From a bacterium (GTDB taxonomy: Bacteria; Patescibacteriota; Patescibacteriia; JAACEG01; JAGUWE01), in contig JAZDOD010000009.1 of NCBI GenBank assembly GCA_043798995.1, positions 80,015 to 135,117 on the forward strand: a DNA stretch of 55,103 nucleotides, in the 5' to 3' direction. Positions 1 to 55,103 of this stretch are shown one piece after another. Each line of letters opens with the position of its first letter. The stretch's first letter is position 1. Below the pieces are notes generated by a model. That model was given only the letters and a program-made list of their open reading frames with translations, made no database searches and had not been told where the DNA came from. The position numbers and the translations under genes are program-made.

Positions 1-2
1 TA

Positions 3-290
3 TACCGTTCGGAAAAACCAATTTTTAAACCTAAGGAGTTATATGAATTAAGCGGCTTAGTTGATATTTTACCAGGTGGATTTAAGGAAATGGGAAAAAT
101 GAGCAAAGAAAAATTAGCAGAATTTATAAAGAAAGAAAAAAAGATTGGTAAAATGCCCCAAGTTATCTTTTGTTGTGGGGCAGTGGTAGCTGGTGACATT
201 CTTAGAATTTATTACGGGGCGAGTGATTCTTTTATTTGTACCGCCACCAATAAGTTAGATAATATTTTAGATATTTATACGAAAAAGTAA
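3..290 (+). CDS. GH130-like glycosidase, C-terminal fragment (5' end outside window)
   Basis: The frame is open from base 3 (YRSEKPIFKPKELYELSG...), so the M at 90 is internal. The tail VIFCCGAVVAGDILRIYYGASDSFICTA resembles the last blade of GH130/DUF377-type glycosidases. Confidence 0.5.
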   Translation, partial: YRSEKPIFKPKELYELSGLVDILPGGFKEMGKMSKEKLAEFIKKEKKIGKMPQVIFCCGAVVAGDILRIYYGASDSFICTATNKLDNILDIYTKK

Positions 291-358
291 CACCAATAAC
301 TTTTATACATTAAATAGAAAATAGATTATTATAGATTATTAAAGAAAGCGATTGATAT

Positions 359-2575
359 ATGACTAAATCAAAAAATCCCTGTATTCTTTATGCCGGCACT
401 TTCCCTCCCCGAGAATGCGGCATTGCTACTTTTACCCAAGATTTAACTAATGCCATTGATAAAGAATTTACGCCGACTATAAAAAGTAAAATTTTGGCAA
501 TTAATGATAATGGCACCTCAATTTATAACTATCCCAAAAAAGTAGTCATGCAGATTAATGAAACTGATATTGAAGATTATCTTAACCGGGCCCAGGAAAT
601 TAACAAATTAAATCACATCAAGTTAGTTAACATTCAGCACGAGTATGGCATTTTTGGCGGCGAATGGGGCAATTATCTATTGCCCTTTTTAGAACTTTTA
701 AAAAAGCCGGTGATAACCACCTTTCACACTATTTTACCCCAGCCTAATGAAAAATTAAAAAAATTAACCCAAAGCATTGTTGCCAGATCTGTTGGCGCAG
801 TGGTTATGACCAGGTCAGCCGGCAGATTACTCGAGGAAGAGTACGGCGTTAATAAATCAAAAATTTTTATTATTCCTCACGGCGTGCATCATGTGCCTTT
901 CCCTTCCAAAAAGAAAGCTAAAAAAAGGCTCAATTTATCAGATCATATTGTTTTATCAACTTTTGGCATGTTGAATCGCGATAAAGGCATTGAATACGCG
1001 ATTTCCGCTTTACCCCAGATCGCCAGAGAGTTCCCTAATATTTTATATTTAGTCATTGGCGCTACTCACCCGGTTGTCCGCCGACAAGAAGGCGAGAAAT
1101 ACCGAAACAAATTAAAAAAAATGGTCTTAAAATTAGGTCTTAAGGATTATGTTAAATTTTATAATAAATATCTAATCCTGCCGGAACTGATTGAATTTCT
1201 TAAAGCCACTGACATTTATATTTCACCCACCCTAAATCCCCGCCAGTCGGTCAGCGGGACTATTTCCTATGCCCTTTCCTGCGCTTGTCCGGTTATTTCC
1301 ACCGCCACTCAATATGCTCAAGATGTGATTGAGCCAAACCGGGGGTTTTTGGTTAGATTTAAAAATCCAGCCGATATTAGAAAAGCTCTTTTTGAAATGC
1401 TTTCTGATAAAAAAGCTCAGAAAGAAATGGGAAAGAATGCTTACTTTTTTTCCCGCCATATGACCTGGCAAAATGTGGCTCTTTCTTATTTTAAGACCTT
1501 TAATCATTTTGCCAAGATTGTGCCCAAAGAAAAAGGCAAGTTGCCCGTCTTTAATTTGGATCACATAAAGGGTTTAACTGATAAATTCGGCATTATTCAA
1601 TTTGCTCATCATACCAGGCCGGATCATCATTCCGGTTATTGTTTGGATGATAATGCCCGGGCGCTTCTGGGTTGCGCCATTTATTATAAAATCAGGCCCA
1701 GCAAGGGGATTTTAAGCTTAATCAATGTTTATTTTAACTTTATAAAATTTTGCCAAAAGCGCAACGGTTCATTTCATAATTTTGTCAGTTACAACCGGAC
1801 TTTTAATGAAAAAAATGAAAGCGAGGATTCTTTCGGTCGGGCTATTTGGGCTTTGGGTTATGTAATAAACAGCGATCATTTGCCACCGAATCTTAAAAAA
1901 CAAGCGACTAAAATTTTTAATAAAGCCATTAAATTAACTTCTTCAATCAATTCTTTGCGTGCCATTGCTTTCACGCTTTTAGGATTATGCTTAGTCGAAA
2001 CCAAATCTCATGATACTAAACGATTAAACTTAATAAAAAAATTAGCCGATAGATTGATTCGGGCTTATTATGATCGCCTTGAAAAAGAAACGCGGCAGAA
2101 TTGGTTTTGGTTTGAGAATTACTTGACTTACTCTAATAGTAAATTGCCGGAAGCTTTGCTTTTCGCCTATCAGATTACTAAAAATAAAGATTATCTTAAG
2201 GTGGCAGAAAGTTCTCTCAAATTTTTAGCCGGGGTTACTTTTGAGAAAAACCATTTTTCTCCCATTGGTCAGGACGGCTGGTATTTTCGCAATGGCAAGC
2301 GGGCTTATTTTGACCAACAGCCAGAAGATACTTCTTCGGCTGTTGAGGCCCTGATAACGGCTTATAAAATTACTAAGAAAAAAGGCTATCAGGTCAAAGC
2401 CAAAATCGCCTTTGAGTGGTTTTTAGGCAAGAATCATTTAAACCAGATGGTTTATGACGAAATAACCGGCGGCTGTTACGATGGCCTGGGCAAATACTCG
2501 CTCAACTTCAACCAAGGCGCCGAATCAACTCTTTCCTATTTTCTGGCGCGTTTGGCCATTGAAGAGGTTTATTAA
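359..2575 (+). CDS. Family 4 glycosyltransferase fused to a C-terminal alpha-helical (six-hairpin/toroid-like) domain
   Basis: 738-aa ORF. The N-terminal ~390 aa has a GT4/GT1 two-Rossmann layout (ISPTLNPRQSVSGTISYALSCACPVISTATQYAQDVI region). The C-terminal ~340 aa (LDDNARALLG, AIWALGY, LPEALLFAY, SSAVEALITAY) shows a repeated helical-hairpin pattern. Confidence 0.7.
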   Translation: MTKSKNPCILYAGTFPPRECGIATFTQDLTNAIDKEFTPTIKSKILAINDNGTSIYNYPKKVVMQINETDIEDYLNRAQEINKLNHIKLVNIQHEYGIFGGEWGNYLLPFLELLKKPVITTFHTILPQPNEKLKKLTQSIVARSVGAVVMTRSAGRLLEEEYGVNKSKIFIIPHGVHHVPFPSKKKAKKRLNLSDHIVLSTFGMLNRDKGIEYAISALPQIAREFPNILYLVIGATHPVVRRQEGEKYRNKLKKMVLKLGLKDYVKFYNKYLILPELIEFLKATDIYISPTLNPRQSVSGTISYALSCACPVISTATQYAQDVIEPNRGFLVRFKNPADIRKALFEMLSDKKAQKEMGKNAYFFSRHMTWQNVALSYFKTFNHFAKIVPKEKGKLPVFNLDHIKGLTDKFGIIQFAHHTRPDHHSGYCLDDNARALLGCAIYYKIRPSKGILSLINVYFNFIKFCQKRNGSFHNFVSYNRTFNEKNESEDSFGRAIWALGYVINSDHLPPNLKKQATKIFNKAIKLTSSINSLRAIAFTLLGLCLVETKSHDTKRLNLIKKLADRLIRAYYDRLEKETRQNWFWFENYLTYSNSKLPEALLFAYQITKNKDYLKVAESSLKFLAGVTFEKNHFSPIGQDGWYFRNGKRAYFDQQPEDTSSAVEALITAYKITKKKGYQVKAKIAFEWFLGKNHLNQMVYDEITGGCYDGLGKYSLNFNQGAESTLSYFLARLAIEEVY

Positions 2576-2579
2576 AATT

Positions 2580-3713
2580 ATGAAAATTGAACAATTAGCT
2601 TATCAAAAAGCCATTGAAGTTCTGGAGCACTGTGTGAGGCCTGGTGGTTTTTATGCTTCGGGACTGCCGGGCGGTTATGAAGCGGTCTGGGCGCGAGACA
2701 GCATGATTTCTTCTTTGGGCGCTTCTTTGGTTGGCGATAAATTTAAAGACACTATTAGAAAAAGCATTGAAACGCTTAGTAAAAATCAGTCGGAATTAGG
2801 CCTTATTCCCAACTGCGTTGGTTCTTATAATACCGACCGCCGTTCGGATGTAACCTTTAATACAATTGATTCGCCGCTTTGGTATCTTATTGGCCATTTT
2901 GTTTATGCCAAAAGATTTGGCGGCCGGTCGCTTTTTAAAAAATATCAGAAAAATATTGAGAAAACTTTTCTCTGGCTGCGTTATCAAGATCCGGATGTTT
3001 TAGGACTTGTTGTTCAACAGCCGACTTCGGACTGGCAGGACGCTTTTCCCCATAAATATGGTTATACTATCAACAGTTTAGCTTTGTATTATCAAGCTCT
3101 TTTACTTTTGAAAAAAAACAAAGAAGCGCAAATTGTCAAAAAGACGACCAACGGCGAAATTAGAAAATACGTTTCTTTGTATGATAAAAAGTTAGGTTAT
3201 TATTACCCTTGGGGCTGGAAAAACCACGATGGCGACCGGGAACATGAAGAATGGTTTGATACTTTAGGCAATCTTTTGGCAATTATTACCGGGCTAGCCA
3301 CTCCTAAAATCGCTACCAAAATTTTAAATTATATTGAAAAAGAAAAAATTAATAGGCCCTTTCCTTGCAAATGCCTTTGGCCGCCAATCAAAAAAAATGA
3401 TCCCGAGTGGCATTCTTATTTTTCTAAATGCGACGCCCGCGCGCCTTACCATTATTTAAATGCCGGCATTTGGCCTTTTATCGGCGGTTTTTATGTGGCG
3501 GCTTTAGTTAAAATGAAAGAATATAAAAAAGCCGAGCGTCAGTTAGAAAACTTAGCTCGGGCCAATCTTAAGAAATTGAGAAATTATGAGTTTAATGAGT
3601 GGTTAGATGGTCGGAATGGCCGGCCGCGTGGCGAACCGTATCAGGCCTGGTCGGCCGGAACTTATCTTTGGGCTTACGAGTGTTTAAAAAGAAAAAAAGT
3701 TTTATTTTTTTAG
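2580..3713 (+). CDS. Six-hairpin glycoside hydrolase, amylo-alpha-1,6-glucosidase (GDE_C) / neutral-invertase-like
   Basis: Start moved to ATG 2580 (MKIEQLAY), 4 nt after the upstream stop. Motifs seen: WARDSMISSLGA, SDWQDAFP, YHYLNAGIWPFIGGFY, QAWSAGTYLWAYE. Confidence 0.6.
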   Translation: MKIEQLAYQKAIEVLEHCVRPGGFYASGLPGGYEAVWARDSMISSLGASLVGDKFKDTIRKSIETLSKNQSELGLIPNCVGSYNTDRRSDVTFNTIDSPLWYLIGHFVYAKRFGGRSLFKKYQKNIEKTFLWLRYQDPDVLGLVVQQPTSDWQDAFPHKYGYTINSLALYYQALLLLKKNKEAQIVKKTTNGEIRKYVSLYDKKLGYYYPWGWKNHDGDREHEEWFDTLGNLLAIITGLATPKIATKILNYIEKEKINRPFPCKCLWPPIKKNDPEWHSYFSKCDARAPYHYLNAGIWPFIGGFYVAALVKMKEYKKAERQLENLARANLKKLRNYEFNEWLDGRNGRPRGEPYQAWSAGTYLWAYECLKRKKVLFF

Positions 3714-3729
3714 ATTTTTTCTCATCTTC

Positions 3730-4875
3730 CTATCGTAAATTCAGCCTTTCTTTGATTGTTTTAATTGCTCTTTTGGCAATTTTCTGATAATGGAAATTTT
3801 TCAGAGCATGTTCGTAGGCATTTTTGCCCATTTCTTCTCTTAATTTGTCATTGGTCAGAAGTTCCTTGGTATATTTGGCTAAATCAGGAACACTGGCCCG
3901 ATAAGCAAAGATTTTTGGCTCGGCAAACTTTATTTTATGAGTGGCGTCAAAACCCATGCTTTCATGGGCCCATTCCTCGGTTAATTTTACGGTTTCGCCA
4001 ACCTCAGCCAAAAAACCGGTTTTATTATGGATAATAGTATCGGCCGGACCGCCGGTGTTAATTGAAATAACCGGTCGTCGGCAGGCTTGAGCTTCAAGCT
4101 GAACCATGCCAAATCCTTCAATTCGCGACGGTGCGGCATAAATGTCGCAAGCAGAGAGAAGATAGCTCATAAAATCATGCGAGTACATGCCGGTAAGATA
4201 AATGATTTTGTTTTTATCCAGTCCCAATTCTTCAATTAAGCGTTCTTCTTCGCGATGATGGGCTTCGGCGCAATCACTTTCAGAGGCCTTGCAGACATAT
4301 TTCCAGGCCTTAAAATCTTTATCAATAACCGCTAAAGATCTAATCATTTCCTGCGCGCCCTTAGAAGTGACGTCGCCGCCAATAGTCAAAATCATTTTTT
4401 CTTCCGGACCTATGCCTAACATTTCCCGAAGGCGCTGAATCTTGGGATCGGATTGAGGGATTGGCTTGATTTCTTCCGGATCAAAGCCGATGGGCAGAAC
4501 TTCAAAATTTTTAGTGTTTACTCCATCTCGAGCATAAGTTTCCTTGACCCATTGGCTGGTTGCAAAAACCAAAGGCAAATCACTTATTATCTGATGATAG
4601 TTGGCTACCCAGCCATTGGCCACAAACCAGGGCACAGGCGAAATACCATTTTTTTGCGGACTCAAAACAATGTCCGGCACATAAGTCCAACAGCCAATGC
4701 CAATGGCAATATCTGGCTGATAAGCGCTGAAAAGCCATTGTTTTTGAAAACTTGGCCCGTGATGGCAGGGCATGACATCAATGCCAATTTCTCGGAGCCC
4801 GCGATAAAGCAAATGCCCCTGAATACTCAGACCATCTGGCTCCGGCGGATAGGCATAAAGGATTGCAACGCGCAT
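3730..4875 (-). CDS. Family 4 glycosyltransferase
   Basis: 381 aa. EGFGMVQLEAQACRRPVISINTGGPADTI is a GT4 E-x7-E region. Confidence 0.8.
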   Translation of the reverse strand: MRVAILYAYPPEPDGLSIQGHLLYRGLREIGIDVMPCHHGPSFQKQWLFSAYQPDIAIGIGCWTYVPDIVLSPQKNGISPVPWFVANGWVANYHQIISDLPLVFATSQWVKETYARDGVNTKNFEVLPIGFDPEEIKPIPQSDPKIQRLREMLGIGPEEKMILTIGGDVTSKGAQEMIRSLAVIDKDFKAWKYVCKASESDCAEAHHREEERLIEELGLDKNKIIYLTGMYSHDFMSYLLSACDIYAAPSRIEGFGMVQLEAQACRRPVISINTGGPADTIIHNKTGFLAEVGETVKLTEEWAHESMGFDATHKIKFAEPKIFAYRASVPDLAKYTKELLTNDKLREEMGKNAYEHALKNFHYQKIAKRAIKTIKERLNLR

Positions 4876-4881
4876 AAATTC

Positions 4882-4959
4882 GTCATTCCTGCGAAAGCAG
4901 GAATCTATTTATAAATAAAATTTTATTATTTTTGGATTCCGCGTCAAGCACGGAATGAC
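4882..4959. repeat. GC-rich composite hairpin repeat, family A copy 1 (GTCATTCC...GGAATGAC)
   Basis: GTCATTCCTGC-GAAA-GCAGGAATC, then an AT spacer, then GGATTCCGCG-TCAAGCA-CGGAATGAC. The outer termini are inverted. The same architecture occurs at 40111, 44101 and 46517. Confidence 0.8.
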
Positions 4960-4962
4960 ATT

Positions 4963-5568
4963 CTATATTTTAGCTTTTAGAAAAGTTTCTGTTTTTTTAG
5001 CGCTTTGATATTCAAAAGAATCTTGGCTAAAGCCGTAAAATTTTTCAATTAATTTTTGTTTGAGTTTAAAATTTTTTGACCCCCCTTTAAAATAAAAATT
5101 AGTTTTTTCAAGATTATTAACGATTTTTTTATCAATAGTTTTATAAGCGAAGTAAAACAAATTAGAACAGATTAATTTCTTTTTTTGGGCGAATTTTTTA
5201 ACTATCTGATTGACACCTTTGTGGCGGGGATGACCATATTCTCCGTTGGCGCCGTGGGTAAAAATATAATCGTATTTTTTTTTGCCGACAAAAGGCGAGA
5301 ACCGGCGTTCTATTTCCGACAAGCTTTGGGCCAAGGTTAATTTTGCTTCGTCATCTAAATCAGACATCAACCCTTTAGCGCCGTAGAAACGGCAGACTTT
5401 ATAAAATTTGGGAGCGCGATCTGGGTCGGTTTTGCGGCAGAGTGAAAAAATTGTCCAAGAAACTTTGGGATTGCTTAAAATAACTTCGCCCATCCAGATG
5501 GTTTCATCGTCCGGATGAGCGACAACTACTAACGCTTTCGTGTCATTTTCCAATTTTAATCTTTGCAT
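4963..5568 (-). CDS. PIG-L (LmbE-type) family de-N-acetylase
   Basis: VVVAHPDDETIWMG and GEYGHPRH motifs; 201 aa. Confidence 0.8.
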   Translation of the reverse strand: MQRLKLENDTKALVVVAHPDDETIWMGEVILSNPKVSWTIFSLCRKTDPDRAPKFYKVCRFYGAKGLMSDLDDEAKLTLAQSLSEIERRFSPFVGKKKYDYIFTHGANGEYGHPRHKGVNQIVKKFAQKKKLICSNLFYFAYKTIDKKIVNNLEKTNFYFKGGSKNFKLKQKLIEKFYGFSQDSFEYQSAKKTETFLKAKI

Positions 5569-5605
5569 ATATTCCTGTCAACAGTTTAACATAAAAAAAT
5601 AAATT

Positions 5606-6376
5606 ATGGAAGTGATTATTACTAAAAATTATCAAAAAATGTCCGAGGTTGCTGCTTCGGTTGTGGCTAGGGCTATTGCCAAAAATAAAAAGATTGTTTT
5701 GGCCTTGCCGACCGGCAAAACACCGCGGGAATTGTACCGCTTTTTAATTAAAGCTTATCGGCGCGGCAGTATTAGTTTTAAAAAAGCAGTTGCTTTTAAT
5801 TTAGATGAATACATCGGTTTAAGTCCGGCGGATAAAGCCAGTTATCATTTTTATATGAAAGAATTTTTTTTTAAGTTTATTGATATAAAATCTAAAAATA
5901 TTTTTATTCCCGATGGCCAAGCCCGCCTGCCAAGGCCTGGAGCCAAGGCGACTGGCGGGCAGGCTAAAAATTTAGCCGCCGAATGCCGCCGTTACGAGAG
6001 AGAAATTAAAAAGCAAAATGGTCTTGATTTGGCAATTTTGGGTTTAGGCAAAAATGATCATCTTGGCTTTAACGAGCCGGGCTCAAGTTTTAATTCCAAA
6101 ACCAGAGTAGTTAAATTATCAGAAGCGACGAGAAAAACCAACGCTAAATTTTTTAAAGGCAGAAAAATTCCCAACTTTGCTATTACTATGGGACTTAAAA
6201 CAATTTTTTCCGCCAAAAAGATAATCCTTCTGGCTTCGGGCAGGGAAAAAGCTGAAGCGGTTAAAAAAGCTCTAAAAGCGCCGATTAGTCCTCAAATTCC
6301 AGCTTCAATTTTGCGTCAACACCCCAATGTGATTTTTATTCTTGACCGCGCCGCGGCTTTCAAAATAAAAAAATAA
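5606..6376 (+). CDS. nagB: Glucosamine-6-phosphate deaminase (carries a 14-codon repeat-derived insertion)
   Basis: LALPTGKTP, DEYIGL and GLGKNDHLGFNEPGS motifs. The extra segment ARLPRPGAKATGGQ is encoded by the GC-rich element at 5922-5963. Confidence 0.85.
   Translation: MEVIITKNYQKMSEVAASVVARAIAKNKKIVLALPTGKTPRELYRFLIKAYRRGSISFKKAVAFNLDEYIGLSPADKASYHFYMKEFFFKFIDIKSKNIFIPDGQARLPRPGAKATGGQAKNLAAECRRYEREIKKQNGLDLAILGLGKNDHLGFNEPGSSFNSKTRVVKLSEATRKTNAKFFKGRKIPNFAITMGLKTIFSAKKIILLASGREKAEAVKKALKAPISPQIPASILRQHPNVIFILDRAAAFKIKK
5922..5963 (+). repeat. Family B GC-rich element, 42-nt form, in frame inside nagB
   Basis: The sequence is cccgcctgccaaggcctggagccaaggcgactggcgggcagg. It is 42/42 identical to the reverse complement of 15086-15127 in topA, so both copies have the same orientation relative to the coding strand. 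Confidence 0.9.
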
Positions 6377-6400
6377 GACATTTTTAATTCGTTTTTTAGT

Positions 6401-6738
6401 ATGAATTTTAAAAAGCTTCTAAAGAAGCTTTTTAAAATTCATGATCTTAAATTTAATATTTTTGGTATCAACTACTGGTGTCGGTTACAGAACATTATTA
6501 GGACTATACTGGACAATTCTGAAGCTATTAAGAGCTGCTTTGAGCAAATGAATTTAATAAAGTCAGAAACGATCAATACTTAACAATCTATGACGGCAAT
6601 TTTAATGCTTCAAATAATAACTTTAGAATTGGTTACCTAGTAAGAGCATTTGATTGGCTCCGCACTGTGAACAATGTTAGAATTATTATTCAGCGGTCAA
6701 ATGAGTATATTTATGTTCCAAAACTGGAACTATTCTGA
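6401..6738 (+). pseudogene. Possible decayed gene: 60-codon ORF followed by a 58-codon Met-less open frame in another phase
   Basis: ORF 6401-6583 ends at TAA. A second frame (…YDGNFNASNNNFRIGYLVRAFDWLRTVNNVRIIIQRSNEYIYVPKLELF*) opens shortly before that stop, overlapping the first ORF's end, and runs to 6738. I recognised no family. Confidence 0.2.
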
Positions 6739-6756
6739 CTTATACTTAGAATATAA

Positions 6757-8121
6757 TTAATCCGGCAAACGCGGATTTAAAGAAATATCCCTATCACTAA
6801 ATAATTCTAATACAGTATTATCTTTTTGAAGGTCAATGGCTGTTAAAATTCTCGAAACTTTATTTGCGTCATTACTAGTATCATTAAAAACTATGTATCG
6901 TCCTCTTTGGGAAAAATAAACTTCTCCTTGTAAATAATGATTTCCCGTTACAGTGTATCTAAAATCAATTTGTCCATTGTCTAAATTTAAAGTGTAAATA
7001 TTATTATGACCACTTAAAACAAGAGTCTTTTCATCTTCCGACCAATTGTTTATCCGAGATAATCCATCAGCACTCAAAATAGATGAGATGTCAAAGTTTT
7101 TTTGTGGAGTAGAAAGATTGTCACTGCTATATAGCATCAAATCCCACTTCTTGTTTTCGTTTTTGTTAATAATTGCAAATTTAGATAATGATGGACTAAA
7201 AGATACATCTATAGGATCTTTCTTGTTATTTTTATCTTCAAAATCACCTATTTGTTTTATCTTGTCATTGTTAGCATCGTAAATATATATCGGCCAAAAT
7301 TTAAACCTCCATTCAGCTGGTACCGCAATTGAATAAAATCCAGCCAATATATTTTTATTAGAATCCCAGTTGGACCATATATATTTGTTGTCGCCAAAGG
7401 AGTAATATTCCTCATAATCATTATACCATTCGTCTTTTTTCCCGACCGCTTTATAAGCAGAATCAAGAATAGTGGTTGGAGAACAATTTTTTATTCTTGT
7501 ATCACATATGAATTCTTCTGCTTTCAAGATTGGAGGAGAATCTATATAATTATTTGGTTTTTTTGTCTCATCATAGGTAATAGAAACAATTATAGCTTTA
7601 TCATGGTCTTCTGATAAGAGATAGGTGCTATTTGATATGCTGATTTGATTATTTTTTGTTTCTTCTGGCAACCCAGTATATTCAGAAAGATCATAAAAAT
7701 TAGTTTCGATTTTTTTTAATTCCTTTGTATCTATATTCAGTATGTAATCATCGCCTTCAATATTGCACAAAATTGTATCTTGAATTTGTGGCATTACCAA
7801 TTTACCTTCACCAAGAGGATTATATCCGTTTAATATTTCGGCCCCATCCAAGTAGCCATCATTATCTGAATCAGAATTATTTGGGTTTGTTCCGTATTTT
7901 GTTTCGTCATTATCAGTAAGACCATCATTATCGGAATCTTTGACAACTGATTCACTTTTTGTATCGGTTGGTCGGGAGTTTTTCATCCAAAGCCAAGCAC
8001 CTCCTCCTATGGCTAGCAGAACGACTAATATGACAATCAAAATAATTCCCGTCTTGGACTTTTTCACAGGCTCATAATTTGTATCTTGATAGTCACTTGG
8101 GTCTATTTGTTGGTTAGGCAT
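6757..8121 (-). CDS. Membrane-anchored thrombospondin-type-3-repeat protein with a large C-terminal extracytoplasmic domain
   Basis: N-terminal TM helix (GIILIVILVVLLAIGGGAWLW), then DSDNDGLTDNDE...NPNNSDSDNDGYLDGAEILNGYNPLG. Confidence 0.6.
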   Translation of the reverse strand: MPNQQIDPSDYQDTNYEPVKKSKTGIILIVILVVLLAIGGGAWLWMKNSRPTDTKSESVVKDSDNDGLTDNDETKYGTNPNNSDSDNDGYLDGAEILNGYNPLGEGKLVMPQIQDTILCNIEGDDYILNIDTKELKKIETNFYDLSEYTGLPEETKNNQISISNSTYLLSEDHDKAIIVSITYDETKKPNNYIDSPPILKAEEFICDTRIKNCSPTTILDSAYKAVGKKDEWYNDYEEYYSFGDNKYIWSNWDSNKNILAGFYSIAVPAEWRFKFWPIYIYDANNDKIKQIGDFEDKNNKKDPIDVSFSPSLSKFAIINKNENKKWDLMLYSSDNLSTPQKNFDISSILSADGLSRINNWSEDEKTLVLSGHNNIYTLNLDNGQIDFRYTVTGNHYLQGEVYFSQRGRYIVFNDTSNDANKVSRILTAIDLQKDNTVLELFSDRDISLNPRLPD

Positions 8122-8171
8122 AAGGTTATTATTAAGATTTAGTTGTTTTAATTATAGCAAAAATTCAATTA

Positions 8172-8190
8172 TAAAAAACCCCTTGCGGGT
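8172..8190 (-). terminator. Intrinsic terminator candidate downstream of 8284-9291
   Basis: The - strand reads ACCC-GCAAG-GGGT followed by TTTTTT. The stem is short (4 bp). Confidence 0.35.
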
Positions 8191-8283
8191 ATTTTTTAGA
8201 TTCGCCGGGTCAAAAAAAATATCCTGGATAATATGAGCGTTTTTTAAAATAAAATTAGTTGAGGATTTCAAAGAGTTGAATTT

Positions 8284-9291
8284 TTATTTATCTTTTCTTG
8301 TGTCAATAATCGAGACATTGGAAAAAATTTCAGAGAGTTTATCCATTTGCTTTATTACCGAATCAGAGGTGGTATTTTTAATAATAAGTTCTACTTTATC
8401 GCCCTGAATTATTTTTTTGGTAAATTCTATATCTAATTTTAATGATAAACATCGTAGATCTTCGAGGGAACATTTAAAGCGCTCTTTAATTTTTTGTTCA
8501 ACTAAATTGCGTGACTCATAGTTTCCGAAATAAGCTTTAAAGACGGTGTCTTCATTAAGGGCTAATTCTTTCATAACCAAATGGGTGGCTGCTCGACACC
8601 AACCATAATAATCACCCTCCTCTTCTCTGCTGGGGATAACTGAATTATCGTTCACTGAAGTTTCTTCCCACATTACTGTTACTCCTTCATTAAACCATTT
8701 ATTTCCCACTGATATTATCCGTCCTTCTTTACTTTTTTCTAAACGAGTAAAACCAGTCGCTGATTCATGGGGCCTAGTGCTTAGCGTATGACCAACTTCG
8801 TGTGCCAGTAATTTATTAGGAGTATTAAGTTCTATATAAATAGCGTTAAGGTCTTGCGAATATGAATTAAGAGTGGGAGTAAATTTTGAAGGTTGTAAAC
8901 CATAGTGAAGAAAATTATCAGCGATGATTATCTTATAATCTCTGGCCTTGGTTAAATACTCCTTTTTTCTGGTGAGGGCGAAACAATCATCAGCTTGTTG
9001 TTTAAATAATAGCATTTTTTCAGCAGCGCTTCTCTGATAGTTTTCAATTATTTTTTGAGCATAAAGTTCTAACTCTTTGGCAAAAGGTTGACCGCCAGTT
9101 AAATTATATTTTTGGCGGTAGCGATTCTCAGAAATTGGATTTTCTCTAACTTTTTCTAAAATAATTTCAATAGCCTTTTGACTTAATTCTTCTAAACTTA
9201 AACCAGAAAAAGTTGAAATGTCTTGCATTTCAATATGTGGTTTGTACCCTTCTTTTATTTCCGGCATTTCAAATTGTTCATGATTTTTCAT
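8284..9291 (-). CDS. Hypothetical protein with HExxH zinc-metallopeptidase motif
   Basis: 335-aa ORF containing LLAHEVGHTL. I recognised no other motifs. Confidence 0.45.
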   Translation of the reverse strand: MKNHEQFEMPEIKEGYKPHIEMQDISTFSGLSLEELSQKAIEIILEKVRENPISENRYRQKYNLTGGQPFAKELELYAQKIIENYQRSAAEKMLLFKQQADDCFALTRKKEYLTKARDYKIIIADNFLHYGLQPSKFTPTLNSYSQDLNAIYIELNTPNKLLAHEVGHTLSTRPHESATGFTRLEKSKEGRIISVGNKWFNEGVTVMWEETSVNDNSVIPSREEEGDYYGWCRAATHLVMKELALNEDTVFKAYFGNYESRNLVEQKIKERFKCSLEDLRCLSLKLDIEFTKKIIQGDKVELIIKNTTSDSVIKQMDKLSEIFSNVSIIDTRKDK

Positions 9292-9304
9292 GTTTGTATT
9301 ATAT

Positions 9305-9326
9305 CAAAAAACCGCCTCTTAGGCGA
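9305..9326 (-). terminator. Intrinsic terminator after the tRNA-Leu/tRNA-Met pair
   Basis: The - strand reads CGCCT-AAG-AGGCG followed by GTTTTTTGA, 38 nt past the tRNA-Met 3' end. Confidence 0.5.
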
Positions 9327-9363
9327 TTTTTTTTGAAGTTATAATAAGATAGAACTAAAAATG

Positions 9364-9436
9364 TGTCAGGGGCGGGGATTGAACCCGCGACCTTAGGTTT
9401 ATGAGTCCTATGCTCTACCAACTGAGCTACCCTGAC
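9364..9436 (-). tRNA. tRNA-Met (anticodon CAT; elongator or Ile2-type not distinguishable)
   Basis: The reverse complement folds as GTCAGGG-TA-GCTC-AGTTGGTA-GAGC-A-TAGGA-CTCATAA-ACCTA-AGGTC-GCGGG-TTCAATC-CCCGC-CCCTGAC-A. There is one A.A mismatch at 31:39. CCA is not encoded. Confidence 0.9.
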
Positions 9437-9474
9437 AAAAAAGTGGGCGGGTGAGATTTGATATTTTATTTTTG

Positions 9475-9558
9475 TGCCGCGGGAGAGAATCGAACTCTCA
9501 TGCTCTTGCGAACATACGATTTTGAGTCGTACGCGTCTGCCAATTCCGCCACCGCGGC
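9475..9558 (-). tRNA. tRNA-Leu (anticodon CAA)
   Basis: The reverse complement is GCCGCGG...TACGA-CTCAAAA-TCGTA, a long variable arm TGTTC-GCAA-GAGCA, GAGAG-TTCGATT-CTCTC, then CCGCGGC-A. Confidence 0.9.
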
Positions 9559-9638
9559 ATTTTTCTTAATCTTAAATAAAATTGGCTAAATTGTCAAAAG
9601 ACGAGTAATAAGGTATAATATTAGTAGTCAATTTTTTT

Positions 9639-9770
9639 GACATTTGACATTTGCCTGCCCGCCAATTGCCAATGAGTCACTCGGTGATTTTAACAGATAT
9701 TTTAATAAAAAGCTTGATAAAATTTGGAAGCTTTCTTAATTGGCTTTGGCAGGCGGGAGCTTTGAGATTT
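9639..9770. repeat. Family B element, long intergenic form (reverse orientation relative to the nagB copy)
   Basis: GACATTTGACATTTG-CCTGCCCGCCAATTGCC, then ~74 nt of AT-rich filling, then AATTGGCTTTGGCAGGCGGG-AGCTTTG. Both ends match the ends of the 42-nt form (15/17 and 16/17 nt). Confidence 0.8.
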
Positions 9771-9777
9771 TTAAATT

Positions 9778-10551
9778 ATGTCCCATATTATTTCAGTTGT
9801 TAATCAAAAAGGCGGAGTGGGCAAAACTACGACGGCGATTAATTTATCGGCTTATTTAGCCCATTCGGGCAAATCAGTGCTTTTAGTTGATGTTGATCCC
9901 CAAGCTAATGCCACCAGCGGCCTTGGCATTAATCATCGCACTTTGGAAAAAAGTATTTATCATGTTCTTTTAGGCCAGGCGTCCCCCAAGGAAGTGATAA
10001 TCAACGGTGATCTTAAGAATTATAAATTAATTCCAGCCACCCCGGCTTTAGCCGGCGCTAACATCGAATTAATTAATGATGCCGAACGGGAGTTTAGATT
10101 GCATCACCTTCTTCGCCAAATTAAACCCGAATTTGATTTTATTATTGTTGATTGTCCGCCCTCTTTGGATTTACTGACTATCAATGGCATTGTGGCCGCT
10201 GACAAAATTTTAATTCCGGTTCAGGCCGAGTATTATGCCTTAGAGGGTTTAGGGCAGTTGCTTGAAACGATTAATTTGGTTAAAGAAAATTTAAGGCCGG
10301 ATTTGGGTATTTTGGGAGCCGTGGTCACAATGTATGATAAAAGGAATTTGCTTTCAAAACAGGTTTTAGATGAATTATATAAATATTTTCCAGCTAAAAT
10401 TTTTCGCGTGGTTATTCCCCGCAATGTCCGTTTAACTGAAGCGCCGAGCCACGGCAAGACCATTTTGCATTATGATAAAAATTCAAAAGGCGCAAAATCT
10501 TATGAAAGATTAGCCAGAGAAATTTTAGAACATTTGTCAATTGGAAACTAA
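9778..10551 (+). CDS. parA: ParA/Soj chromosome-partitioning ATPase
   Basis: Deviant Walker A NQKGGVGKTTT; DVDPQANAT; IVDCPPSL. Confidence 0.9.
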   Translation: MSHIISVVNQKGGVGKTTTAINLSAYLAHSGKSVLLVDVDPQANATSGLGINHRTLEKSIYHVLLGQASPKEVIINGDLKNYKLIPATPALAGANIELINDAEREFRLHHLLRQIKPEFDFIIVDCPPSLDLLTINGIVAADKILIPVQAEYYALEGLGQLLETINLVKENLRPDLGILGAVVTMYDKRNLLSKQVLDELYKYFPAKIFRVVIPRNVRLTEAPSHGKTILHYDKNSKGAKSYERLAREILEHLSIGN

Positions 10552-10608
10552 TTATTTTCCGAGTAAAATTATTATTATTTTTTAAAATTTAATTAATTTT
10601 CTAAAATT

Positions 10609-11499
10609 ATGAAAAGTTTAGGTTTAGGTAGGGGATTGGGTTCATTGATTCCAAGAAGGGAGCCCGATCAAGCCAAAGTTCAAGAAGAAAAATTTAAAAT
10701 TACTGATGTTAGAAATTCTGAAGGAACAAGAATTTTAGAAGTGCCCATTAATATTATTAAAGCCAATCCGTGGCAACCGAGGCAGGGTTTAAATGACAGC
10801 GATGAAGATTTGGCTGAGTTAGTCCATTCAATTAAAGTTCATGGCATTCTCCAACCTTTGATTGTGACTGCCACCAGCGGCGGCAATTATGAACTAATTG
10901 CCGGCGAAAGAAGATTACGGGCTGCCAGATTAGCCGGTCTTAAATTAGCGCCGATTATTATCCGTAATGCCCAAAATCAGGAAAAAATAGAATTGTCGCT
11001 GATTGAAAATATCCAGCGAAAAGAATTAAATTCAATTGAGCAAGCCATTGCTTTTCGCCGGTTAGCTGATGAATTTGATTTGACCCATGAAGAAATCTCC
11101 AAAAAAATCGGCAAAAGCCGTTCGGTTGTTACCAATATGATACGGCTTTTAAGTTTGCCCGATAATATTCAACAAGCTTTGCTTGATGGCCGCATCACTT
11201 CGGCCCATGCCAAACTTTTGGTTACCTTAAAACCGGAAGAGCAAGAAAATTTGTTTAAAAAAATTCTCAAAGAAAAAATTACTACCGAACAGACCGAACG
11301 CGAAGTTAGGAAAATCTGGCAGAAAGAAGATATTACAAAACTCCGAAAAGATATTTTTCTGGAATCAAAAGAAGAGCGGTTGAGGGAATTTCTGGGCACT
11401 AAAGTTTCAATTAAAAAATCAGGCCAGCGCGGCCAGATTTTAATTGATTTTTATTCTGACGAAGAATTATCAGAAATAATTAATAAAATAGTTTCTTAA
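10609..11499 (+). CDS. parB: ParB/Spo0J partitioning protein
   Basis: GLGRGLGSLI N-terminus, ParB box LIAGERRLRAARLAG, and an HTH region. Confidence 0.9.
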   Translation: MKSLGLGRGLGSLIPRREPDQAKVQEEKFKITDVRNSEGTRILEVPINIIKANPWQPRQGLNDSDEDLAELVHSIKVHGILQPLIVTATSGGNYELIAGERRLRAARLAGLKLAPIIIRNAQNQEKIELSLIENIQRKELNSIEQAIAFRRLADEFDLTHEEISKKIGKSRSVVTNMIRLLSLPDNIQQALLDGRITSAHAKLLVTLKPEEQENLFKKILKEKITTEQTEREVRKIWQKEDITKLRKDIFLESKEERLREFLGTKVSIKKSGQRGQILIDFYSDEELSEIINKIVS

Positions 11500-11506
11500 T
11501 TATTTA

Positions 11507-11550
11507 CCACCACACCCCCAAAGCCCTACCATTTATGGCTGGGCGTGAGG
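11507..11550. repeat. Family C unit (CACACCC...AAAGCCC...CCAT-TT-ATGG...GGGCGTGAG) between the convergent parB and rel genes; likely also a bidirectional terminator
   Basis: AAAGCCCTACCATTTATGGCTGGGCGTGAGG aligns with AAAGCCCTGCCATTCATGATGGAGTGTGGGG at 20507-20540. Confidence 0.6.
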
Positions 11551-11552
11551 TT

Positions 11553-13016
11553 TTATCTTTTAATTTTAGTCAGCAATTTAGTTAAAAGCCCTTTACTTTT
11601 AGCAAAGTGTCTTATTCTTGAACGGGCTAAATTAGTTTTAGCAAATTTTAGCCAATCTAAATTCGGGCCCGGCCGATTTTTCTCGGTGATGATTTGAACA
11701 ACATCACCGCTTTTTAATTTAGCATCAAGAGGCATCATTTTGTCATTAACTATAGCCCCGGCACATTTATTGCCGATTTCGGTGTGGACATGATAGGCAA
11801 AATCAATCGGCGTGGCCTCTTTTGGCAAATCAATCACTTCGCCCTTGGGAGTGAAAACAAATATTCTGTCGTCCAAAATATCAAATTTGAAATTTTTAAT
11901 ATATTCATTAGTATCTTTGTATTGTTTTTGTAATTCCAAGATATCATTAATCCATTCACTTTTGGTTTTAAATTCAGCCAGATTAATTTCTTTATAGCGC
12001 CAGTGAGCCGCAATGCCATAAAGAGCTTCCTCATTCATTTCATGGGTTCTAATCTGAAATTCAGTTAATTTGCCCTCGGGACCAAAAACAGTCGTTTGGA
12101 GACTGCGATAGCCGTTTGGTTTAGGTACGGCGATGTAATCTTTAAAGCGATCTTTTTTTGGCCGCCAAAGATTGTGAATAATGCCCAGCATTTTATAACA
12201 ATCAGAAACACTCTCAACAATGATTCTTAAGGCGAAAACGTCATAAATTTCATTAAATTGTTTGCCTCTTTCTTGCATTTTGCGAAAAATTGAGTAAATG
12301 TGTTTGAAACGGCCATTAACTTCGCATTTAATGCTTTGTTTTTTAGCCTCGGTCAATATAATTTGTTTGATTTTTTCAATATATTGCTCACGTTCGTATT
12401 TCTGTTCAATTTCGTAATATTTTTTAATTTTATTATAATTTTCCGAATCAATGTAGCGGAAACACTCATCTTCCAGTTGCCAGCGCAGTCGCCACATACC
12501 TAAGAGTCCCGCGATTGGCGCGTAAATTTTTAAGGTTTCCTGGGCAATCCTTAATCTTTTCGGCGGCGGTAAAGCTTCCAAAGTCCAGAGATTGTGGAGC
12601 CGATCAGCAAATTTAATTAAAAAAACCCGGCTGTCGCTGGCAGCCGAGAGAAACATTTTTTTTAGGTTTTCAACATAACGATCCATGCCGCGGTATTGAA
12701 TTTTGCCTAATTTAGTGGTGCCTTGGACTAAATTAGAAACCTCTTTGCCAAAATTTTTTTCAATTTTCCCAAAAGGAGTGGTTGTATTTTCGGGGATATC
12801 ATGGAGCAGGCCGGCGACGATGGTGGGAATATCAGCTTTATTTTCCGCTAAAATTTTAGCCGTGGCCAAGGTATGATTAAAATACGGCTCGCCAGAAAAG
12901 CGGTTTTGTCCCTCGTGGGCTTTTTGGGCAAAATCATAAGCCAGCCGGACCAAATCCAAGTCAGCTTCCGGTTGGTTTTTTTTAATAATTTTAGCCAATT
13001 CCTTAAACGAAGACAT
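11553..13016 (-). CDS. rel: Bifunctional (p)ppGpp synthetase/hydrolase, short Rel/SpoT homologue (HD + synthetase + TGS, no ACT domain)
   Basis: HD region (HTLATA...LLHDIPE), synthetase motif YRSLQTTVFGPEG...EFQIRTHEM, and TGS IFVFTPKGEVIDLPKEATPIDFAY. Confidence 0.85.
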   Translation of the reverse strand: MSSFKELAKIIKKNQPEADLDLVRLAYDFAQKAHEGQNRFSGEPYFNHTLATAKILAENKADIPTIVAGLLHDIPENTTTPFGKIEKNFGKEVSNLVQGTTKLGKIQYRGMDRYVENLKKMFLSAASDSRVFLIKFADRLHNLWTLEALPPPKRLRIAQETLKIYAPIAGLLGMWRLRWQLEDECFRYIDSENYNKIKKYYEIEQKYEREQYIEKIKQIILTEAKKQSIKCEVNGRFKHIYSIFRKMQERGKQFNEIYDVFALRIIVESVSDCYKMLGIIHNLWRPKKDRFKDYIAVPKPNGYRSLQTTVFGPEGKLTEFQIRTHEMNEEALYGIAAHWRYKEINLAEFKTKSEWINDILELQKQYKDTNEYIKNFKFDILDDRIFVFTPKGEVIDLPKEATPIDFAYHVHTEIGNKCAGAIVNDKMMPLDAKLKSGDVVQIITEKNRPGPNLDWLKFAKTNLARSRIRHFAKSKGLLTKLLTKIKR

Positions 13017-13106
13017 ATTTTTGATAATTTTTTAATTTTTAATGGTTGTACCTAATATTATTACTCAAATCAAAAATCTTAGCAAGATTGACATTTTATA
13101 TAATAT

Positions 13107-13141
13107 AAAAAATAACGGGGCAATTGCCCCGTTATTTTATT
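13107..13141. terminator. Bidirectional intrinsic terminator (ends topA)
   Basis: Perfect 20-nt palindrome AACGGGGCAATTGCCCCGTT (13114-13133) flanked by an A-run and a T-run. Confidence 0.8.
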
Positions 13142-13144
13142 TGA

Positions 13145-15436
13145 CTATTTTTCTTCTTGTGGTTTTTGCCAGGAAACATAATCGCATTTGGGATAGTTTG
13201 AACAGCCGTAGAAGAAACGGCCGCGTTTGCTGCGCCGGCGGACTACTATTCCCTCCTGGCATTTGGGGCATTTGATTTCCTCGCCCTTTTCATCAGTAAT
13301 TTTAAAATTATTATTTAAATGTTTAGTATTTTTGCAATCGGGATAACCAGAGCAGGCCAAAAATTTGCCAAAACGGCCCGTTTTAACAACCATTGGCTGG
13401 CCGCACTTTTCGCAAATAACATTGGTTTCTTCATTATTTTCATTTTGAGATTTTTTCTCGCCATTTTCACCGGCCCTGGCTAAATCTTGGGTATATTTGC
13501 AGCGCGGAAAATCAGAGCAGGCCAAAAATTTGCCAAAACGGCTCATTCTGGTAACTAAAGGCGAGCCGCATTTGGGACATTTTTCCTCAGTCACCTCACC
13601 CAGGATTTTTTCTTTGGAAAGCGTCTTTTCTTTTTGGGTTAAATTTTTCTTAAAGGGCTCATAGAAATCAGCAATCACCGGCTGCCAGGCAGTTTCTCCC
13701 TGGGCAATTTTATCAAAGTCATCTTCCATTTTAGCCGTAAACTGGTAGTCAACTATTTGAGAAAAATGTTCAGTTAAAAGATCGGTCACTAAGAAAGCAA
13801 CCTCGGTTGGTTTTAAACGGCCGGTTTCTTTTAGGATATAACCGCGATCCTGAATGGTGCTGATAATCGGCGCGTAAGTTGAAGGCCGGCCAATGCCGTA
13901 ACTTTCCAATTTTTTAATGAGTCCCGCTTCTGAATAGCGAGCCGGTGGCTGGGTGAAATGCTGATTATTTTTTATCTCAAGAAGAAGCAAGTCGTCGCCC
14001 GCTTTAACTTGGGGTAGAATCGTTTCACTGGTGGCAGTTTGATAAATTTTTAAAAAGCCCTTAAATTTGATTATCTGGCCATTAGCCAGAAAAATGTAAG
14101 GCGTCTTTTGGGCCTCAATTTCCAAAGCGGTCTGATCAAAAAAAGCATCGGTCATCTGGGAGGCGACTGTCTTTTGCCAGATTAATTGATAGAGTTTAGC
14201 TTGGTTTTTATCTAAATAATTTTTGATTTTTTCCGGCTCCCGGAAAACACTGGTTGGCCTGATTGCTTCATGGGCTTCTTGGGCTAGTTTGGCTTTGGTT
14301 TTATAATATTTTTTGCCCCTGAAGTAGCCGGATTCAAAATTATTTTTAAGGTAACTCGCAACCTCGTCTAAAAATTTTTCTGCCAGATTCAGCGAGTCGG
14401 TTCGCATATAAGTAATTAAACCAACAGAGCCCTCCTCTCCTAATTCAATGCCTTCATAAAGTTGCTGGGCTAACCTCATTGTTTGTTTGGCCGAGAAACC
14501 AAAACGGCGGTTGGCTTCCTGCTGCAGAGTGGAGGTGATAAAAGGCGGCGGGCTTTTGCGGATAACTTCTTTTTTTCTGACATTTAAAACTTGATACGAA
14601 GCATTTTTTAAGTTTTTTAAAATTTCCTGGGACTGAGTCTCATTTTTTATTTCTAACTTATCAATTTTCTGACCGTTGATTTTATCAAGATGCGCGGAAA
14701 AAGATTCTCCGCTGGCTTTTTGGGTTTTGCCATCAAGCGGATCAAAAATAGCGTCAATGGTCCAATATTCATCTTTTTTAAAGGCCTGGATTTCTTTTTC
14801 TCTTTCAACGATTAATTTGACCGCCACCGATTGGACGCGGCCGGCTGAAAGTTTTTTGGTGACTTTACGCCAAAGAAAAGGCGAGAGTTCATAGCCGACT
14901 AAGCGGTCTAAAATGCGCCGGGCTTGCTGGGAATCAACTAAATTCAAATTAAGATCGCGCGGTTCTTTTAAGGCATTGTCAATCGCTTCTTTGGTAATTT
15001 CATGAAAAACAATACGTTCTACCTTACTTTTGACTTTTGCCTGCCCCGTAGCTCCGCCAGTTGGCGGATGCTTCGGGGACTTTTGCCTGCCCGCCAGTCG
15101 CCTTGGCTCCAGGCCTTGGCAGGCGGGACTTTTGACCTCATTCAAGCCCAAGGCTTGGGTGAGGTGCCAGGCAATAGCTTCGCCTTCGCGATCTTCATCG
15201 GTGGCTAGAATTATTTTATCGGCTGATTTCAGTTGAGCCTTTAAATCTTTGACAACTTTTTTAGCTTTGCCGGGGATAATATAATGAGGCGCAAAATTGT
15301 TTTCAATCTCAATACCCATTTTGTTTTTAGGCAAATCTCGGACATGGCCGTAGGAAGAAGCGACCTGATAATTTTTATCCAAAAATTTGGCAATAGTTTT
15401 GGCTTTGGTTGGCGATTCAACGATAACGAGATTCAT
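13145..15436 (-). CDS. topA: DNA topoisomerase I with C-terminal zinc ribbons (carries a 34-codon repeat-derived insertion)
   Basis: TOPRIM start MNLVIVESPTKAKTI and DEDREGEAIAWH. Several CPKCG/CEKCG zinc ribbons. The extra segment SPACQGLEPRRLAGRQKSPKHPPTGGATGQAKVK lies between ...GLNEVK and SKVERIVFHEITK. Confidence 0.9.
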   Translation of the reverse strand: MNLVIVESPTKAKTIAKFLDKNYQVASSYGHVRDLPKNKMGIEIENNFAPHYIIPGKAKKVVKDLKAQLKSADKIILATDEDREGEAIAWHLTQALGLNEVKSPACQGLEPRRLAGRQKSPKHPPTGGATGQAKVKSKVERIVFHEITKEAIDNALKEPRDLNLNLVDSQQARRILDRLVGYELSPFLWRKVTKKLSAGRVQSVAVKLIVEREKEIQAFKKDEYWTIDAIFDPLDGKTQKASGESFSAHLDKINGQKIDKLEIKNETQSQEILKNLKNASYQVLNVRKKEVIRKSPPPFITSTLQQEANRRFGFSAKQTMRLAQQLYEGIELGEEGSVGLITYMRTDSLNLAEKFLDEVASYLKNNFESGYFRGKKYYKTKAKLAQEAHEAIRPTSVFREPEKIKNYLDKNQAKLYQLIWQKTVASQMTDAFFDQTALEIEAQKTPYIFLANGQIIKFKGFLKIYQTATSETILPQVKAGDDLLLLEIKNNQHFTQPPARYSEAGLIKKLESYGIGRPSTYAPIISTIQDRGYILKETGRLKPTEVAFLVTDLLTEHFSQIVDYQFTAKMEDDFDKIAQGETAWQPVIADFYEPFKKNLTQKEKTLSKEKILGEVTEEKCPKCGSPLVTRMSRFGKFLACSDFPRCKYTQDLARAGENGEKKSQNENNEETNVICEKCGQPMVVKTGRFGKFLACSGYPDCKNTKHLNNNFKITDEKGEEIKCPKCQEGIVVRRRSKRGRFFYGCSNYPKCDYVSWQKPQEEK
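15026..15134 (-). repeat. Composite GC-rich insertion in topA: [ACTTTTG]x2 - 39-nt hairpin - [ACTTTTG] - 42-nt family B element - [ACTTTTG]
   Basis: 15040-15078 is CCTGCC-CCGTAGC-TCCGCCA-GT-TGGCGGA-TGCTT-CGGGG. 15086-15127 is the exact reverse complement of 5922-5963. The net added length is 102 nt (34 codons). Confidence 0.9.
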
Positions 15437-15459
15437 AATTTAGAATTTAAAATTTAAAA

Positions 15460-16551
15460 TTAACGGGCAAGAACATAATTCATTCCCCCTAAATTTCTGA
15501 CCAAACCCTTAAGTTCCATCAGCGCGAGGGTGGAATTAATTTGAGCTGGGGGTAGTTTACTAAGCTGAATAATTTTGTCAATATGGAGAGGATTTTTACT
15601 GAGCAGTTCAATAATATTTTTTTCTTCCTCGTTTTCAGCAATGATTTTTTGATTTTCTAAAAAGGCGGTTGCCTGTTTAAGATTTAAACTTTCCAGAATA
15701 TCAGAGGCAGAGGTTGTGGGTTTGGCCCCCAGTTTAATTAAATTATTAGCGCCCTGGGAATTTCGGCTGTAAATATTGCCGGGTACGGCAAAAACGTCAC
15801 GATTTTGCTCCAGAGCAAAATTGGCCGTAATTAAGGTGCCGCTTTTTTCTGGCGCTTCAATAACCAGCACCCCCAAAGAAAGTCCGGAAATCAGACGATT
15901 GCGGGCCGGAAAATGCTGCTTAAGTGGCATGGTGCCCGGCGGATATTCAGAAAGAAGAAGACCCCCCTTTTCAATTATTTTTTTAGCTAAAAAGCGGTTG
16001 CTGCTTGGATAAATATTTTGCTTATCAAGACCTGAACCTAAAACAGCAATGGTTTTGCCGCCTGCTTCCAGGGCGGTCTGGTGAGCTAAGGCATCAATGC
16101 CTAAAGCTAAGCCACTGACAATTGTTAGGCCATTTTGGACCAAGTCCCAGGTCATTTCTCTTGCCACCTGCTGGCCGTAACTGGTTGGTTTTCTGGTGCC
16201 GACCACGGCCAGAGAAAATTCATTGGCAACTTTTAAATCACCGGAGAAAAAAAGAAGAGGTGGCGGTTGATAAATTTCCCGAAGCAGTTTGGGGTAATCC
16301 GGCTCTAAAATAGTTATAATTTCCAAACCTTCTTTTTTAAGTTCCTCCCATTCCCTATTAGGATTAATTTCTTTTCGTTTAATCAAAAGATTTTCCAGAG
16401 CTTCCTGATCCAAACCGGCTTCTCTCAGTGCTCCGGCTTCAGCCTGCCAGGCGGTTTTTAAATCGGGAAAAGCTCGCAGTAATTTTTTTAATTTTTGCGG
16501 CCCGATTTTATTGATTTTGGCAAAAGTAAGCCAATATTTTTTATCATCCAT
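15460..16551 (-). CDS. dprA: DNA-processing protein DprA (Smf)
   Basis: VVGTRKPTSYG and GLALGIDALAHQ motifs plus a C-terminal wHTH. ATG 16551 is preferred over GTG 16569, which lies inside an inverted repeat. Confidence 0.85.
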   Translation of the reverse strand: MDDKKYWLTFAKINKIGPQKLKKLLRAFPDLKTAWQAEAGALREAGLDQEALENLLIKRKEINPNREWEELKKEGLEIITILEPDYPKLLREIYQPPPLLFFSGDLKVANEFSLAVVGTRKPTSYGQQVAREMTWDLVQNGLTIVSGLALGIDALAHQTALEAGGKTIAVLGSGLDKQNIYPSSNRFLAKKIIEKGGLLLSEYPPGTMPLKQHFPARNRLISGLSLGVLVIEAPEKSGTLITANFALEQNRDVFAVPGNIYSRNSQGANNLIKLGAKPTTSASDILESLNLKQATAFLENQKIIAENEEEKNIIELLSKNPLHIDKIIQLSKLPPAQINSTLALMELKGLVRNLGGMNYVLAR

Positions 16552-16561
16552 AAGCTCTTGA

Positions 16562-16706
16562 CCCCCCACCTATTCCAATGTAATACTTCTATAACTGAAC
16601 CTTTGATAGGCGAAGCCGCGCTCCGTCGCTAAAGCTTTGAAGCGTCGGCGACCTTACGGCTCTGTTCCTCGGCAAAAGAAAATAATTCTTTAGAATAGGT
16701 GGGGGG
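16562..16706. repeat. Perfect 14-bp inverted repeat (CCCCCCACCTATTC / GAATAGGTGGGGGG) bracketing 117 nt with a GC-rich core
   Basis: The arms are at 16562-16575 and 16693-16706. The core contains AGCCG...GTCGC...GCGAC...CGGCT nested stems. Confidence 0.8.
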
Positions 16707-16735
16707 TTGACAAATTTTGTTATTTATGCTAAGTT
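16707..16735 (+). promoter_or_regulatory. Sigma70-type promoter (TTGACA - 17 nt - TGcTAAGTT) with no downstream + strand CDS
   Basis: TTGACA at 16707-16712; extended -10 TGCTAAGTT at 16727-16735. Confidence 0.5.
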
Positions 16736-16741
16736 ACTTTG

Positions 16742-16880
16742 ATAAAGATTAAGGTTAATTTCTGGCTTTTTGTCTACCAGTAGCGAACGCTGAAGGTCAC
16801 CCCTCCTAACCAGAGGCAAGTAGCACCAAGTTAAGGTTTGCTGATGTATTTTAGCTAAACCTTCACTGGTAGGCAATAAA
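16742..16880 (+). ncRNA. Unassigned structured RNA candidate (strand uncertain)
   Basis: Closing stems CTACCAG/CTGGTAG (16774/16866) and TGAAGGT/ACCTTCA (16791/16859). A mutually exclusive alternative AAGGTTT/AAACCTT exists at 16833/16857. No ORF is present. Confidence 0.3.
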
Positions 16881-16921
16881 TTGGATGTTAATATTAAAAA
16901 TACTAGGGAAAATCTAGTGTT

Positions 16922-17461
16922 TTAGTTTTTTAACAGTTTAATAATTTTTTGGCTTAAAACTTCGAAGAGGTCATTAAGCTGTTTGAACTCGTCTTTTTTA
17001 AAATTTTCTAAAATAAAACATTCGGTCGGAAAATTTAGGCTTTTAATTTTTGGTCCAACACCGATACGCACTCGCCAAAAATTTTTAGTTTTCAGTCGGT
17101 CAATAATTGACTGGACGCCGCGATGACCGGCTGAGCCGCGGTTAAAACTCGTTTTAAATTTGCCTAAAGGCAAATCAATCTCATCGTGGATAATTATTAT
17201 ATTTTCCGGTTTTATTTTGTAATAAGCGCTGATTTTTTTAACTGACTCACCCGAATTATTCATATAATCCTGGGGCAGAGCAACAATAATTTTTTTTTCA
17301 TCTAATTTGGTTTGGCTGATTTTGGCTTGGAAATTTTTATTTTGTTTTACGGCCGGCCAGGTAAAATCTTTCATTATTTTTTCAATTAATAAAAAGCCGA
17401 CATTGTGGCGAGTAAGAGAATATTTTTTGCCAGGATTACCCAAACCAACTAAAAGTTTCAT
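16922..17461 (-). CDS. pth: Peptidyl-tRNA hydrolase
   Basis: MKLLVGLGNPGKKY, TRHNVGF, and GSAGHRGVQSI. Confidence 0.9.
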   Translation of the reverse strand: MKLLVGLGNPGKKYSLTRHNVGFLLIEKIMKDFTWPAVKQNKNFQAKISQTKLDEKKIIVALPQDYMNNSGESVKKISAYYKIKPENIIIIHDEIDLPLGKFKTSFNRGSAGHRGVQSIIDRLKTKNFWRVRIGVGPKIKSLNFPTECFILENFKKDEFKQLNDLFEVLSQKIIKLLKN

Positions 17462-18792
17462 AAAGAAATATTTTTAACTTTAATTTTTATATTCAGACCG
17501 CTTAGATTAATTTTTTTTCTCAAGCGGTTTTCCAAATATTTTAAATAAGAAGTATGAAGAGTATCTCGGGGACCGATAAAAACGGTAAATTCGGGCGGCG
17601 TGATTCTGGTCTGGCGAAAGTCATAGATTTTCGGATGTTTTTTACCCTTGGCGCGAAGCGGTTTATGAAAAAGGCGTGCTTCACGGATGAAACCCTTGAG
17701 CTCTTCTTCCGTCAGGGTTATTTCGTTAGTTTTATAAATCGCAACAGCGGTTTCTAAAATTTTTTGCAGCCCCACTCCGCTTTTGGCCGAAACAAAAAAA
17801 ACCGGCGACCATTTAAGCGGTGCCAATATCGTTTGGGCATAAGCAGTAAAATCATTTCTTGATTTTTGATCAAAATTAGTCAAAAGATCAATTTTATTGA
17901 CAGCTATCAAAGCTGGTTTTTGCGACTTTAAAATTAAATCAGATAGTTTTATATCCTGTTTGGTTATTTTTTGGCTTACATCCAGAAGCAAAATTGCCAT
18001 ATTCGCTTTTTTAAGAGCCCTAAGGCTTTTGTTAATGATGATTTTTTCAATCTGCGTAGTCCATTTTTTAATACCGGCCGTATCAATGATAATAAGCGGA
18101 GTTTGATTGAAAATTATTTCTCGCTCTTGCGGCTCTAAAGTTGTTTGCGGCCGGGGGCTGGTCAAAATTTCCTCACGGCCTAATAATTTATTAAGCAGAC
18201 TTGATTTGCCGACATTGGGCTTGCCAATCAGAGCGATTTTGATTTTTTTTATCTCAGGGGTCGATTTTTTAAATTTAAGGCGGCTAATTATTTTATCCAG
18301 TAAATCGCCACTGCCGCTGCCGTTGGTTGCCGAAACAAAAAAAGGCGAACCAAGCCCTAATTTTTCTAAACCAGCTTCTTTGGCAGTATTTCTTATTCTT
18401 TGGTTGTCAATTTTATTGGCAACAAAAATTATCGGCTTTTGCAAGAGGCGGATTTTTTTTAAAACCGCTCGGTCGTCAGCGGTTATGCCGATCTGGCCAT
18501 CAATTAAAAAAGCAATTAAACTAGCTTTTTTCACTACTGCCAAAGATTGTTGAGCGCTTTTTTCTTCAAGTTCATTTTTTTTAACAATATCAAAACCAGC
18601 CGTGTCAGCCAAAAAAAAGGTTTTGGCGCGCCAAAGGCAAGCGCCGTAATTAACATCGCGAGTGGTGCCGGGAAAGGGAGAAATAATGGCTTTACTTTCT
18701 TCAATCAGTCGGTTAAAAAGCGAAGATTTACCGACATTTTTTCGGCCAACGATGGCAACTAATGGTTCTATTTTTGTGAGGGTTAATGTCAT
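17458..18792 (-). CDS. der: Ribosome-associated GTPase Der (EngA), two G domains + KH-like domain
   Basis: GRKNVGKSSLFN and GKPNVGKSSLLN P-loops; DTAG twice; NKID twice. Confidence 0.9.
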   Translation of the reverse strand: MTLTLTKIEPLVAIVGRKNVGKSSLFNRLIEESKAIISPFPGTTRDVNYGACLWRAKTFFLADTAGFDIVKKNELEEKSAQQSLAVVKKASLIAFLIDGQIGITADDRAVLKKIRLLQKPIIFVANKIDNQRIRNTAKEAGLEKLGLGSPFFVSATNGSGSGDLLDKIISRLKFKKSTPEIKKIKIALIGKPNVGKSSLLNKLLGREEILTSPRPQTTLEPQEREIIFNQTPLIIIDTAGIKKWTTQIEKIIINKSLRALKKANMAILLLDVSQKITKQDIKLSDLILKSQKPALIAVNKIDLLTNFDQKSRNDFTAYAQTILAPLKWSPVFFVSAKSGVGLQKILETAVAIYKTNEITLTEEELKGFIREARLFHKPLRAKGKKHPKIYDFRQTRITPPEFTVFIGPRDTLHTSYLKYLENRLRKKINLSGLNIKIKVKNISL

Positions 18793-18800
18793 TTTAAAAT

Positions 18801-20264
18801 TTATTGATTTCCATTTGCCAAATCACCGCTGGCATTTTGTCCTAAGATAATAACAAAATTAGCGTTGCGGTTGAGATCTAGCGAAGAAACAAGAGGGGAG
18901 TCGGTAGATAAAGAAAAAACATTAATTTCCTCTATTTGACTTTTTTGTTTTAGGAAATTTTTGATTTTTTCTAAATTTTCAATTTCTCGTCCGCTGGTTA
19001 AATCATAAATAGCGGTCTGTAGATAATCTTGGCGCGAAGCATTGCCGATATGAATAATATTAAAATCATTTTTTTCAACTTCGGTGGCGAAACTTGCCGC
19101 TAAACCGTTGATTTTAGTGCCGTTTTGGATTTCAATTGCTATTTTTGGTTCTGAAGCGTTAATTGTGGTTGGCAGCCCTAATTTTTTGTTTGTTGTTGAA
19201 AGCAACCCCCGGGCAATCATCTGTAGTTCTGAAAAATCCCCCCTTTTAGGCAATAAAACATAAGCGCTATTTTCAGTATTGGCAAAAAGCGGCCCATCTG
19301 TACCATTATCTAAAACTTTGTTGGCAATATTTTCCCCTTTAGCGTTTTTGGTTAATTTAGCCAGTTTTATCATTTGCCAGCTTTCAAGATTGGTTTTGAT
19401 ATGCCCGCCTAAATCTTCTAAAATTGCCGAAATTTTGACTGGGTTTAAAATAAAGGAAACGGAAAAAACTTTGTTTTTGACTGCTTCAATAACTTTTTGT
19501 TGGCGCAATCCTCGGGCAAAATCCGAACCCTCACCATTATCACCGTGGCGTGAACGAGCGTATTTTAAGGCCGCGTCGCCGGCCATTTTTTGCCAGCCGG
19601 GGCGGAAAGAAACGGTTTGATATAAATCATTATCAGTTGGATAAGAATTATCGGTAAAACTTCGTTCAACATAAATATCAACTCCGCCCAAATCATCTAT
19701 TACTTTTCTAAAACCTTCAAAATCAGCTCTTATATAATAATGTATAGGCAGATCAAAAACCCCACTGACAGTTTCCGCGGCCAAAATCGGTCCTTGGCCA
19801 CGGCCTTGGGCTTCACCCAAAGCATTGGCGTCATTAATTTTTCGCCAGCCGTGACCAGGTATGGGGACATACAAATCACGAGGAATTGAGAGAAGCGCTA
19901 CTTTAGGAACAGAGGGCTGGATACTGGCAATAATAATTGTGTCTGATAAATTCGGACCATCGTGACCTTGGCCGCCGATTCCTAAAATAAGAATATTAAC
20001 ACGGTCTTTTCCCTCGCCTTTTAATAATTTATCCGAACCTAAAATCAAATATTTCAAATCAACAATCATTTTTATTTCCTCAACCAAATTATTTCGAAAA
20101 GTGGCCTCCGGCCCATTCTTAGAAGCGATCAGCCGGTAAGTAAAAATTCCCAAAAACAAAAAGAAAGTCAAAGCCGAGACAATGACAACCCTGCCGGCCA
20201 GAAGCAGTTTGTTTTGATTTTTTGGTCTTAGGTGTTCAGTTAAGTTTATTTTAAATTTTTCCAT
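18801..20264 (-). CDS. LytR-CpsA-Psr (LCP) family protein with C-terminal LytR_C-like domain
   Basis: N-terminal TM helix; RVNILILGIGGQGHDGPNLSDTIIIASI and SIPRDLYV motifs. Confidence 0.8.
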   Translation of the reverse strand: MEKFKINLTEHLRPKNQNKLLLAGRVVIVSALTFFLFLGIFTYRLIASKNGPEATFRNNLVEEIKMIVDLKYLILGSDKLLKGEGKDRVNILILGIGGQGHDGPNLSDTIIIASIQPSVPKVALLSIPRDLYVPIPGHGWRKINDANALGEAQGRGQGPILAAETVSGVFDLPIHYYIRADFEGFRKVIDDLGGVDIYVERSFTDNSYPTDNDLYQTVSFRPGWQKMAGDAALKYARSRHGDNGEGSDFARGLRQQKVIEAVKNKVFSVSFILNPVKISAILEDLGGHIKTNLESWQMIKLAKLTKNAKGENIANKVLDNGTDGPLFANTENSAYVLLPKRGDFSELQMIARGLLSTTNKKLGLPTTINASEPKIAIEIQNGTKINGLAASFATEVEKNDFNIIHIGNASRQDYLQTAIYDLTSGREIENLEKIKNFLKQKSQIEEINVFSLSTDSPLVSSLDLNRNANFVIILGQNASGDLANGNQ

Positions 20265-20436
20265 AGGGTGTCTAAAAGTATATTACAACAAAAAATTATA
20301 ATTGCCAATTTTTTTAAGGGTTAACAAAGGGTTTAAACCCTTTTTGCTCTTTCTTATTTTTTATGTTAAAATAAATTTTAATAGAGATTAGTTTAAGTTT
20401 ACCATGTTGGTAAGATATCTGACAGCGGCATTTCTT

Positions 20437-20543
20437 TACCCCCACACCCAAAAAGCCCCATTTCTCAAGGCAGGAATGAAGGGTGTGAGAAAAATAAATT
20501 CCATAGAAAAGCCCTGCCATTCATGATGGAGTGTGGGGGTTTA
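20437..20543. repeat. Family C repeat, two tandem units closed by AAACCCCCACAC / GTGTGGGGGTTT
   Basis: Unit 1 is CCCACACCC...GGGTGTGAG (20441-20489). Unit 2 is AAAGCCCTGCCATTCATGATGGAGTGTGGGGG (20507-20539). The region explains the spurious ORF 20314-20520. Confidence 0.7.
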
Positions 20544-20579
20544 CTTTGTGCCAAATTGGGCACATAGCTCAGCTGGTTA

Positions 20580-20623
20580 CCCGCCCGACTCGCTGCAGAC
20601 GCAGTTGCGTCGAAGCGGGCGGG
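20580..20623 (+). repeat. 44-nt hairpin block in the D loop (between positions 21 and 22) of the outer tRNA-Val
   Basis: CCCGCCCG-ACTCGC-TGC-AGAC-GCA-GTTGCGTCGAAG-CGGGCGGG, with an 8-bp perfect closing stem. Confidence 0.8.
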
Positions 20624-20639
20624 GAGCGCTACATTCACA

Positions 20640-20743
20640 CCCGCCTGCCTTGGCCGTTTAGCTCAGCTGGTTAGAGCGCTTCGTTCACATCGAAGAGGTC
20701 GAAGGTTCAAATCCTTCAACGGTCATAGTTTTAGGCGGGCAGG
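20640..20743 (+). repeat. 104-nt family B element in the anticodon loop of the outer tRNA-Val, carrying a complete tRNA
   Basis: CCCGCCTGCC-TT-[tRNA 20652-20725]-TAGTTTTA-GGCGGGCAGG. The termini pair over 10 positions with one C.A mismatch and one U.G wobble. Confidence 0.85.
20652..20725 (+). tRNA. tRNA-Val (anticodon CAC), nested
   Basis: GGCCGTT-TA-GCTC-AGCTGGTTA-GAGC-G-CTTCG-TTCACAT-CGAAG-AGGTC-GAAGG-TTCAAAT-CCTTC-AACGGTC-A. Confidence 0.95.
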
Positions 20744-20761
20744 TTGTAGAGGTCTCTGGTT

Positions 20762-20792
20762 TGACCCTGCGGGTCATCTCCCGTAGGGATGA
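20762..20792 (+). repeat. 31-nt double mini-hairpin block in the T loop (between positions 55 and 56) of the outer tRNA-Val
   Basis: TGACCC-TGC-GGGTCA followed by TCTCCC-GTA-GGGATGA. Removing it restores the T loop TTCAAGT. Confidence 0.7.
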
Positions 20793-20878
20793 CAAGTCCA
20801 GATGTGCCCATAAAGATGTTTGGCACTATTTAAGAATTTCATACTTAAAAGATAAAAATCAAATCAATCTTTAGCTGG

Positions 20879-21466
20879 ATGTCTTTATTTTTTATCAAAA
20901 GCAAAAAAAAACAATTTCCCCGAGGCATTAGCCGCATTGAACTGGTAGTAGTACTGCTGGTAGCTCTTTTTTTCGCTTTTCTTATTAAGATGAGATTTAG
21001 TTATTACCAAGCTAAAGCCATTGATTCAGCCCGGGCTTACAATTTAAATATTATTACCCAGGCCTTGGAATTTTATCATCAGGAAAAAGGTTATTATCCG
21101 CCTTACATTCTAAATTATCCGACCATTTCCTTTGGCCACATTATTAACGGCACCAACGATGTTTTAACCAAGGAATTGGCGCCAAACTATCTTGACAAAT
21201 TAGATCCGAGTCTTTATAATTCGCAAAGTTTTATTTACGGAGCCAAAAGAGAAAATATAACCTTTACGCTTAATTGTCAAGAGGGTTCTTTTAGCTACAC
21301 CGTGCCGACCAACTTTTCTTATTGCGGCTATAATTTGGCTAAATGTTTTGACGGCAAAGATTATTATATTGTATACTGCTTACAGCGTTTGCCGGTTAAA
21401 GATAATACTCATTTAATTGAGAGACATACCGGCAACTGGGTAGTTAGCGAGGAAGTTCAAATTTAA
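20879..21466 (+). CDS. Type IV pilin-like / pseudopilin protein
   Basis: The N-terminus KKQFPRG-ISRIELVVVLLVALFFAFLI resembles the prepilin cleavage/methylation motif (G|xxxxE + hydrophobic helix). It is not a perfect match. Confidence 0.5.
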   Translation: MSLFFIKSKKKQFPRGISRIELVVVLLVALFFAFLIKMRFSYYQAKAIDSARAYNLNIITQALEFYHQEKGYYPPYILNYPTISFGHIINGTNDVLTKELAPNYLDKLDPSLYNSQSFIYGAKRENITFTLNCQEGSFSYTVPTNFSYCGYNLAKCFDGKDYYIVYCLQRLPVKDNTHLIERHTGNWVVSEEVQI

Positions 21467-21477
21467 TTTAAATTCTT

Positions 21478-22080
21478 ATGACCGAAAATCAACCTTCAAA
21501 AAATAATTTAAAATTCTTAAAAACGGCCGCTGGCTTTGCTTTCGAAATTATTAAAGCTTTTGTTATTTCCTTGGCTATTATTTTGCCGATCCGTTATTTT
21601 TTAATTCAGCCCTTTTATGTCCAAGGAGCTTCAATGGAGCCGACTTTTTCCACCCATGATTATTTAATTATTAATGAAATTGAATATCGTTTTGAGGCGC
21701 CTACCCGCGGCGATGTGGTGGTTTTTAAATCGCCTTATAGCCAAAAGGAATATTTTATTAAAAGAATTATCGGCCTGCCCGGAGAAAAAGTGGAAATTAA
21801 AGACGGCCAAATTTATATCTATAATCAAGAGCATCCCCAAGGTTTTGTTTTGCCGGAAGATTATTTGCCCGGTATTCAGACTTATACCGAGGGCAAGCAA
21901 TATAGCCAGCTTCAGATTAAAAATAATGAATATTTTGTTTTGGGCGATAACCGCAATGCCAGTTTAGATTCAAGAAATTTTGGGGCTATACCGCGCCAGA
22001 ATATTATTGGCCGGGCCTGGATTCGCGGTTGGCCATTTACCAAACTTAGTATTTTTAATAAAGTAAATTATAATTATTAA
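21478..22080 (+). CDS. lepB: Signal peptidase I
   Basis: GASMEPTF (Ser), KRIIGLPGE (Lys), and GDNRNASLDSR. Confidence 0.9.
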   Translation: MTENQPSKNNLKFLKTAAGFAFEIIKAFVISLAIILPIRYFLIQPFYVQGASMEPTFSTHDYLIINEIEYRFEAPTRGDVVVFKSPYSQKEYFIKRIIGLPGEKVEIKDGQIYIYNQEHPQGFVLPEDYLPGIQTYTEGKQYSQLQIKNNEYFVLGDNRNASLDSRNFGAIPRQNIIGRAWIRGWPFTKLSIFNKVNYNY

Positions 22081-22173
22081 TGAGTTATGTGAAATAATAA
22101 AAAATTCTTTTCGCCCGTTGGTCAATTTAATCGGGGTAAATTTATTATTATTTTTAACTAACTGCAAAAAATC

Positions 22174-22434
22174 ATGAACAAAAAAATCAACATAGCCTTA
22201 GCGATTGTAATGATAATCCTAATCGCCGGAGCGCTTGGAATTTTTGTCTATTTTGAGAATAGAGATCAATCAATGAATGAATCTATATGTATTCAACAAG
22301 GAGGATTATGGGGACAACATGAAAATTCATGGGACGATGGTCGTTTCGATATGTTTTTTGCTTGTACTTGCCCCCAAGAAAAATCAGATGAAACAAGAGT
22401 TATTCCCGAAGGAAGTCCATCTAATTGCAAATAA
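22174..22434 (+). CDS. Small membrane-anchored Cys-containing hypothetical protein
   Basis: 86 aa with an N-terminal TM helix (IALAIVMIILIAGALGIFVYF). Confidence 0.5.
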   Translation: MNKKINIALAIVMIILIAGALGIFVYFENRDQSMNESICIQQGGLWGQHENSWDDGRFDMFFACTCPQEKSDETRVIPEGSPSNCK

Positions 22435-22469
22435 AAAAAATAAAATTTCCCCGATTAAATAATTTGCTA
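22431..22469 (+). repeat. Left copy of a ~39-nt direct repeat flanking the Bro-N gene
   Basis: ataaaaaaaataaaatttccccgattaaataatttgcta compared with 23331-23369 attaaaaaaataaattttccccgattaaataattcgcta. The two copies lie exactly 900 bp apart. Confidence 0.8.
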
Positions 22470-22500
22470 TTAGTGAGTTTAGAAACTTTATAATGTGTCT

Positions 22501-23343
22501 ATGGAAAAAACCCAAAATCCGAATCATCACATCGCCTTATTTAGGGGAAAAACAATCAGAAAAACCATTTATCAAAAAGAATGGTGGTTTTCGGTTATTG
22601 ACGTTGTTGAAGTGCTCACAGACAGCGTTAATCCTCGTGATTATTGGTATAAAATGAAAATTCGTGTTAAAGACGAGGAAGGATTTGAACCGTCGACAAT
22701 TTGTCGACAGTTGAAATTACTTGCTCCTGACGGTAAAATGCGCGAAACCGATTGCGCTAATACTGAAGGAATGTTTCGTATAATTCAGTCAATTCCTTCG
22801 CCTAAAGCCGAACCCTTAAGGCGTTGGCTGGCGAAAGTCGGCTATGAGCGCGTACAAGAAATCGAAAATCCCGAATTAGCCACCAAGAGAACAAAATTAC
22901 TCTACAAACTCAAGGGTTATCCGGAAGATTGGATTGAAAAACGCATGCGCGGAATTGCTATTCGCGAAGAATTAACCGACGAATGGCAAAAGCGCGACGC
23001 GGAAAATGATAGGGATTACGAAATTTTAACCGCCGAAATATCGCAAGCGACTTTCGGTCTAAAACCTAATGAATATAGAAAACTGAAAGGCCTGAAGCGT
23101 GAAAATCTTCGCGATCATATGGATGATTTTGAGCTGATTTTATCAATGCTCGGCGAAAGAACGACAACTGAAATTCACCGTACCAAAAATTCTCGCGGTG
23201 TGCCGAGATTAAAAGACGATGCCAGAGTCGGTGGACAAATTGCTGGTTCAGCTAGAAAACAGATCGAAAGGCGAATCGGTCGCTCAATAGTTTCAAAAAA
23301 CAATTTCCTTAAAAATAAGGAAATTAAAAAAATTAAAAAATAA
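22501..23343 (+). CDS. Bro-N domain protein (DinD / phage antirepressor-like)
   Basis: FRGKTIRKTIYQKEWWFSVIDVVEVLT...NPRDYWYK resembles the Bro-N DNA-binding module. ATG 22501 is preferred over GTG 22495. The gene is visibly more GC-rich than its neighbours. Confidence 0.6.
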   Translation: MEKTQNPNHHIALFRGKTIRKTIYQKEWWFSVIDVVEVLTDSVNPRDYWYKMKIRVKDEEGFEPSTICRQLKLLAPDGKMRETDCANTEGMFRIIQSIPSPKAEPLRRWLAKVGYERVQEIENPELATKRTKLLYKLKGYPEDWIEKRMRGIAIREELTDEWQKRDAENDRDYEILTAEISQATFGLKPNEYRKLKGLKRENLRDHMDDFELILSMLGERTTTEIHRTKNSRGVPRLKDDARVGGQIAGSARKQIERRIGRSIVSKNNFLKNKEIKKIKK

Positions 23344-23369
23344 ATTTTCCCCGATTAAATAATTCGCTA
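23331..23369 (+). repeat. Right copy of the ~39-nt direct repeat flanking the Bro-N gene
   Basis: See 22431-22469. Like the left copy, it starts at the stop codon of the preceding gene. Confidence 0.8.
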
Positions 23370-23383
23370 ATAAAGTATTTTAT

Positions 23384-24709
23384 ATGGGAAGACGTCCAAA
23401 GCAAGAAAAAAAAGCACCTAAACTTCAAAAAGAAAAAATCAAGACCTTTCAACTGCTTCGCGGTATGAAAGATATTTTGCCCTCGGAGCAAAAATACTGG
23501 CATCAGATCAGAATTTTGGGAGAAAAAATTGCTTATGATTACGGCTTTAAGAGAATTGACTCGCCGATTTTAGAAGAGCTTGGCTTGTTTATCCGTTCAA
23601 TAGGCAAAGAAACTGATATTGTTCAAAAAGAACTTTTTTCTTTTATCGATCAGGGTGGAGATAAAATTGGTTTGCGTCCGGAATTTACCGCCGGCCTTGC
23701 TCGCGCTTATATTGAGCATGGCATGTTCAACTTGCCCCAACCAGTCAAGCTTTATACTAACGGTCCTGTTTTTAGGCACGAGCGGCCCCAAAGCGGCCGC
23801 GCCCGCCAGTTTCATCAATTAAATTTTGAGGTTTTAGGCGATGATCAACCGGTGATTGATGCCCAACTTATTTTATTGGCTTATTCTTTTTTTAAGGAAT
23901 TGGGTTTAGAAACAAAAGTTGAAATTAATAGCATTGGTTGCCCTGAATGCCGCGAGAATTACCGCGAAACCTTGGTTTCTTATCTTCGCTCAAAAAGAAG
24001 CCAGCTTTGTGAAACTTGTAAAAAAAGAATAAGCCATAATCCTTTGAGGGTTTTTGATTGCAAAGAACAAAAATGCCAGTCGGTTAAGGAAGAAGCGCCG
24101 CAAATCATTGATTGGCTCTGCGATGATTGTAAAAATCATTTTATGAGAGTGCTGGAATATTTGGATGAGTTAGAAGTGCTTTATGAGCCCAATCCTTATT
24201 TAGTCCGAGGTTTAGATTATTATACTCGTACTGTTTTTGAAGTTTTTACCAAAAATAGCATTAATAAATCAGCTCAGGAATCAATTGCGGCCGGCGGGCG
24301 TTATGACAATTTAATTGAATTTTTAGGCGGCCGACCAACCCCGGCTTCTGGCATGGCTATTGGCATTGAACGGTCTATTTTAAAAATGAAAGAAGCAAAA
24401 GTCGAACCGGCTGAGGTACCGGCGCCGCAAATTTTTTTAGCCCAGCTTGGCGAAAAAGCTAAAATAAAAGCCCTTTCTTTATTTGAGGCCTTGCGGCGAG
24501 AAGGTATTCCGGTAACTGAGAATTTATCCAAAAGCAGTTTGCGGGCGCAGCTGGACATCGCCAATAAATTAGGCGTTAAGCTGACCCTGATTTTAGGCCA
24601 AAAAGAGGTTTCTGACGGTATGATTTTAATCCGCGATATGGAAAGCGGTATTCAGGAAGAAGTGGATTATAATAAAGTTATCAAGGAAATTAAGAAAAAA
24701 ATATTATAA
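23384..24709 (+). CDS. hisS: Histidine--tRNA ligase
   Basis: LRPEFTAGLARAY, FRHERPQSGRARQFHQ (motif 2), GGRYDNL (motif 3), and an anticodon-binding C-terminus. Confidence 0.9.
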   Translation: MGRRPKQEKKAPKLQKEKIKTFQLLRGMKDILPSEQKYWHQIRILGEKIAYDYGFKRIDSPILEELGLFIRSIGKETDIVQKELFSFIDQGGDKIGLRPEFTAGLARAYIEHGMFNLPQPVKLYTNGPVFRHERPQSGRARQFHQLNFEVLGDDQPVIDAQLILLAYSFFKELGLETKVEINSIGCPECRENYRETLVSYLRSKRSQLCETCKKRISHNPLRVFDCKEQKCQSVKEEAPQIIDWLCDDCKNHFMRVLEYLDELEVLYEPNPYLVRGLDYYTRTVFEVFTKNSINKSAQESIAAGGRYDNLIEFLGGRPTPASGMAIGIERSILKMKEAKVEPAEVPAPQIFLAQLGEKAKIKALSLFEALRREGIPVTENLSKSSLRAQLDIANKLGVKLTLILGQKEVSDGMILIRDMESGIQEEVDYNKVIKEIKKKIL

Positions 24710-24734
24710 TTTAATTAATAAAAATTTATTTTTT

Positions 24735-25340
24735 ATGCCAAAAGAAACTTTTAAAAAACAAAACGAGGTGGATGATATTTTTTCTAGCACTGAATCAGCT
24801 TCAAAAACTCAGCCAATTTCAAACTTAAAACGAGCCACGCGAGCCATTTCAGCCGGTTTAGGAGGACAAAGGTCAATATCCCAAAGCGAAAATTCTGGCA
24901 ACTCAGGCGGCAGCGGCTGGGGGAAAAAGATTTTGATTATGGCGGTGGTTGTAATCGTTGCTTCAGCCGGAGCAGCTTTAGCCTGGTTTTTGTTAAGCAA
25001 GAGTCCGGCCGGAACCCCGGGAGTTAATAATATAAGTAATATCAATGAAAACCAGCCGACTGGAGAAACTTTAAAAAATACCGGCGGCAATTATGTTAAT
25101 CAGAAAATTGATGCCGATACCGATGGCTTAACTAACGAGGAAGAAAAAAAATTAGGCACTGATCCCAATAAAGCTGATTCCGACAATGATGATTTATTGG
25201 ATCGCGAAGAAGTAAAAACTTACCAGACCGATCCCTTAAATCCAGACACTGACGGCGATGGTTATAAAGATGGCGAAGAAGTAAGAACCGGCAATAATCC
25301 CAAGGGGCCGGGGCGGTTATTTGAAATACCTAAAAAATAA
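24735..25340 (+). CDS. Membrane-anchored thrombospondin-type-3-repeat protein
   Basis: TM helix ILIMAVVVIVASAGAALAWFLL; DADTDGLTNEEE...DSDNDDLLDREE...NPDTDGDGYKDGEE. Confidence 0.6.
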   Translation: MPKETFKKQNEVDDIFSSTESASKTQPISNLKRATRAISAGLGGQRSISQSENSGNSGGSGWGKKILIMAVVVIVASAGAALAWFLLSKSPAGTPGVNNISNINENQPTGETLKNTGGNYVNQKIDADTDGLTNEEEKKLGTDPNKADSDNDDLLDREEVKTYQTDPLNPDTDGDGYKDGEEVRTGNNPKGPGRLFEIPKK

Positions 25341-25390
25341 AAATTTCTAAAATTAACTTATATTTATAATTAATTATTAGATTTAAATTT

Positions 25391-26452
25391 ATGTTTGAAG
25401 AAAACGTTCCAAATAATTTGCCAACCGGCAATCAGCCCGAAGACCCGTTTGCTAAAATTGAGTCAGAAAAAGCAATTTTTACCGCGCCTGCTTCCTCACC
25501 GCCGCCACCACCGACATCGCTGGCGGGCGAGGAAATTCATACCATGCCGGAAAAATTTCTAACTCAGCCACTCAAAAAAGTATCAACCACTGTTATTTTA
25601 ATAATTGTTTTACTTTTAGTTTTAATTGCGGCCGGTGTCGGCGTATTTTTTTTCCGTGACAAAATCAGCGGTTTCTTAGCTAGTCGCTTTGGCGGCAACG
25701 TGGCTTTAGAAGTTAATTCCACTCCGAGCAATCTCAATAATACTGCCTTGGTTAATGAGACCAACGAAAATACTAATAATACTAATACCAACGAAAATAC
25801 CAACCTTAACGAAAACACTAACAACGAAACAAACACTAATTTAAATACCAATACCGAAGTAACTCAGCAATTTTTAGATACTATGCTTTCCAGCACCGAT
25901 ACGGACAATGATTTATTGACTGACGCAGAAGAGACTATTTATCAAACCAATCCCAACCAAGCCGACAGCGATCAAGACGGTTATTTAGACGGTCAAGAGG
26001 TAGTGAATTTTTATGATCCGGCAGCCGCTCAAGTTAAATTAGCTAATTCCACGGCGGTTCATAAATACACTAATTCTGATTATGGCTATTCCGTTTATTA
26101 TCCAGCAACTTGGCAAGCAAGAAACCTGGGCGAGGGTAATCAGGAAGTTATCTTTGATTCTGGCGTCGGAGAGTTTATCGGTATAAGCGTTCAGGAAAAT
26201 CCCAATGGACTTTCGGCTTTAGATTGGTACTCACAAAGTTTGACTGATTTTAACTCTTACGAAATTCAGAAAGTTAATTTTGGTACAATTCAAGCAATTA
26301 AGAGTTTAGATGGCTTCAGTCTTTATTTTAGCGGTACCAACGGCGGTAAAAATTACATTTACACCTTAACTTATAATATCGGCAACAAAACCGAAGTTGC
26401 CTATAAAACTACCTTTCAGATGATGCAAAAAAGCTTTGAATTTATCCCGTAA
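25391..26452 (+). CDS. Membrane-anchored thrombospondin-type-3-repeat protein with Asn/Thr-rich linker
   Basis: TM helix, an NENTNNTNTNENTN low-complexity stretch, and DTDNDLLTDAEE...DSDQDGYLDGQE. Confidence 0.6.
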   Translation: MFEENVPNNLPTGNQPEDPFAKIESEKAIFTAPASSPPPPPTSLAGEEIHTMPEKFLTQPLKKVSTTVILIIVLLLVLIAAGVGVFFFRDKISGFLASRFGGNVALEVNSTPSNLNNTALVNETNENTNNTNTNENTNLNENTNNETNTNLNTNTEVTQQFLDTMLSSTDTDNDLLTDAEETIYQTNPNQADSDQDGYLDGQEVVNFYDPAAAQVKLANSTAVHKYTNSDYGYSVYYPATWQARNLGEGNQEVIFDSGVGEFIGISVQENPNGLSALDWYSQSLTDFNSYEIQKVNFGTIQAIKSLDGFSLYFSGTNGGKNYIYTLTYNIGNKTEVAYKTTFQMMQKSFEFIP

Positions 26453-26457
26453 CCTTA

Positions 26458-26889
26458 ATGGCTCGCTTGCCAAAAATTCAGTGCCAGATTAATCCGGGTC
26501 GCAGTTTAGCCATATCACCGAAAATAGTTAAAAAAACGGCAGAGAAAATTTTGGCTTTATTTAAAATTAAAGAAGCTGATATATCCATAGCTTTTATTGA
26601 CCGCGGGGAGATAAGAAAACTTAACAAGACTTATCGCGGAAAAAACTCAGCAACCGATGTTTTAAGCTTTCCTTATTATCACCAAAAAAATTATCTTTCA
26701 GGCGAAATAATTATTTCCTGGCCGCAAGTTAAGAAAAACGCTGCCAAAGAAAAAATCTCGCCCTTTTCTGAACTGAACAAGGTTCTTGTTCACAGTCTGC
26801 TTCATTTGATAGGTTATGATCATCAGAAAGAAGCTGAAACAATTTTAATGAGAAAAAAAGAACGAGAAATAATCTCCAAAATTAAATGA
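26458..26889 (+). CDS. ybeY: rRNA maturation endoribonuclease YbeY
   Basis: TDVLSFP and HSLLHLIGYDH motifs. Confidence 0.85.
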   Translation: MARLPKIQCQINPGRSLAISPKIVKKTAEKILALFKIKEADISIAFIDRGEIRKLNKTYRGKNSATDVLSFPYYHQKNYLSGEIIISWPQVKKNAAKEKISPFSELNKVLVHSLLHLIGYDHQKEAETILMRKKEREIISKIK

Positions 26890-26957
26890 AATTTTCATCA
26901 GAAATTAGTAATTATCGTCCCTTCGGGAGATCTCTCGTAGGGAGAGAAATTTAATTT

Positions 26958-27335
26958 ATGTCCTTTTTTAATTTTAAGATACTTTTTTCAAGTTTTCAGC
27001 ATGCCGGCAAAGGATTGGTGCGGGCTATCAGAAAAGAGCAGAATTTCAGAATCCATTTTTTGATCGCTATTTTTATTTTACTCTCGGCTTATTATTTTCA
27101 GATCAGCAGTTTTGAGCTTATTGTAATTATTATTTTAATTACTTTAGTTTTTGTTTTAGAATTGTTTAACACGATTTTTGAAAGATTGGTTGATTTGCTT
27201 CAACCGCGTATCCATCACTATGCTAAGGAAATAAAAGATATTAATGCCGCCGTTGTTTTGGTGGCGGCAATCGGCAGTTTTATTATTGGTTTGATTATTT
27301 TTTTGCCAAGAATTTTTTCCTTATTTTTTAAATAA
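26958..27335 (+). CDS. dgkA: Diacylglycerol/undecaprenol kinase family membrane protein
   Basis: 125 aa with three TM segments; EQNFRIHF and NTIFERLVD motifs. Confidence 0.7.
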   Translation: MSFFNFKILFSSFQHAGKGLVRAIRKEQNFRIHFLIAIFILLSAYYFQISSFELIVIIILITLVFVLELFNTIFERLVDLLQPRIHHYAKEIKDINAAVVLVAAIGSFIIGLIIFLPRIFSLFFK

Positions 27336-27364
27336 TTGGCAGAAAATTGTTTTTTTAGTATAAT
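27336..27364 (+). promoter_or_regulatory. Sigma70-type promoter for ftsA-ftsZ
   Basis: TTGGCA - 17 nt - TATAAT, 44 nt upstream of the ftsA ATG. Confidence 0.55.
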
Positions 27365-27407
27365 GATTTAAGCTGTTAATATATATAATATTAGGTAAAA
27401 AGCTTCT

Positions 27408-28661
27408 ATGAAGCGGGATCAATTAATAGCCGGATTAGATGTTGGTTCAGAAGCTATTCGGATGGCCGTAGCCCGACCACCGCGCACCAGTGAAGCGGAA
27501 AGAAGATTAAATATTATTGGGGTGGCCGAAGCAACTTCCGAAGGTATTTCTAAGGGGATTATTAATAGTGTAGAAGAAGCAGTCTCCAGTATTTCGCTTT
27601 GCTTGGAGCGGGCCGAAAGAATGGTCGGCTTGCCGATTGAAAGCGTCTGGGTTGGCATTTCCGGCGGTCAAGTTATTTCTCACGAGAACAAGGGAATAGT
27701 AGCTATTTCAAGAGCCGACGGTGAGATTCAAGAAGAAGACATTGAGCGCGTCATTGAGGCGGCGCGGCTTGTCAATGCCCCGGCTAATTATGAAATTTTG
27801 CATGTTATTCCCCAGAGTTTTGCTATTGATCATCAAAGTGGCATTAAGGATCCTTTGGGTATGAGCGGCATTCGTCTGGAAGCTAATGTTCAGGTTATTC
27901 AGGGACTTTCCAGCCAGATTAAAAATTTGACCCGCTGCATTTATCGGACCGGCCTGGAAATTGAAGATTTGGTTTTTTCAATTTTAGCCACGGCCGAAGC
28001 AGTTTTGGATAAGCGTCAAAAAGAGTTGGGCGTAGCATTGATTGATATTGGTAAATCAGCCACTAATGGCGTAATTTTTGAAGATGGCGATGTGATTCAT
28101 ACTTTTAATATTCCCATTGCCTCCTCTCATATTACTGCTGATATTGCCATTGGCCTTAGAAGTTCAATTGATACGGCTGAAATAATCAAGCTTCAGTTTG
28201 GCACCGCGGATATTAAGGCCATAAAAAAAGGTGAAGAAATTGATTTGGCTACCTTAAGTTCAATTGACGAGGGAGTGGTTTTAAGAAAATATGTAGCCGA
28301 AATAATTGAAGCTAGGGTTGAAGAAATCTTTGAACGCGTGGTCAAAGAACTGGATAAGATTGACCGGGCTAGCAAATTGCCAGCCGGAGTGATTTTTACC
28401 GGTGGCGGTGCCAAATTAGGAGGACTGGCGGAGTTGGCCAAGCGCAAGTTTAAACTGCCGGCTTTCCTGGGTTATCCTCATCATTTTATCAGTGCGATTG
28501 ATCGGGTTAATGATTTAAGTTTTGCCACGGCCGTTGGTCTGGCTCTGTGGGGTATTAATGCCGAAATTCATCCGGAGGGAGCGATGTTTAAAGCCAAAGG
28601 CCGAGGATTGGGCAAATTGGGCGACAAAATTAAAAAAATATTTAAATCATTTACACCTTAA
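27408..28661 (+). CDS. ftsA: Cell division protein FtsA
   Basis: Actin-fold motifs GLDVGSEAIR and VIFTGGGAKLGGL. Confidence 0.9.
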   Translation: MKRDQLIAGLDVGSEAIRMAVARPPRTSEAERRLNIIGVAEATSEGISKGIINSVEEAVSSISLCLERAERMVGLPIESVWVGISGGQVISHENKGIVAISRADGEIQEEDIERVIEAARLVNAPANYEILHVIPQSFAIDHQSGIKDPLGMSGIRLEANVQVIQGLSSQIKNLTRCIYRTGLEIEDLVFSILATAEAVLDKRQKELGVALIDIGKSATNGVIFEDGDVIHTFNIPIASSHITADIAIGLRSSIDTAEIIKLQFGTADIKAIKKGEEIDLATLSSIDEGVVLRKYVAEIIEARVEEIFERVVKELDKIDRASKLPAGVIFTGGGAKLGGLAELAKRKFKLPAFLGYPHHFISAIDRVNDLSFATAVGLALWGINAEIHPEGAMFKAKGRGLGKLGDKIKKIFKSFTP

Positions 28662-28710
28662 AGTGATACGAATAAAATTTAAGATTATAATAATTTAAAA
28701 ATAGTTTTTT

Positions 28711-29904
28711 ATGGCTGAAGTTAAACCAGAAATCGAAACCTTAGCAAAAATAAAAGTTATTGGCGTTGGGGGGAGTGGTAGTTCGGTAGTTAATCGTATG
28801 ATTAAAAAGAAAATCAGAGGTGTTGAGTTTTGGGCAATTAATACTGATGCCCAGGCCTTGCATCACTCGGCCTCACCGCGTAAATTGCACATTGGCAAAA
28901 CCGTGACGCGGGGCTTGGGCGCCGGCATGAATCCGGAGTTGGGCCGACGGGCGGCCGAAGAAAGCCAGAACGAAATAAGAGAAACGCTTAAAAGCAGCGA
29001 TATGGTTTTTATTACCTGCGGTTTAGGCGGCGGTACTGGCACTGGCGCTTCGCCAATTATTGCTGAGATTGCCAAAGATTCAGGCGCTCTGACAATTGCG
29101 GTCGTGACCAAGCCCTTTTCTTTTGAAGGCCTTCAGCGCAAAGAAATTGCTGAAAAAGGATTGGAAGAACTGCGCCAAAAGGTTGATTCTCTTATTATTA
29201 TTCCGAATGATAAAATTTTACAGATTATTGACAAAAAAACTTCTCTTTTGGATGCCTTTGCCGTGGTTGATAATGTTTTGTATATGGGAGTTCAGGGCAT
29301 TGCTGAAATTATTACCGTGCCTGGTTTGATCAATGTTGATTTTGCTGATATCAAAGCCATTATGCAAAATACCGGTTCGGCTCTTTTGGGCATTGGTGAA
29401 GCTAGCGGTGAAAATCGAGCTGAAGTTGCGGCTAAGGCCGCTATTAAATCACCCTTGCTTGATATTTCCATTGAAGGGGCTAAAGGGATTCTTTTTACCA
29501 TTTCCGGCGGCGAGGATTTAACTATGCATGAAGTTAATGAAGCCGCTAGGATTATAACCGAACAGGCTGATGAGAACGCCAAGATTATTTTCGGCGCTGT
29601 CATTAACGAGGAGCTCAAAGATCAGTTTAAAGTTACGGTTGTAGCTACCGGTTTTGAATCAAGGCCGTCGCCCTCCTCTTCCTTAAGGGAAAAAGAAACC
29701 CCGCTTTATAGTCCTTATTATCGTGAAAACAGCTATCTTAAGGAAAAAGAGGAGGAAGAAACCAAAAAGAAAATAAAAATTAAACGCGAGCAATTATTTA
29801 CTCCCACTCCCGAAGAAAAGCCAACCCCTGAAGAGTCGCCCCAAAAAAAAGAAGAAGAGGATGAACTGGACATCCCGGCTTTTATCAGAAAAAAAATGAT
29901 GTAA
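28711..29904 (+). CDS. ftsZ: Cell division GTPase FtsZ
   Basis: GVGGSGSSVVNRM, the GGGTGTGASP signature, and the C-terminal peptide DIPAFIRKK. Confidence 0.95.
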   Translation: MAEVKPEIETLAKIKVIGVGGSGSSVVNRMIKKKIRGVEFWAINTDAQALHHSASPRKLHIGKTVTRGLGAGMNPELGRRAAEESQNEIRETLKSSDMVFITCGLGGGTGTGASPIIAEIAKDSGALTIAVVTKPFSFEGLQRKEIAEKGLEELRQKVDSLIIIPNDKILQIIDKKTSLLDAFAVVDNVLYMGVQGIAEIITVPGLINVDFADIKAIMQNTGSALLGIGEASGENRAEVAAKAAIKSPLLDISIEGAKGILFTISGGEDLTMHEVNEAARIITEQADENAKIIFGAVINEELKDQFKVTVVATGFESRPSPSSSLREKETPLYSPYYRENSYLKEKEEEETKKKIKIKREQLFTPTPEEKPTPEESPQKKEEEDELDIPAFIRKKMM

Positions 29905-30028
29905 TTTTTATATAAAATATAAAAACGAAATTTTTTAAAAAACAAAAATAAAAAACAATAAAAAATAGCCACTCGAAAATTAAAAGTAAGATTTAAAGAT
30001 GGGCTATTTTTATTTGTTTTCCACAGCC

Positions 30029-30057
30029 TTGACAAGTTCTATATATTGTGGTATGAT
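30029..30057 (+). promoter_or_regulatory. Sigma70-type promoter of the nrdR-nrdD-nrdG cluster
   Basis: TTGACA (30029-34) - 17 nt - TGgTATGAT (extended -10, 30049-57). Confidence 0.6.
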
Positions 30058-30084
30058 ATTATTATATAACACAAGATATAGTAT
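30036..30084 (+). promoter_or_regulatory. Two NrdR boxes
   Basis: Box 1 core CTATATATTG (30039-48) overlaps the promoter spacer. Box 2 ACACAAGATATAGTAT (30069-84) matches acaCwAtATaTwGtgt at 14/16. The centres are ~33 bp apart. Confidence 0.65.
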
Positions 30085-30172
30085 AAATACGCTGAATTGT
30101 TATTCTAAATTATCCTCTTTATTTATATAAATTTCGGATTTTTGCCTTAATTTCGTAATCTCGAAGAATTTT

Positions 30173-30670
30173 ATGAAATGTCCTGCCTGCCATCATTTTG
30201 ATACCAAGGTCATTGATTCGCGGGTGGCTACCGATGGCATTACTATCAGACGCCGTCGCCAATGCCAAAAGTGCAGCTTTCGTTTTTCTACCCGAGAAGA
30301 AATGGAACTTTTGGATTTGACCGTTATTAAAAGAGATGGCCGCAAAGAGGCCTATAGCCGGGAAAAATTAGCCACCGGACTGCGAAAAGCTTTAGAAAAA
30401 AGACCAATCACTGCCGATGAATTTAAGAAATTAGTTAGCAATATTGAAAAAGACATTCAACTTAAAAAGAAAGACGAGATTAAAAGCAGTGAAATCGGTG
30501 AAATTGTGATTAAGAGATTGGCTAAACTTGATGAGGTTGCCTATATTCGCTTCGCTTCGGTTTATAAATCATTTAAGGATGTCAAAACTTTTCAGCGGGA
30601 ACTGGCCAAATTTACCTCTAAGAAAGTCAAGAAAAGCAAAGCAGCCGTGAGGGTCAAAAGAAAGAAGTAA
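30173..30670 (+). CDS. nrdR: Transcriptional repressor NrdR
   Basis: Zinc ribbon MKCPACHH...CQKCSFRF plus an ATP-cone. Confidence 0.9.
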   Translation: MKCPACHHFDTKVIDSRVATDGITIRRRRQCQKCSFRFSTREEMELLDLTVIKRDGRKEAYSREKLATGLRKALEKRPITADEFKKLVSNIEKDIQLKKKDEIKSSEIGEIVIKRLAKLDEVAYIRFASVYKSFKDVKTFQRELAKFTSKKVKKSKAAVRVKRKK

Positions 30671-30745
30671 ATAAGGGGTTTTAGCTAATTAGCCGAGATT
30701 AGTTAATAAATAAACCATCTTAATAATTAAATAAAATAACTTTCT

Positions 30746-32902
30746 ATGGTCTCATTGGAAAACAAAATCACGCAAATCAGAAAACGCGATGGTCGCATCG
30801 TTGATTTTGATCAAGTAAAAATTACCGAAGCAATTTGGAAAGCGCTTCAAGTCACGGGCGAAGCCAAAAATAAAAAGAAAGCTGAAAAGCTCTCGGACGA
30901 CGCCGTTATTTTACTGAACAAGAAATTTCATTCCCGTTCCATTCCAGCAGTTGAAGAAATCCAGGATGTAGTAGAAGAAACCCTGATTCGGGCGCGGCTT
31001 ATTAAAGCCGCCAAGTCCTATATTTTGTATCGCGAACAGCATCGAAAAATTAGAGAAATAAAAAATCTGCTTGATTCCAATGAGCTGGTGGAAAGTTATT
31101 TAAGCCAATTAGACTGGCGGGTCAAAGAAAACAGCAATATGAGTTTTTCCCTTCAGGGACTTAACAATCATATTTCTGCGGCCGTTTCTTCGCGTTATTG
31201 GCTAAATAAAGTTTATCCGCCTGAAGTGCGACAGGCCCATTTGGACGGCGATTTTCATCTTCATGATCTGCAACTGCTCTCAGCTTATTGCGCCGGCTGG
31301 GATTTAAAGGACTTACTGATCCGCGGCTTTGGCGGGGTGACTGGCAAAATTGAGTCCAAACCACCGAAGCATTTCCGCAGCGCCCTTGGCCAGATTGTTA
31401 ACTTTTTTTATACGCTTCAAGGTGAAGTGGCCGGCGCCCAGGCTTTTTCCAACTTTGACACTTATTTAGCTCCGTTTATCCGCCATGATAATTTGACTTA
31501 CGAAGAAGTTAAACAAGCGCTTCAGGAATTTTTATTCAACATCAATGTGCCAACCCGGGTCGGTTTTCAGACTCCTTTCACCAATATTACTTTGGATTTA
31601 TTTCCGCCGGAAAATTTAAAAGATGAAGCAGTTATTATCGGCGGTGAACCTCAGGCGACCAAACACGATGATTATCAGAAAGAAATGGATTTGTTTAATC
31701 TGGCTTTTGCCGAAGTAATGATGGCCGGCGACGCTAAAGGACGCGTTTTTACTTTTCCGATTCCCACTTATAACATCACTAAAAATTTTGATTGGGATAA
31801 TCCGGTCATTACCAAGGTTTTTGAAATGACGGCCAAATACGGCATTCCTTATTTTTCCAATTTTATTAATTCAGAAATGAAGCCGGAAGATGCTCGCAGT
31901 ATGTGTTGCCGTCTGCGTTTGGACAACAGGGAACTGCGTCATCGCGGCGGCGGACTTTTTGCCGCCAATCCTTTAACCGGTTCAATCGGAGTGGTGACTT
32001 TAAATTTAGTCCGTCTTGGTTATTTGGCGCATAAGGCTTATCCGCAAGATTCAGAAAAAGCCAAGAAAGAATTTTTCCGCCGCTTAAGCGAAATTATGGA
32101 CATTGCCCGTGCCAGCCTGGAAATTAAAAGAGAAACCCTGGAAAGGTTAACCGAGGAAAGTCTTTATCCTTATGCTAAATATTACCTCATTGGCATTAAA
32201 GAGCGTTTTGGCCAATATTGGAAAAATCATTTTTCCACCATTGGTATCAACGGCATGAATGAAGCTTTAATTAATTTAATGAAAAAAGATATTGCCACCG
32301 AGGAAGGCCGTCTATTTGGGCTTGAGGTTTTGGATTTTATGCGCGAGCGCTTAATGGATTACCAAAACGAAACCAATAATTTATATAATTTAGAAGCAAC
32401 CCCGGCCGAGGGCGTTACTTATCGTTTGCCTCATTTGGACAAAGCCAGATTTCCGGACATCATTGTGGCTAATGAAGAGGAAGTTAAAAAAGGCGCTGAA
32501 CCATATTATACCAATTCAACTCATCTGCCGGTAAATTTTACCGATGATATTTTTGAGGCCTTAAAACTTCAGGACAAACTTCAAACCAAATACACCGGCG
32601 GCACGGTTATTCATATTTTTGTCGGTGAAAAAATACCAAGCGTTGAAGCCACTAAAAATTTAATAAAGAAAGTAGCAGAAAATTTTCATTTGCCTTATTA
32701 CACCATTACCCCGACTTTTAGCGTTTGTCCGGAACACGGCTATTTGGCTGGCGAACATTTTGAATGTCCGCATTGCCAACGCCGAGCCGAGGTTTATTCC
32801 CGGATTGTCGGCTATCTTCGGCCGATCCAGCAATGGAATAAAAGTAAACAAGCTGAGTTTAATGACCGCAAGGTTTTTAAAATAGCGGCGCCAGTTAGTT
32901 AA
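30746..32902 (+). CDS. nrdD: Anaerobic (class III) ribonucleoside-triphosphate reductase
   Basis: N-terminal ATP-cone, C-terminal CPEHG...CPHC zinc site, and glycyl-radical motif SRIVGYLR. Confidence 0.9.
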   Translation: MVSLENKITQIRKRDGRIVDFDQVKITEAIWKALQVTGEAKNKKKAEKLSDDAVILLNKKFHSRSIPAVEEIQDVVEETLIRARLIKAAKSYILYREQHRKIREIKNLLDSNELVESYLSQLDWRVKENSNMSFSLQGLNNHISAAVSSRYWLNKVYPPEVRQAHLDGDFHLHDLQLLSAYCAGWDLKDLLIRGFGGVTGKIESKPPKHFRSALGQIVNFFYTLQGEVAGAQAFSNFDTYLAPFIRHDNLTYEEVKQALQEFLFNINVPTRVGFQTPFTNITLDLFPPENLKDEAVIIGGEPQATKHDDYQKEMDLFNLAFAEVMMAGDAKGRVFTFPIPTYNITKNFDWDNPVITKVFEMTAKYGIPYFSNFINSEMKPEDARSMCCRLRLDNRELRHRGGGLFAANPLTGSIGVVTLNLVRLGYLAHKAYPQDSEKAKKEFFRRLSEIMDIARASLEIKRETLERLTEESLYPYAKYYLIGIKERFGQYWKNHFSTIGINGMNEALINLMKKDIATEEGRLFGLEVLDFMRERLMDYQNETNNLYNLEATPAEGVTYRLPHLDKARFPDIIVANEEEVKKGAEPYYTNSTHLPVNFTDDIFEALKLQDKLQTKYTGGTVIHIFVGEKIPSVEATKNLIKKVAENFHLPYYTITPTFSVCPEHGYLAGEHFECPHCQRRAEVYSRIVGYLRPIQQWNKSKQAEFNDRKVFKIAAPVS

Positions 32903-32931
32903 TCTAATTATAATTAGCTATTTAGTTATTG

Positions 32932-33014
32932 CGAGTTTAGCGAGTTAAGAATTATGAAAATAACCCGCTAAACTCGTTAACCCGTAATAAGTTAATAATA
33001 ATAATAATAATAAT
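32932..33014. repeat. 11-bp-stem hairpin (CGAGTTTAGCG/CGCTAAACTCG) followed by an (AAT)7 microsatellite, between nrdD and nrdG
   Basis: Stem arms at 32932-42 and 32966-76; AAT x7 at 32994-33014. Confidence 0.7.
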
Positions 33015-33020
33015 AAAAAA

Positions 33021-33734
33021 ATGCTTATCGGCGGACTCCACAAACTAACTTTAATTGATTTTCCCGACAAAGTTGCGGCTGTGGTTTTTACTTATGGCTG
33101 TAATTTTGATTGCAGTTTTTGCCATAATGTGTTGATGAAAAAAGGCGTCATGAAACAAGACGAAAATTTTTTGAGCCAGATTTCCGAAGAGGAATTTTTT
33201 TCTTTTTTAAAAGAAAGAATCGGGCTTTTGGACGGCGTTTGTATCAGCGGTGGCGAGCCGACTTTGCACGAGGATTTGCCGGAATTTATAAAAAAGATTA
33301 AAGAGCTTGGTTTTGCTGTTAAACTTGATACTAATGGCACCAATCCTCAAATGCTCAAAGAATTAATTTCCCAAAATTTAATTGATTATATTGCCATGGA
33401 TATTAAAGCGCCTCTTAATGAAAGGGCCTACGAGAGAGCGACTAACAAAAAAATAGACCAACTACTGCCACGAGTTAAAGAAAGTATTGAAATTTTGCTC
33501 CGAGGCGAGGTTGATTATGAGTTTAGGACCACCACTGATAAAAAAGTTTTAAATCCAAAGGAAATTTTGGAAATCATCAAATCAATTCATAGCGCCAAAA
33601 GATATTATCTCCAAAACGTTGTCCGGCGTGAAGAATTATCAGCCGAAGTTGAACCTTATCAGCCCGAGGAACTAAAAACCCTCGCCCAAGTCATCAATCA
33701 AATGGCCATTCCTTGCGAAGTGAGGAATATCTAA
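33021..33734 (+). CDS. nrdG: Anaerobic RNR activating enzyme (radical SAM)
   Basis: CNFDCSFCHN cluster motif; GVCISGGEP. Confidence 0.85.
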   Translation: MLIGGLHKLTLIDFPDKVAAVVFTYGCNFDCSFCHNVLMKKGVMKQDENFLSQISEEEFFSFLKERIGLLDGVCISGGEPTLHEDLPEFIKKIKELGFAVKLDTNGTNPQMLKELISQNLIDYIAMDIKAPLNERAYERATNKKIDQLLPRVKESIEILLRGEVDYEFRTTTDKKVLNPKEILEIIKSIHSAKRYYLQNVVRREELSAEVEPYQPEELKTLAQVINQMAIPCEVRNI

Positions 33735-33767
33735 AATGGTTGTTTAACGTAAATTTATAAAATTTAA

Positions 33768-33791
33768 ACAAGGGCGAGCCCCTTGTTTTTT
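33768..33791 (+). terminator. Intrinsic terminator after nrdG
   Basis: ACAAGGG-CGAGC-CCCTTGT followed by TTTTTT. Confidence 0.8.
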
Positions 33792-33845
33792 AAATTCAAT
33801 TTGCTATAATTTGATAAATAAAAAATAAAGCAATAAGGAGGAAAG

Positions 33846-34598
33846 ATGAAACTAAAAATTTTAGGTTCTAATGGCTGGTATGCCAGCGCGACGGGCAACA
33901 CGAGTTGTATTTTAATTGAGACCAAAGATTTTTATTTAGTTTTGGATGCCGGCGATGGTTTGGCTAAATTAGACCGCGAAATAAAATTAGAAAAACCGAT
34001 TTATCTTTTTTTAAGCCATTTTCACTTGGACCACATTTACGGCCTGCACATTTTGAATAAATTCCGTTTTAGCCAATCAATGACAATTTTCGGTCAGCCC
34101 GGCACTAAAAAAATTCTCAAAAAGATTATTGCCAGTCCTTTTACCGCTCCTTTCAGTGTCTTAAAAACAAAAGTTGTCATCAAAGATTTAAAAGAAGGAC
34201 TTAATCGTCCGCCACTTGTGCCTTTTTTGGTTGAGGCGCGCTATTTAGTCCATGCTGATCCTTGTTTAGGTTTTCGTTTTAATCTTGATAGCAAAATTAT
34301 AACCTACTGTACCGATACCGGGGTTTGTCAGGAACTTTTACAGCTGGCGCGCCAAGCCGACATTTTAATTACCGAGTGTAGTATTAAACCCGGTCAAAGT
34401 TCACCCCATTGGCCTCATTTAAATCCAGAAGACGCAGCCATTATTGCCAAACGAGCTAAGGCAAGCAAACTTCTACTTGTTCATTTTGCAGCTCATATTT
34501 ATCAGACTCTTGAGGAGCGCCGTGTTGCCGAAAAAGTTGCCAGAAAAATTTTTCCTGAAACTTTTGCCGCTTTTGACGATTGGGAAATGGAGATATAA
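33846..34598 (+). CDS. MBL-fold metallo-hydrolase (RNase Z/BN-like size and motif)
   Basis: LFLSHFHLDHIYGL (HxHxDH); 250 aa. Confidence 0.6.
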   Translation: MKLKILGSNGWYASATGNTSCILIETKDFYLVLDAGDGLAKLDREIKLEKPIYLFLSHFHLDHIYGLHILNKFRFSQSMTIFGQPGTKKILKKIIASPFTAPFSVLKTKVVIKDLKEGLNRPPLVPFLVEARYLVHADPCLGFRFNLDSKIITYCTDTGVCQELLQLARQADILITECSIKPGQSSPHWPHLNPEDAAIIAKRAKASKLLLVHFAAHIYQTLEERRVAEKVARKIFPETFAAFDDWEMEI

Positions 34599-34610
34599 TA
34601 ATATAATTTT

Positions 34611-34640
34611 AAAAGGGCCCCCTTAAGCCCTTTTTTATTT
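34611..34640 (+). terminator. Intrinsic terminator
   Basis: AAAGGGC-CCCCTTAA-GCCCTTT followed by a T-run. Confidence 0.7.
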
Positions 34641-34703
34641 TTGGTCTAAATTCTGATATAATAAAAGAAGATTAATAATTAATCTTATAAATTTTATAAA
34701 AAA

Positions 34704-34746
34704 CAGCGAGATTGCCACGTCCGCCAACTGGCGGACTCGCAATGAC
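34704..34746. repeat. GC-rich hairpin element sharing modules with the topA insertion and family A
   Basis: CAGCGAG-ATTGCCACG-TCCGCCAACTGGCGGA-CTCGCAATGAC. The 16-mer at 34720-35 is the exact reverse complement of 15053-15068. The ...CTCGCAATGAC end matches 44200-44210. Confidence 0.8.
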
Positions 34747-34758
34747 ACTAATAATTTT

Positions 34759-35067
34759 ATGGAAAATTTAGAACAAGAGGAAATTTTGAAACTTTTAAAA
34801 GAAAATTTAGAAATCTCGCAAGAGATTTTGCGACAGTCGCAAAAAGTCCAGCGCTACATTTTTTGGCAGCGAATCATTAGTTGGTTTTACATTGCTTTAA
34901 TTGTCGGGCCGATCATTTTAGCAATCATTTATCTGCCGCCGCTTCTTAAAAGCACTATTAGCCAATATCAAAATTTATTGCAGGGTGATGTCGGGCAGGG
35001 GCAAATTAATCAATTGCCAGCTAATCTCAACCTAAATGATCTGCTCAAAGGGAAATTACCCAATTAA
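34759..35067 (+). CDS. Small membrane protein, hypothetical
   Basis: 102 aa with one central TM helix (IISWFYIALIVGPIILAIIYL). Confidence 0.5.
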   Translation: MENLEQEEILKLLKENLEISQEILRQSQKVQRYIFWQRIISWFYIALIVGPIILAIIYLPPLLKSTISQYQNLLQGDVGQGQINQLPANLNLNDLLKGKLPN

Positions 35068-35380
35068 AAAAGATTTATCAAGCCAAGTTTATCAACTCTT
35101 AAGAAAAATACCTCGCGGCAAAGTTACTACCTATAAAGAGATTGCCAAAGCATTAGGGAATAAAAATTTGGCTCGCGTTGTGGGCAATATTTTAAATAAA
35201 AACCCTAAGCCAATTGCTGTTCCTTGCCATCGCGTGGTTAAATCAGACGGCAATTTAGGCGGCTTTAGTTTGGGAATTAAAAAGAAAATAGAATTACTTA
35301 AAAAAGAGGGGCTTCAAATCAAAGCCGGCAAAATCATTGATTTTAAAAATAAAATTTTTAGGTTTAAATATGAATCTTGA
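35036..35380 (+). CDS. ogt: Methylated-DNA--protein-cysteine methyltransferase, single-domain (MGMT C-terminal domain)
   Basis: IPRGKVTTYKEIA and the active-site motif IAVPCHRVV. Confidence 0.7.
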   Translation: MICSKGNYPIKKDLSSQVYQLLRKIPRGKVTTYKEIAKALGNKNLARVVGNILNKNPKPIAVPCHRVVKSDGNLGGFSLGIKKKIELLKKEGLQIKAGKIIDFKNKIFRFKYES

Positions 35381-35494
35381 CCCCGTAGCAAATCCCAGCG
35401 AAGAGTTGTTATTATTGAATCATTTTAAGGCGAATCCGCCCCACGGCTTTAATTACTACTAAGCGATTGATTTAACTTAGGATTGCTACGGGGT
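35380..35494. repeat. Family D long-range inverted repeat (ACCCCGTAGCAAATCC ... GGATTGCTACGGGGT)
   Basis: The arms are at 35380-95 and 35480-94, with an 84-nt spacer containing GGCG-AATC-CGCC. The right arm abuts a TTGACA box. Confidence 0.75.
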
Positions 35495-35522
35495 TGACAA
35501 TTGATTTTTTTGATTTTACAAT
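35494..35522 (+). promoter_or_regulatory. Sigma70-type promoter for the HtrA-like gene
   Basis: TTGACA - 17 nt - TACAAT. Confidence 0.55.
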
Positions 35523-35549
35523 TATAAGGCGATTTAACTTTTTAAATCT

Positions 35550-36785
35550 ATGACTGAAGAAACAAAAAGCATAAAAAAAATTATTATTATCACTGTTATT
35601 ACAAGCCTGATTGTAGGAACACTAGCTGGCGGCAGCGCCGGTTTTTTAGTTGGGCTAATAATTTCTCCGCAAGTTACGAATTGGTTAGGCCAGGCAGTGC
35701 CAACTATTACCAAACAGAAAACCATTGAGAAAGTCAATGAGTTGGAGCAAGAATCAGCTACCATTGCCGCGGTTAAAAAAATCAGTCCGGCCGTGGTCAG
35801 TATTATTATCACTAAAGATTTAAGTAAATTCTATAATATGACGGACCCCAATTCTTTCCCATTTAATAATTTTTTTGACTTTGGCTTTCCCTATCAGGCT
35901 CCGCCACAAGGACAACAAGAAATAGGCGGCGGCAGCGGTTTTATTATTTCTGCCGACGGCATGATTATTACCAACCGTCATGTTGTTTCTGATTCTGAAG
36001 CCGAATACACTGTGCTTACAAATGACGGCAAAAAATATGACGCCAAAGTTTTAGCTCAGGACTCAGTCAATGATGTCGCCGTTGTTAAAATAGAAGCTAA
36101 AAATTTACCTACGGTAGAATTGGGCGATTCTGATAAAATACAGATTGGCCAGTCAGTCATTGCTATTGGCAATGCTTTGGGAGAATATCGCAACACCGTC
36201 ACCCGTGGCGTGATTTCCGGCATTGGCCGGACAATTACGGCCGGCACTGAAACTGGTCAAAGTGAAGTGTTGGAAGATGTAATTCAAACCGATGCGGCTA
36301 TTAATCCGGGCAACTCCGGCGGGCCGTTGGTTGATCTTAATGGCAAAGTTATAGGCATTAATACCGCAATTAATCAGCAGGGCCAACTCATTGGTTTTGC
36401 CATTCCGATTAATGATGTTAAGCCGGCGATTACCAGTGTTGAAAAAACCGGCAAGATTGTCCGCTCTTTCTTGGGTGTCAGATATGTTTTAATCAATGAT
36501 GTCATTGCTAAAGCCAATAATTTAAAAGTCAATTACGGCGCCTTAGTGATTCGTGGACAGAATCCCGAAGATTTGGCCGTTGTGCCAGGCGGTCCGGCTG
36601 ACAAAGCTGGCATTTCGGAAAACGACATTATTTTAGAGATCAACGGCCAAAAAATTGATCAAAATCATAGTTTGACTAAAATTATCAGCAAATTTGATCC
36701 CAATAAGGAAGTGACTCTTAAAATCCTCCACCGCGGCGAGGAAAAAGAAGTCAAAGTTAAATTGGGAGAAAAGAAAAGCGAGTAA
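35550..36785 (+). CDS. HtrA/DegP-family serine protease with PDZ domain
   Basis: N-terminal TM helix; TNRHV, DVAVVKI and GNSGGPL catalytic-triad contexts; C-terminal PDZ. Confidence 0.85.
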   Translation: MTEETKSIKKIIIITVITSLIVGTLAGGSAGFLVGLIISPQVTNWLGQAVPTITKQKTIEKVNELEQESATIAAVKKISPAVVSIIITKDLSKFYNMTDPNSFPFNNFFDFGFPYQAPPQGQQEIGGGSGFIISADGMIITNRHVVSDSEAEYTVLTNDGKKYDAKVLAQDSVNDVAVVKIEAKNLPTVELGDSDKIQIGQSVIAIGNALGEYRNTVTRGVISGIGRTITAGTETGQSEVLEDVIQTDAAINPGNSGGPLVDLNGKVIGINTAINQQGQLIGFAIPINDVKPAITSVEKTGKIVRSFLGVRYVLINDVIAKANNLKVNYGALVIRGQNPEDLAVVPGGPADKAGISENDIILEINGQKIDQNHSLTKIISKFDPNKEVTLKILHRGEEKEVKVKLGEKKSE

Positions 36786-36804
36786 AAAATATTTAGCATA
36801 ATTT

Positions 36805-36834
36805 AAAAGCCCCGCTAATCGCGGAGCTTTTTTG
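36805..36834. terminator. Bidirectional terminator between convergent genes
   Basis: GCCCCGC-TAATC-GCGGAGC with an A-run upstream and TTTTTT downstream. Confidence 0.6.
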
Positions 36835-36835
36835 C

Positions 36836-37402
36836 TCATTTCTTTGATACAAAATGATTATTTTTAAGATAAAATCTCCAGAGTTTATCTTTATATTCGC
36901 CGGCGTAGTCAACGCCGACGCGTTGGCTTTTGACAATTTGGCAGGGTTTGATTTTTAAGCCGGAATCAATTATATATAATTGAGCTTTTTGGCCAAAAGC
37001 AGGCGTATTATTTAGGGATTTATCAATTTTAAAATAACAACAGAGTTTGCCCGGACCGCTGGCTAAGCGATATGGCCTTTCTTTTTTATTAAGAAGTTCA
37101 ATTGCCCGAAGTAAAACCGCCGCCGGATAATCTTTATTTTCGGTCACAACATTGAGACAGTAATACATGCCATAAATTAAATAGATATACCAAAAACCTG
37201 GCTCGCCAAACATTGCTTCGGTGCGAGGAGTTTTTCCCCGCGAAGCATGGCTGGCTTTGTCGGCCGGCCCGACATAAGCTTCGGTTTCCACAATCAGGCC
37301 GCGCCGTGTTTTTCGGCCGACTTTTCTTATTAGAATTTTTCCCAATAATTCTTTGGCTACTTTGAGAGTCGATCGGTTATAAAAATTTTGTTTTAATTTC
37401 AT
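36836..37402 (-). CDS. DNA-3-methyladenine glycosylase (Mpg/AAG family)
   Basis: IVETEAYVGPADKASHA and GFWYIYLIYGMYYCLNVV. The start is set at MKLKQNFY (37402), because the upstream 40 codons overlap the divergent gene. Confidence 0.8.
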   Translation of the reverse strand: MKLKQNFYNRSTLKVAKELLGKILIRKVGRKTRRGLIVETEAYVGPADKASHASRGKTPRTEAMFGEPGFWYIYLIYGMYYCLNVVTENKDYPAAVLLRAIELLNKKERPYRLASGPGKLCCYFKIDKSLNNTPAFGQKAQLYIIDSGLKIKPCQIVKSQRVGVDYAGEYKDKLWRFYLKNNHFVSKK

Positions 37403-37454
37403 ACGCTTGTCAAAATAACTCAAATCAAATATAGTTATATTATAGCAAAAATTT

Positions 37455-37796
37455 ATGAAAGTCCGAGGCATTATTATTAGAGGGAAGGGAAAAGGCAAAA
37501 AACTTGGCTTTCCCACGGCCAATATTGCCTTAAAAAAAGAAATTCCCAGCGGAGTTTATGAAGGATCAGTTCACATCAAAGACAAAAAATATCAAGCGGC
37601 TATTTTTGTCGGCAAAGATAAAAAAATATTAGAAGCCCATCTGACTGGATTTTTTGGGGATTTGTACGGAAAAGAAATAACCGTGGAAGTCTTAGCTAAA
37701 CTAAGGGATATTATACATTTTGATAACGATTATGATTTGATTAAACAAATATCAAAAGATATAGAAAAAATAAAATCCCCAACTCATAATTTATAA
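37455..37796 (+). CDS. Monofunctional riboflavin kinase (RibF C-terminal-domain type)
   Basis: GKGKGKKLGFPTANI...GVYEG...LEAHLTGFFGDLYGKEI. Confidence 0.75.
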   Translation: MKVRGIIIRGKGKGKKLGFPTANIALKKEIPSGVYEGSVHIKDKKYQAAIFVGKDKKILEAHLTGFFGDLYGKEITVEVLAKLRDIIHFDNDYDLIKQISKDIEKIKSPTHNL

Positions 37797-37798
37797 TT

Positions 37799-37828
37799 TC
37801 CGCCAAAGGCGGATCAGCCTTTGGCTGA
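37799..37828. repeat. Family E tandem mini-hairpins (TCCGCC-AAA-GGCGGA + TCAGCC-TTT-GGCTGA)
   Basis: 23/30 identical to 44033-44062. Confidence 0.7.
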
Positions 37829-37843
37829 CATAATTCTAAACTT

Positions 37844-38432
37844 GTGTTTACGGGAATTGTCAGAAAATTATCCGCCGTGGAAAAAATATCAAAGACAAAA
37901 AATAGCCTTTTTGTTTTTATTAGAACGCCAAAAGGTTGGAAAATTAAAAAAGGTGAAAGCATTTCAGTCAATGGCGTCTGCTCCACTGTGAGAGCGGTTG
38001 ATAGACATAAGTTTGAAGTTGAGTATATGCCGGAGACAATAAAGAAAACCAGTATCGGAAATTTCAAAAAAGGGACAGTTGTAAATTTGGAAAAAAGTTT
38101 AAGAGTCAATGATTTGCTTGATGGCCATTTGGTAATGGGGCACGTTGATACTGTCGGAACGGCAAAAGAGATTAAAAAAGTGAAGCAGTCGGTTGTCTTA
38201 AAAATTAGTATCCCAATTAACTTTATAAAATTTATCGCCGAGAAAGGATCGGTCGCAATTGACGGGATTAGCTTGACAGTGGTGGAAACCGGGAAAAATT
38301 GGTTTACGGTTTCTCTTGTCAGTTACACGCTGGAAAATACTAATTTGGGAATTTTGGAAAAAGGAGACAAAGTGAATATAGAAATAGATATATTAGCCAA
38401 ATATATAAGTAAATTAATTTCTGCCATCAAGT

Positions 38433-38449
<17 letters not shown>
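37844..38449 (+). CDS. ribE: Riboflavin synthase alpha chain
   Basis: GTG start giving MFTGIV; duplicated lumazine-binding halves (VNGVCSTV / IDGISLTV). Confidence 0.85.
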
Positions 38450-38991
<542 letters not shown>

Positions 38992-38995
38992 TACT

Positions 38996-40097
38996 ATGCA
39001 AGAGACAACTCAACAATTAGAAAAGCTCCACACGAGGATTGTTGAAGCGCGGAGGTTACTTTGACTTAGCTGCCAAAGGAAAAGAAATTGTTTCAATTGA
39101 AAAGGAAATGACGGAAAAATCTTTTTGGCAGGATCGCGAACTTGCCGCCCAAAAAGCGCAGCGCCTCAAAGAACTAAAAGAGGAAATCGAAACTTGGGAT
39201 GAAATTGAAAAAGAATTGTTAGATTTATTAGAATTGGCTAAAGTGGCCCAAATTGAGAGTGATGAGAAACTGGAAAAAGAAATAAATCTTAAAGCCCAAG
39301 AGCTTAAAAAGCGGTTTGAAAAACTGGAATTTTTTATTTTATTTTCCGGATCTTACGACAAAAATAACGCTATTTTATCAATTCATGCCGGCACCGGCGG
39401 AGTAGAAGCGCAGGATTGGGCCGAGATGCTGCTGCGGATGTATCTTCGTTTTTGCGAGAAAAAAGGTTGGCGCGCCAATTTGGTTAATGAAACGCGGGGC
39501 CAAGAAGCCGGCATTAAAAGCGCCACGCTTCATATTTTTGGCCAATTCTCTTATGGGTGGCTTAAATCAGAAGCCGGCGTTCATCGTTTGGTCCGCATTT
39601 CGCCTTTTGATGCCGAAAAAATGCGCCATACCTCTTTTGCCCTGGTGGAAGTTCTGCCGGAATTTCCAGAAACCGAATCCTCATCTCTTAAAATAAAAGA
39701 AGAAGATTTAAAAATTGATACCTTCCGTTCCTCTGGCCATGGCGGACAAAGCGTTAACACGACTGACTCGGCCGTGAGAATAGTCCATCTGCCGACCAAA
39801 ATTACCGTGGTTTGTCAAAATGAAAGAAGTCAACTGCAAAACAAAGAAACAGCCTTTAAAATTTTGCGCTCAAAACTTTATCATTTAAAATTGGAAGAGA
39901 AGCACCGGGAAAGGGCTAAACTGCGCGGTGAAGTTTTAGCTGCCCAATGGGGCAATCAAATCCGCTCTTATGTGCTTCAACCCTATCAGTTAATTAAAGA
40001 TCATCGCACTGATTATGAGGAAACCGACGCCAAAGTAGTTTTAGATGGCGAGATTGAAGGGTTTGTGGAGAGTTATTTGAAATATTTAAAAAAATAA
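38996..40097 (+). CDS. prfB: Peptide chain release factor 2 with programmed +1 frameshift (38996-39061 joined to 39063-40097)
   Basis: Frame 0 reads MQETTQQLEKLHTRIVEARRLL-TGA. The shift site is GGAGG-TTA-CTT-TGA-C. The downstream frame has SPF (RISPFD) and GGQ (SGHGGQSVN). Confidence 0.9.
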
Positions 40098-40110
40098 AAT
40101 AATACCTTTT

Positions 40111-40213
40111 GTCATTCCGCACTTGCTTGTCCCGCCATGGGCGGTGGATGCGGAATCTATATCCTAAAATAAATTAAGGATGACACTTGGATTCCCGCTT
40201 TCGCGGGAATGAC
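40111..40213. repeat. Family A composite hairpin repeat, copy 2
   Basis: GTCATTCCGCA...TGCGGAATC, then a spacer, then GGATTCCCGC-TTTC-GCGGGAATGAC. It creates the false TTG-start extension MDSRFRGND. Confidence 0.8.
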
Positions 40214-40225
40214 ACGGAAAAACTT

Positions 40226-41149
40226 ATGCCAAAAATTCTAATCACCGGCGGGGCTGGATTTATCGGCTCGCATTTAGTCGATGCTTTTATTAAAAGAGGT
40301 TATAAGGTAGTAGTGGTTGACAATCTTTCAACCGGGCGCAAAAAAAATTTCGACCCCAAAGCCAAATTTTATAAAATGGATATTCAAGATAAAAAACTTT
40401 CTGGAATTTTCCGCAGGGAAAAATTTGATTTTGTCAGCCATCATGCCGCCCAAATTGATGTGCGCCTCTCAGTAGCCGATCCTTTGTTTGATGCCCGCGT
40501 TAATATTTTGGGCAGTTTGAATTTATTAGAATGCTGCCGAAGGAACAAAGTCAAAAAAATTATTTTTGCTTCCTCGGGCGGAGCTATGTACGGTGATACT
40601 GAAGTTATTCCCACTCCGGAAGATTATCCGGCCAAACCTTGCTCGCCTTACGGCATCGCTAAAGTGACGGTTGAACATTATTTATATTATTATAAAATTG
40701 AATTTGGTCTGCCTTATGTTTGTCTGCGCTACTCAAATGTTTACGGGCCGCGTCAAAACTCCAAAGGCGAAGCCGGGGTGGTGGCAATTTTTGCTGATAA
40801 AATGTTAAACGAAGTTCAGCCGGTTATTAACGGCGCTGGCAAACAAACACGTGATTATGTTTATGTCGGCGATGTGGTGCGGGCCAATCTTTTGGCGCTG
40901 GAGAAGAAAGTTGAAGGTGAATTTAATGTTGCCACCACCAAAGAAACCTCGGTTAATGAACTATTTGCCAAAATGGTCAAAATTTTAAATCGTCCTTTTA
41001 AAGAAACTCACGGTCCAGCTAAATCCGGCGAACAAAAACGAAGCTGTCTTTCCTATGAAAAAATCAAAAAAATCTTGCTTTGGCAGCCGGCGGTCGGACT
41101 TGACGAGGGGTTGGAATTAACTATAAAGTGGTTTAAGGAGAATATATGA
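40226..41149 (+). CDS. NAD-dependent sugar-nucleotide epimerase/dehydratase (GalE-like)
   Basis: ILITGGAGFIGSH and YxxxK context (SPYGIAKV). The start is set at ATG 40226. Confidence 0.8.
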   Translation: MPKILITGGAGFIGSHLVDAFIKRGYKVVVVDNLSTGRKKNFDPKAKFYKMDIQDKKLSGIFRREKFDFVSHHAAQIDVRLSVADPLFDARVNILGSLNLLECCRRNKVKKIIFASSGGAMYGDTEVIPTPEDYPAKPCSPYGIAKVTVEHYLYYYKIEFGLPYVCLRYSNVYGPRQNSKGEAGVVAIFADKMLNEVQPVINGAGKQTRDYVYVGDVVRANLLALEKKVEGEFNVATTKETSVNELFAKMVKILNRPFKETHGPAKSGEQKRSCLSYEKIKKILLWQPAVGLDEGLELTIKWFKENI

Positions 41150-42435
41150 AAATTTTAATTATTGGCACAGGGTATGTTGGTTTGGTGACAGGAGCTTGTT
41201 TGGCTGACAAGGGCCACCAGGTCACCTGTCTTGATATTGATGAAAGAAAGATAAAAAAACTGAAACAAGGTATTTCTCCGATCCATGAACCTGGGTTGCC
41301 GGAACTTTTGGAAAAAAATATTGGTGCCAAAAAAATTTTTTTTGAGGCAAATATTTCACCGGTGATAAAAGGAGCTGAAATTGTTTTCATTGCCGTTGGT
41401 ACGCCGGCCAAGGAAAACGGGGAAGCAGATCTTTCTTATGTTGAAAAAGCATTAGAAGATGTTGGCCACAATTTGGACCACTATGTGGTGATCGTTAATA
41501 AAAGCACGGTGCCGGTCGGCACGGCTAAGCGGGCCAAAAAAATTATCAAAAAATATTATCAGGGGGAATTTGATATTGCTTCTAATCCAGAATTTTTGCG
41601 CCAGGGTTCGGCAGTCAAGGATTTTCTTTTTCCCGATCGGATTGTGGTTGGCATTGATTCAGAAAAAGCCAAAAAAATTATGGACGAGCTTTATAAGGAT
41701 TTTTCCTGCCCCAAGATTTTTACCAATTTGGAAAGCGCGGAAATGATTAAATATGCCTCCAATGCTTTTTTGGCAACCAAAATCTCTTTTATTAATGAAA
41801 TTGCCGGCGTTTGCGAAAAAGTCGGAGCTGACGTCAAGGAAGTGGCGCGTGGCATGGGGTTGGATCCTAGAATCGGCAATAAATTTCTGGAAGCAGGGCT
41901 CGGATATGGCGGCAGCTGTTTTCCCAAGGATACGAGAGCCCTTTATCAAATGGCCGGCGTTAATGGCTATGATTTTCGGATTCTTAAAGCCGTGATTGAA
42001 GTTAACAATTATCAGCGAAAATCCCTAATTGAAAAAATTGAAAGAGCCGTCGGCGAAGTTAAAAATAAAACCATCGGTATTTGGGGCTTGGCTTTTAAGC
42101 CCAACACTGATGACATTCGCGAGTCAGCTGCCATTGAAGTAATTCAACATCTAATTGGCAAGGGCGCCAACATTAAAGTTCATGATCCGGTAGCTATGCC
42201 GCGGGCTCGTGAAATTTTGGATGGGGACATTGTTTACCACGAAGATCCTTACGAAGTGGCTCGTGATGCTCATGCCATTGTAATCATTACCGATTGGCAA
42301 AGCTTTAAAGAAATTAATAAAGAGCAACTTAAAAAATTGCTTCTTGAGCCCAATATCATTGACGGCCGTAATATTTATGAAGTTGAGGAAATGAAACGGC
42401 TGGGGTTTAATTATTGGAGTATAGGGAGAACTTAG
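41146..42435 (+). CDS. ugd: UDP-glucose 6-dehydrogenase
   Basis: IIGTGYVGLVTGACLA, catalytic GGSCFPKD, and an ATGA overlap with the upstream gene. Confidence 0.9.
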   Translation: MKILIIGTGYVGLVTGACLADKGHQVTCLDIDERKIKKLKQGISPIHEPGLPELLEKNIGAKKIFFEANISPVIKGAEIVFIAVGTPAKENGEADLSYVEKALEDVGHNLDHYVVIVNKSTVPVGTAKRAKKIIKKYYQGEFDIASNPEFLRQGSAVKDFLFPDRIVVGIDSEKAKKIMDELYKDFSCPKIFTNLESAEMIKYASNAFLATKISFINEIAGVCEKVGADVKEVARGMGLDPRIGNKFLEAGLGYGGSCFPKDTRALYQMAGVNGYDFRILKAVIEVNNYQRKSLIEKIERAVGEVKNKTIGIWGLAFKPNTDDIRESAAIEVIQHLIGKGANIKVHDPVAMPRAREILDGDIVYHEDPYEVARDAHAIVIITDWQSFKEINKEQLKKLLLEPNIIDGRNIYEVEEMKRLGFNYWSIGRT

Positions 42436-42439
42436 GATA

Positions 42440-42548
42440 AATTTCCAATTTCCAATTTCCAATGAAATTTCTAATTTTTTAATGCTAAAAGTTTTGTTAA
42501 TTTAATCATTGGACATTTATTAGAAATTAGAAATTGGGAATTAGGAAT
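42440..42548. repeat. Inverted arrays of AT-rich heptads: (AATTTCC)3 ... (TAGAAAT)2 TGGGAAT TAGGAAT
   Basis: Left array at 42440-42460 (continuing degenerately to 42472); right array at 42521-42548. The right array is the reverse-complement type of the left. Confidence 0.7.
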
Positions 42549-42557
42549 TTTAAAGTT

Positions 42558-44072
42558 ATGTCTTCTTCTAAAATTTTTCTTTTTTCTTGCCTCGCTTTTA
42601 TTGCCGGTATCGGAGTTTCAAGTTTATTTCCGCCTCAAATATTTTCGGCGGATTTTTTGTTTTTTGTTTATGTTTTATTGCTAGGTTTTATTTTTACTTT
42701 GATATTCGGTTGGCAGAAAAAGAAATTAAAATTTATTTTATTTTTATTAATCTTTTTTGTTTTGGGATTTTGGCGTTACCAAATTAGTTGGCTAAAAACC
42801 GTTGAAGGCCAAATTGAATCCTATTTTGATCAGAAAATTACTTTTAGCGGAGTTGTGGCGCAGGAACCGGATGAAAGAATAGATAGTCAGCGTTTGGTCA
42901 TTCGGGTCAGCGAAGCAGAAGGCAAAGCAGCTAATGGAGAAATTTTAGTCACCGCCTCGGTCTATCCGCAACATAATTACGGCGACCGTCTTAGAATTAG
43001 TTGTAAAATAAAAAAACCGCAGAATTTTAATGACTTTGACTACGGCCAATATTTAGCCGTTTTTGATATTTATGCTATTTGCGGCTTTCCGCAAATTGAA
43101 GTTTTGGAAAAAAATCAAGGCGGAAAATTTTATCAAGAAATTTTTGCTTTTAAGAAAAAATTAAGGCAAGTTACCGTTGAAAACTTAGCCGAGCCGCCGG
43201 CCGGCTTTTTGATCGCCTTTTTACTTGGCGATAAAAAAAGTTTGGACCAAACGCTTTTTAATAATTTTGCTAAATCTGGCTTGGCCCATATTATTGCCAT
43301 TTCAGGCCAACATATCACAATTATTTCTGTTTTACTTTTAAGTTTTTTTATCAGTTTAGGCTTTTGGCGAAAACAAGCTTTTTACTTAATTTCTTTTTGT
43401 TTGATTTCTTACGTTATTATTATTGGAGCGCCGGCCTCGGCAGTCCGCGCTGCTATTATGGGTTTTTTGCTGCTTTTTGCCATGCATTTGGGACGGCTCA
43501 ACAGCGCTGACCGGGCTTTGAGTTTGGCGGCGGCTTTAATGCTGGCTTTTAATCCAAAATTAATCTTGGAAGCCGGTTTTCAATTGTCGTTTGCTGCCAC
43601 TATGGGCATTGTTTATTTTTATCCTTTTTTCCGCGAAAGGTTAAGAAAGGTTTCCTCATTCTGGGGACTGCGTGACTTGGTTTTGATCACCTTAGCGGCT
43701 CAAATTGCTGTTTTGCCGCTTAGTCTTTATTATTTTAAAAGATTGCCCCTTTTTTCAATTTTGGCTAATTTTTTAGTTTTGCCGATTTTACCCTTGGTCA
43801 TTTCTTTGGGCTTTGCCGCGCTTTTTATTGGTTTAATTTATCCGGCTTTAGCTAAGATTTTATTTTGGTTTCTTTGGCTGATTCTTATCTATATTATTAA
43901 AGTAGCCGAATATTCAGTTAAGCTGCCCTTAAGTTATTTTGAATTTCAGCGAGTTTCCTGGTGGTGGGCGGGAGGAGGTTATTTTGTGATTATTGGAATA
44001 ATAATAAAATTCAAAACTCAAAAGGAAAAGTCTCCGCTCGAGGCGGATCCATCTTTGGCGGAAAAAGTTTAA
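42558..44072 (+). CDS. comEC: ComEC/Rec2 DNA-uptake channel (DUF4131 + competence domains only; no MBL domain)
   Basis: Multi-TM protein with the AHIIAISGQHITI motif. ATG 42558 is preferred over TTG 42534. The last ~13 codons are encoded by a family E repeat. Confidence 0.8.
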   Translation: MSSSKIFLFSCLAFIAGIGVSSLFPPQIFSADFLFFVYVLLLGFIFTLIFGWQKKKLKFILFLLIFFVLGFWRYQISWLKTVEGQIESYFDQKITFSGVVAQEPDERIDSQRLVIRVSEAEGKAANGEILVTASVYPQHNYGDRLRISCKIKKPQNFNDFDYGQYLAVFDIYAICGFPQIEVLEKNQGGKFYQEIFAFKKKLRQVTVENLAEPPAGFLIAFLLGDKKSLDQTLFNNFAKSGLAHIIAISGQHITIISVLLLSFFISLGFWRKQAFYLISFCLISYVIIIGAPASAVRAAIMGFLLLFAMHLGRLNSADRALSLAAALMLAFNPKLILEAGFQLSFAATMGIVYFYPFFRERLRKVSSFWGLRDLVLITLAAQIAVLPLSLYYFKRLPLFSILANFLVLPILPLVISLGFAALFIGLIYPALAKILFWFLWLILIYIIKVAEYSVKLPLSYFEFQRVSWWWAGGGYFVIIGIIIKFKTQKEKSPLEADPSLAEKV

Positions 44073-44100
44073 GTTAAAAGTCAAAAGTGACAGCCTTATT

Positions 44101-44210
44101 GTCATTCTGAACGAAGTGAAGAATCTCGCGGGAGTGTTAGCGACCCGCGAACACGGGTCAGCCTACGGCTTCCCGTGAGATTGCTTCGTCGCTTTACTCC
44201 TCGCAATGAC
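44101..44210. repeat. Family A-related composite repeat, copy 4 (GTCATTCTGAACGAAGTGAAGAATCTC ... CTCGCAATGAC)
   Basis: Four stacked hairpins between the two ComEC-derived ORFs; outer termini GTCATT/AATGAC. Confidence 0.75.
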
Positions 44211-44227
44211 ATTTATATATATCTTTT

Positions 44228-45103
44228 ATGAGAAATTATAAAAAAATCATTCAGCTGGTTAGCTTGCTGGCAGTAGTATCTGCGATTTTGATTATTGTCG
44301 CGGCTTGGCAGGCCCGGGCTCAGGAGAGTTTAGAGATAAATTTTTTTAATGTCGGTCATGGAGACGCAATTTTTATTAGAACGCCGAATGACCAGAGAAT
44401 TTTAATTGATGGCGGCCTGGGCAATCAAGTTATCCAGAAACTGGGCCAGCGTCTGCCTTTTTTTGATAGAAGAATTGACGTGGTGATTTTGACTCATCCC
44501 CACCCGGATCATATTACCGGTTTAATCAGCGTGATTAAGCGTTACCAGATAGGCAAAATTTTTTATACCAATGTCAAAACCCAGGAAGAATTATTTACGA
44601 TTTTTAAAAATGAATCTTTGGCTAAGAATATTCCTTTAATAAAGGTTGATAAAATTACAAGCCAAGATTTAGTTGGCGAGGTTGTTTTAAATTTTCTATA
44701 TCCGGATCATGATTTGAATCAGGAAATAATTGAAGAAAAAGACATTAATAATACTTCAATTGTGTTTAAATTGATTTATAAAAAAAGTTCATTTTTGTTC
44801 GTCGGTGACGCCGGCGAAGAGGAAGAAAAGGGGTTAATTGCCTCGGGTCAAAACCTAAAAGCAGATGTTTTAAAAATCGGTCATCACGGCTCAAATACTT
44901 CGTCAAGCCAAGAATTTACCCAAGCCGTTTCGCCGCAGTTTGCCGTAATTACTTGCGGTGAAAATTATAATTTGAGCCATCCCAGCTTAAGAGTTATTCG
45001 CCGCCTGGAAAGAGTTGGGGCTAAAATTTATCGTACTGACCAAGCCGGTGATATTAAAATTTCTACTTCCGGGAACGGTCAATACCGAATTAAAACTGAC
45101 TAA
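44228..45103 (+). CDS. Stand-alone ComEC-type metallo-beta-lactamase domain protein with its own signal/anchor
   Basis: N-terminal anchor IIQLVSLLAVVSAILIIVAAWQARA; VVILTHPHPDHITGL; VLKIGHHGS. Confidence 0.8.
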   Translation: MRNYKKIIQLVSLLAVVSAILIIVAAWQARAQESLEINFFNVGHGDAIFIRTPNDQRILIDGGLGNQVIQKLGQRLPFFDRRIDVVILTHPHPDHITGLISVIKRYQIGKIFYTNVKTQEELFTIFKNESLAKNIPLIKVDKITSQDLVGEVVLNFLYPDHDLNQEIIEEKDINNTSIVFKLIYKKSSFLFVGDAGEEEEKGLIASGQNLKADVLKIGHHGSNTSSSQEFTQAVSPQFAVITCGENYNLSHPSLRVIRRLERVGAKIYRTDQAGDIKISTSGNGQYRIKTD

Positions 45104-45170
45104 TTCTTGCCCTTTTTTTATTTTTGTTGTATTCTAATAAAAGAGATTTCCTTTTTATTAATTAAATTTT

Positions 45171-45560
45171 ATGCCTGAGGTCAAAGCAAAAATTTTAATC
45201 ATTGAGGATGATAAGATGCTTTCGGATATGTATAGCTTAAAGTTTAATGAGGAAGGCTACCAAGCTATTCAGGCCTTTACCGGTTCGGAAGGAGTTGAAA
45301 AAACCAAAAGCGAGAAGCCGGACATTATTTTATTGGATATAATTTTGCCGCAAATGGACGGTTTTCAAGTGATGGAAGAAATTAAAAAAGATAAAAATTT
45401 AGTCAATATCCCGATTCTTTTTTTGACTAATCTAAGACAGGAAGAAGATGTGAAAAAGGGCACGGCCTTAGGCGCGGTTGGCTATTTGGTTAAAGCCAGC
45501 TATACCCCGGCCCAGGTTTTAGATAAAGTTAAAGAAATTTTAAAACAGTATAAAAAATAG
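45171..45560 (+). CDS. Single-domain response regulator (receiver only)
   Basis: ILIIEDD, the phospho-acceptor context IILLDIILPQMDG, and a conserved K (YLVKA). Confidence 0.8.
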   Translation: MPEVKAKILIIEDDKMLSDMYSLKFNEEGYQAIQAFTGSEGVEKTKSEKPDIILLDIILPQMDGFQVMEEIKKDKNLVNIPILFLTNLRQEEDVKKGTALGAVGYLVKASYTPAQVLDKVKEILKQYKK

Positions 45561-45596
45561 AATTAAAAATTTAGAATTAAGAATCAAGAATTTATG

Positions 45597-45694
45597 CCCC
45601 GTAGGAAATCAAAATTACAAATCATTTCTACGAGGCGTATTTAAATAAAAACATTCTAAAAAATAAAGTATTTAATTATTAATTTCCTACGGGG
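45597..45694. repeat. Family D long-range inverted repeat (CCCCGTAGGAAAT ... ATTTCCTACGGGG) ending 1 nt before the ndk ATG
   Basis: 13-bp perfect arms at 45597-609 and 45682-694. A competing partial partner ATTTCTACGAGG lies at 45624-635. Confidence 0.8.
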
Positions 45695-45695
45695 T

Positions 45696-46286
45696 ATGAA
45701 TCATCCCAAAGAAGAAAAGACATTGCTTATCATTAAACCAGATGGCGTTAAGAGGGGACTGGTCGGTGAAATTTTAAAACGAATTGAGGATCGTGGTTTG
45801 AAAATCATTGCTCTTTCCATGATTTGGGCTACACCTTCGCAGATGGACAATCATTATCCTAAGGATGAGGTTTGGATCAAGCGAGTCGGTGAAAAAACTT
45901 TAAGCACTTACAATAAATACGGTTTAGATGCAATCAAAGAATTAGGCACCGACGATCCGTTGAAAATTGGCAAAATGGTAAGGCACTGGCTCATTGATTT
46001 TATGACTTCCGGACCTTTGGTCAAGGCCATCGTCCAAGGCATTCATGCCATTGATATGGTACGGAAAATTGCCGGCAATACCATGCCTGCGCTTTCGGAA
46101 ATGGGCACTATCCGCGGTGATTACTCGGTTGATTCAGCTGCGGCGGCTAATCGCGACAAACGCGCAGTCCATAATTTAGTTCACGCTTCAGAAACTCAAG
46201 CCGAGGCTGATAATGAAATCAATCTTTGGTTTAGCAAAAAAGACCTCCATAATTATAAAAGAGGAGATGAAGATATAATGTTTTAG
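45696..46286 (+). CDS. ndk: Nucleoside diphosphate kinase (long form)
   Basis: KTLLIIKPDGVKRGLVGEIL, with the catalytic His in NLVHASE. Confidence 0.8.
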   Translation: MNHPKEEKTLLIIKPDGVKRGLVGEILKRIEDRGLKIIALSMIWATPSQMDNHYPKDEVWIKRVGEKTLSTYNKYGLDAIKELGTDDPLKIGKMVRHWLIDFMTSGPLVKAIVQGIHAIDMVRKIAGNTMPALSEMGTIRGDYSVDSAAAANRDKRAVHNLVHASETQAEADNEINLWFSKKDLHNYKRGDEDIMF

Positions 46287-46304
46287 GTTGTGGAAAACTA
46301 AAAA

Positions 46305-46332
46305 TTGACAAAAAATATAATTTTGTTAATAT
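46305..46332 (+). promoter_or_regulatory. Sigma70-type promoter for the 35-aa peptide gene
   Basis: TTGACA - 16 nt - TAATAT. Confidence 0.5.
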
Positions 46333-46344
46333 AAAGTAAATCTT

Positions 46345-46452
46345 ATGAGACAAGCCGTTTTAGAAAAGTTAGTTTTAGTATCTCTTATGCCAGTTATTAT
46401 TTTGGTAATTTTGGTTATTGTTTGTTTTTCGGCGGCTTGGAAATTAGGGTAA
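46345..46452 (+). CDS. 35-aa hydrophobic peptide
   Basis: MRQAVLEKLVLVSLMPVIILVILVIVCFSAAWKLG. It has its own promoter and terminator and is below the ORF-track cutoff. Confidence 0.4.
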   Translation: MRQAVLEKLVLVSLMPVIILVILVIVCFSAAWKLG

Positions 46453-46477
46453 ATTGAACTTAAACAAAGTTTTAAAA

Positions 46478-46503
46478 AGCCGCCTGAAAAACAGGCGGCT
46501 TTA
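46478..46503. terminator. Strong intrinsic terminator
   Basis: AGCCGCCTG-AAAAA-CAGGCGGCT (9-bp perfect stem) flanked by an A-run and TTTAAAA. Confidence 0.75.
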
Positions 46504-46516
46504 AAAATGTATGTCT

Positions 46517-46612
46517 GTCATTCCTGCCCCGCATCTAGTGCGGGATAAACTCCAGTAGGAATCCAACATGCCAAATAGAATAACTCTGGATTCCCACTTT
46601 CGTGGGAATGAC
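46517..46612. repeat. Family A composite hairpin repeat, copy 3
   Basis: GTCATTCCTG...CAGTAGGAATCC, then a spacer, then GGATTCCCAC-TTTC-GTGGGAATGAC. Confidence 0.8.
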
Positions 46613-46619
46613 ATTCAAG

Positions 46620-47053
46620 AAGAACTGTCTTACCGGGCTCTTCTCTTTAGCGCTTTCTTGCTCTTTATTTATTTTACCATTTGCTCCAGAGAAGCTTTTC
46701 TTAAGAGAAAGGGGTGAGTGGAAACTCGCCAAGCCCGACCAAATTTCGTTCTTTAAATTAAATTTTCGCCTGAAGGGGTGTCGTTGTTAGATTAAGCTAA
46801 AAGGGTTGCGGAACAAAAACCGCGATTACCTCCGATTAAGACCGGCACCGGTCTTAATTAACCTTAATCTTATATGACTTACGGGGGATACAATCCCGTA
46901 ACCAAGGCTAGGCAACCATAAGTCCTAAAGCCTTGCCCCTTCTTCCCCTTTTTCTTAAAAACAACAAATCTAGATAATTAATATAAGCACTGTTGCGGTG
47001 CTTGAATTTCCGTCGCTCTCCCATTACGAAAATAAATTTTCGTATGGGCTCGC
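46620..47053 (-). ncRNA. Unassigned, highly structured ORF-poor region; candidate large ncRNA (strand from promoter prediction only)
   Basis: At least six perfect 7-13-bp hairpins, for example TTAAGACCGG-CA-CCGGTCTTAA (46834-59), TTACGGG/CCCGTAA (46879-901), CAAGGCT/AGCCTTG (46904-936) and CCCATTACGAAAA/TTTTCGTATGGG (47020-48). The closing pair is GAAGGGGT/GCCCCTTC. Confidence 0.3.
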
Positions 47054-47058
47054 TAGGA

Positions 47059-47087
47059 AATATAAAAAATTATGCGTCTTTGGACAA
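47059..47087 (-). promoter_or_regulatory. Sigma70-type promoter reading leftward into the structured region
   Basis: The - strand reads TTGTCC - 17 nt - TATATT. It lies inside the 5' end of the 26-codon + strand ORF. Confidence 0.4.
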
Positions 47088-47152
47088 AACAAATCATTAT
47101 TGGTATCATCGCGATTATTATTAGTCGGTTTTGTTTTTGCTTTCGAAGATGA
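47072..47152 (+). CDS. 26-aa hydrophobic peptide with cationic C-terminus (type I toxin-like)
   Basis: MRLWTKQIIIGIIAIIISRFCFCFRR. The SD is weak and the ORF is below the ORF-track cutoff. Confidence 0.25.
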   Translation: MRLWTKQIIIGIIAIIISRFCFCFRR

Positions 47153-47245
47153 TTAATTTAAAAAAGATTAAACAAATTAAAATAAATAAAAGGATATCTT
47201 TGAAAGAAGACGGCCTTTGGTTTATAGCAAAAAAGGAGGGGAAAA

Positions 47246-47428
47246 ATGAAGAAAAACGCAGAGGTTATATTAGGAAAAGTTGAGGAAGAATGTGGTAACT
47301 GCCATACGAAATTAACCGAGGAAAACAGAGGCAAAGAAATTGTTAATTATTGTCAAGATTGCGAAGATTTAATTAAACGTGATTTTTTTAAGAAAGAGGA
47401 AAAACCTCCGCCAAACCCCAAGAGCTGA
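47246..47428 (+). CDS. Small zinc-ribbon protein (CxxC...CxxC)
   Basis: Strong SD AAAGGAGGGG 5 nt upstream of the ATG; CGNC...CQDC. Confidence 0.6.
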   Translation: MKKNAEVILGKVEEECGNCHTKLTEENRGKEIVNYCQDCEDLIKRDFFKKEEKPPPNPKS

Positions 47429-47448
47429 CTTAAATCAGCTCTCTTTTT
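47421..47448. terminator. Bidirectional terminator between convergent genes
   Basis: AGAGCTGA-CTTAAA-TCAGCTCT (8-bp perfect stem) followed by CTTTTT. The stop codon lies in the stem. Confidence 0.7.
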
Positions 47449-48082
47449 AATAAAGTTCATTAAGGGTTTTGATTATCGCAACGGAACTGTTTTTTAAATA
47501 GAATTTGTGTTCTTGTCTTTCTATATAAATAAAATCAATGCCGGAATTTTTAGCAAAAATAGCATCTTCATTGCTATTGCCAATGTAAACCGTTTCTTTA
47601 GCGCTAACAGCTAATTTTTTTAAAGCATAATACATTCCGGAAGGATCGGGTTTAGTTTTTAATTTTTTATGGGCAGTGGTGGCTAAATAAAAATCAACAG
47701 GGGCATTGTTTAATTTTCTAACCTCCATTTTAGAAATCCAAAGAGGTGCGCCAGTAATAATAGAAATTAATTTACCCATTTTATTTAATTGCCAAAAACA
47801 ATCTTCAACGTCATGATAGGCAAAAGTAAATTTACTCCTTCGGCGCGGAGTGTCAATTTGTTTAAAAAGCTGCCAGAAAGTTTTAGGATTTAATTTGAAT
47901 TTTTGGGAAACTGTTTCATCTCGATCAGCCTCAAACCAAAATTCATCCACAGCAGACAGTGAAGATATTGCTCCACCCAATTTTTTTACCACAAACGGCA
48001 CAATCCAATATCGATAGTCAGAAATTGTGTGAACCAAAGTTCCGTCTAAATCAAAAGAGATATGTTTATACTTTCTAAGCAT
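47447..48082 (-). CDS. HAD-superfamily hydrolase
   Basis: Motif I ISFDLDGTLV; motif IV-like GNSNED. Confidence 0.75.
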   Translation of the reverse strand: MLRKYKHISFDLDGTLVHTISDYRYWIVPFVVKKLGGAISSLSAVDEFWFEADRDETVSQKFKLNPKTFWQLFKQIDTPRRRSKFTFAYHDVEDCFWQLNKMGKLISIITGAPLWISKMEVRKLNNAPVDFYLATTAHKKLKTKPDPSGMYYALKKLAVSAKETVYIGNSNEDAIFAKNSGIDFIYIERQEHKFYLKNSSVAIIKTLNELY

Positions 48083-48692
48083 TATTTTTTATTCTTAAAT
48101 GTCTTTTTATCCAATAAATTATACCTAAAACAATAATTGCGCCAATCAAAAAATCGAATTTATGAAAATACTGACTCAAAATTTCCCAGTGCTGGCCTAA
48201 AGAGAATCCTAAATAAGCTAAAAAATAAGACCAGATAAAAGAACCAATAAAACTGGTAATTGCCAGAAGCCAAAGATTAACTTTAGCGATACCAGCCGGC
48301 AGAGAAATATAAGTTCGGACAATTGGCAAAATTCGTCCCAGAAAAAGCGACCAGACGCCATATTTTTTAAAAAATTTTTCAGCTAAATGCAAATCGTGGT
48401 TGGTTATCAAAAAATATTTGCCGTATTTTTCTAAAAAAGGCCGACCGCCGTATAAACCGACATAAAAGAGAGCAACGGCGCCGATGGTTGAGCCAATGGC
48501 TCCGGCTAAAGAAACAAGAAATAAAGTGAAGCGGTTTTGCGAAACTAAAAAACCGGAAAAAGGCATAATGATTTCCGAAGGCAAAGGCACCGCCGCCGAT
48601 TCCAAAGCCATTAGCAAGGCCACACCAGCATACCCCAGGCCAGAAATAGTGTTGATAATAAAAGTTGAAATTATAGCAAGAATAGCTGTCAT
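48075..48692 (-). CDS. DedA/VTT-family membrane protein
   Basis: 205 aa, multi-TM, with PLPSEIIMPFSGFL and GRILPIVRTYISLPAG motifs. Confidence 0.75.
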   Translation of the reverse strand: MTAILAIISTFIINTISGLGYAGVALLMALESAAVPLPSEIIMPFSGFLVSQNRFTLFLVSLAGAIGSTIGAVALFYVGLYGGRPFLEKYGKYFLITNHDLHLAEKFFKKYGVWSLFLGRILPIVRTYISLPAGIAKVNLWLLAITSFIGSFIWSYFLAYLGFSLGQHWEILSQYFHKFDFLIGAIIVLGIIYWIKRHLRIKNNA

Positions 48693-48782
48693 TTTTCAAA
48701 TTTTAAAAAATAAATTTTGGGTTTTAATTCTTGTTCAATTATTTTAAATTGTCCGTAAATCCGATCCTGATAAAGCATGGGA

Positions 48783-49526
48783 TTAAAGCTGAATTTTAGA
48801 AAATAGATAGCCGCCGATTAATAAAAGCAAGCTGGTAATGAAAGTCAAAACACCGATATCAGAAGCTAGCCCAAAATGGGCATTACCGATTAATGTCGCC
48901 CTTAATCCATCAACCCCGTAGGCCAAGGGATTAAGGCGGGTAATAATAACAAGCGCTTCAGGCAATCCTTCTAAGGGGAAAAGCGCGCCGGAAAGGAAAA
49001 AAGTCGGCATAACCAGAAAATTCATTATTAATTGAAAGCCCTGCATATCTTCCAAAATTGAGGCAATGGCAGTTCCCAGCGCGGTGAAAAGAAAAGCAAT
49101 TAAAACCATCACGAGAAATGTCAGCGGCAACATAACGGCACTGGGTCTAAACCCGATAAGAAGCGAAATTAGAAAAACTATCACGCCTTGAAGAACCGCT
49201 ACGGTGGCGCCGCCTAAAGTTCTCCCAATCATAATGTTAAACCGCGATACTGGCGCGACCAAGGTTTCTTTAAGAAAGCCAAACTGACGATCCCAAATTA
49301 TTTCAATGCCGGAAAAAACAGCCGTAAAAAGTATGCTCATTGAGATTATTCCCGGCGCCAGAAATTGAATGTAATTTCCTCCGCCGGCCCGTTGGTAAAT
49401 GGGTCCAAAACCAAAACCTAAAGCCACCAAAAAAAGAAGCGGCTGGCCAATTGAGCCAACGATGCGCGATTTGGAACGGAAATATCTTTTAAGCTGTCTT
49501 AGCCAAAGAATGTAAATAGTATTCAT
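48783..49526 (-). CDS. ABC-2 type transporter permease
   Basis: 247 aa with six TM segments. It lies downstream of an ABC ATPase in the same orientation. Confidence 0.75.
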   Translation of the reverse strand: MNTIYILWLRQLKRYFRSKSRIVGSIGQPLLFLVALGFGFGPIYQRAGGGNYIQFLAPGIISMSILFTAVFSGIEIIWDRQFGFLKETLVAPVSRFNIMIGRTLGGATVAVLQGVIVFLISLLIGFRPSAVMLPLTFLVMVLIAFLFTALGTAIASILEDMQGFQLIMNFLVMPTFFLSGALFPLEGLPEALVIITRLNPLAYGVDGLRATLIGNAHFGLASDIGVLTFITSLLLLIGGYLFSKIQL

Positions 49527-49562
49527 AATTATAAAGATAAATATTTTTTTAATAATTCTTTT

Positions 49563-49603
49563 ATCCCCACACCTTTTAATACCCCACCCAAAAGTGTGGG
49601 GAT
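49563..49603. repeat. Family C-type hairpin (ATCCCCACAC ... GTGTGGGGAT)
   Basis: 10-bp perfect arms with a 21-nt loop, between the ABC ATPase and permease genes. Confidence 0.75.
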
Positions 49604-50396
49604 TTATCTATGCCACATTTTTCTGCGTAGCCGCATTTGATCAATGGGTTTGGCCTCTTCTTCCCTAACAACTTTGCCAGTCAGTGCCAAAAAAGTATCT
49701 TCCAGAGACGCAGAATTGGTTTGCTTTTTCAAATCAAGAGGTGTTCCTTGGGCAATAATTCGGCCGTGGTCAATAATGGCAACTTTGTGCGCGACCCGAT
49801 TCCGCTTCTTCCATGTAATGAGTCGTGAAAAAAACAGCAATACCTTCTTCTTCATTCAATTTTTTAATGTAACTCCAGAGGTAGTTTCTCGTTTGCGGAT
49901 CAAGACCGAGCGTTGGTTCGTCCAAAAAAATTATTTTCGGATGGTGCAGAAAACCGCGGGCTATTTCCAGTCTTCTTTTCATGCCGCCAGAAAAATATTT
50001 AACTAATTGATCTTTTTTATTCCAAAGCTCTACATATTTAAGAAGCTCTTCAATTCTTTGCCGCCGCGTGAGGCGCGGAATTTTATAAAGAACGCCGTGA
50101 AATTCCATATTTTCATAAGCGGTTAGTTCTTCATCCAAGCTCGGATCTTGAAAGACAATCCCAAAGGAACATCTTACGTCGTGAGACTCGGTAACCGGAT
50201 CATAGCCGTTAATTAAAACCTTGCCACCCGTTGGTTTTAAAAGCGTGGTCAATATTTTTATAATAGTGGTTTTACCGGCGCCATTTGGGCCCAAAAAACC
50301 AAATATTTCTCCTTTTTCAACGGCGAAACTGATATCATCAACGGCCGTGAACTTCCCGAATTTTTTGGTTAAATTTTTTACTTCAATAATATTCAT
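49604..50396 (-). pseudogene. ABC transporter ATP-binding protein interrupted by a +1 frameshift near 49799-49802
   Basis: ORF 49770-50396 holds Walker A GPNGAGKTT, the signature SGGMKRR and Walker B IIFLDEPT, and runs to ...HYMEEAE. ORF 49604-49855 continues as RVAHKVAIIDHGRIIAQGTP. Skipping one nucleotide after GAA restores the frame. Confidence 0.75.
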
Positions 50397-50471
50397 TATT
50401 ACATTTTTGCTCTGTGGATAAATTCTAATATAATTTTACAATTTATTATATCTTAGCCAAATTTTAATTAC

Positions 50472-50500
50472 TTGACATAGACCAAATAGTCACCTACAAT
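50472..50500 (+). promoter_or_regulatory. Sigma70-type promoter of lexA; predicts a leaderless or near-leaderless mRNA
   Basis: TTGACA - 17 nt - TACAAT. The -10 box ends 7 nt before the ATG at 50508. Confidence 0.55.
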
Positions 50501-50507
50501 AGAATAT

Positions 50508-51161
50508 ATGGCTAGAAACATCACTAAAAGACAATTCGAGGCACTTAATGTTATTTACCAAAGTATTAAATCGTCCGGTTTTCCGCCATCTATGGCAGAA
50601 ATGCGTAGTAATCTTAGTGTAGCGTCAAATCAATCAATAATCAACCTTTTAAAAGTATTGGAGGAGGAAGGCTGTATTAAAAGAGAAGAAGGTTTAGCGC
50701 GCGGGCTTAAAATTTTGCCTAAAGGTTATAATGCCTTGGGAGTTGATCCTATGGCGCCCGTTGTTGGCGACAGTTCCTGTGGACCGTTCGTTGAGGCCAT
50801 ACAAGAAGTGGGAAAATGGATGAGCTTGCCCGGTACGGTCTGGAAAAATGATGTTTTAGAATCTGAAGAAAAATTTTATGTAATCCGGGTGTATGGCGAC
50901 AGTATGATTAATGCCGGCATTTTTGACGGAGATATGCTTTTGATAAAACAGTCGCGTGAATACAAAAACGGCGATATCGTGGTGGCGCGCGGCGATGATG
51001 GCACTACGGTAAAAAGATTTGTGTCAGAAGACAAAAAAGTTTATTTAAAACCGGAAAATCCGGCCTATAAAAATATTCCTTTTTATGAAGATTTATTCTT
51101 AGACGGAAAAGTCATCGCTAATTTAACTACTTTAAAAAGATTATATGGATCAAAAAATTAA
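50508..51161 (+). CDS. lexA: LexA-type repressor (wHTH + S24 self-cleaving peptidase)
   Basis: ITKRQFEALNVIY...GFPPSMAEM... wHTH; GDSM (Ser) and TVKRF (Lys). The putative cleavage site is SSC-GPF (Cys-Gly). Confidence 0.85.
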   Translation: MARNITKRQFEALNVIYQSIKSSGFPPSMAEMRSNLSVASNQSIINLLKVLEEEGCIKREEGLARGLKILPKGYNALGVDPMAPVVGDSSCGPFVEAIQEVGKWMSLPGTVWKNDVLESEEKFYVIRVYGDSMINAGIFDGDMLLIKQSREYKNGDIVVARGDDGTTVKRFVSEDKKVYLKPENPAYKNIPFYEDLFLDGKVIANLTTLKRLYGSKN

Positions 51162-53082
51162 TAGCGCGGTGCTAAATAAAATTTTTCGCGATCCCGGTAT
51201 TCAATATGGTTTAAAAGAATTTGATAATATTAAGCCGGTTGAAATGTTAGATATTTTTGAAAAAGAAAAAGGGAAATATTATATTAAATGCTTAAAGCGG
51301 GAAAAAGACATATTATTGCTTAATACCGAAAAGAATTTAGCCAAACCGGAAGAAGTAATACGGCAATTATGGCTGTTAAAACTGGCTAAATATTATAATT
51401 ATCCGTTGGATCGCATTGATTTGGAAAAAGATATCCGATTCGGCCATGAAATTCACTCTAAAGCGGCTGATATTATCGTTTATCGCGAAAACAAGGCAAC
51501 GCCGCTCATTATTATTGAAACTAAAAATCCAACCGTGGAAAAAGGTTTGGACCAATTAAAAACCTATATCAATTCCGAAGGCGCGCCCGTAGGAGTTTGG
51601 AGTAACGGCGTGGATAAAGTGGTTTTATATCGCCCCTATCCGCGCGAGTTTCAGACATTGCGCGATTTGCCCCGCGTTGATCAGACGATTGAAGACGTTT
51701 TGGAAGAAAAATTAACTCTTGACGATTTAAAGACGGATTATGATTTAGTAAAGATTTTAAAAATTTTGGAGGAATTAGTTTTGGCCGGCGCCGGTGTTGA
51801 TTCATTTAATGAGATTTTTAAATTGATTTACGCCAAATTATTTGATGAAAAAGAGGCGAAAAAACGCGCGGACAAAGAAGTGTTTTTTAAACAATCCAAA
51901 GACGTCCAGCTCACTTATGATATCGCGAACAGATTATTTCACGGCGCTTGCAATGAATGGCCGGGGATATTTAATACCTATGAAAACATAGAATTATCGC
52001 CAGGGCACTTATCCGTCTGTATCGGTGAGCTGGAAAAAATAAAACTGCTTAATTCTGATTTGGAAGTAATTGACGCGGCTTTTGAATATCTTTTGCCGGA
52101 TGTGGCTAAAGGCAAAAAAGGCCAATATTTTACCCCGCGCCATGTAATTGATATGGCGGTTAAAATGTTAAGCCCCAAAGACAACGAGTATGTTATAGAT
52201 CCGGCTTGCGGCAGCGGCGGCTTTCTTATTCATGCTATGCGTTATGTCTGGAATAATAGCTTAAAACGCGTTGATAAATCCGTCCAAACCGATTATGCCC
52301 GCAAATATGTTTATGGCATAGATTTTGACGATAAGCCGGTAAAAATCGCCCGAGCTATGATGTTAATTGCCGGCGACGGCAAATCGCATATCTTGAAATT
52401 AAATTCTCTGAATACTAAAGAATGGCAAGGCGATGAAAGCGAAAAAGAAAGAGCGCGCGCCGAATTGCGCGAGCGGCTTCATAAATTTGAAGATTACGAT
52501 AAAGATAAAAATAACAAAGAAAATTTTAAATATTTTGATTTTGATATTTTATTATCTAATCCTCCCTTCGCCGGCGAAATTCACGAAACCCCGCTTTTGA
52601 AAGAGTATGAATTGGCTAAAAACGATAAAGGCAAACTGCGCAACAAAATGGAGCGGCATATTTTATTTATTGAGCGCTCGCTTGATTTAGTTAGGCCAGG
52701 CGGGCGGTTAGCGGTAGTTTTACCGCAGGGAGTTTTTAATAATAGCAATATGGCATATGTGCGCGATTATTTATTGGACAAGGCACGAATTTTGGCGGTG
52801 GTGGGTCTTGAAGCGAACACATTTAGGCCCCATGCCGGAGTTAAGACAAGCGTAATTTTCTTGCAGAAATGGGGAGAAAAAGAAAAACTGCCGAAAGACT
52901 ACCCGATTTTTATGGCTGTATCTAAAAAATCAGGCAAAGATAATTCAGGCGAATATGTTTATCGCAAAGACAAAGATGGCAATTTAATTTTTGACGCGCA
53001 AGGCAAAAAGATTCTGGAGCATGATTTGGATGAGATTGCGGGGGAATTTTTGAAATTTATACTACGATATGGGGGGTTATGA
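51145..53082 (+). CDS. Fused restriction nuclease (HsdR_N-type PD-(D/E)xK) and gamma-class N6-adenine DNA methyltransferase, BcgI-like RM subunit
   Basis: AADIIVYRENKATPLIIIETKNP (D...ExK), YFTPRHV, DPACGSGGFL (motif I) and LSNPPFAG (motif IV). The start overlaps the lexA stop by 17 nt. Confidence 0.75.
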   Translation: MDQKINSAVLNKIFRDPGIQYGLKEFDNIKPVEMLDIFEKEKGKYYIKCLKREKDILLLNTEKNLAKPEEVIRQLWLLKLAKYYNYPLDRIDLEKDIRFGHEIHSKAADIIVYRENKATPLIIIETKNPTVEKGLDQLKTYINSEGAPVGVWSNGVDKVVLYRPYPREFQTLRDLPRVDQTIEDVLEEKLTLDDLKTDYDLVKILKILEELVLAGAGVDSFNEIFKLIYAKLFDEKEAKKRADKEVFFKQSKDVQLTYDIANRLFHGACNEWPGIFNTYENIELSPGHLSVCIGELEKIKLLNSDLEVIDAAFEYLLPDVAKGKKGQYFTPRHVIDMAVKMLSPKDNEYVIDPACGSGGFLIHAMRYVWNNSLKRVDKSVQTDYARKYVYGIDFDDKPVKIARAMMLIAGDGKSHILKLNSLNTKEWQGDESEKERARAELRERLHKFEDYDKDKNNKENFKYFDFDILLSNPPFAGEIHETPLLKEYELAKNDKGKLRNKMERHILFIERSLDLVRPGGRLAVVLPQGVFNNSNMAYVRDYLLDKARILAVVGLEANTFRPHAGVKTSVIFLQKWGEKEKLPKDYPIFMAVSKKSGKDNSGEYVYRKDKDGNLIFDAQGKKILEHDLDEIAGEFLKFILRYGGL

Positions 53083-53256
53083 ATTTTTTTGAAAAGGTAA
53101 AAAAATATATTGATAAAATAAAAAACAAGCCATGGCCCACAACGGGCGACGCTTGTTCTCGTTGATACTATGAATAATAGTATCTAAAAAGATTATAATA
53201 TTTTAACAAACACTTGTCAATATAACTGGTGTGGATAACTAAAATACACAAAAAAT

Positions 53257-54687
53257 ATGGTTTTCTCAATAATCCAAAAATCGCAAATTGAAGACACAAA
53301 GCGGCTAGATGCTGAATATTATCAGCCGGAGTATTTAGAAGTGGAGAAAAAACTCAAATCAATTAATACTAAAACGATTGGCGAAATATCAGATAGTGTT
53401 GTAAATTTCGGCGCATACTCGTTATGTAATTATATCCAATGGCAAGATGGTGGAGTGCCTTATTTAAATGTTCAAGATATCAAAGATGGTTATATTGATT
53501 TTGACGATACAAAATTTATTGGCGAAAAAGTAAACGAGATTTTAAAAAAATCAGAAGTAAGCGAAGGACAGGTTATTCTAACGATGGCTGGGACTATCGG
53601 AAATGCCGCGGTAGCACATAAAATTCCTTTAAAGGTAAATTCAAATCAGGCAACCGCAAAGATTACATTAAAAAAAGAAATTTCTCCGTATTTTTTAACG
53701 GCATTTTTAGGTTCATATTATGGTAAAAATCAAATAATTCGTGAAATTGTTAGTAGCGTTCAGCCAAATATATTCTTATTTCAGATTAAAAATTTTAAAG
53801 TTCCAATTGCAACACAAAAAGAACAAAAAGAAATTGAAAAAATCTATATTCACGGATTGGAGGAATTAGAGAACTCTAAATTATTTTATCGCCAAGCCGA
53901 GAATTCATTTTTTAAACAATTAAATTTACAAAATTTTAAAAATGATGGTTTATTGTCCATATCTATAAATTTGGCCGATATAAAAATAGTCAATCGTTTT
54001 GACGCAGAATATTTTAATTCACCTAGCAATAAAATGCTGGCGATAATCAATAAAGGTAAAATTGCCAAACTTAGCGACTTGGTGGAAATGACTAAGGGCG
54101 TTGAGCCCGGGGCGGAAGCGTATCAAGAGCCCTCCGACGCTCCCACCGGCGCTGAAGCTATGGCGGGCAAGGAAACTATGGAGGGTAAAAAGGGGAAGTT
54201 ATTTATCCGCGTCAGCAGTATTTCCAAAGACGGAATTATTAATAAAGACCAAAAATATATAAGCGAAGATTTATATAATGAATATAAAAAAGATTATCAG
54301 CCACAGGTTGGAGAAATATTATTAACTAAAGACGCCAGCCCGGGGATTGCTTGTTTAGTGCGTGAACCGATAGAAGGAATTGTCGCCAGCGGTGTTATGC
54401 GATTAAAAATTAAAGAAAAAATTAATTTGGAATATTTGACACTGGTATTAAATTCTATTGTCGGCCGCCTGCAAGCCGAACGGGATGCCGGCGGGTCAAT
54501 TATCGTCCATTGGAAACCGGAGCAAATAAAAAATTTAGTCGTTCCAATTTTACCCGTTTCAACGCAAAATAAAATTGGCGATTTAATATCGCAATCTTAT
54601 CAGGCGCGCAAAAAAGCGAAAGAATTATTAGAAGAAGCAAAATTAAAGGTTGAGGAAATGATAGTAAATAATCAATCATTAAAATGA
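53257..54687 (+). CDS. hsdS: Restriction-modification specificity subunit (HsdS-type, two TRDs)
   Basis: RLDAEYYQPEY / RFDAEYFNSP repeat starts, and central and C-terminal conserved helices (ATQKEQKEIEKI / STQNKIGDLISQ). Confidence 0.8.
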   Translation: MVFSIIQKSQIEDTKRLDAEYYQPEYLEVEKKLKSINTKTIGEISDSVVNFGAYSLCNYIQWQDGGVPYLNVQDIKDGYIDFDDTKFIGEKVNEILKKSEVSEGQVILTMAGTIGNAAVAHKIPLKVNSNQATAKITLKKEISPYFLTAFLGSYYGKNQIIREIVSSVQPNIFLFQIKNFKVPIATQKEQKEIEKIYIHGLEELENSKLFYRQAENSFFKQLNLQNFKNDGLLSISINLADIKIVNRFDAEYFNSPSNKMLAIINKGKIAKLSDLVEMTKGVEPGAEAYQEPSDAPTGAEAMAGKETMEGKKGKLFIRVSSISKDGIINKDQKYISEDLYNEYKKDYQPQVGEILLTKDASPGIACLVREPIEGIVASGVMRLKIKEKINLEYLTLVLNSIVGRLQAERDAGGSIIVHWKPEQIKNLVVPILPVSTQNKIGDLISQSYQARKKAKELLEEAKLKVEEMIVNNQSLK

Positions 54688-54839
54688 TTATGAGCAATCC
54701 AAAACATCTTTGCCAAAAATGCTGGGAGAAAAAACACGGACCCCTACGGGATACTGAAACCGAAAGTAATATAATGACTTGCGAAGAATGTGGCGAGAGA
54801 AACGAATTTACTATTTTAGATATAGATAAAGATGATTAA
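54684..54839 (+). CDS. 51-aa zinc-ribbon protein, translationally coupled (ATGA) to hsdS
   Basis: MIMSNPKHLCQKCWEKK...MTCEECGERNEF. It is below the ORF-track cutoff. Confidence 0.4.
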   Translation: MIMSNPKHLCQKCWEKKHGPLRDTETESNIMTCEECGERNEFTILDIDKDD

Positions 54840-54844
54840 GTTAA

Positions 54845-54881
54845 TCGCAACCGACATGTACTGCCATTATACTATAGCCCA
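54845..54881 (-). other. tRNA-like 5' fragment (acceptor strand + D arm + anticodon-loop-like TTGCG), truncated at the end of the RM island
   Basis: The - strand reads TGGGCTA-TA-GTAT-AATGGCA-GTAC-A-TGTCG-GTTGCGA. I found no matching 3' half. Confidence 0.4.
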
Positions 54882-54916
54882 TTGAAAAGGTGGGCCGGGT
54901 CCAAGTGCTCGCGTTT

Positions 54917-55024
54917 CGCCCGACTGCCTTGACTATCGGGGTGCGGAGAATTGAACTCCGGCCACATGCACCCCATGCACGCGTACTACCGTTATACTAC
55001 ACCCCGGCAGTCAAGGCGGGCGGG
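54917..55024 (-). repeat. GC clamp enclosing tRNA-Pro (arms CCCGCCCGCCTTGACTGC / TAGTCAAGGCAGTCGGGCG)
   Basis: The arms at 55024-55007 and 54935-54917 pair as GCCTTGACT/AGTCAAGGC, a 4-nt bulge, then CGCCC/GGGCG. The CCCGCCCG terminus is shared with 20580-20623. Confidence 0.8.
54936..55006 (-). tRNA. tRNA-Pro (anticodon GGG)
   Basis: CGGGGTG-TA-GTAT-AACGGTA-GTAC-G-CGTGC-ATGGGGT-GCATG-TGGC-CGGAG-TTCAATT-CTCCG-CACCCCG-A. Confidence 0.9.
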
Positions 55025-55047
55025 CACTACCGTTACGCTACACCCCG
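55025..55047 (-). other. tRNA-like 5' fragment duplicating the acceptor strand + D arm of tRNA-Pro
   Basis: CGGGGTGTAGCGTAACGGTAGTG(C) versus CGGGGTGTAGTATAACGGTAGTAC is 21/24 identical, with compensatory changes at D-stem pair 11:24. Confidence 0.5.
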
Positions 55048-55052
55048 AAATT

Positions 55053-55085
55053 ATTATTCATTATTCATTATTCATTATTCATTAT
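55053..55085. repeat. Tandem heptad repeat (ATTATTC) x4.7
   Basis: attattc repeated head to tail from 55053. Confidence 0.85.
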
Positions 55086-55103
55086 ATTATATAATTAATA
55101 TAA

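Follow-up and report, generated by a model that had tools for sequence, protein, structure and literature searches.

A tRNA-Pro(GGG) gene framed by a GC-rich hairpin and by partial tRNA genes in a CPR bacterium

The stretch of DNA analysed here, referred to as the window, comprises 55,103 nt of a bacterial contig. Its open reading frames (ORFs), among them those for TopA, HisRS, NrdD, FtsA/FtsZ, ParAB, RelA, RF, DprA, and ComEC, are those of an ordinary low-GC bacterial chromosome, and its LexA sequence places it near Candidatus Falkowbacteria and Magasanikbacteria (CPR/Patescibacteria). Close to the end of the window, a series of tRNA-related elements is arranged on the minus strand (Table 1). 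At its centre lies a complete tRNA-Pro(GGG) gene, which had already been predicted from the sequence and was confirmed by ARAGORN as well as by Rfam RF00005 (57.6 bits). The gene product folds into a perfect cloverleaf, its CCA end is not encoded, and the gene is presumed to be functional. It is enclosed by two GC-rich arms, designated X and Y, with which it forms an insert of 108 nt, whereby 71 nt are tRNA. A consensus promoter for the locus was not found inside the window.

Table 1. Features of the Pro locus, the Val locus, and the dispersed palindromic elements within the window.
Feature	Position	Strand	Sequence or remark
5' part (tRNA positions 1-23/24) of outer, apparently defunct tRNA-Pro	55047-55025	-	CGGGGTGTAGCGTAACGGTAGTG
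Left GC arm X	55024-55007	-	CCCGCCCGCCTTGACTGC; pairs with arm Y
Inner tRNA-Pro(GGG), intact, 71 nt	55006-54936	-	ARAGORN and Rfam RF00005
Right GC arm Y	54935-54917	-	TAGTCAAGGCAGTCGGGCG; complementary to arm X
Putative decayed stub of outer tRNA-Pro 3' part, 28 nt, GC-rich	54916-54889	-	AAACGCGAGCACTTGGACCCGGCCCACC
Spacer TTTTCAA	54888-54882	-	between stub and third fragment
Third fragment, further tRNA 5' part (positions 1 to about 35-38)	54881-54845	-	TGGGCTATAGTATAATGGCAGTACATGTCGGTTGCGA
Outer tRNA-Val(CAC) with three inserts	20558-20810	+	sequence and in silico excision
Val insert 1, D-loop hairpin	20580-20623	+	CCCGCCCG...CGGGCGGG
Val insert 2, 104-nt cassette at 37/38	20640-20743	+	inner tRNA-Val(CAC) at 20652-20725
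Val insert 3, T-loop hairpin	20762-20792	+	
42-nt solo palindromic element	5922-5963	+	in frame in NagB-like ORF; termini as in Val cassette
42-nt solo element, identical copy	15086-15127	-	in frame in variable loop of TopA
104-nt intergenic element	9654-9757	-	termini CCCGCCTGCC...GGCGGGCAGG

The piece directly upstream of arm X had been described as a duplicate of the start of the enclosed tRNA. Comparison to the first 24 nt of tRNA-Pro yielded 21/24 identical positions, a match that is unique in the window at up to three mismatches and did not occur in any of 100 shuffled sequences. All three differences keep the D stem paired, with pair 11-24 changing from T-A to C-G and pair 12-23 from A-T to G-T, and are compensatory as originally claimed. 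These data support that the upstream piece is the true 5' portion of another tRNA-Pro gene, which was once under tRNA constraints. To this extent the original prediction, which regarded the piece as part of a second tRNA and not as random debris, was right, whereas its reading as an exon of a split gene was not supported. In such a split gene, the 5' pieces would be expressed as halves and joined in trans via their GC tails, as in Nanoarchaeum, which would fit to the GC-rich sequence following the 5' pieces and to the third piece ending in the anticodon loop. However, the partner of the GC tail is located in cis, right after the inner tRNA, there are no 3' halves in the window, the outer genes of relatives are contiguous, and the host is a bacterium, and we regard a split gene as hardly credible.

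Arms X and Y had been suggested to be complementary over 9 bp, a 4-nt bulge, and a further 5 bp. The pairing was borne out by the minimum-free-energy fold, which contains 10 bp including one G-U pair, a lone C-G pair, and then 6 bp (z = -3.1). For the 30-nt flanks of tRNA-Pro, RNAduplex gave an energy of -31 kcal/mol, whereas the median of 175 tRNAs taken from the window and from 80 related loci was -7. Values of -20 or lower were obtained for 12 of these 175 tRNAs, and the Pro locus belongs to a clear outlier class. Arm X is identical in the metagenome locus L107 and near-identical in L098, L015, L083, L092, L102, L106, and L085. The right arm of L107 reads TAGTCAAGGCAGTCGGGCGGGG, whose terminal GGG is missing from arm Y of the window. 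Within the arm helix, TTG/CAA in the window and L107 is replaced by TAG/CTA in L092 and L015, a compensatory change that maintains the helix.

For the outer tRNA-Pro gene, the original prediction reported that no matching 3' acceptor strand could be found. It is correct that the window contains no intact 3' half, since neither a search for the TAGCCCA motif nor a T-arm motif scan nor Rfam at E<=5 revealed an orphan T arm or 3' half there. A degraded stub of 28 nt, however, is located in place directly behind arm Y, where it aligns as CGCGAGCA, a 7-nt gap, and CTTGGACCCGG to positions 25-52 of tRNA-Pro(GGG). The 7-nt gap corresponds to a deletion of the anticodon loop, most of the T arm is likewise missing, and the alignment ends in the T stem. 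As 5 of 2000 shuffled sequences score equally well and the alignment is the best among five comparisons, the match is only moderately significant and was treated as suggestive of a remnant of the outer 3' part. The idea that the missing parts lie elsewhere in the genome is not favored by the position of the stub and the lack of orphan halves in the window. When the insert was excised in silico from the Pro locus, ARAGORN did not detect any tRNA.

Downstream of the stub and a short spacer follows the third fragment, which adjoins a restriction-modification (RM) module. The fragment is tRNA-like as predicted, but does not stop exactly where the last ORF of the module ends, as it terminates at 54845, 5 nt before the stop at 54839. 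Its D arm is of the Pro-family type, and its closest matches are outer and inner tRNA-Pro genes of relatives. The fragment ends with ...TGTCG GTTG, which resembles the anticodon-loop breakpoint of other nested tRNA-Pro genes, and therefore an Ala (TGC) anticodon reading is doubtful. For the same reason, the fragment might itself once have been an invaded outer gene. The RM module consists of LexA, an overlapping HSDR_N/N6-methyltransferase, HsdS, and a small zinc-ribbon ORF, and was present in every relative examined, with LexA identities of 76-85%. The zinc-ribbon ORF (51 aa) is encoded on the opposite strand and shows 61% identity to its counterpart in L128. Behind the small ORF, the relatives have a conserved non-coding element of ~120 nt with a terminator hairpin at its end, and in L130 and L132 this element is followed by whole tRNA-Pro genes convergent to the module. 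In the window, the ~120-nt element is absent and only the first 35-38 nt of a tRNA are present at its place. The simplest account would be that the tRNA was truncated by a local deletion, which took the ~120-nt element together with the 3' half.

Judged from this gene order, the supposed RM island is a conserved LexA-linked module and not a recent insertion. The original assumption that insertion of the island had cut the outer gene is thus contradicted by the module being conserved beside LexA in every relative examined. A related possibility, which had been named as an alternative from the start, is that the fragments are att-site duplications, left by integrase-mediated insertion of the RM island into a tRNA gene. 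tRNA genes are well known as targets of integration, after which partial tRNA copies frequently remain, and the last fragment does adjoin the RM genes. Yet there is no integrase in the window, the module is ancestral in the relatives, the Pro 5' fragment is only 18 nt away from the tRNA, and the surrounding repeats are inverted and not direct. Simple site-specific recombination would yield flanking direct repeats but no nesting, which makes an att-site origin very improbable.

The Pro locus had been announced as the second nested tRNA locus of the window, and both loci are indeed of one kind. The Val locus contains an outer tRNA-Val(CAC) gene with flawless exons, which is interrupted by three inserts, and in silico deletion of all three yields a perfect tRNA-Val(CAC). 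As noticed at the outset, the start of the GC arm is common to both loci, as CCCGCCCG also opens the Val insert at 20580. Arms of this variant type, CCCGCCCG(CC), are present at the Pro locus as well as in Val insert 1 and were also found in other genomes. The second insert, which carries an inner tRNA-Val(CAC), shares identical 10-nt termini with the 104-nt intergenic element. Two identical 42-nt copies (CCCGCCTGCC...GGCGGGCAGG) are located in variable protein loops of TopA and the NagB-like protein, both in sense orientation, and the host ORFs are still open. Thus, multiple dispersed copies with conserved terminal inverted repeats were found, as in a family of palindromic elements. Further hairpin-flanked elements of ~100 nt are present in the window and related hairpin elements in relatives, whereby the perfect-arm hairpin scan across loci used a 9-mer criterion and missed imperfect family members. 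The TopA copy has CAAAAGT on both sides, the other copies are without such a repeat, and neither a target-site duplication nor a target motif was found consistently around the copies. Recurrent insertion sites were seen only within tRNA-Pro genes. A transposase, integrase, or homing endonuclease was not found within the window.

Related loci were collected by searching a single genome of each species for the 5' sequence of tRNA-Pro, which yielded 80 loci, nearly all of them from CPR bacteria. A clamped tRNA-Pro and/or flanking tRNA parts were present in about 13 of the 80 species-representative CPR loci, and the remaining ones are plain tRNA-Pro genes, among them that of the Falkowbacteria genome L051. 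Most hits of a metagenome scan for the arm together with the tRNA start came from high-GC genomes and were due to chance, and seven loci of low GC content proved informative. Viral contigs did not contain a clamped tRNA-Pro or any such tRNA whatsoever. Nesting reaches up to four levels, and the innermost gene is intact in every case. In L083, L092, and L102, arm CCCGCCCGCCTAGCTTGC follows GGTAGTA at the tRNA position that is also interrupted in the window (24/25), resulting in the layout GGTAGTA/CCCGCCCGCC...tRNA-Pro(GGG)...GGGCGCGG/CGCAAGG. These three loci have a complete outer tRNA-Pro(GGG), which becomes a perfect cloverleaf when the insert is removed in silico. Their cassette, composed of X, tRNA, and Y, is 112/112 identical, while the outer exons differ at 2/23 and 4/48 positions, all of which are positions where a working tRNA tolerates change; the flanks of L083 and L102 differ at 3/977 positions. 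As these relatives have the same insertion in a complete outer gene, the outer gene of the window can be understood as a decayed version thereof. Decayed outer genes are also found in L106, L107, L012, L050, and L015, in addition to the Pro locus of the window. In L107, arms identical to those of the window surround a different tRNA-Pro(TGG) of 76 nt, and this cassette interrupts the anticodon loop of an outer gene that is degenerate and has no T arm. L098 and L085 represent nests of three and four levels, respectively, whose innermost gene is the only intact one, with extra hairpins and deletions in the layers around it. Overall, insertion at 24/25 occurs in six loci whose outer genes differ in sequence. 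A second junction type in the anticodon loop (...YTG/CC(C)GCC...GGCGGG/TGAAGG) occurs in at least eight loci, with outer genes that vary in sequence and even belong to different length classes. An orthologous empty site that would prove mobility was not found.

The nested arrangement could also be explained at the RNA level, if the clamped cassette were an intron that is removed by a cleavage-ligation pathway, so that one transcript gives rise to inner and outer tRNAs. For the window Val gene with its three inserts, L092, and L102, precise excision restores perfect cloverleafs, and all inserts are confined to loops or junctions. In L085 (level 3) and L003, a Pro anticodon loop of 7 nt is regained if TAAA/TGAA is removed along with the insert, and the outer-exon changes of L083, L092, and L102 at tolerated positions would also fit to such a pathway. 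On the other hand, the outer 3' half is gone at the window Pro locus and many other outer genes carry deletions. In order to cover the cut sites exhaustively, all 46 x 46 cut combinations were spliced in silico for 17 nested loci. ARAGORN turned out to be too permissive after splicing, since leftover arms are read as variable arms, and was usable for clear cases only. Among these, L092 and L102 gave Pro(GGG), whereas the window Pro locus, L106, L107, and L015 gave nothing. The common anticodon-loop class (L029, L009, and L063) did not regain a Pro anticodon by any cut tried. Reading the junction ...TTCTTG/TGAAGGA... as a canonical 37/38 intron gives a CTT or CTC anticodon on a proline tRNA body and is therefore implausible.

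On direct reading, no bulge-helix-bulge (BHB) motif with its two 3-nt bulges and 4 intervening bp is present at the Pro and Val junctions of the window, where the arm helix abuts the exon ends, and the TGAAGG-junction class shows a 1x2 internal loop instead of a BHB. There was no Rfam match to a group I intron, whose conserved catalytic core takes up about 200 nt or more, at the gathering threshold or at E<=5, and none of the scanned ORFs of the 55-kb window has a splicing endonuclease or RtcB-type ligase domain. The same elements are also inserted in frame in ORFs, where they are apparently translated rather than removed, and the anticodons of inner and outer genes are redundant (GGG in GGG, CAC in CAC). 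Splicing of outer genes is possible elsewhere but unlikely at the window Pro locus, and as an explanation for these loci an RNA-level intron has a low probability. It would also be improbable that a protein-dependent, non-group-I pathway of the CPR bacteria excises the clamped inserts, whole tRNAs among them, from precursor tRNAs and re-ligates the exons, with the window Pro locus being a decayed example.

A further explanation does without a mobile cassette and assumes that the nests arose in situ by recombination, template switching, or gene conversion among tRNA-Pro paralogues and hairpin repeats. tRNA-Pro paralogues are often adjacent and have their first 24 nt in common, L066, L102, and L098 are clusters of partial duplicates, and the outer exons of L092 are identical to the inner gene, which suggests gene conversion at that locus. 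However, an origin in situ leaves unexplained why identical arms surround different cargo at different sites (window versus L107), why outer genes that are unlike in sequence and length class share the same junction, and why identical solo copies are dispersed in ORFs. We therefore consider it rather unlikely, although its probability is not negligible.

The explanation that we regard as probable is that a palindromic DNA cassette carrying a replacement tRNA was inserted into a cognate tRNA gene and that the outer gene decayed afterwards. This is suggested by the recurrence of the same arms at the same site in a complete outer gene (L083, L092, and L102) and by insertion sites recurring in outer genes of different sequence. 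The comparison of the window with L107 shows that arms and cargo are separable, and the cassette of L083, L092, and L102 is far more conserved than the outer exons. Moreover, many outer genes are decayed while the innermost one is always intact, and copies of the repeat family sit in ORFs in which they are apparently translated. The redundant anticodons of inner and outer genes and the lack of both a BHB motif and a group I core point in the same direction. According to this model, the working gene at 54936-55006 would be the cargo of a small hairpin-forming cassette with the GC arms of the repeat family. The cassette would have entered an older tRNA-Pro gene at the DNA level, between positions 24 and 25, and divided it into the 5' piece at 55047-55025 and a 3' piece. 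As the cassette supplied a complete tRNA-Pro, loss of the old gene would have cost nothing, and the latter may have decayed until the 28-nt stub of the 3' piece was left. The third fragment would be a separate, older tRNA gene, which probably lost its 3' half by deletion beside the LexA-RM module. The cassette would preferentially target tRNA-Pro genes, and the presence of DprA and ComEC makes uptake and recombination of foreign alleles possible.

For expression of the locus, transcription would enter from upstream of 55047. The arms would then pair as a leader-trailer stem of ~16 bp stacked under the inner acceptor stem, whereupon RNase P (5' end) and RNase Z or another 3' endonuclease (3' end) may cut out tRNA-Pro(GGG) and the CCA-adding enzyme would supply its 3' CCA. 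The outer tRNA pieces would be functionless by-products.

Some observations speak against insertion of a DNA cassette. The window does not contain an inserting enzyme, and there is neither a consistent target-site duplication nor an empty orthologous site. Some outer genes are strikingly intact, such as the Val exons of the window despite their three inserts, and the exon changes at tolerated positions in L083, L092, and L102 are also expected under selection on a spliced tRNA. Finally, all inserts are located at cloverleaf loops or helix junctions, as would be the case for RNA-level introns.

Among known elements, the dispersed copies are reminiscent of the palindromic elements (RPEs) of Rickettsia and of palindromic repeats of the REPIN or MITE type. 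Like these, they are short GC-rich hairpin repeats with conserved termini, which occur in many copies without a transposase of their own and are inserted in frame in protein genes as well as in RNA genes. Unlike in these families, some copies hold a complete tRNA in the hairpin loop, the tRNA-bearing copies nest repeatedly in a tRNA gene for the same amino acid, and no consistent target-site duplication and no partner transposase, such as a RAYT or IS200/IS605-type enzyme, were found in the window. A second functional RNA inside an insert of a tRNA gene is also known from the archaeal tRNA-Trp intron, which encodes a C/D box sRNA and is spliced at a BHB, leaving a functional host tRNA. Here, in contrast, the enclosed RNA is a tRNA and the host gene appears to be defunct. 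Integrative elements that target tRNA genes reportedly bring along a replacement tRNA segment. They resemble the cassette in that they hit a conserved tRNA gene, bring a working sequence, and leave fragments. However, they are kilobases in size, encode an integrase, and restore the gene by a partial copy with direct repeats, whereas the cassette has ~110 nt, a whole tRNA, inverted arms, and a nested layout. tRNA fragments derived from integrative elements are discussed in PMC9897764.

The closest parallels come from Archaea. For Thermoproteales, mobile tRNA introns at non-canonical positions have been described (Fujishima et al., 2010, via PMC10714607). In these genes, several inserts may occur per gene, in the D, anticodon, and T loops, related inserts are found at different sites and in different genes, and precise removal results in a cloverleaf, all of which applies here as well. 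Different from those introns, the host is a bacterium, a BHB and a known splicing endonuclease are lacking, an entire tRNA lies within the insert, and the outer genes are in many cases visibly dead. Split and tri-split tRNA genes are known from Nanoarchaeum and Caldivirga (PMC2650326). There, too, a 5' part is followed by a GC-rich sequence that pairs with the leader of the 3' part, and breaks near 25/26 and in the anticodon loop both occur (PMC2650326). In the loci described here, however, the complementary arm lies in cis around another tRNA, and the 3' parts are adjacent or decayed.

In the literature, we found no account of CPR tRNA genes that are nested or interrupted by hairpins, and a meeting report mentions disrupted tRNAs for archaea only and rRNA introns for CPR. 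As far as we can tell, a hairpin cassette that contains a whole tRNA and is repeatedly nested in cognate tRNA genes is new. If this holds true, tRNA genes of CPR bacteria would be invaded by a tiny selfish cassette, or by a recurrent rearrangement, that brings along a spare copy, and a single live gene would end up surrounded by layers of dead ones. This would explain stray tRNA fragments and GC hairpins in CPR genomes, and care would be needed, for a very large group of bacteria, in tRNA annotation and in completeness estimates that are based on tRNA counts. The nested loci would be the counterpart in Bacteria of those archaeal tRNA genes that are disrupted, split, or rich in introns, and the long-debated late, mobile acquisition of tRNA introns and splits would become directly testable in a second domain. 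If the outer genes were spliced instead, Bacteria would have a first tRNA intron system that is not self-splicing, and the intact nested loci (window Val, L092, and L102) would be true multi-product tRNA genes.

The outer, that is, interrupted tRNA-Val(CAC) gene in the window has exons without flaws, and the annotated tRNA-Val(CAC) sits within the middle one of its three inserts. Within the window, this locus is the best candidate for testing whether clamped inserts are spliced at all. Since a tRNA-Arg(TCT) in the related loci L017/L057, where it adjoins a tRNA-Pro, is likewise enclosed by complementary GC arms (TGCCCGCCAATGCC...GGCGATGGCAGGTGGG), clamping extends beyond Pro and Val. An outer Arg gene was not recognised around this tRNA in L017/L057.

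The window also contains further element families of ~100-147 nt, whose ends are inverted repeats rich in GC (CCCCCACAC...GTGTGGGGG; ACCCCCCACC...; CCCCGTAGNAAATC...). Of these, the first is present too in the related loci L065 (three copies), L083 and L092. Two ORFs, TopA and one that is NagB-like, each hold an in-frame copy of the same 42-nt palindromic element, the two copies being identical. TopA carries a second hairpin as well, and a CAAAAGT 7-mer is found 5' of, between and 3' of both TopA inserts.

Features described in this section (window coordinates unless a related locus, L, is named)
Feature	Location	Strand	Remark
Clamped tRNA-Arg(TCT)	L017/L057 5937-6009		strong clamp; oriented locus coordinates
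Outer tRNA-Val(CAC)	20558-20810	+	sharply bounded inserts in D loop, 37/38, T loop
GC-rich inverted-repeat elements	20439-20539, 16561-16707, 35381-35493, 45597-45694
42-nt GC palindrome, NagB-like ORF	5922-5963	+
42-nt GC palindrome, TopA	15086-15127	-
Second TopA hairpin	15044-15078		35 nt, after 42-nt element
LexA-RM module	50508-54839	+
Conserved ~120-nt non-coding element	L128 14809-14940; L132 13611-13740; L130 ~14900-15030; L124 ~15417-15480

In the window's LexA-linked restriction-modification (RM) module, LexA overlaps the start of the HSDR_N_2/N6-methyltransferase gene; HsdS comes next, and then a zinc-ribbon ORF of 51 aa. In HsdS, a GC-rich stretch of ~80 nt (54090-54172, +) translates into the low-complexity linker EPGAEAYQEPSDAPTGAEAMAGKE and may be another tolerated insertion. 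The module is kept in Falkowbacteria- and Magasanikbacteria-like genomes, with varying mid-module genes (NYN, DUF3800). Directly 3' of its small ORF, all relatives have the ~120-nt element (...TAGATAGAGCGAGCGGGGGTGGAGG...GGCGAAATTATCGCC...), which ends in a terminator hairpin and yielded no matches in Rfam; the window is devoid of it.

Directly upstream of the 5' fragment of the outer tRNA-Pro, the window carries 4.7 perfect tandem copies of the 7-mer ATTATTC (55053-55085; GAATAAT on the minus strand). In the relatives L127/L128, the RM module is separated from a tRNA-Pro(GGG) by a pair resembling a diversity-generating retroelement (bAvd and reverse transcriptase) as well as by resolvase/recombinase genes (16627-20402).
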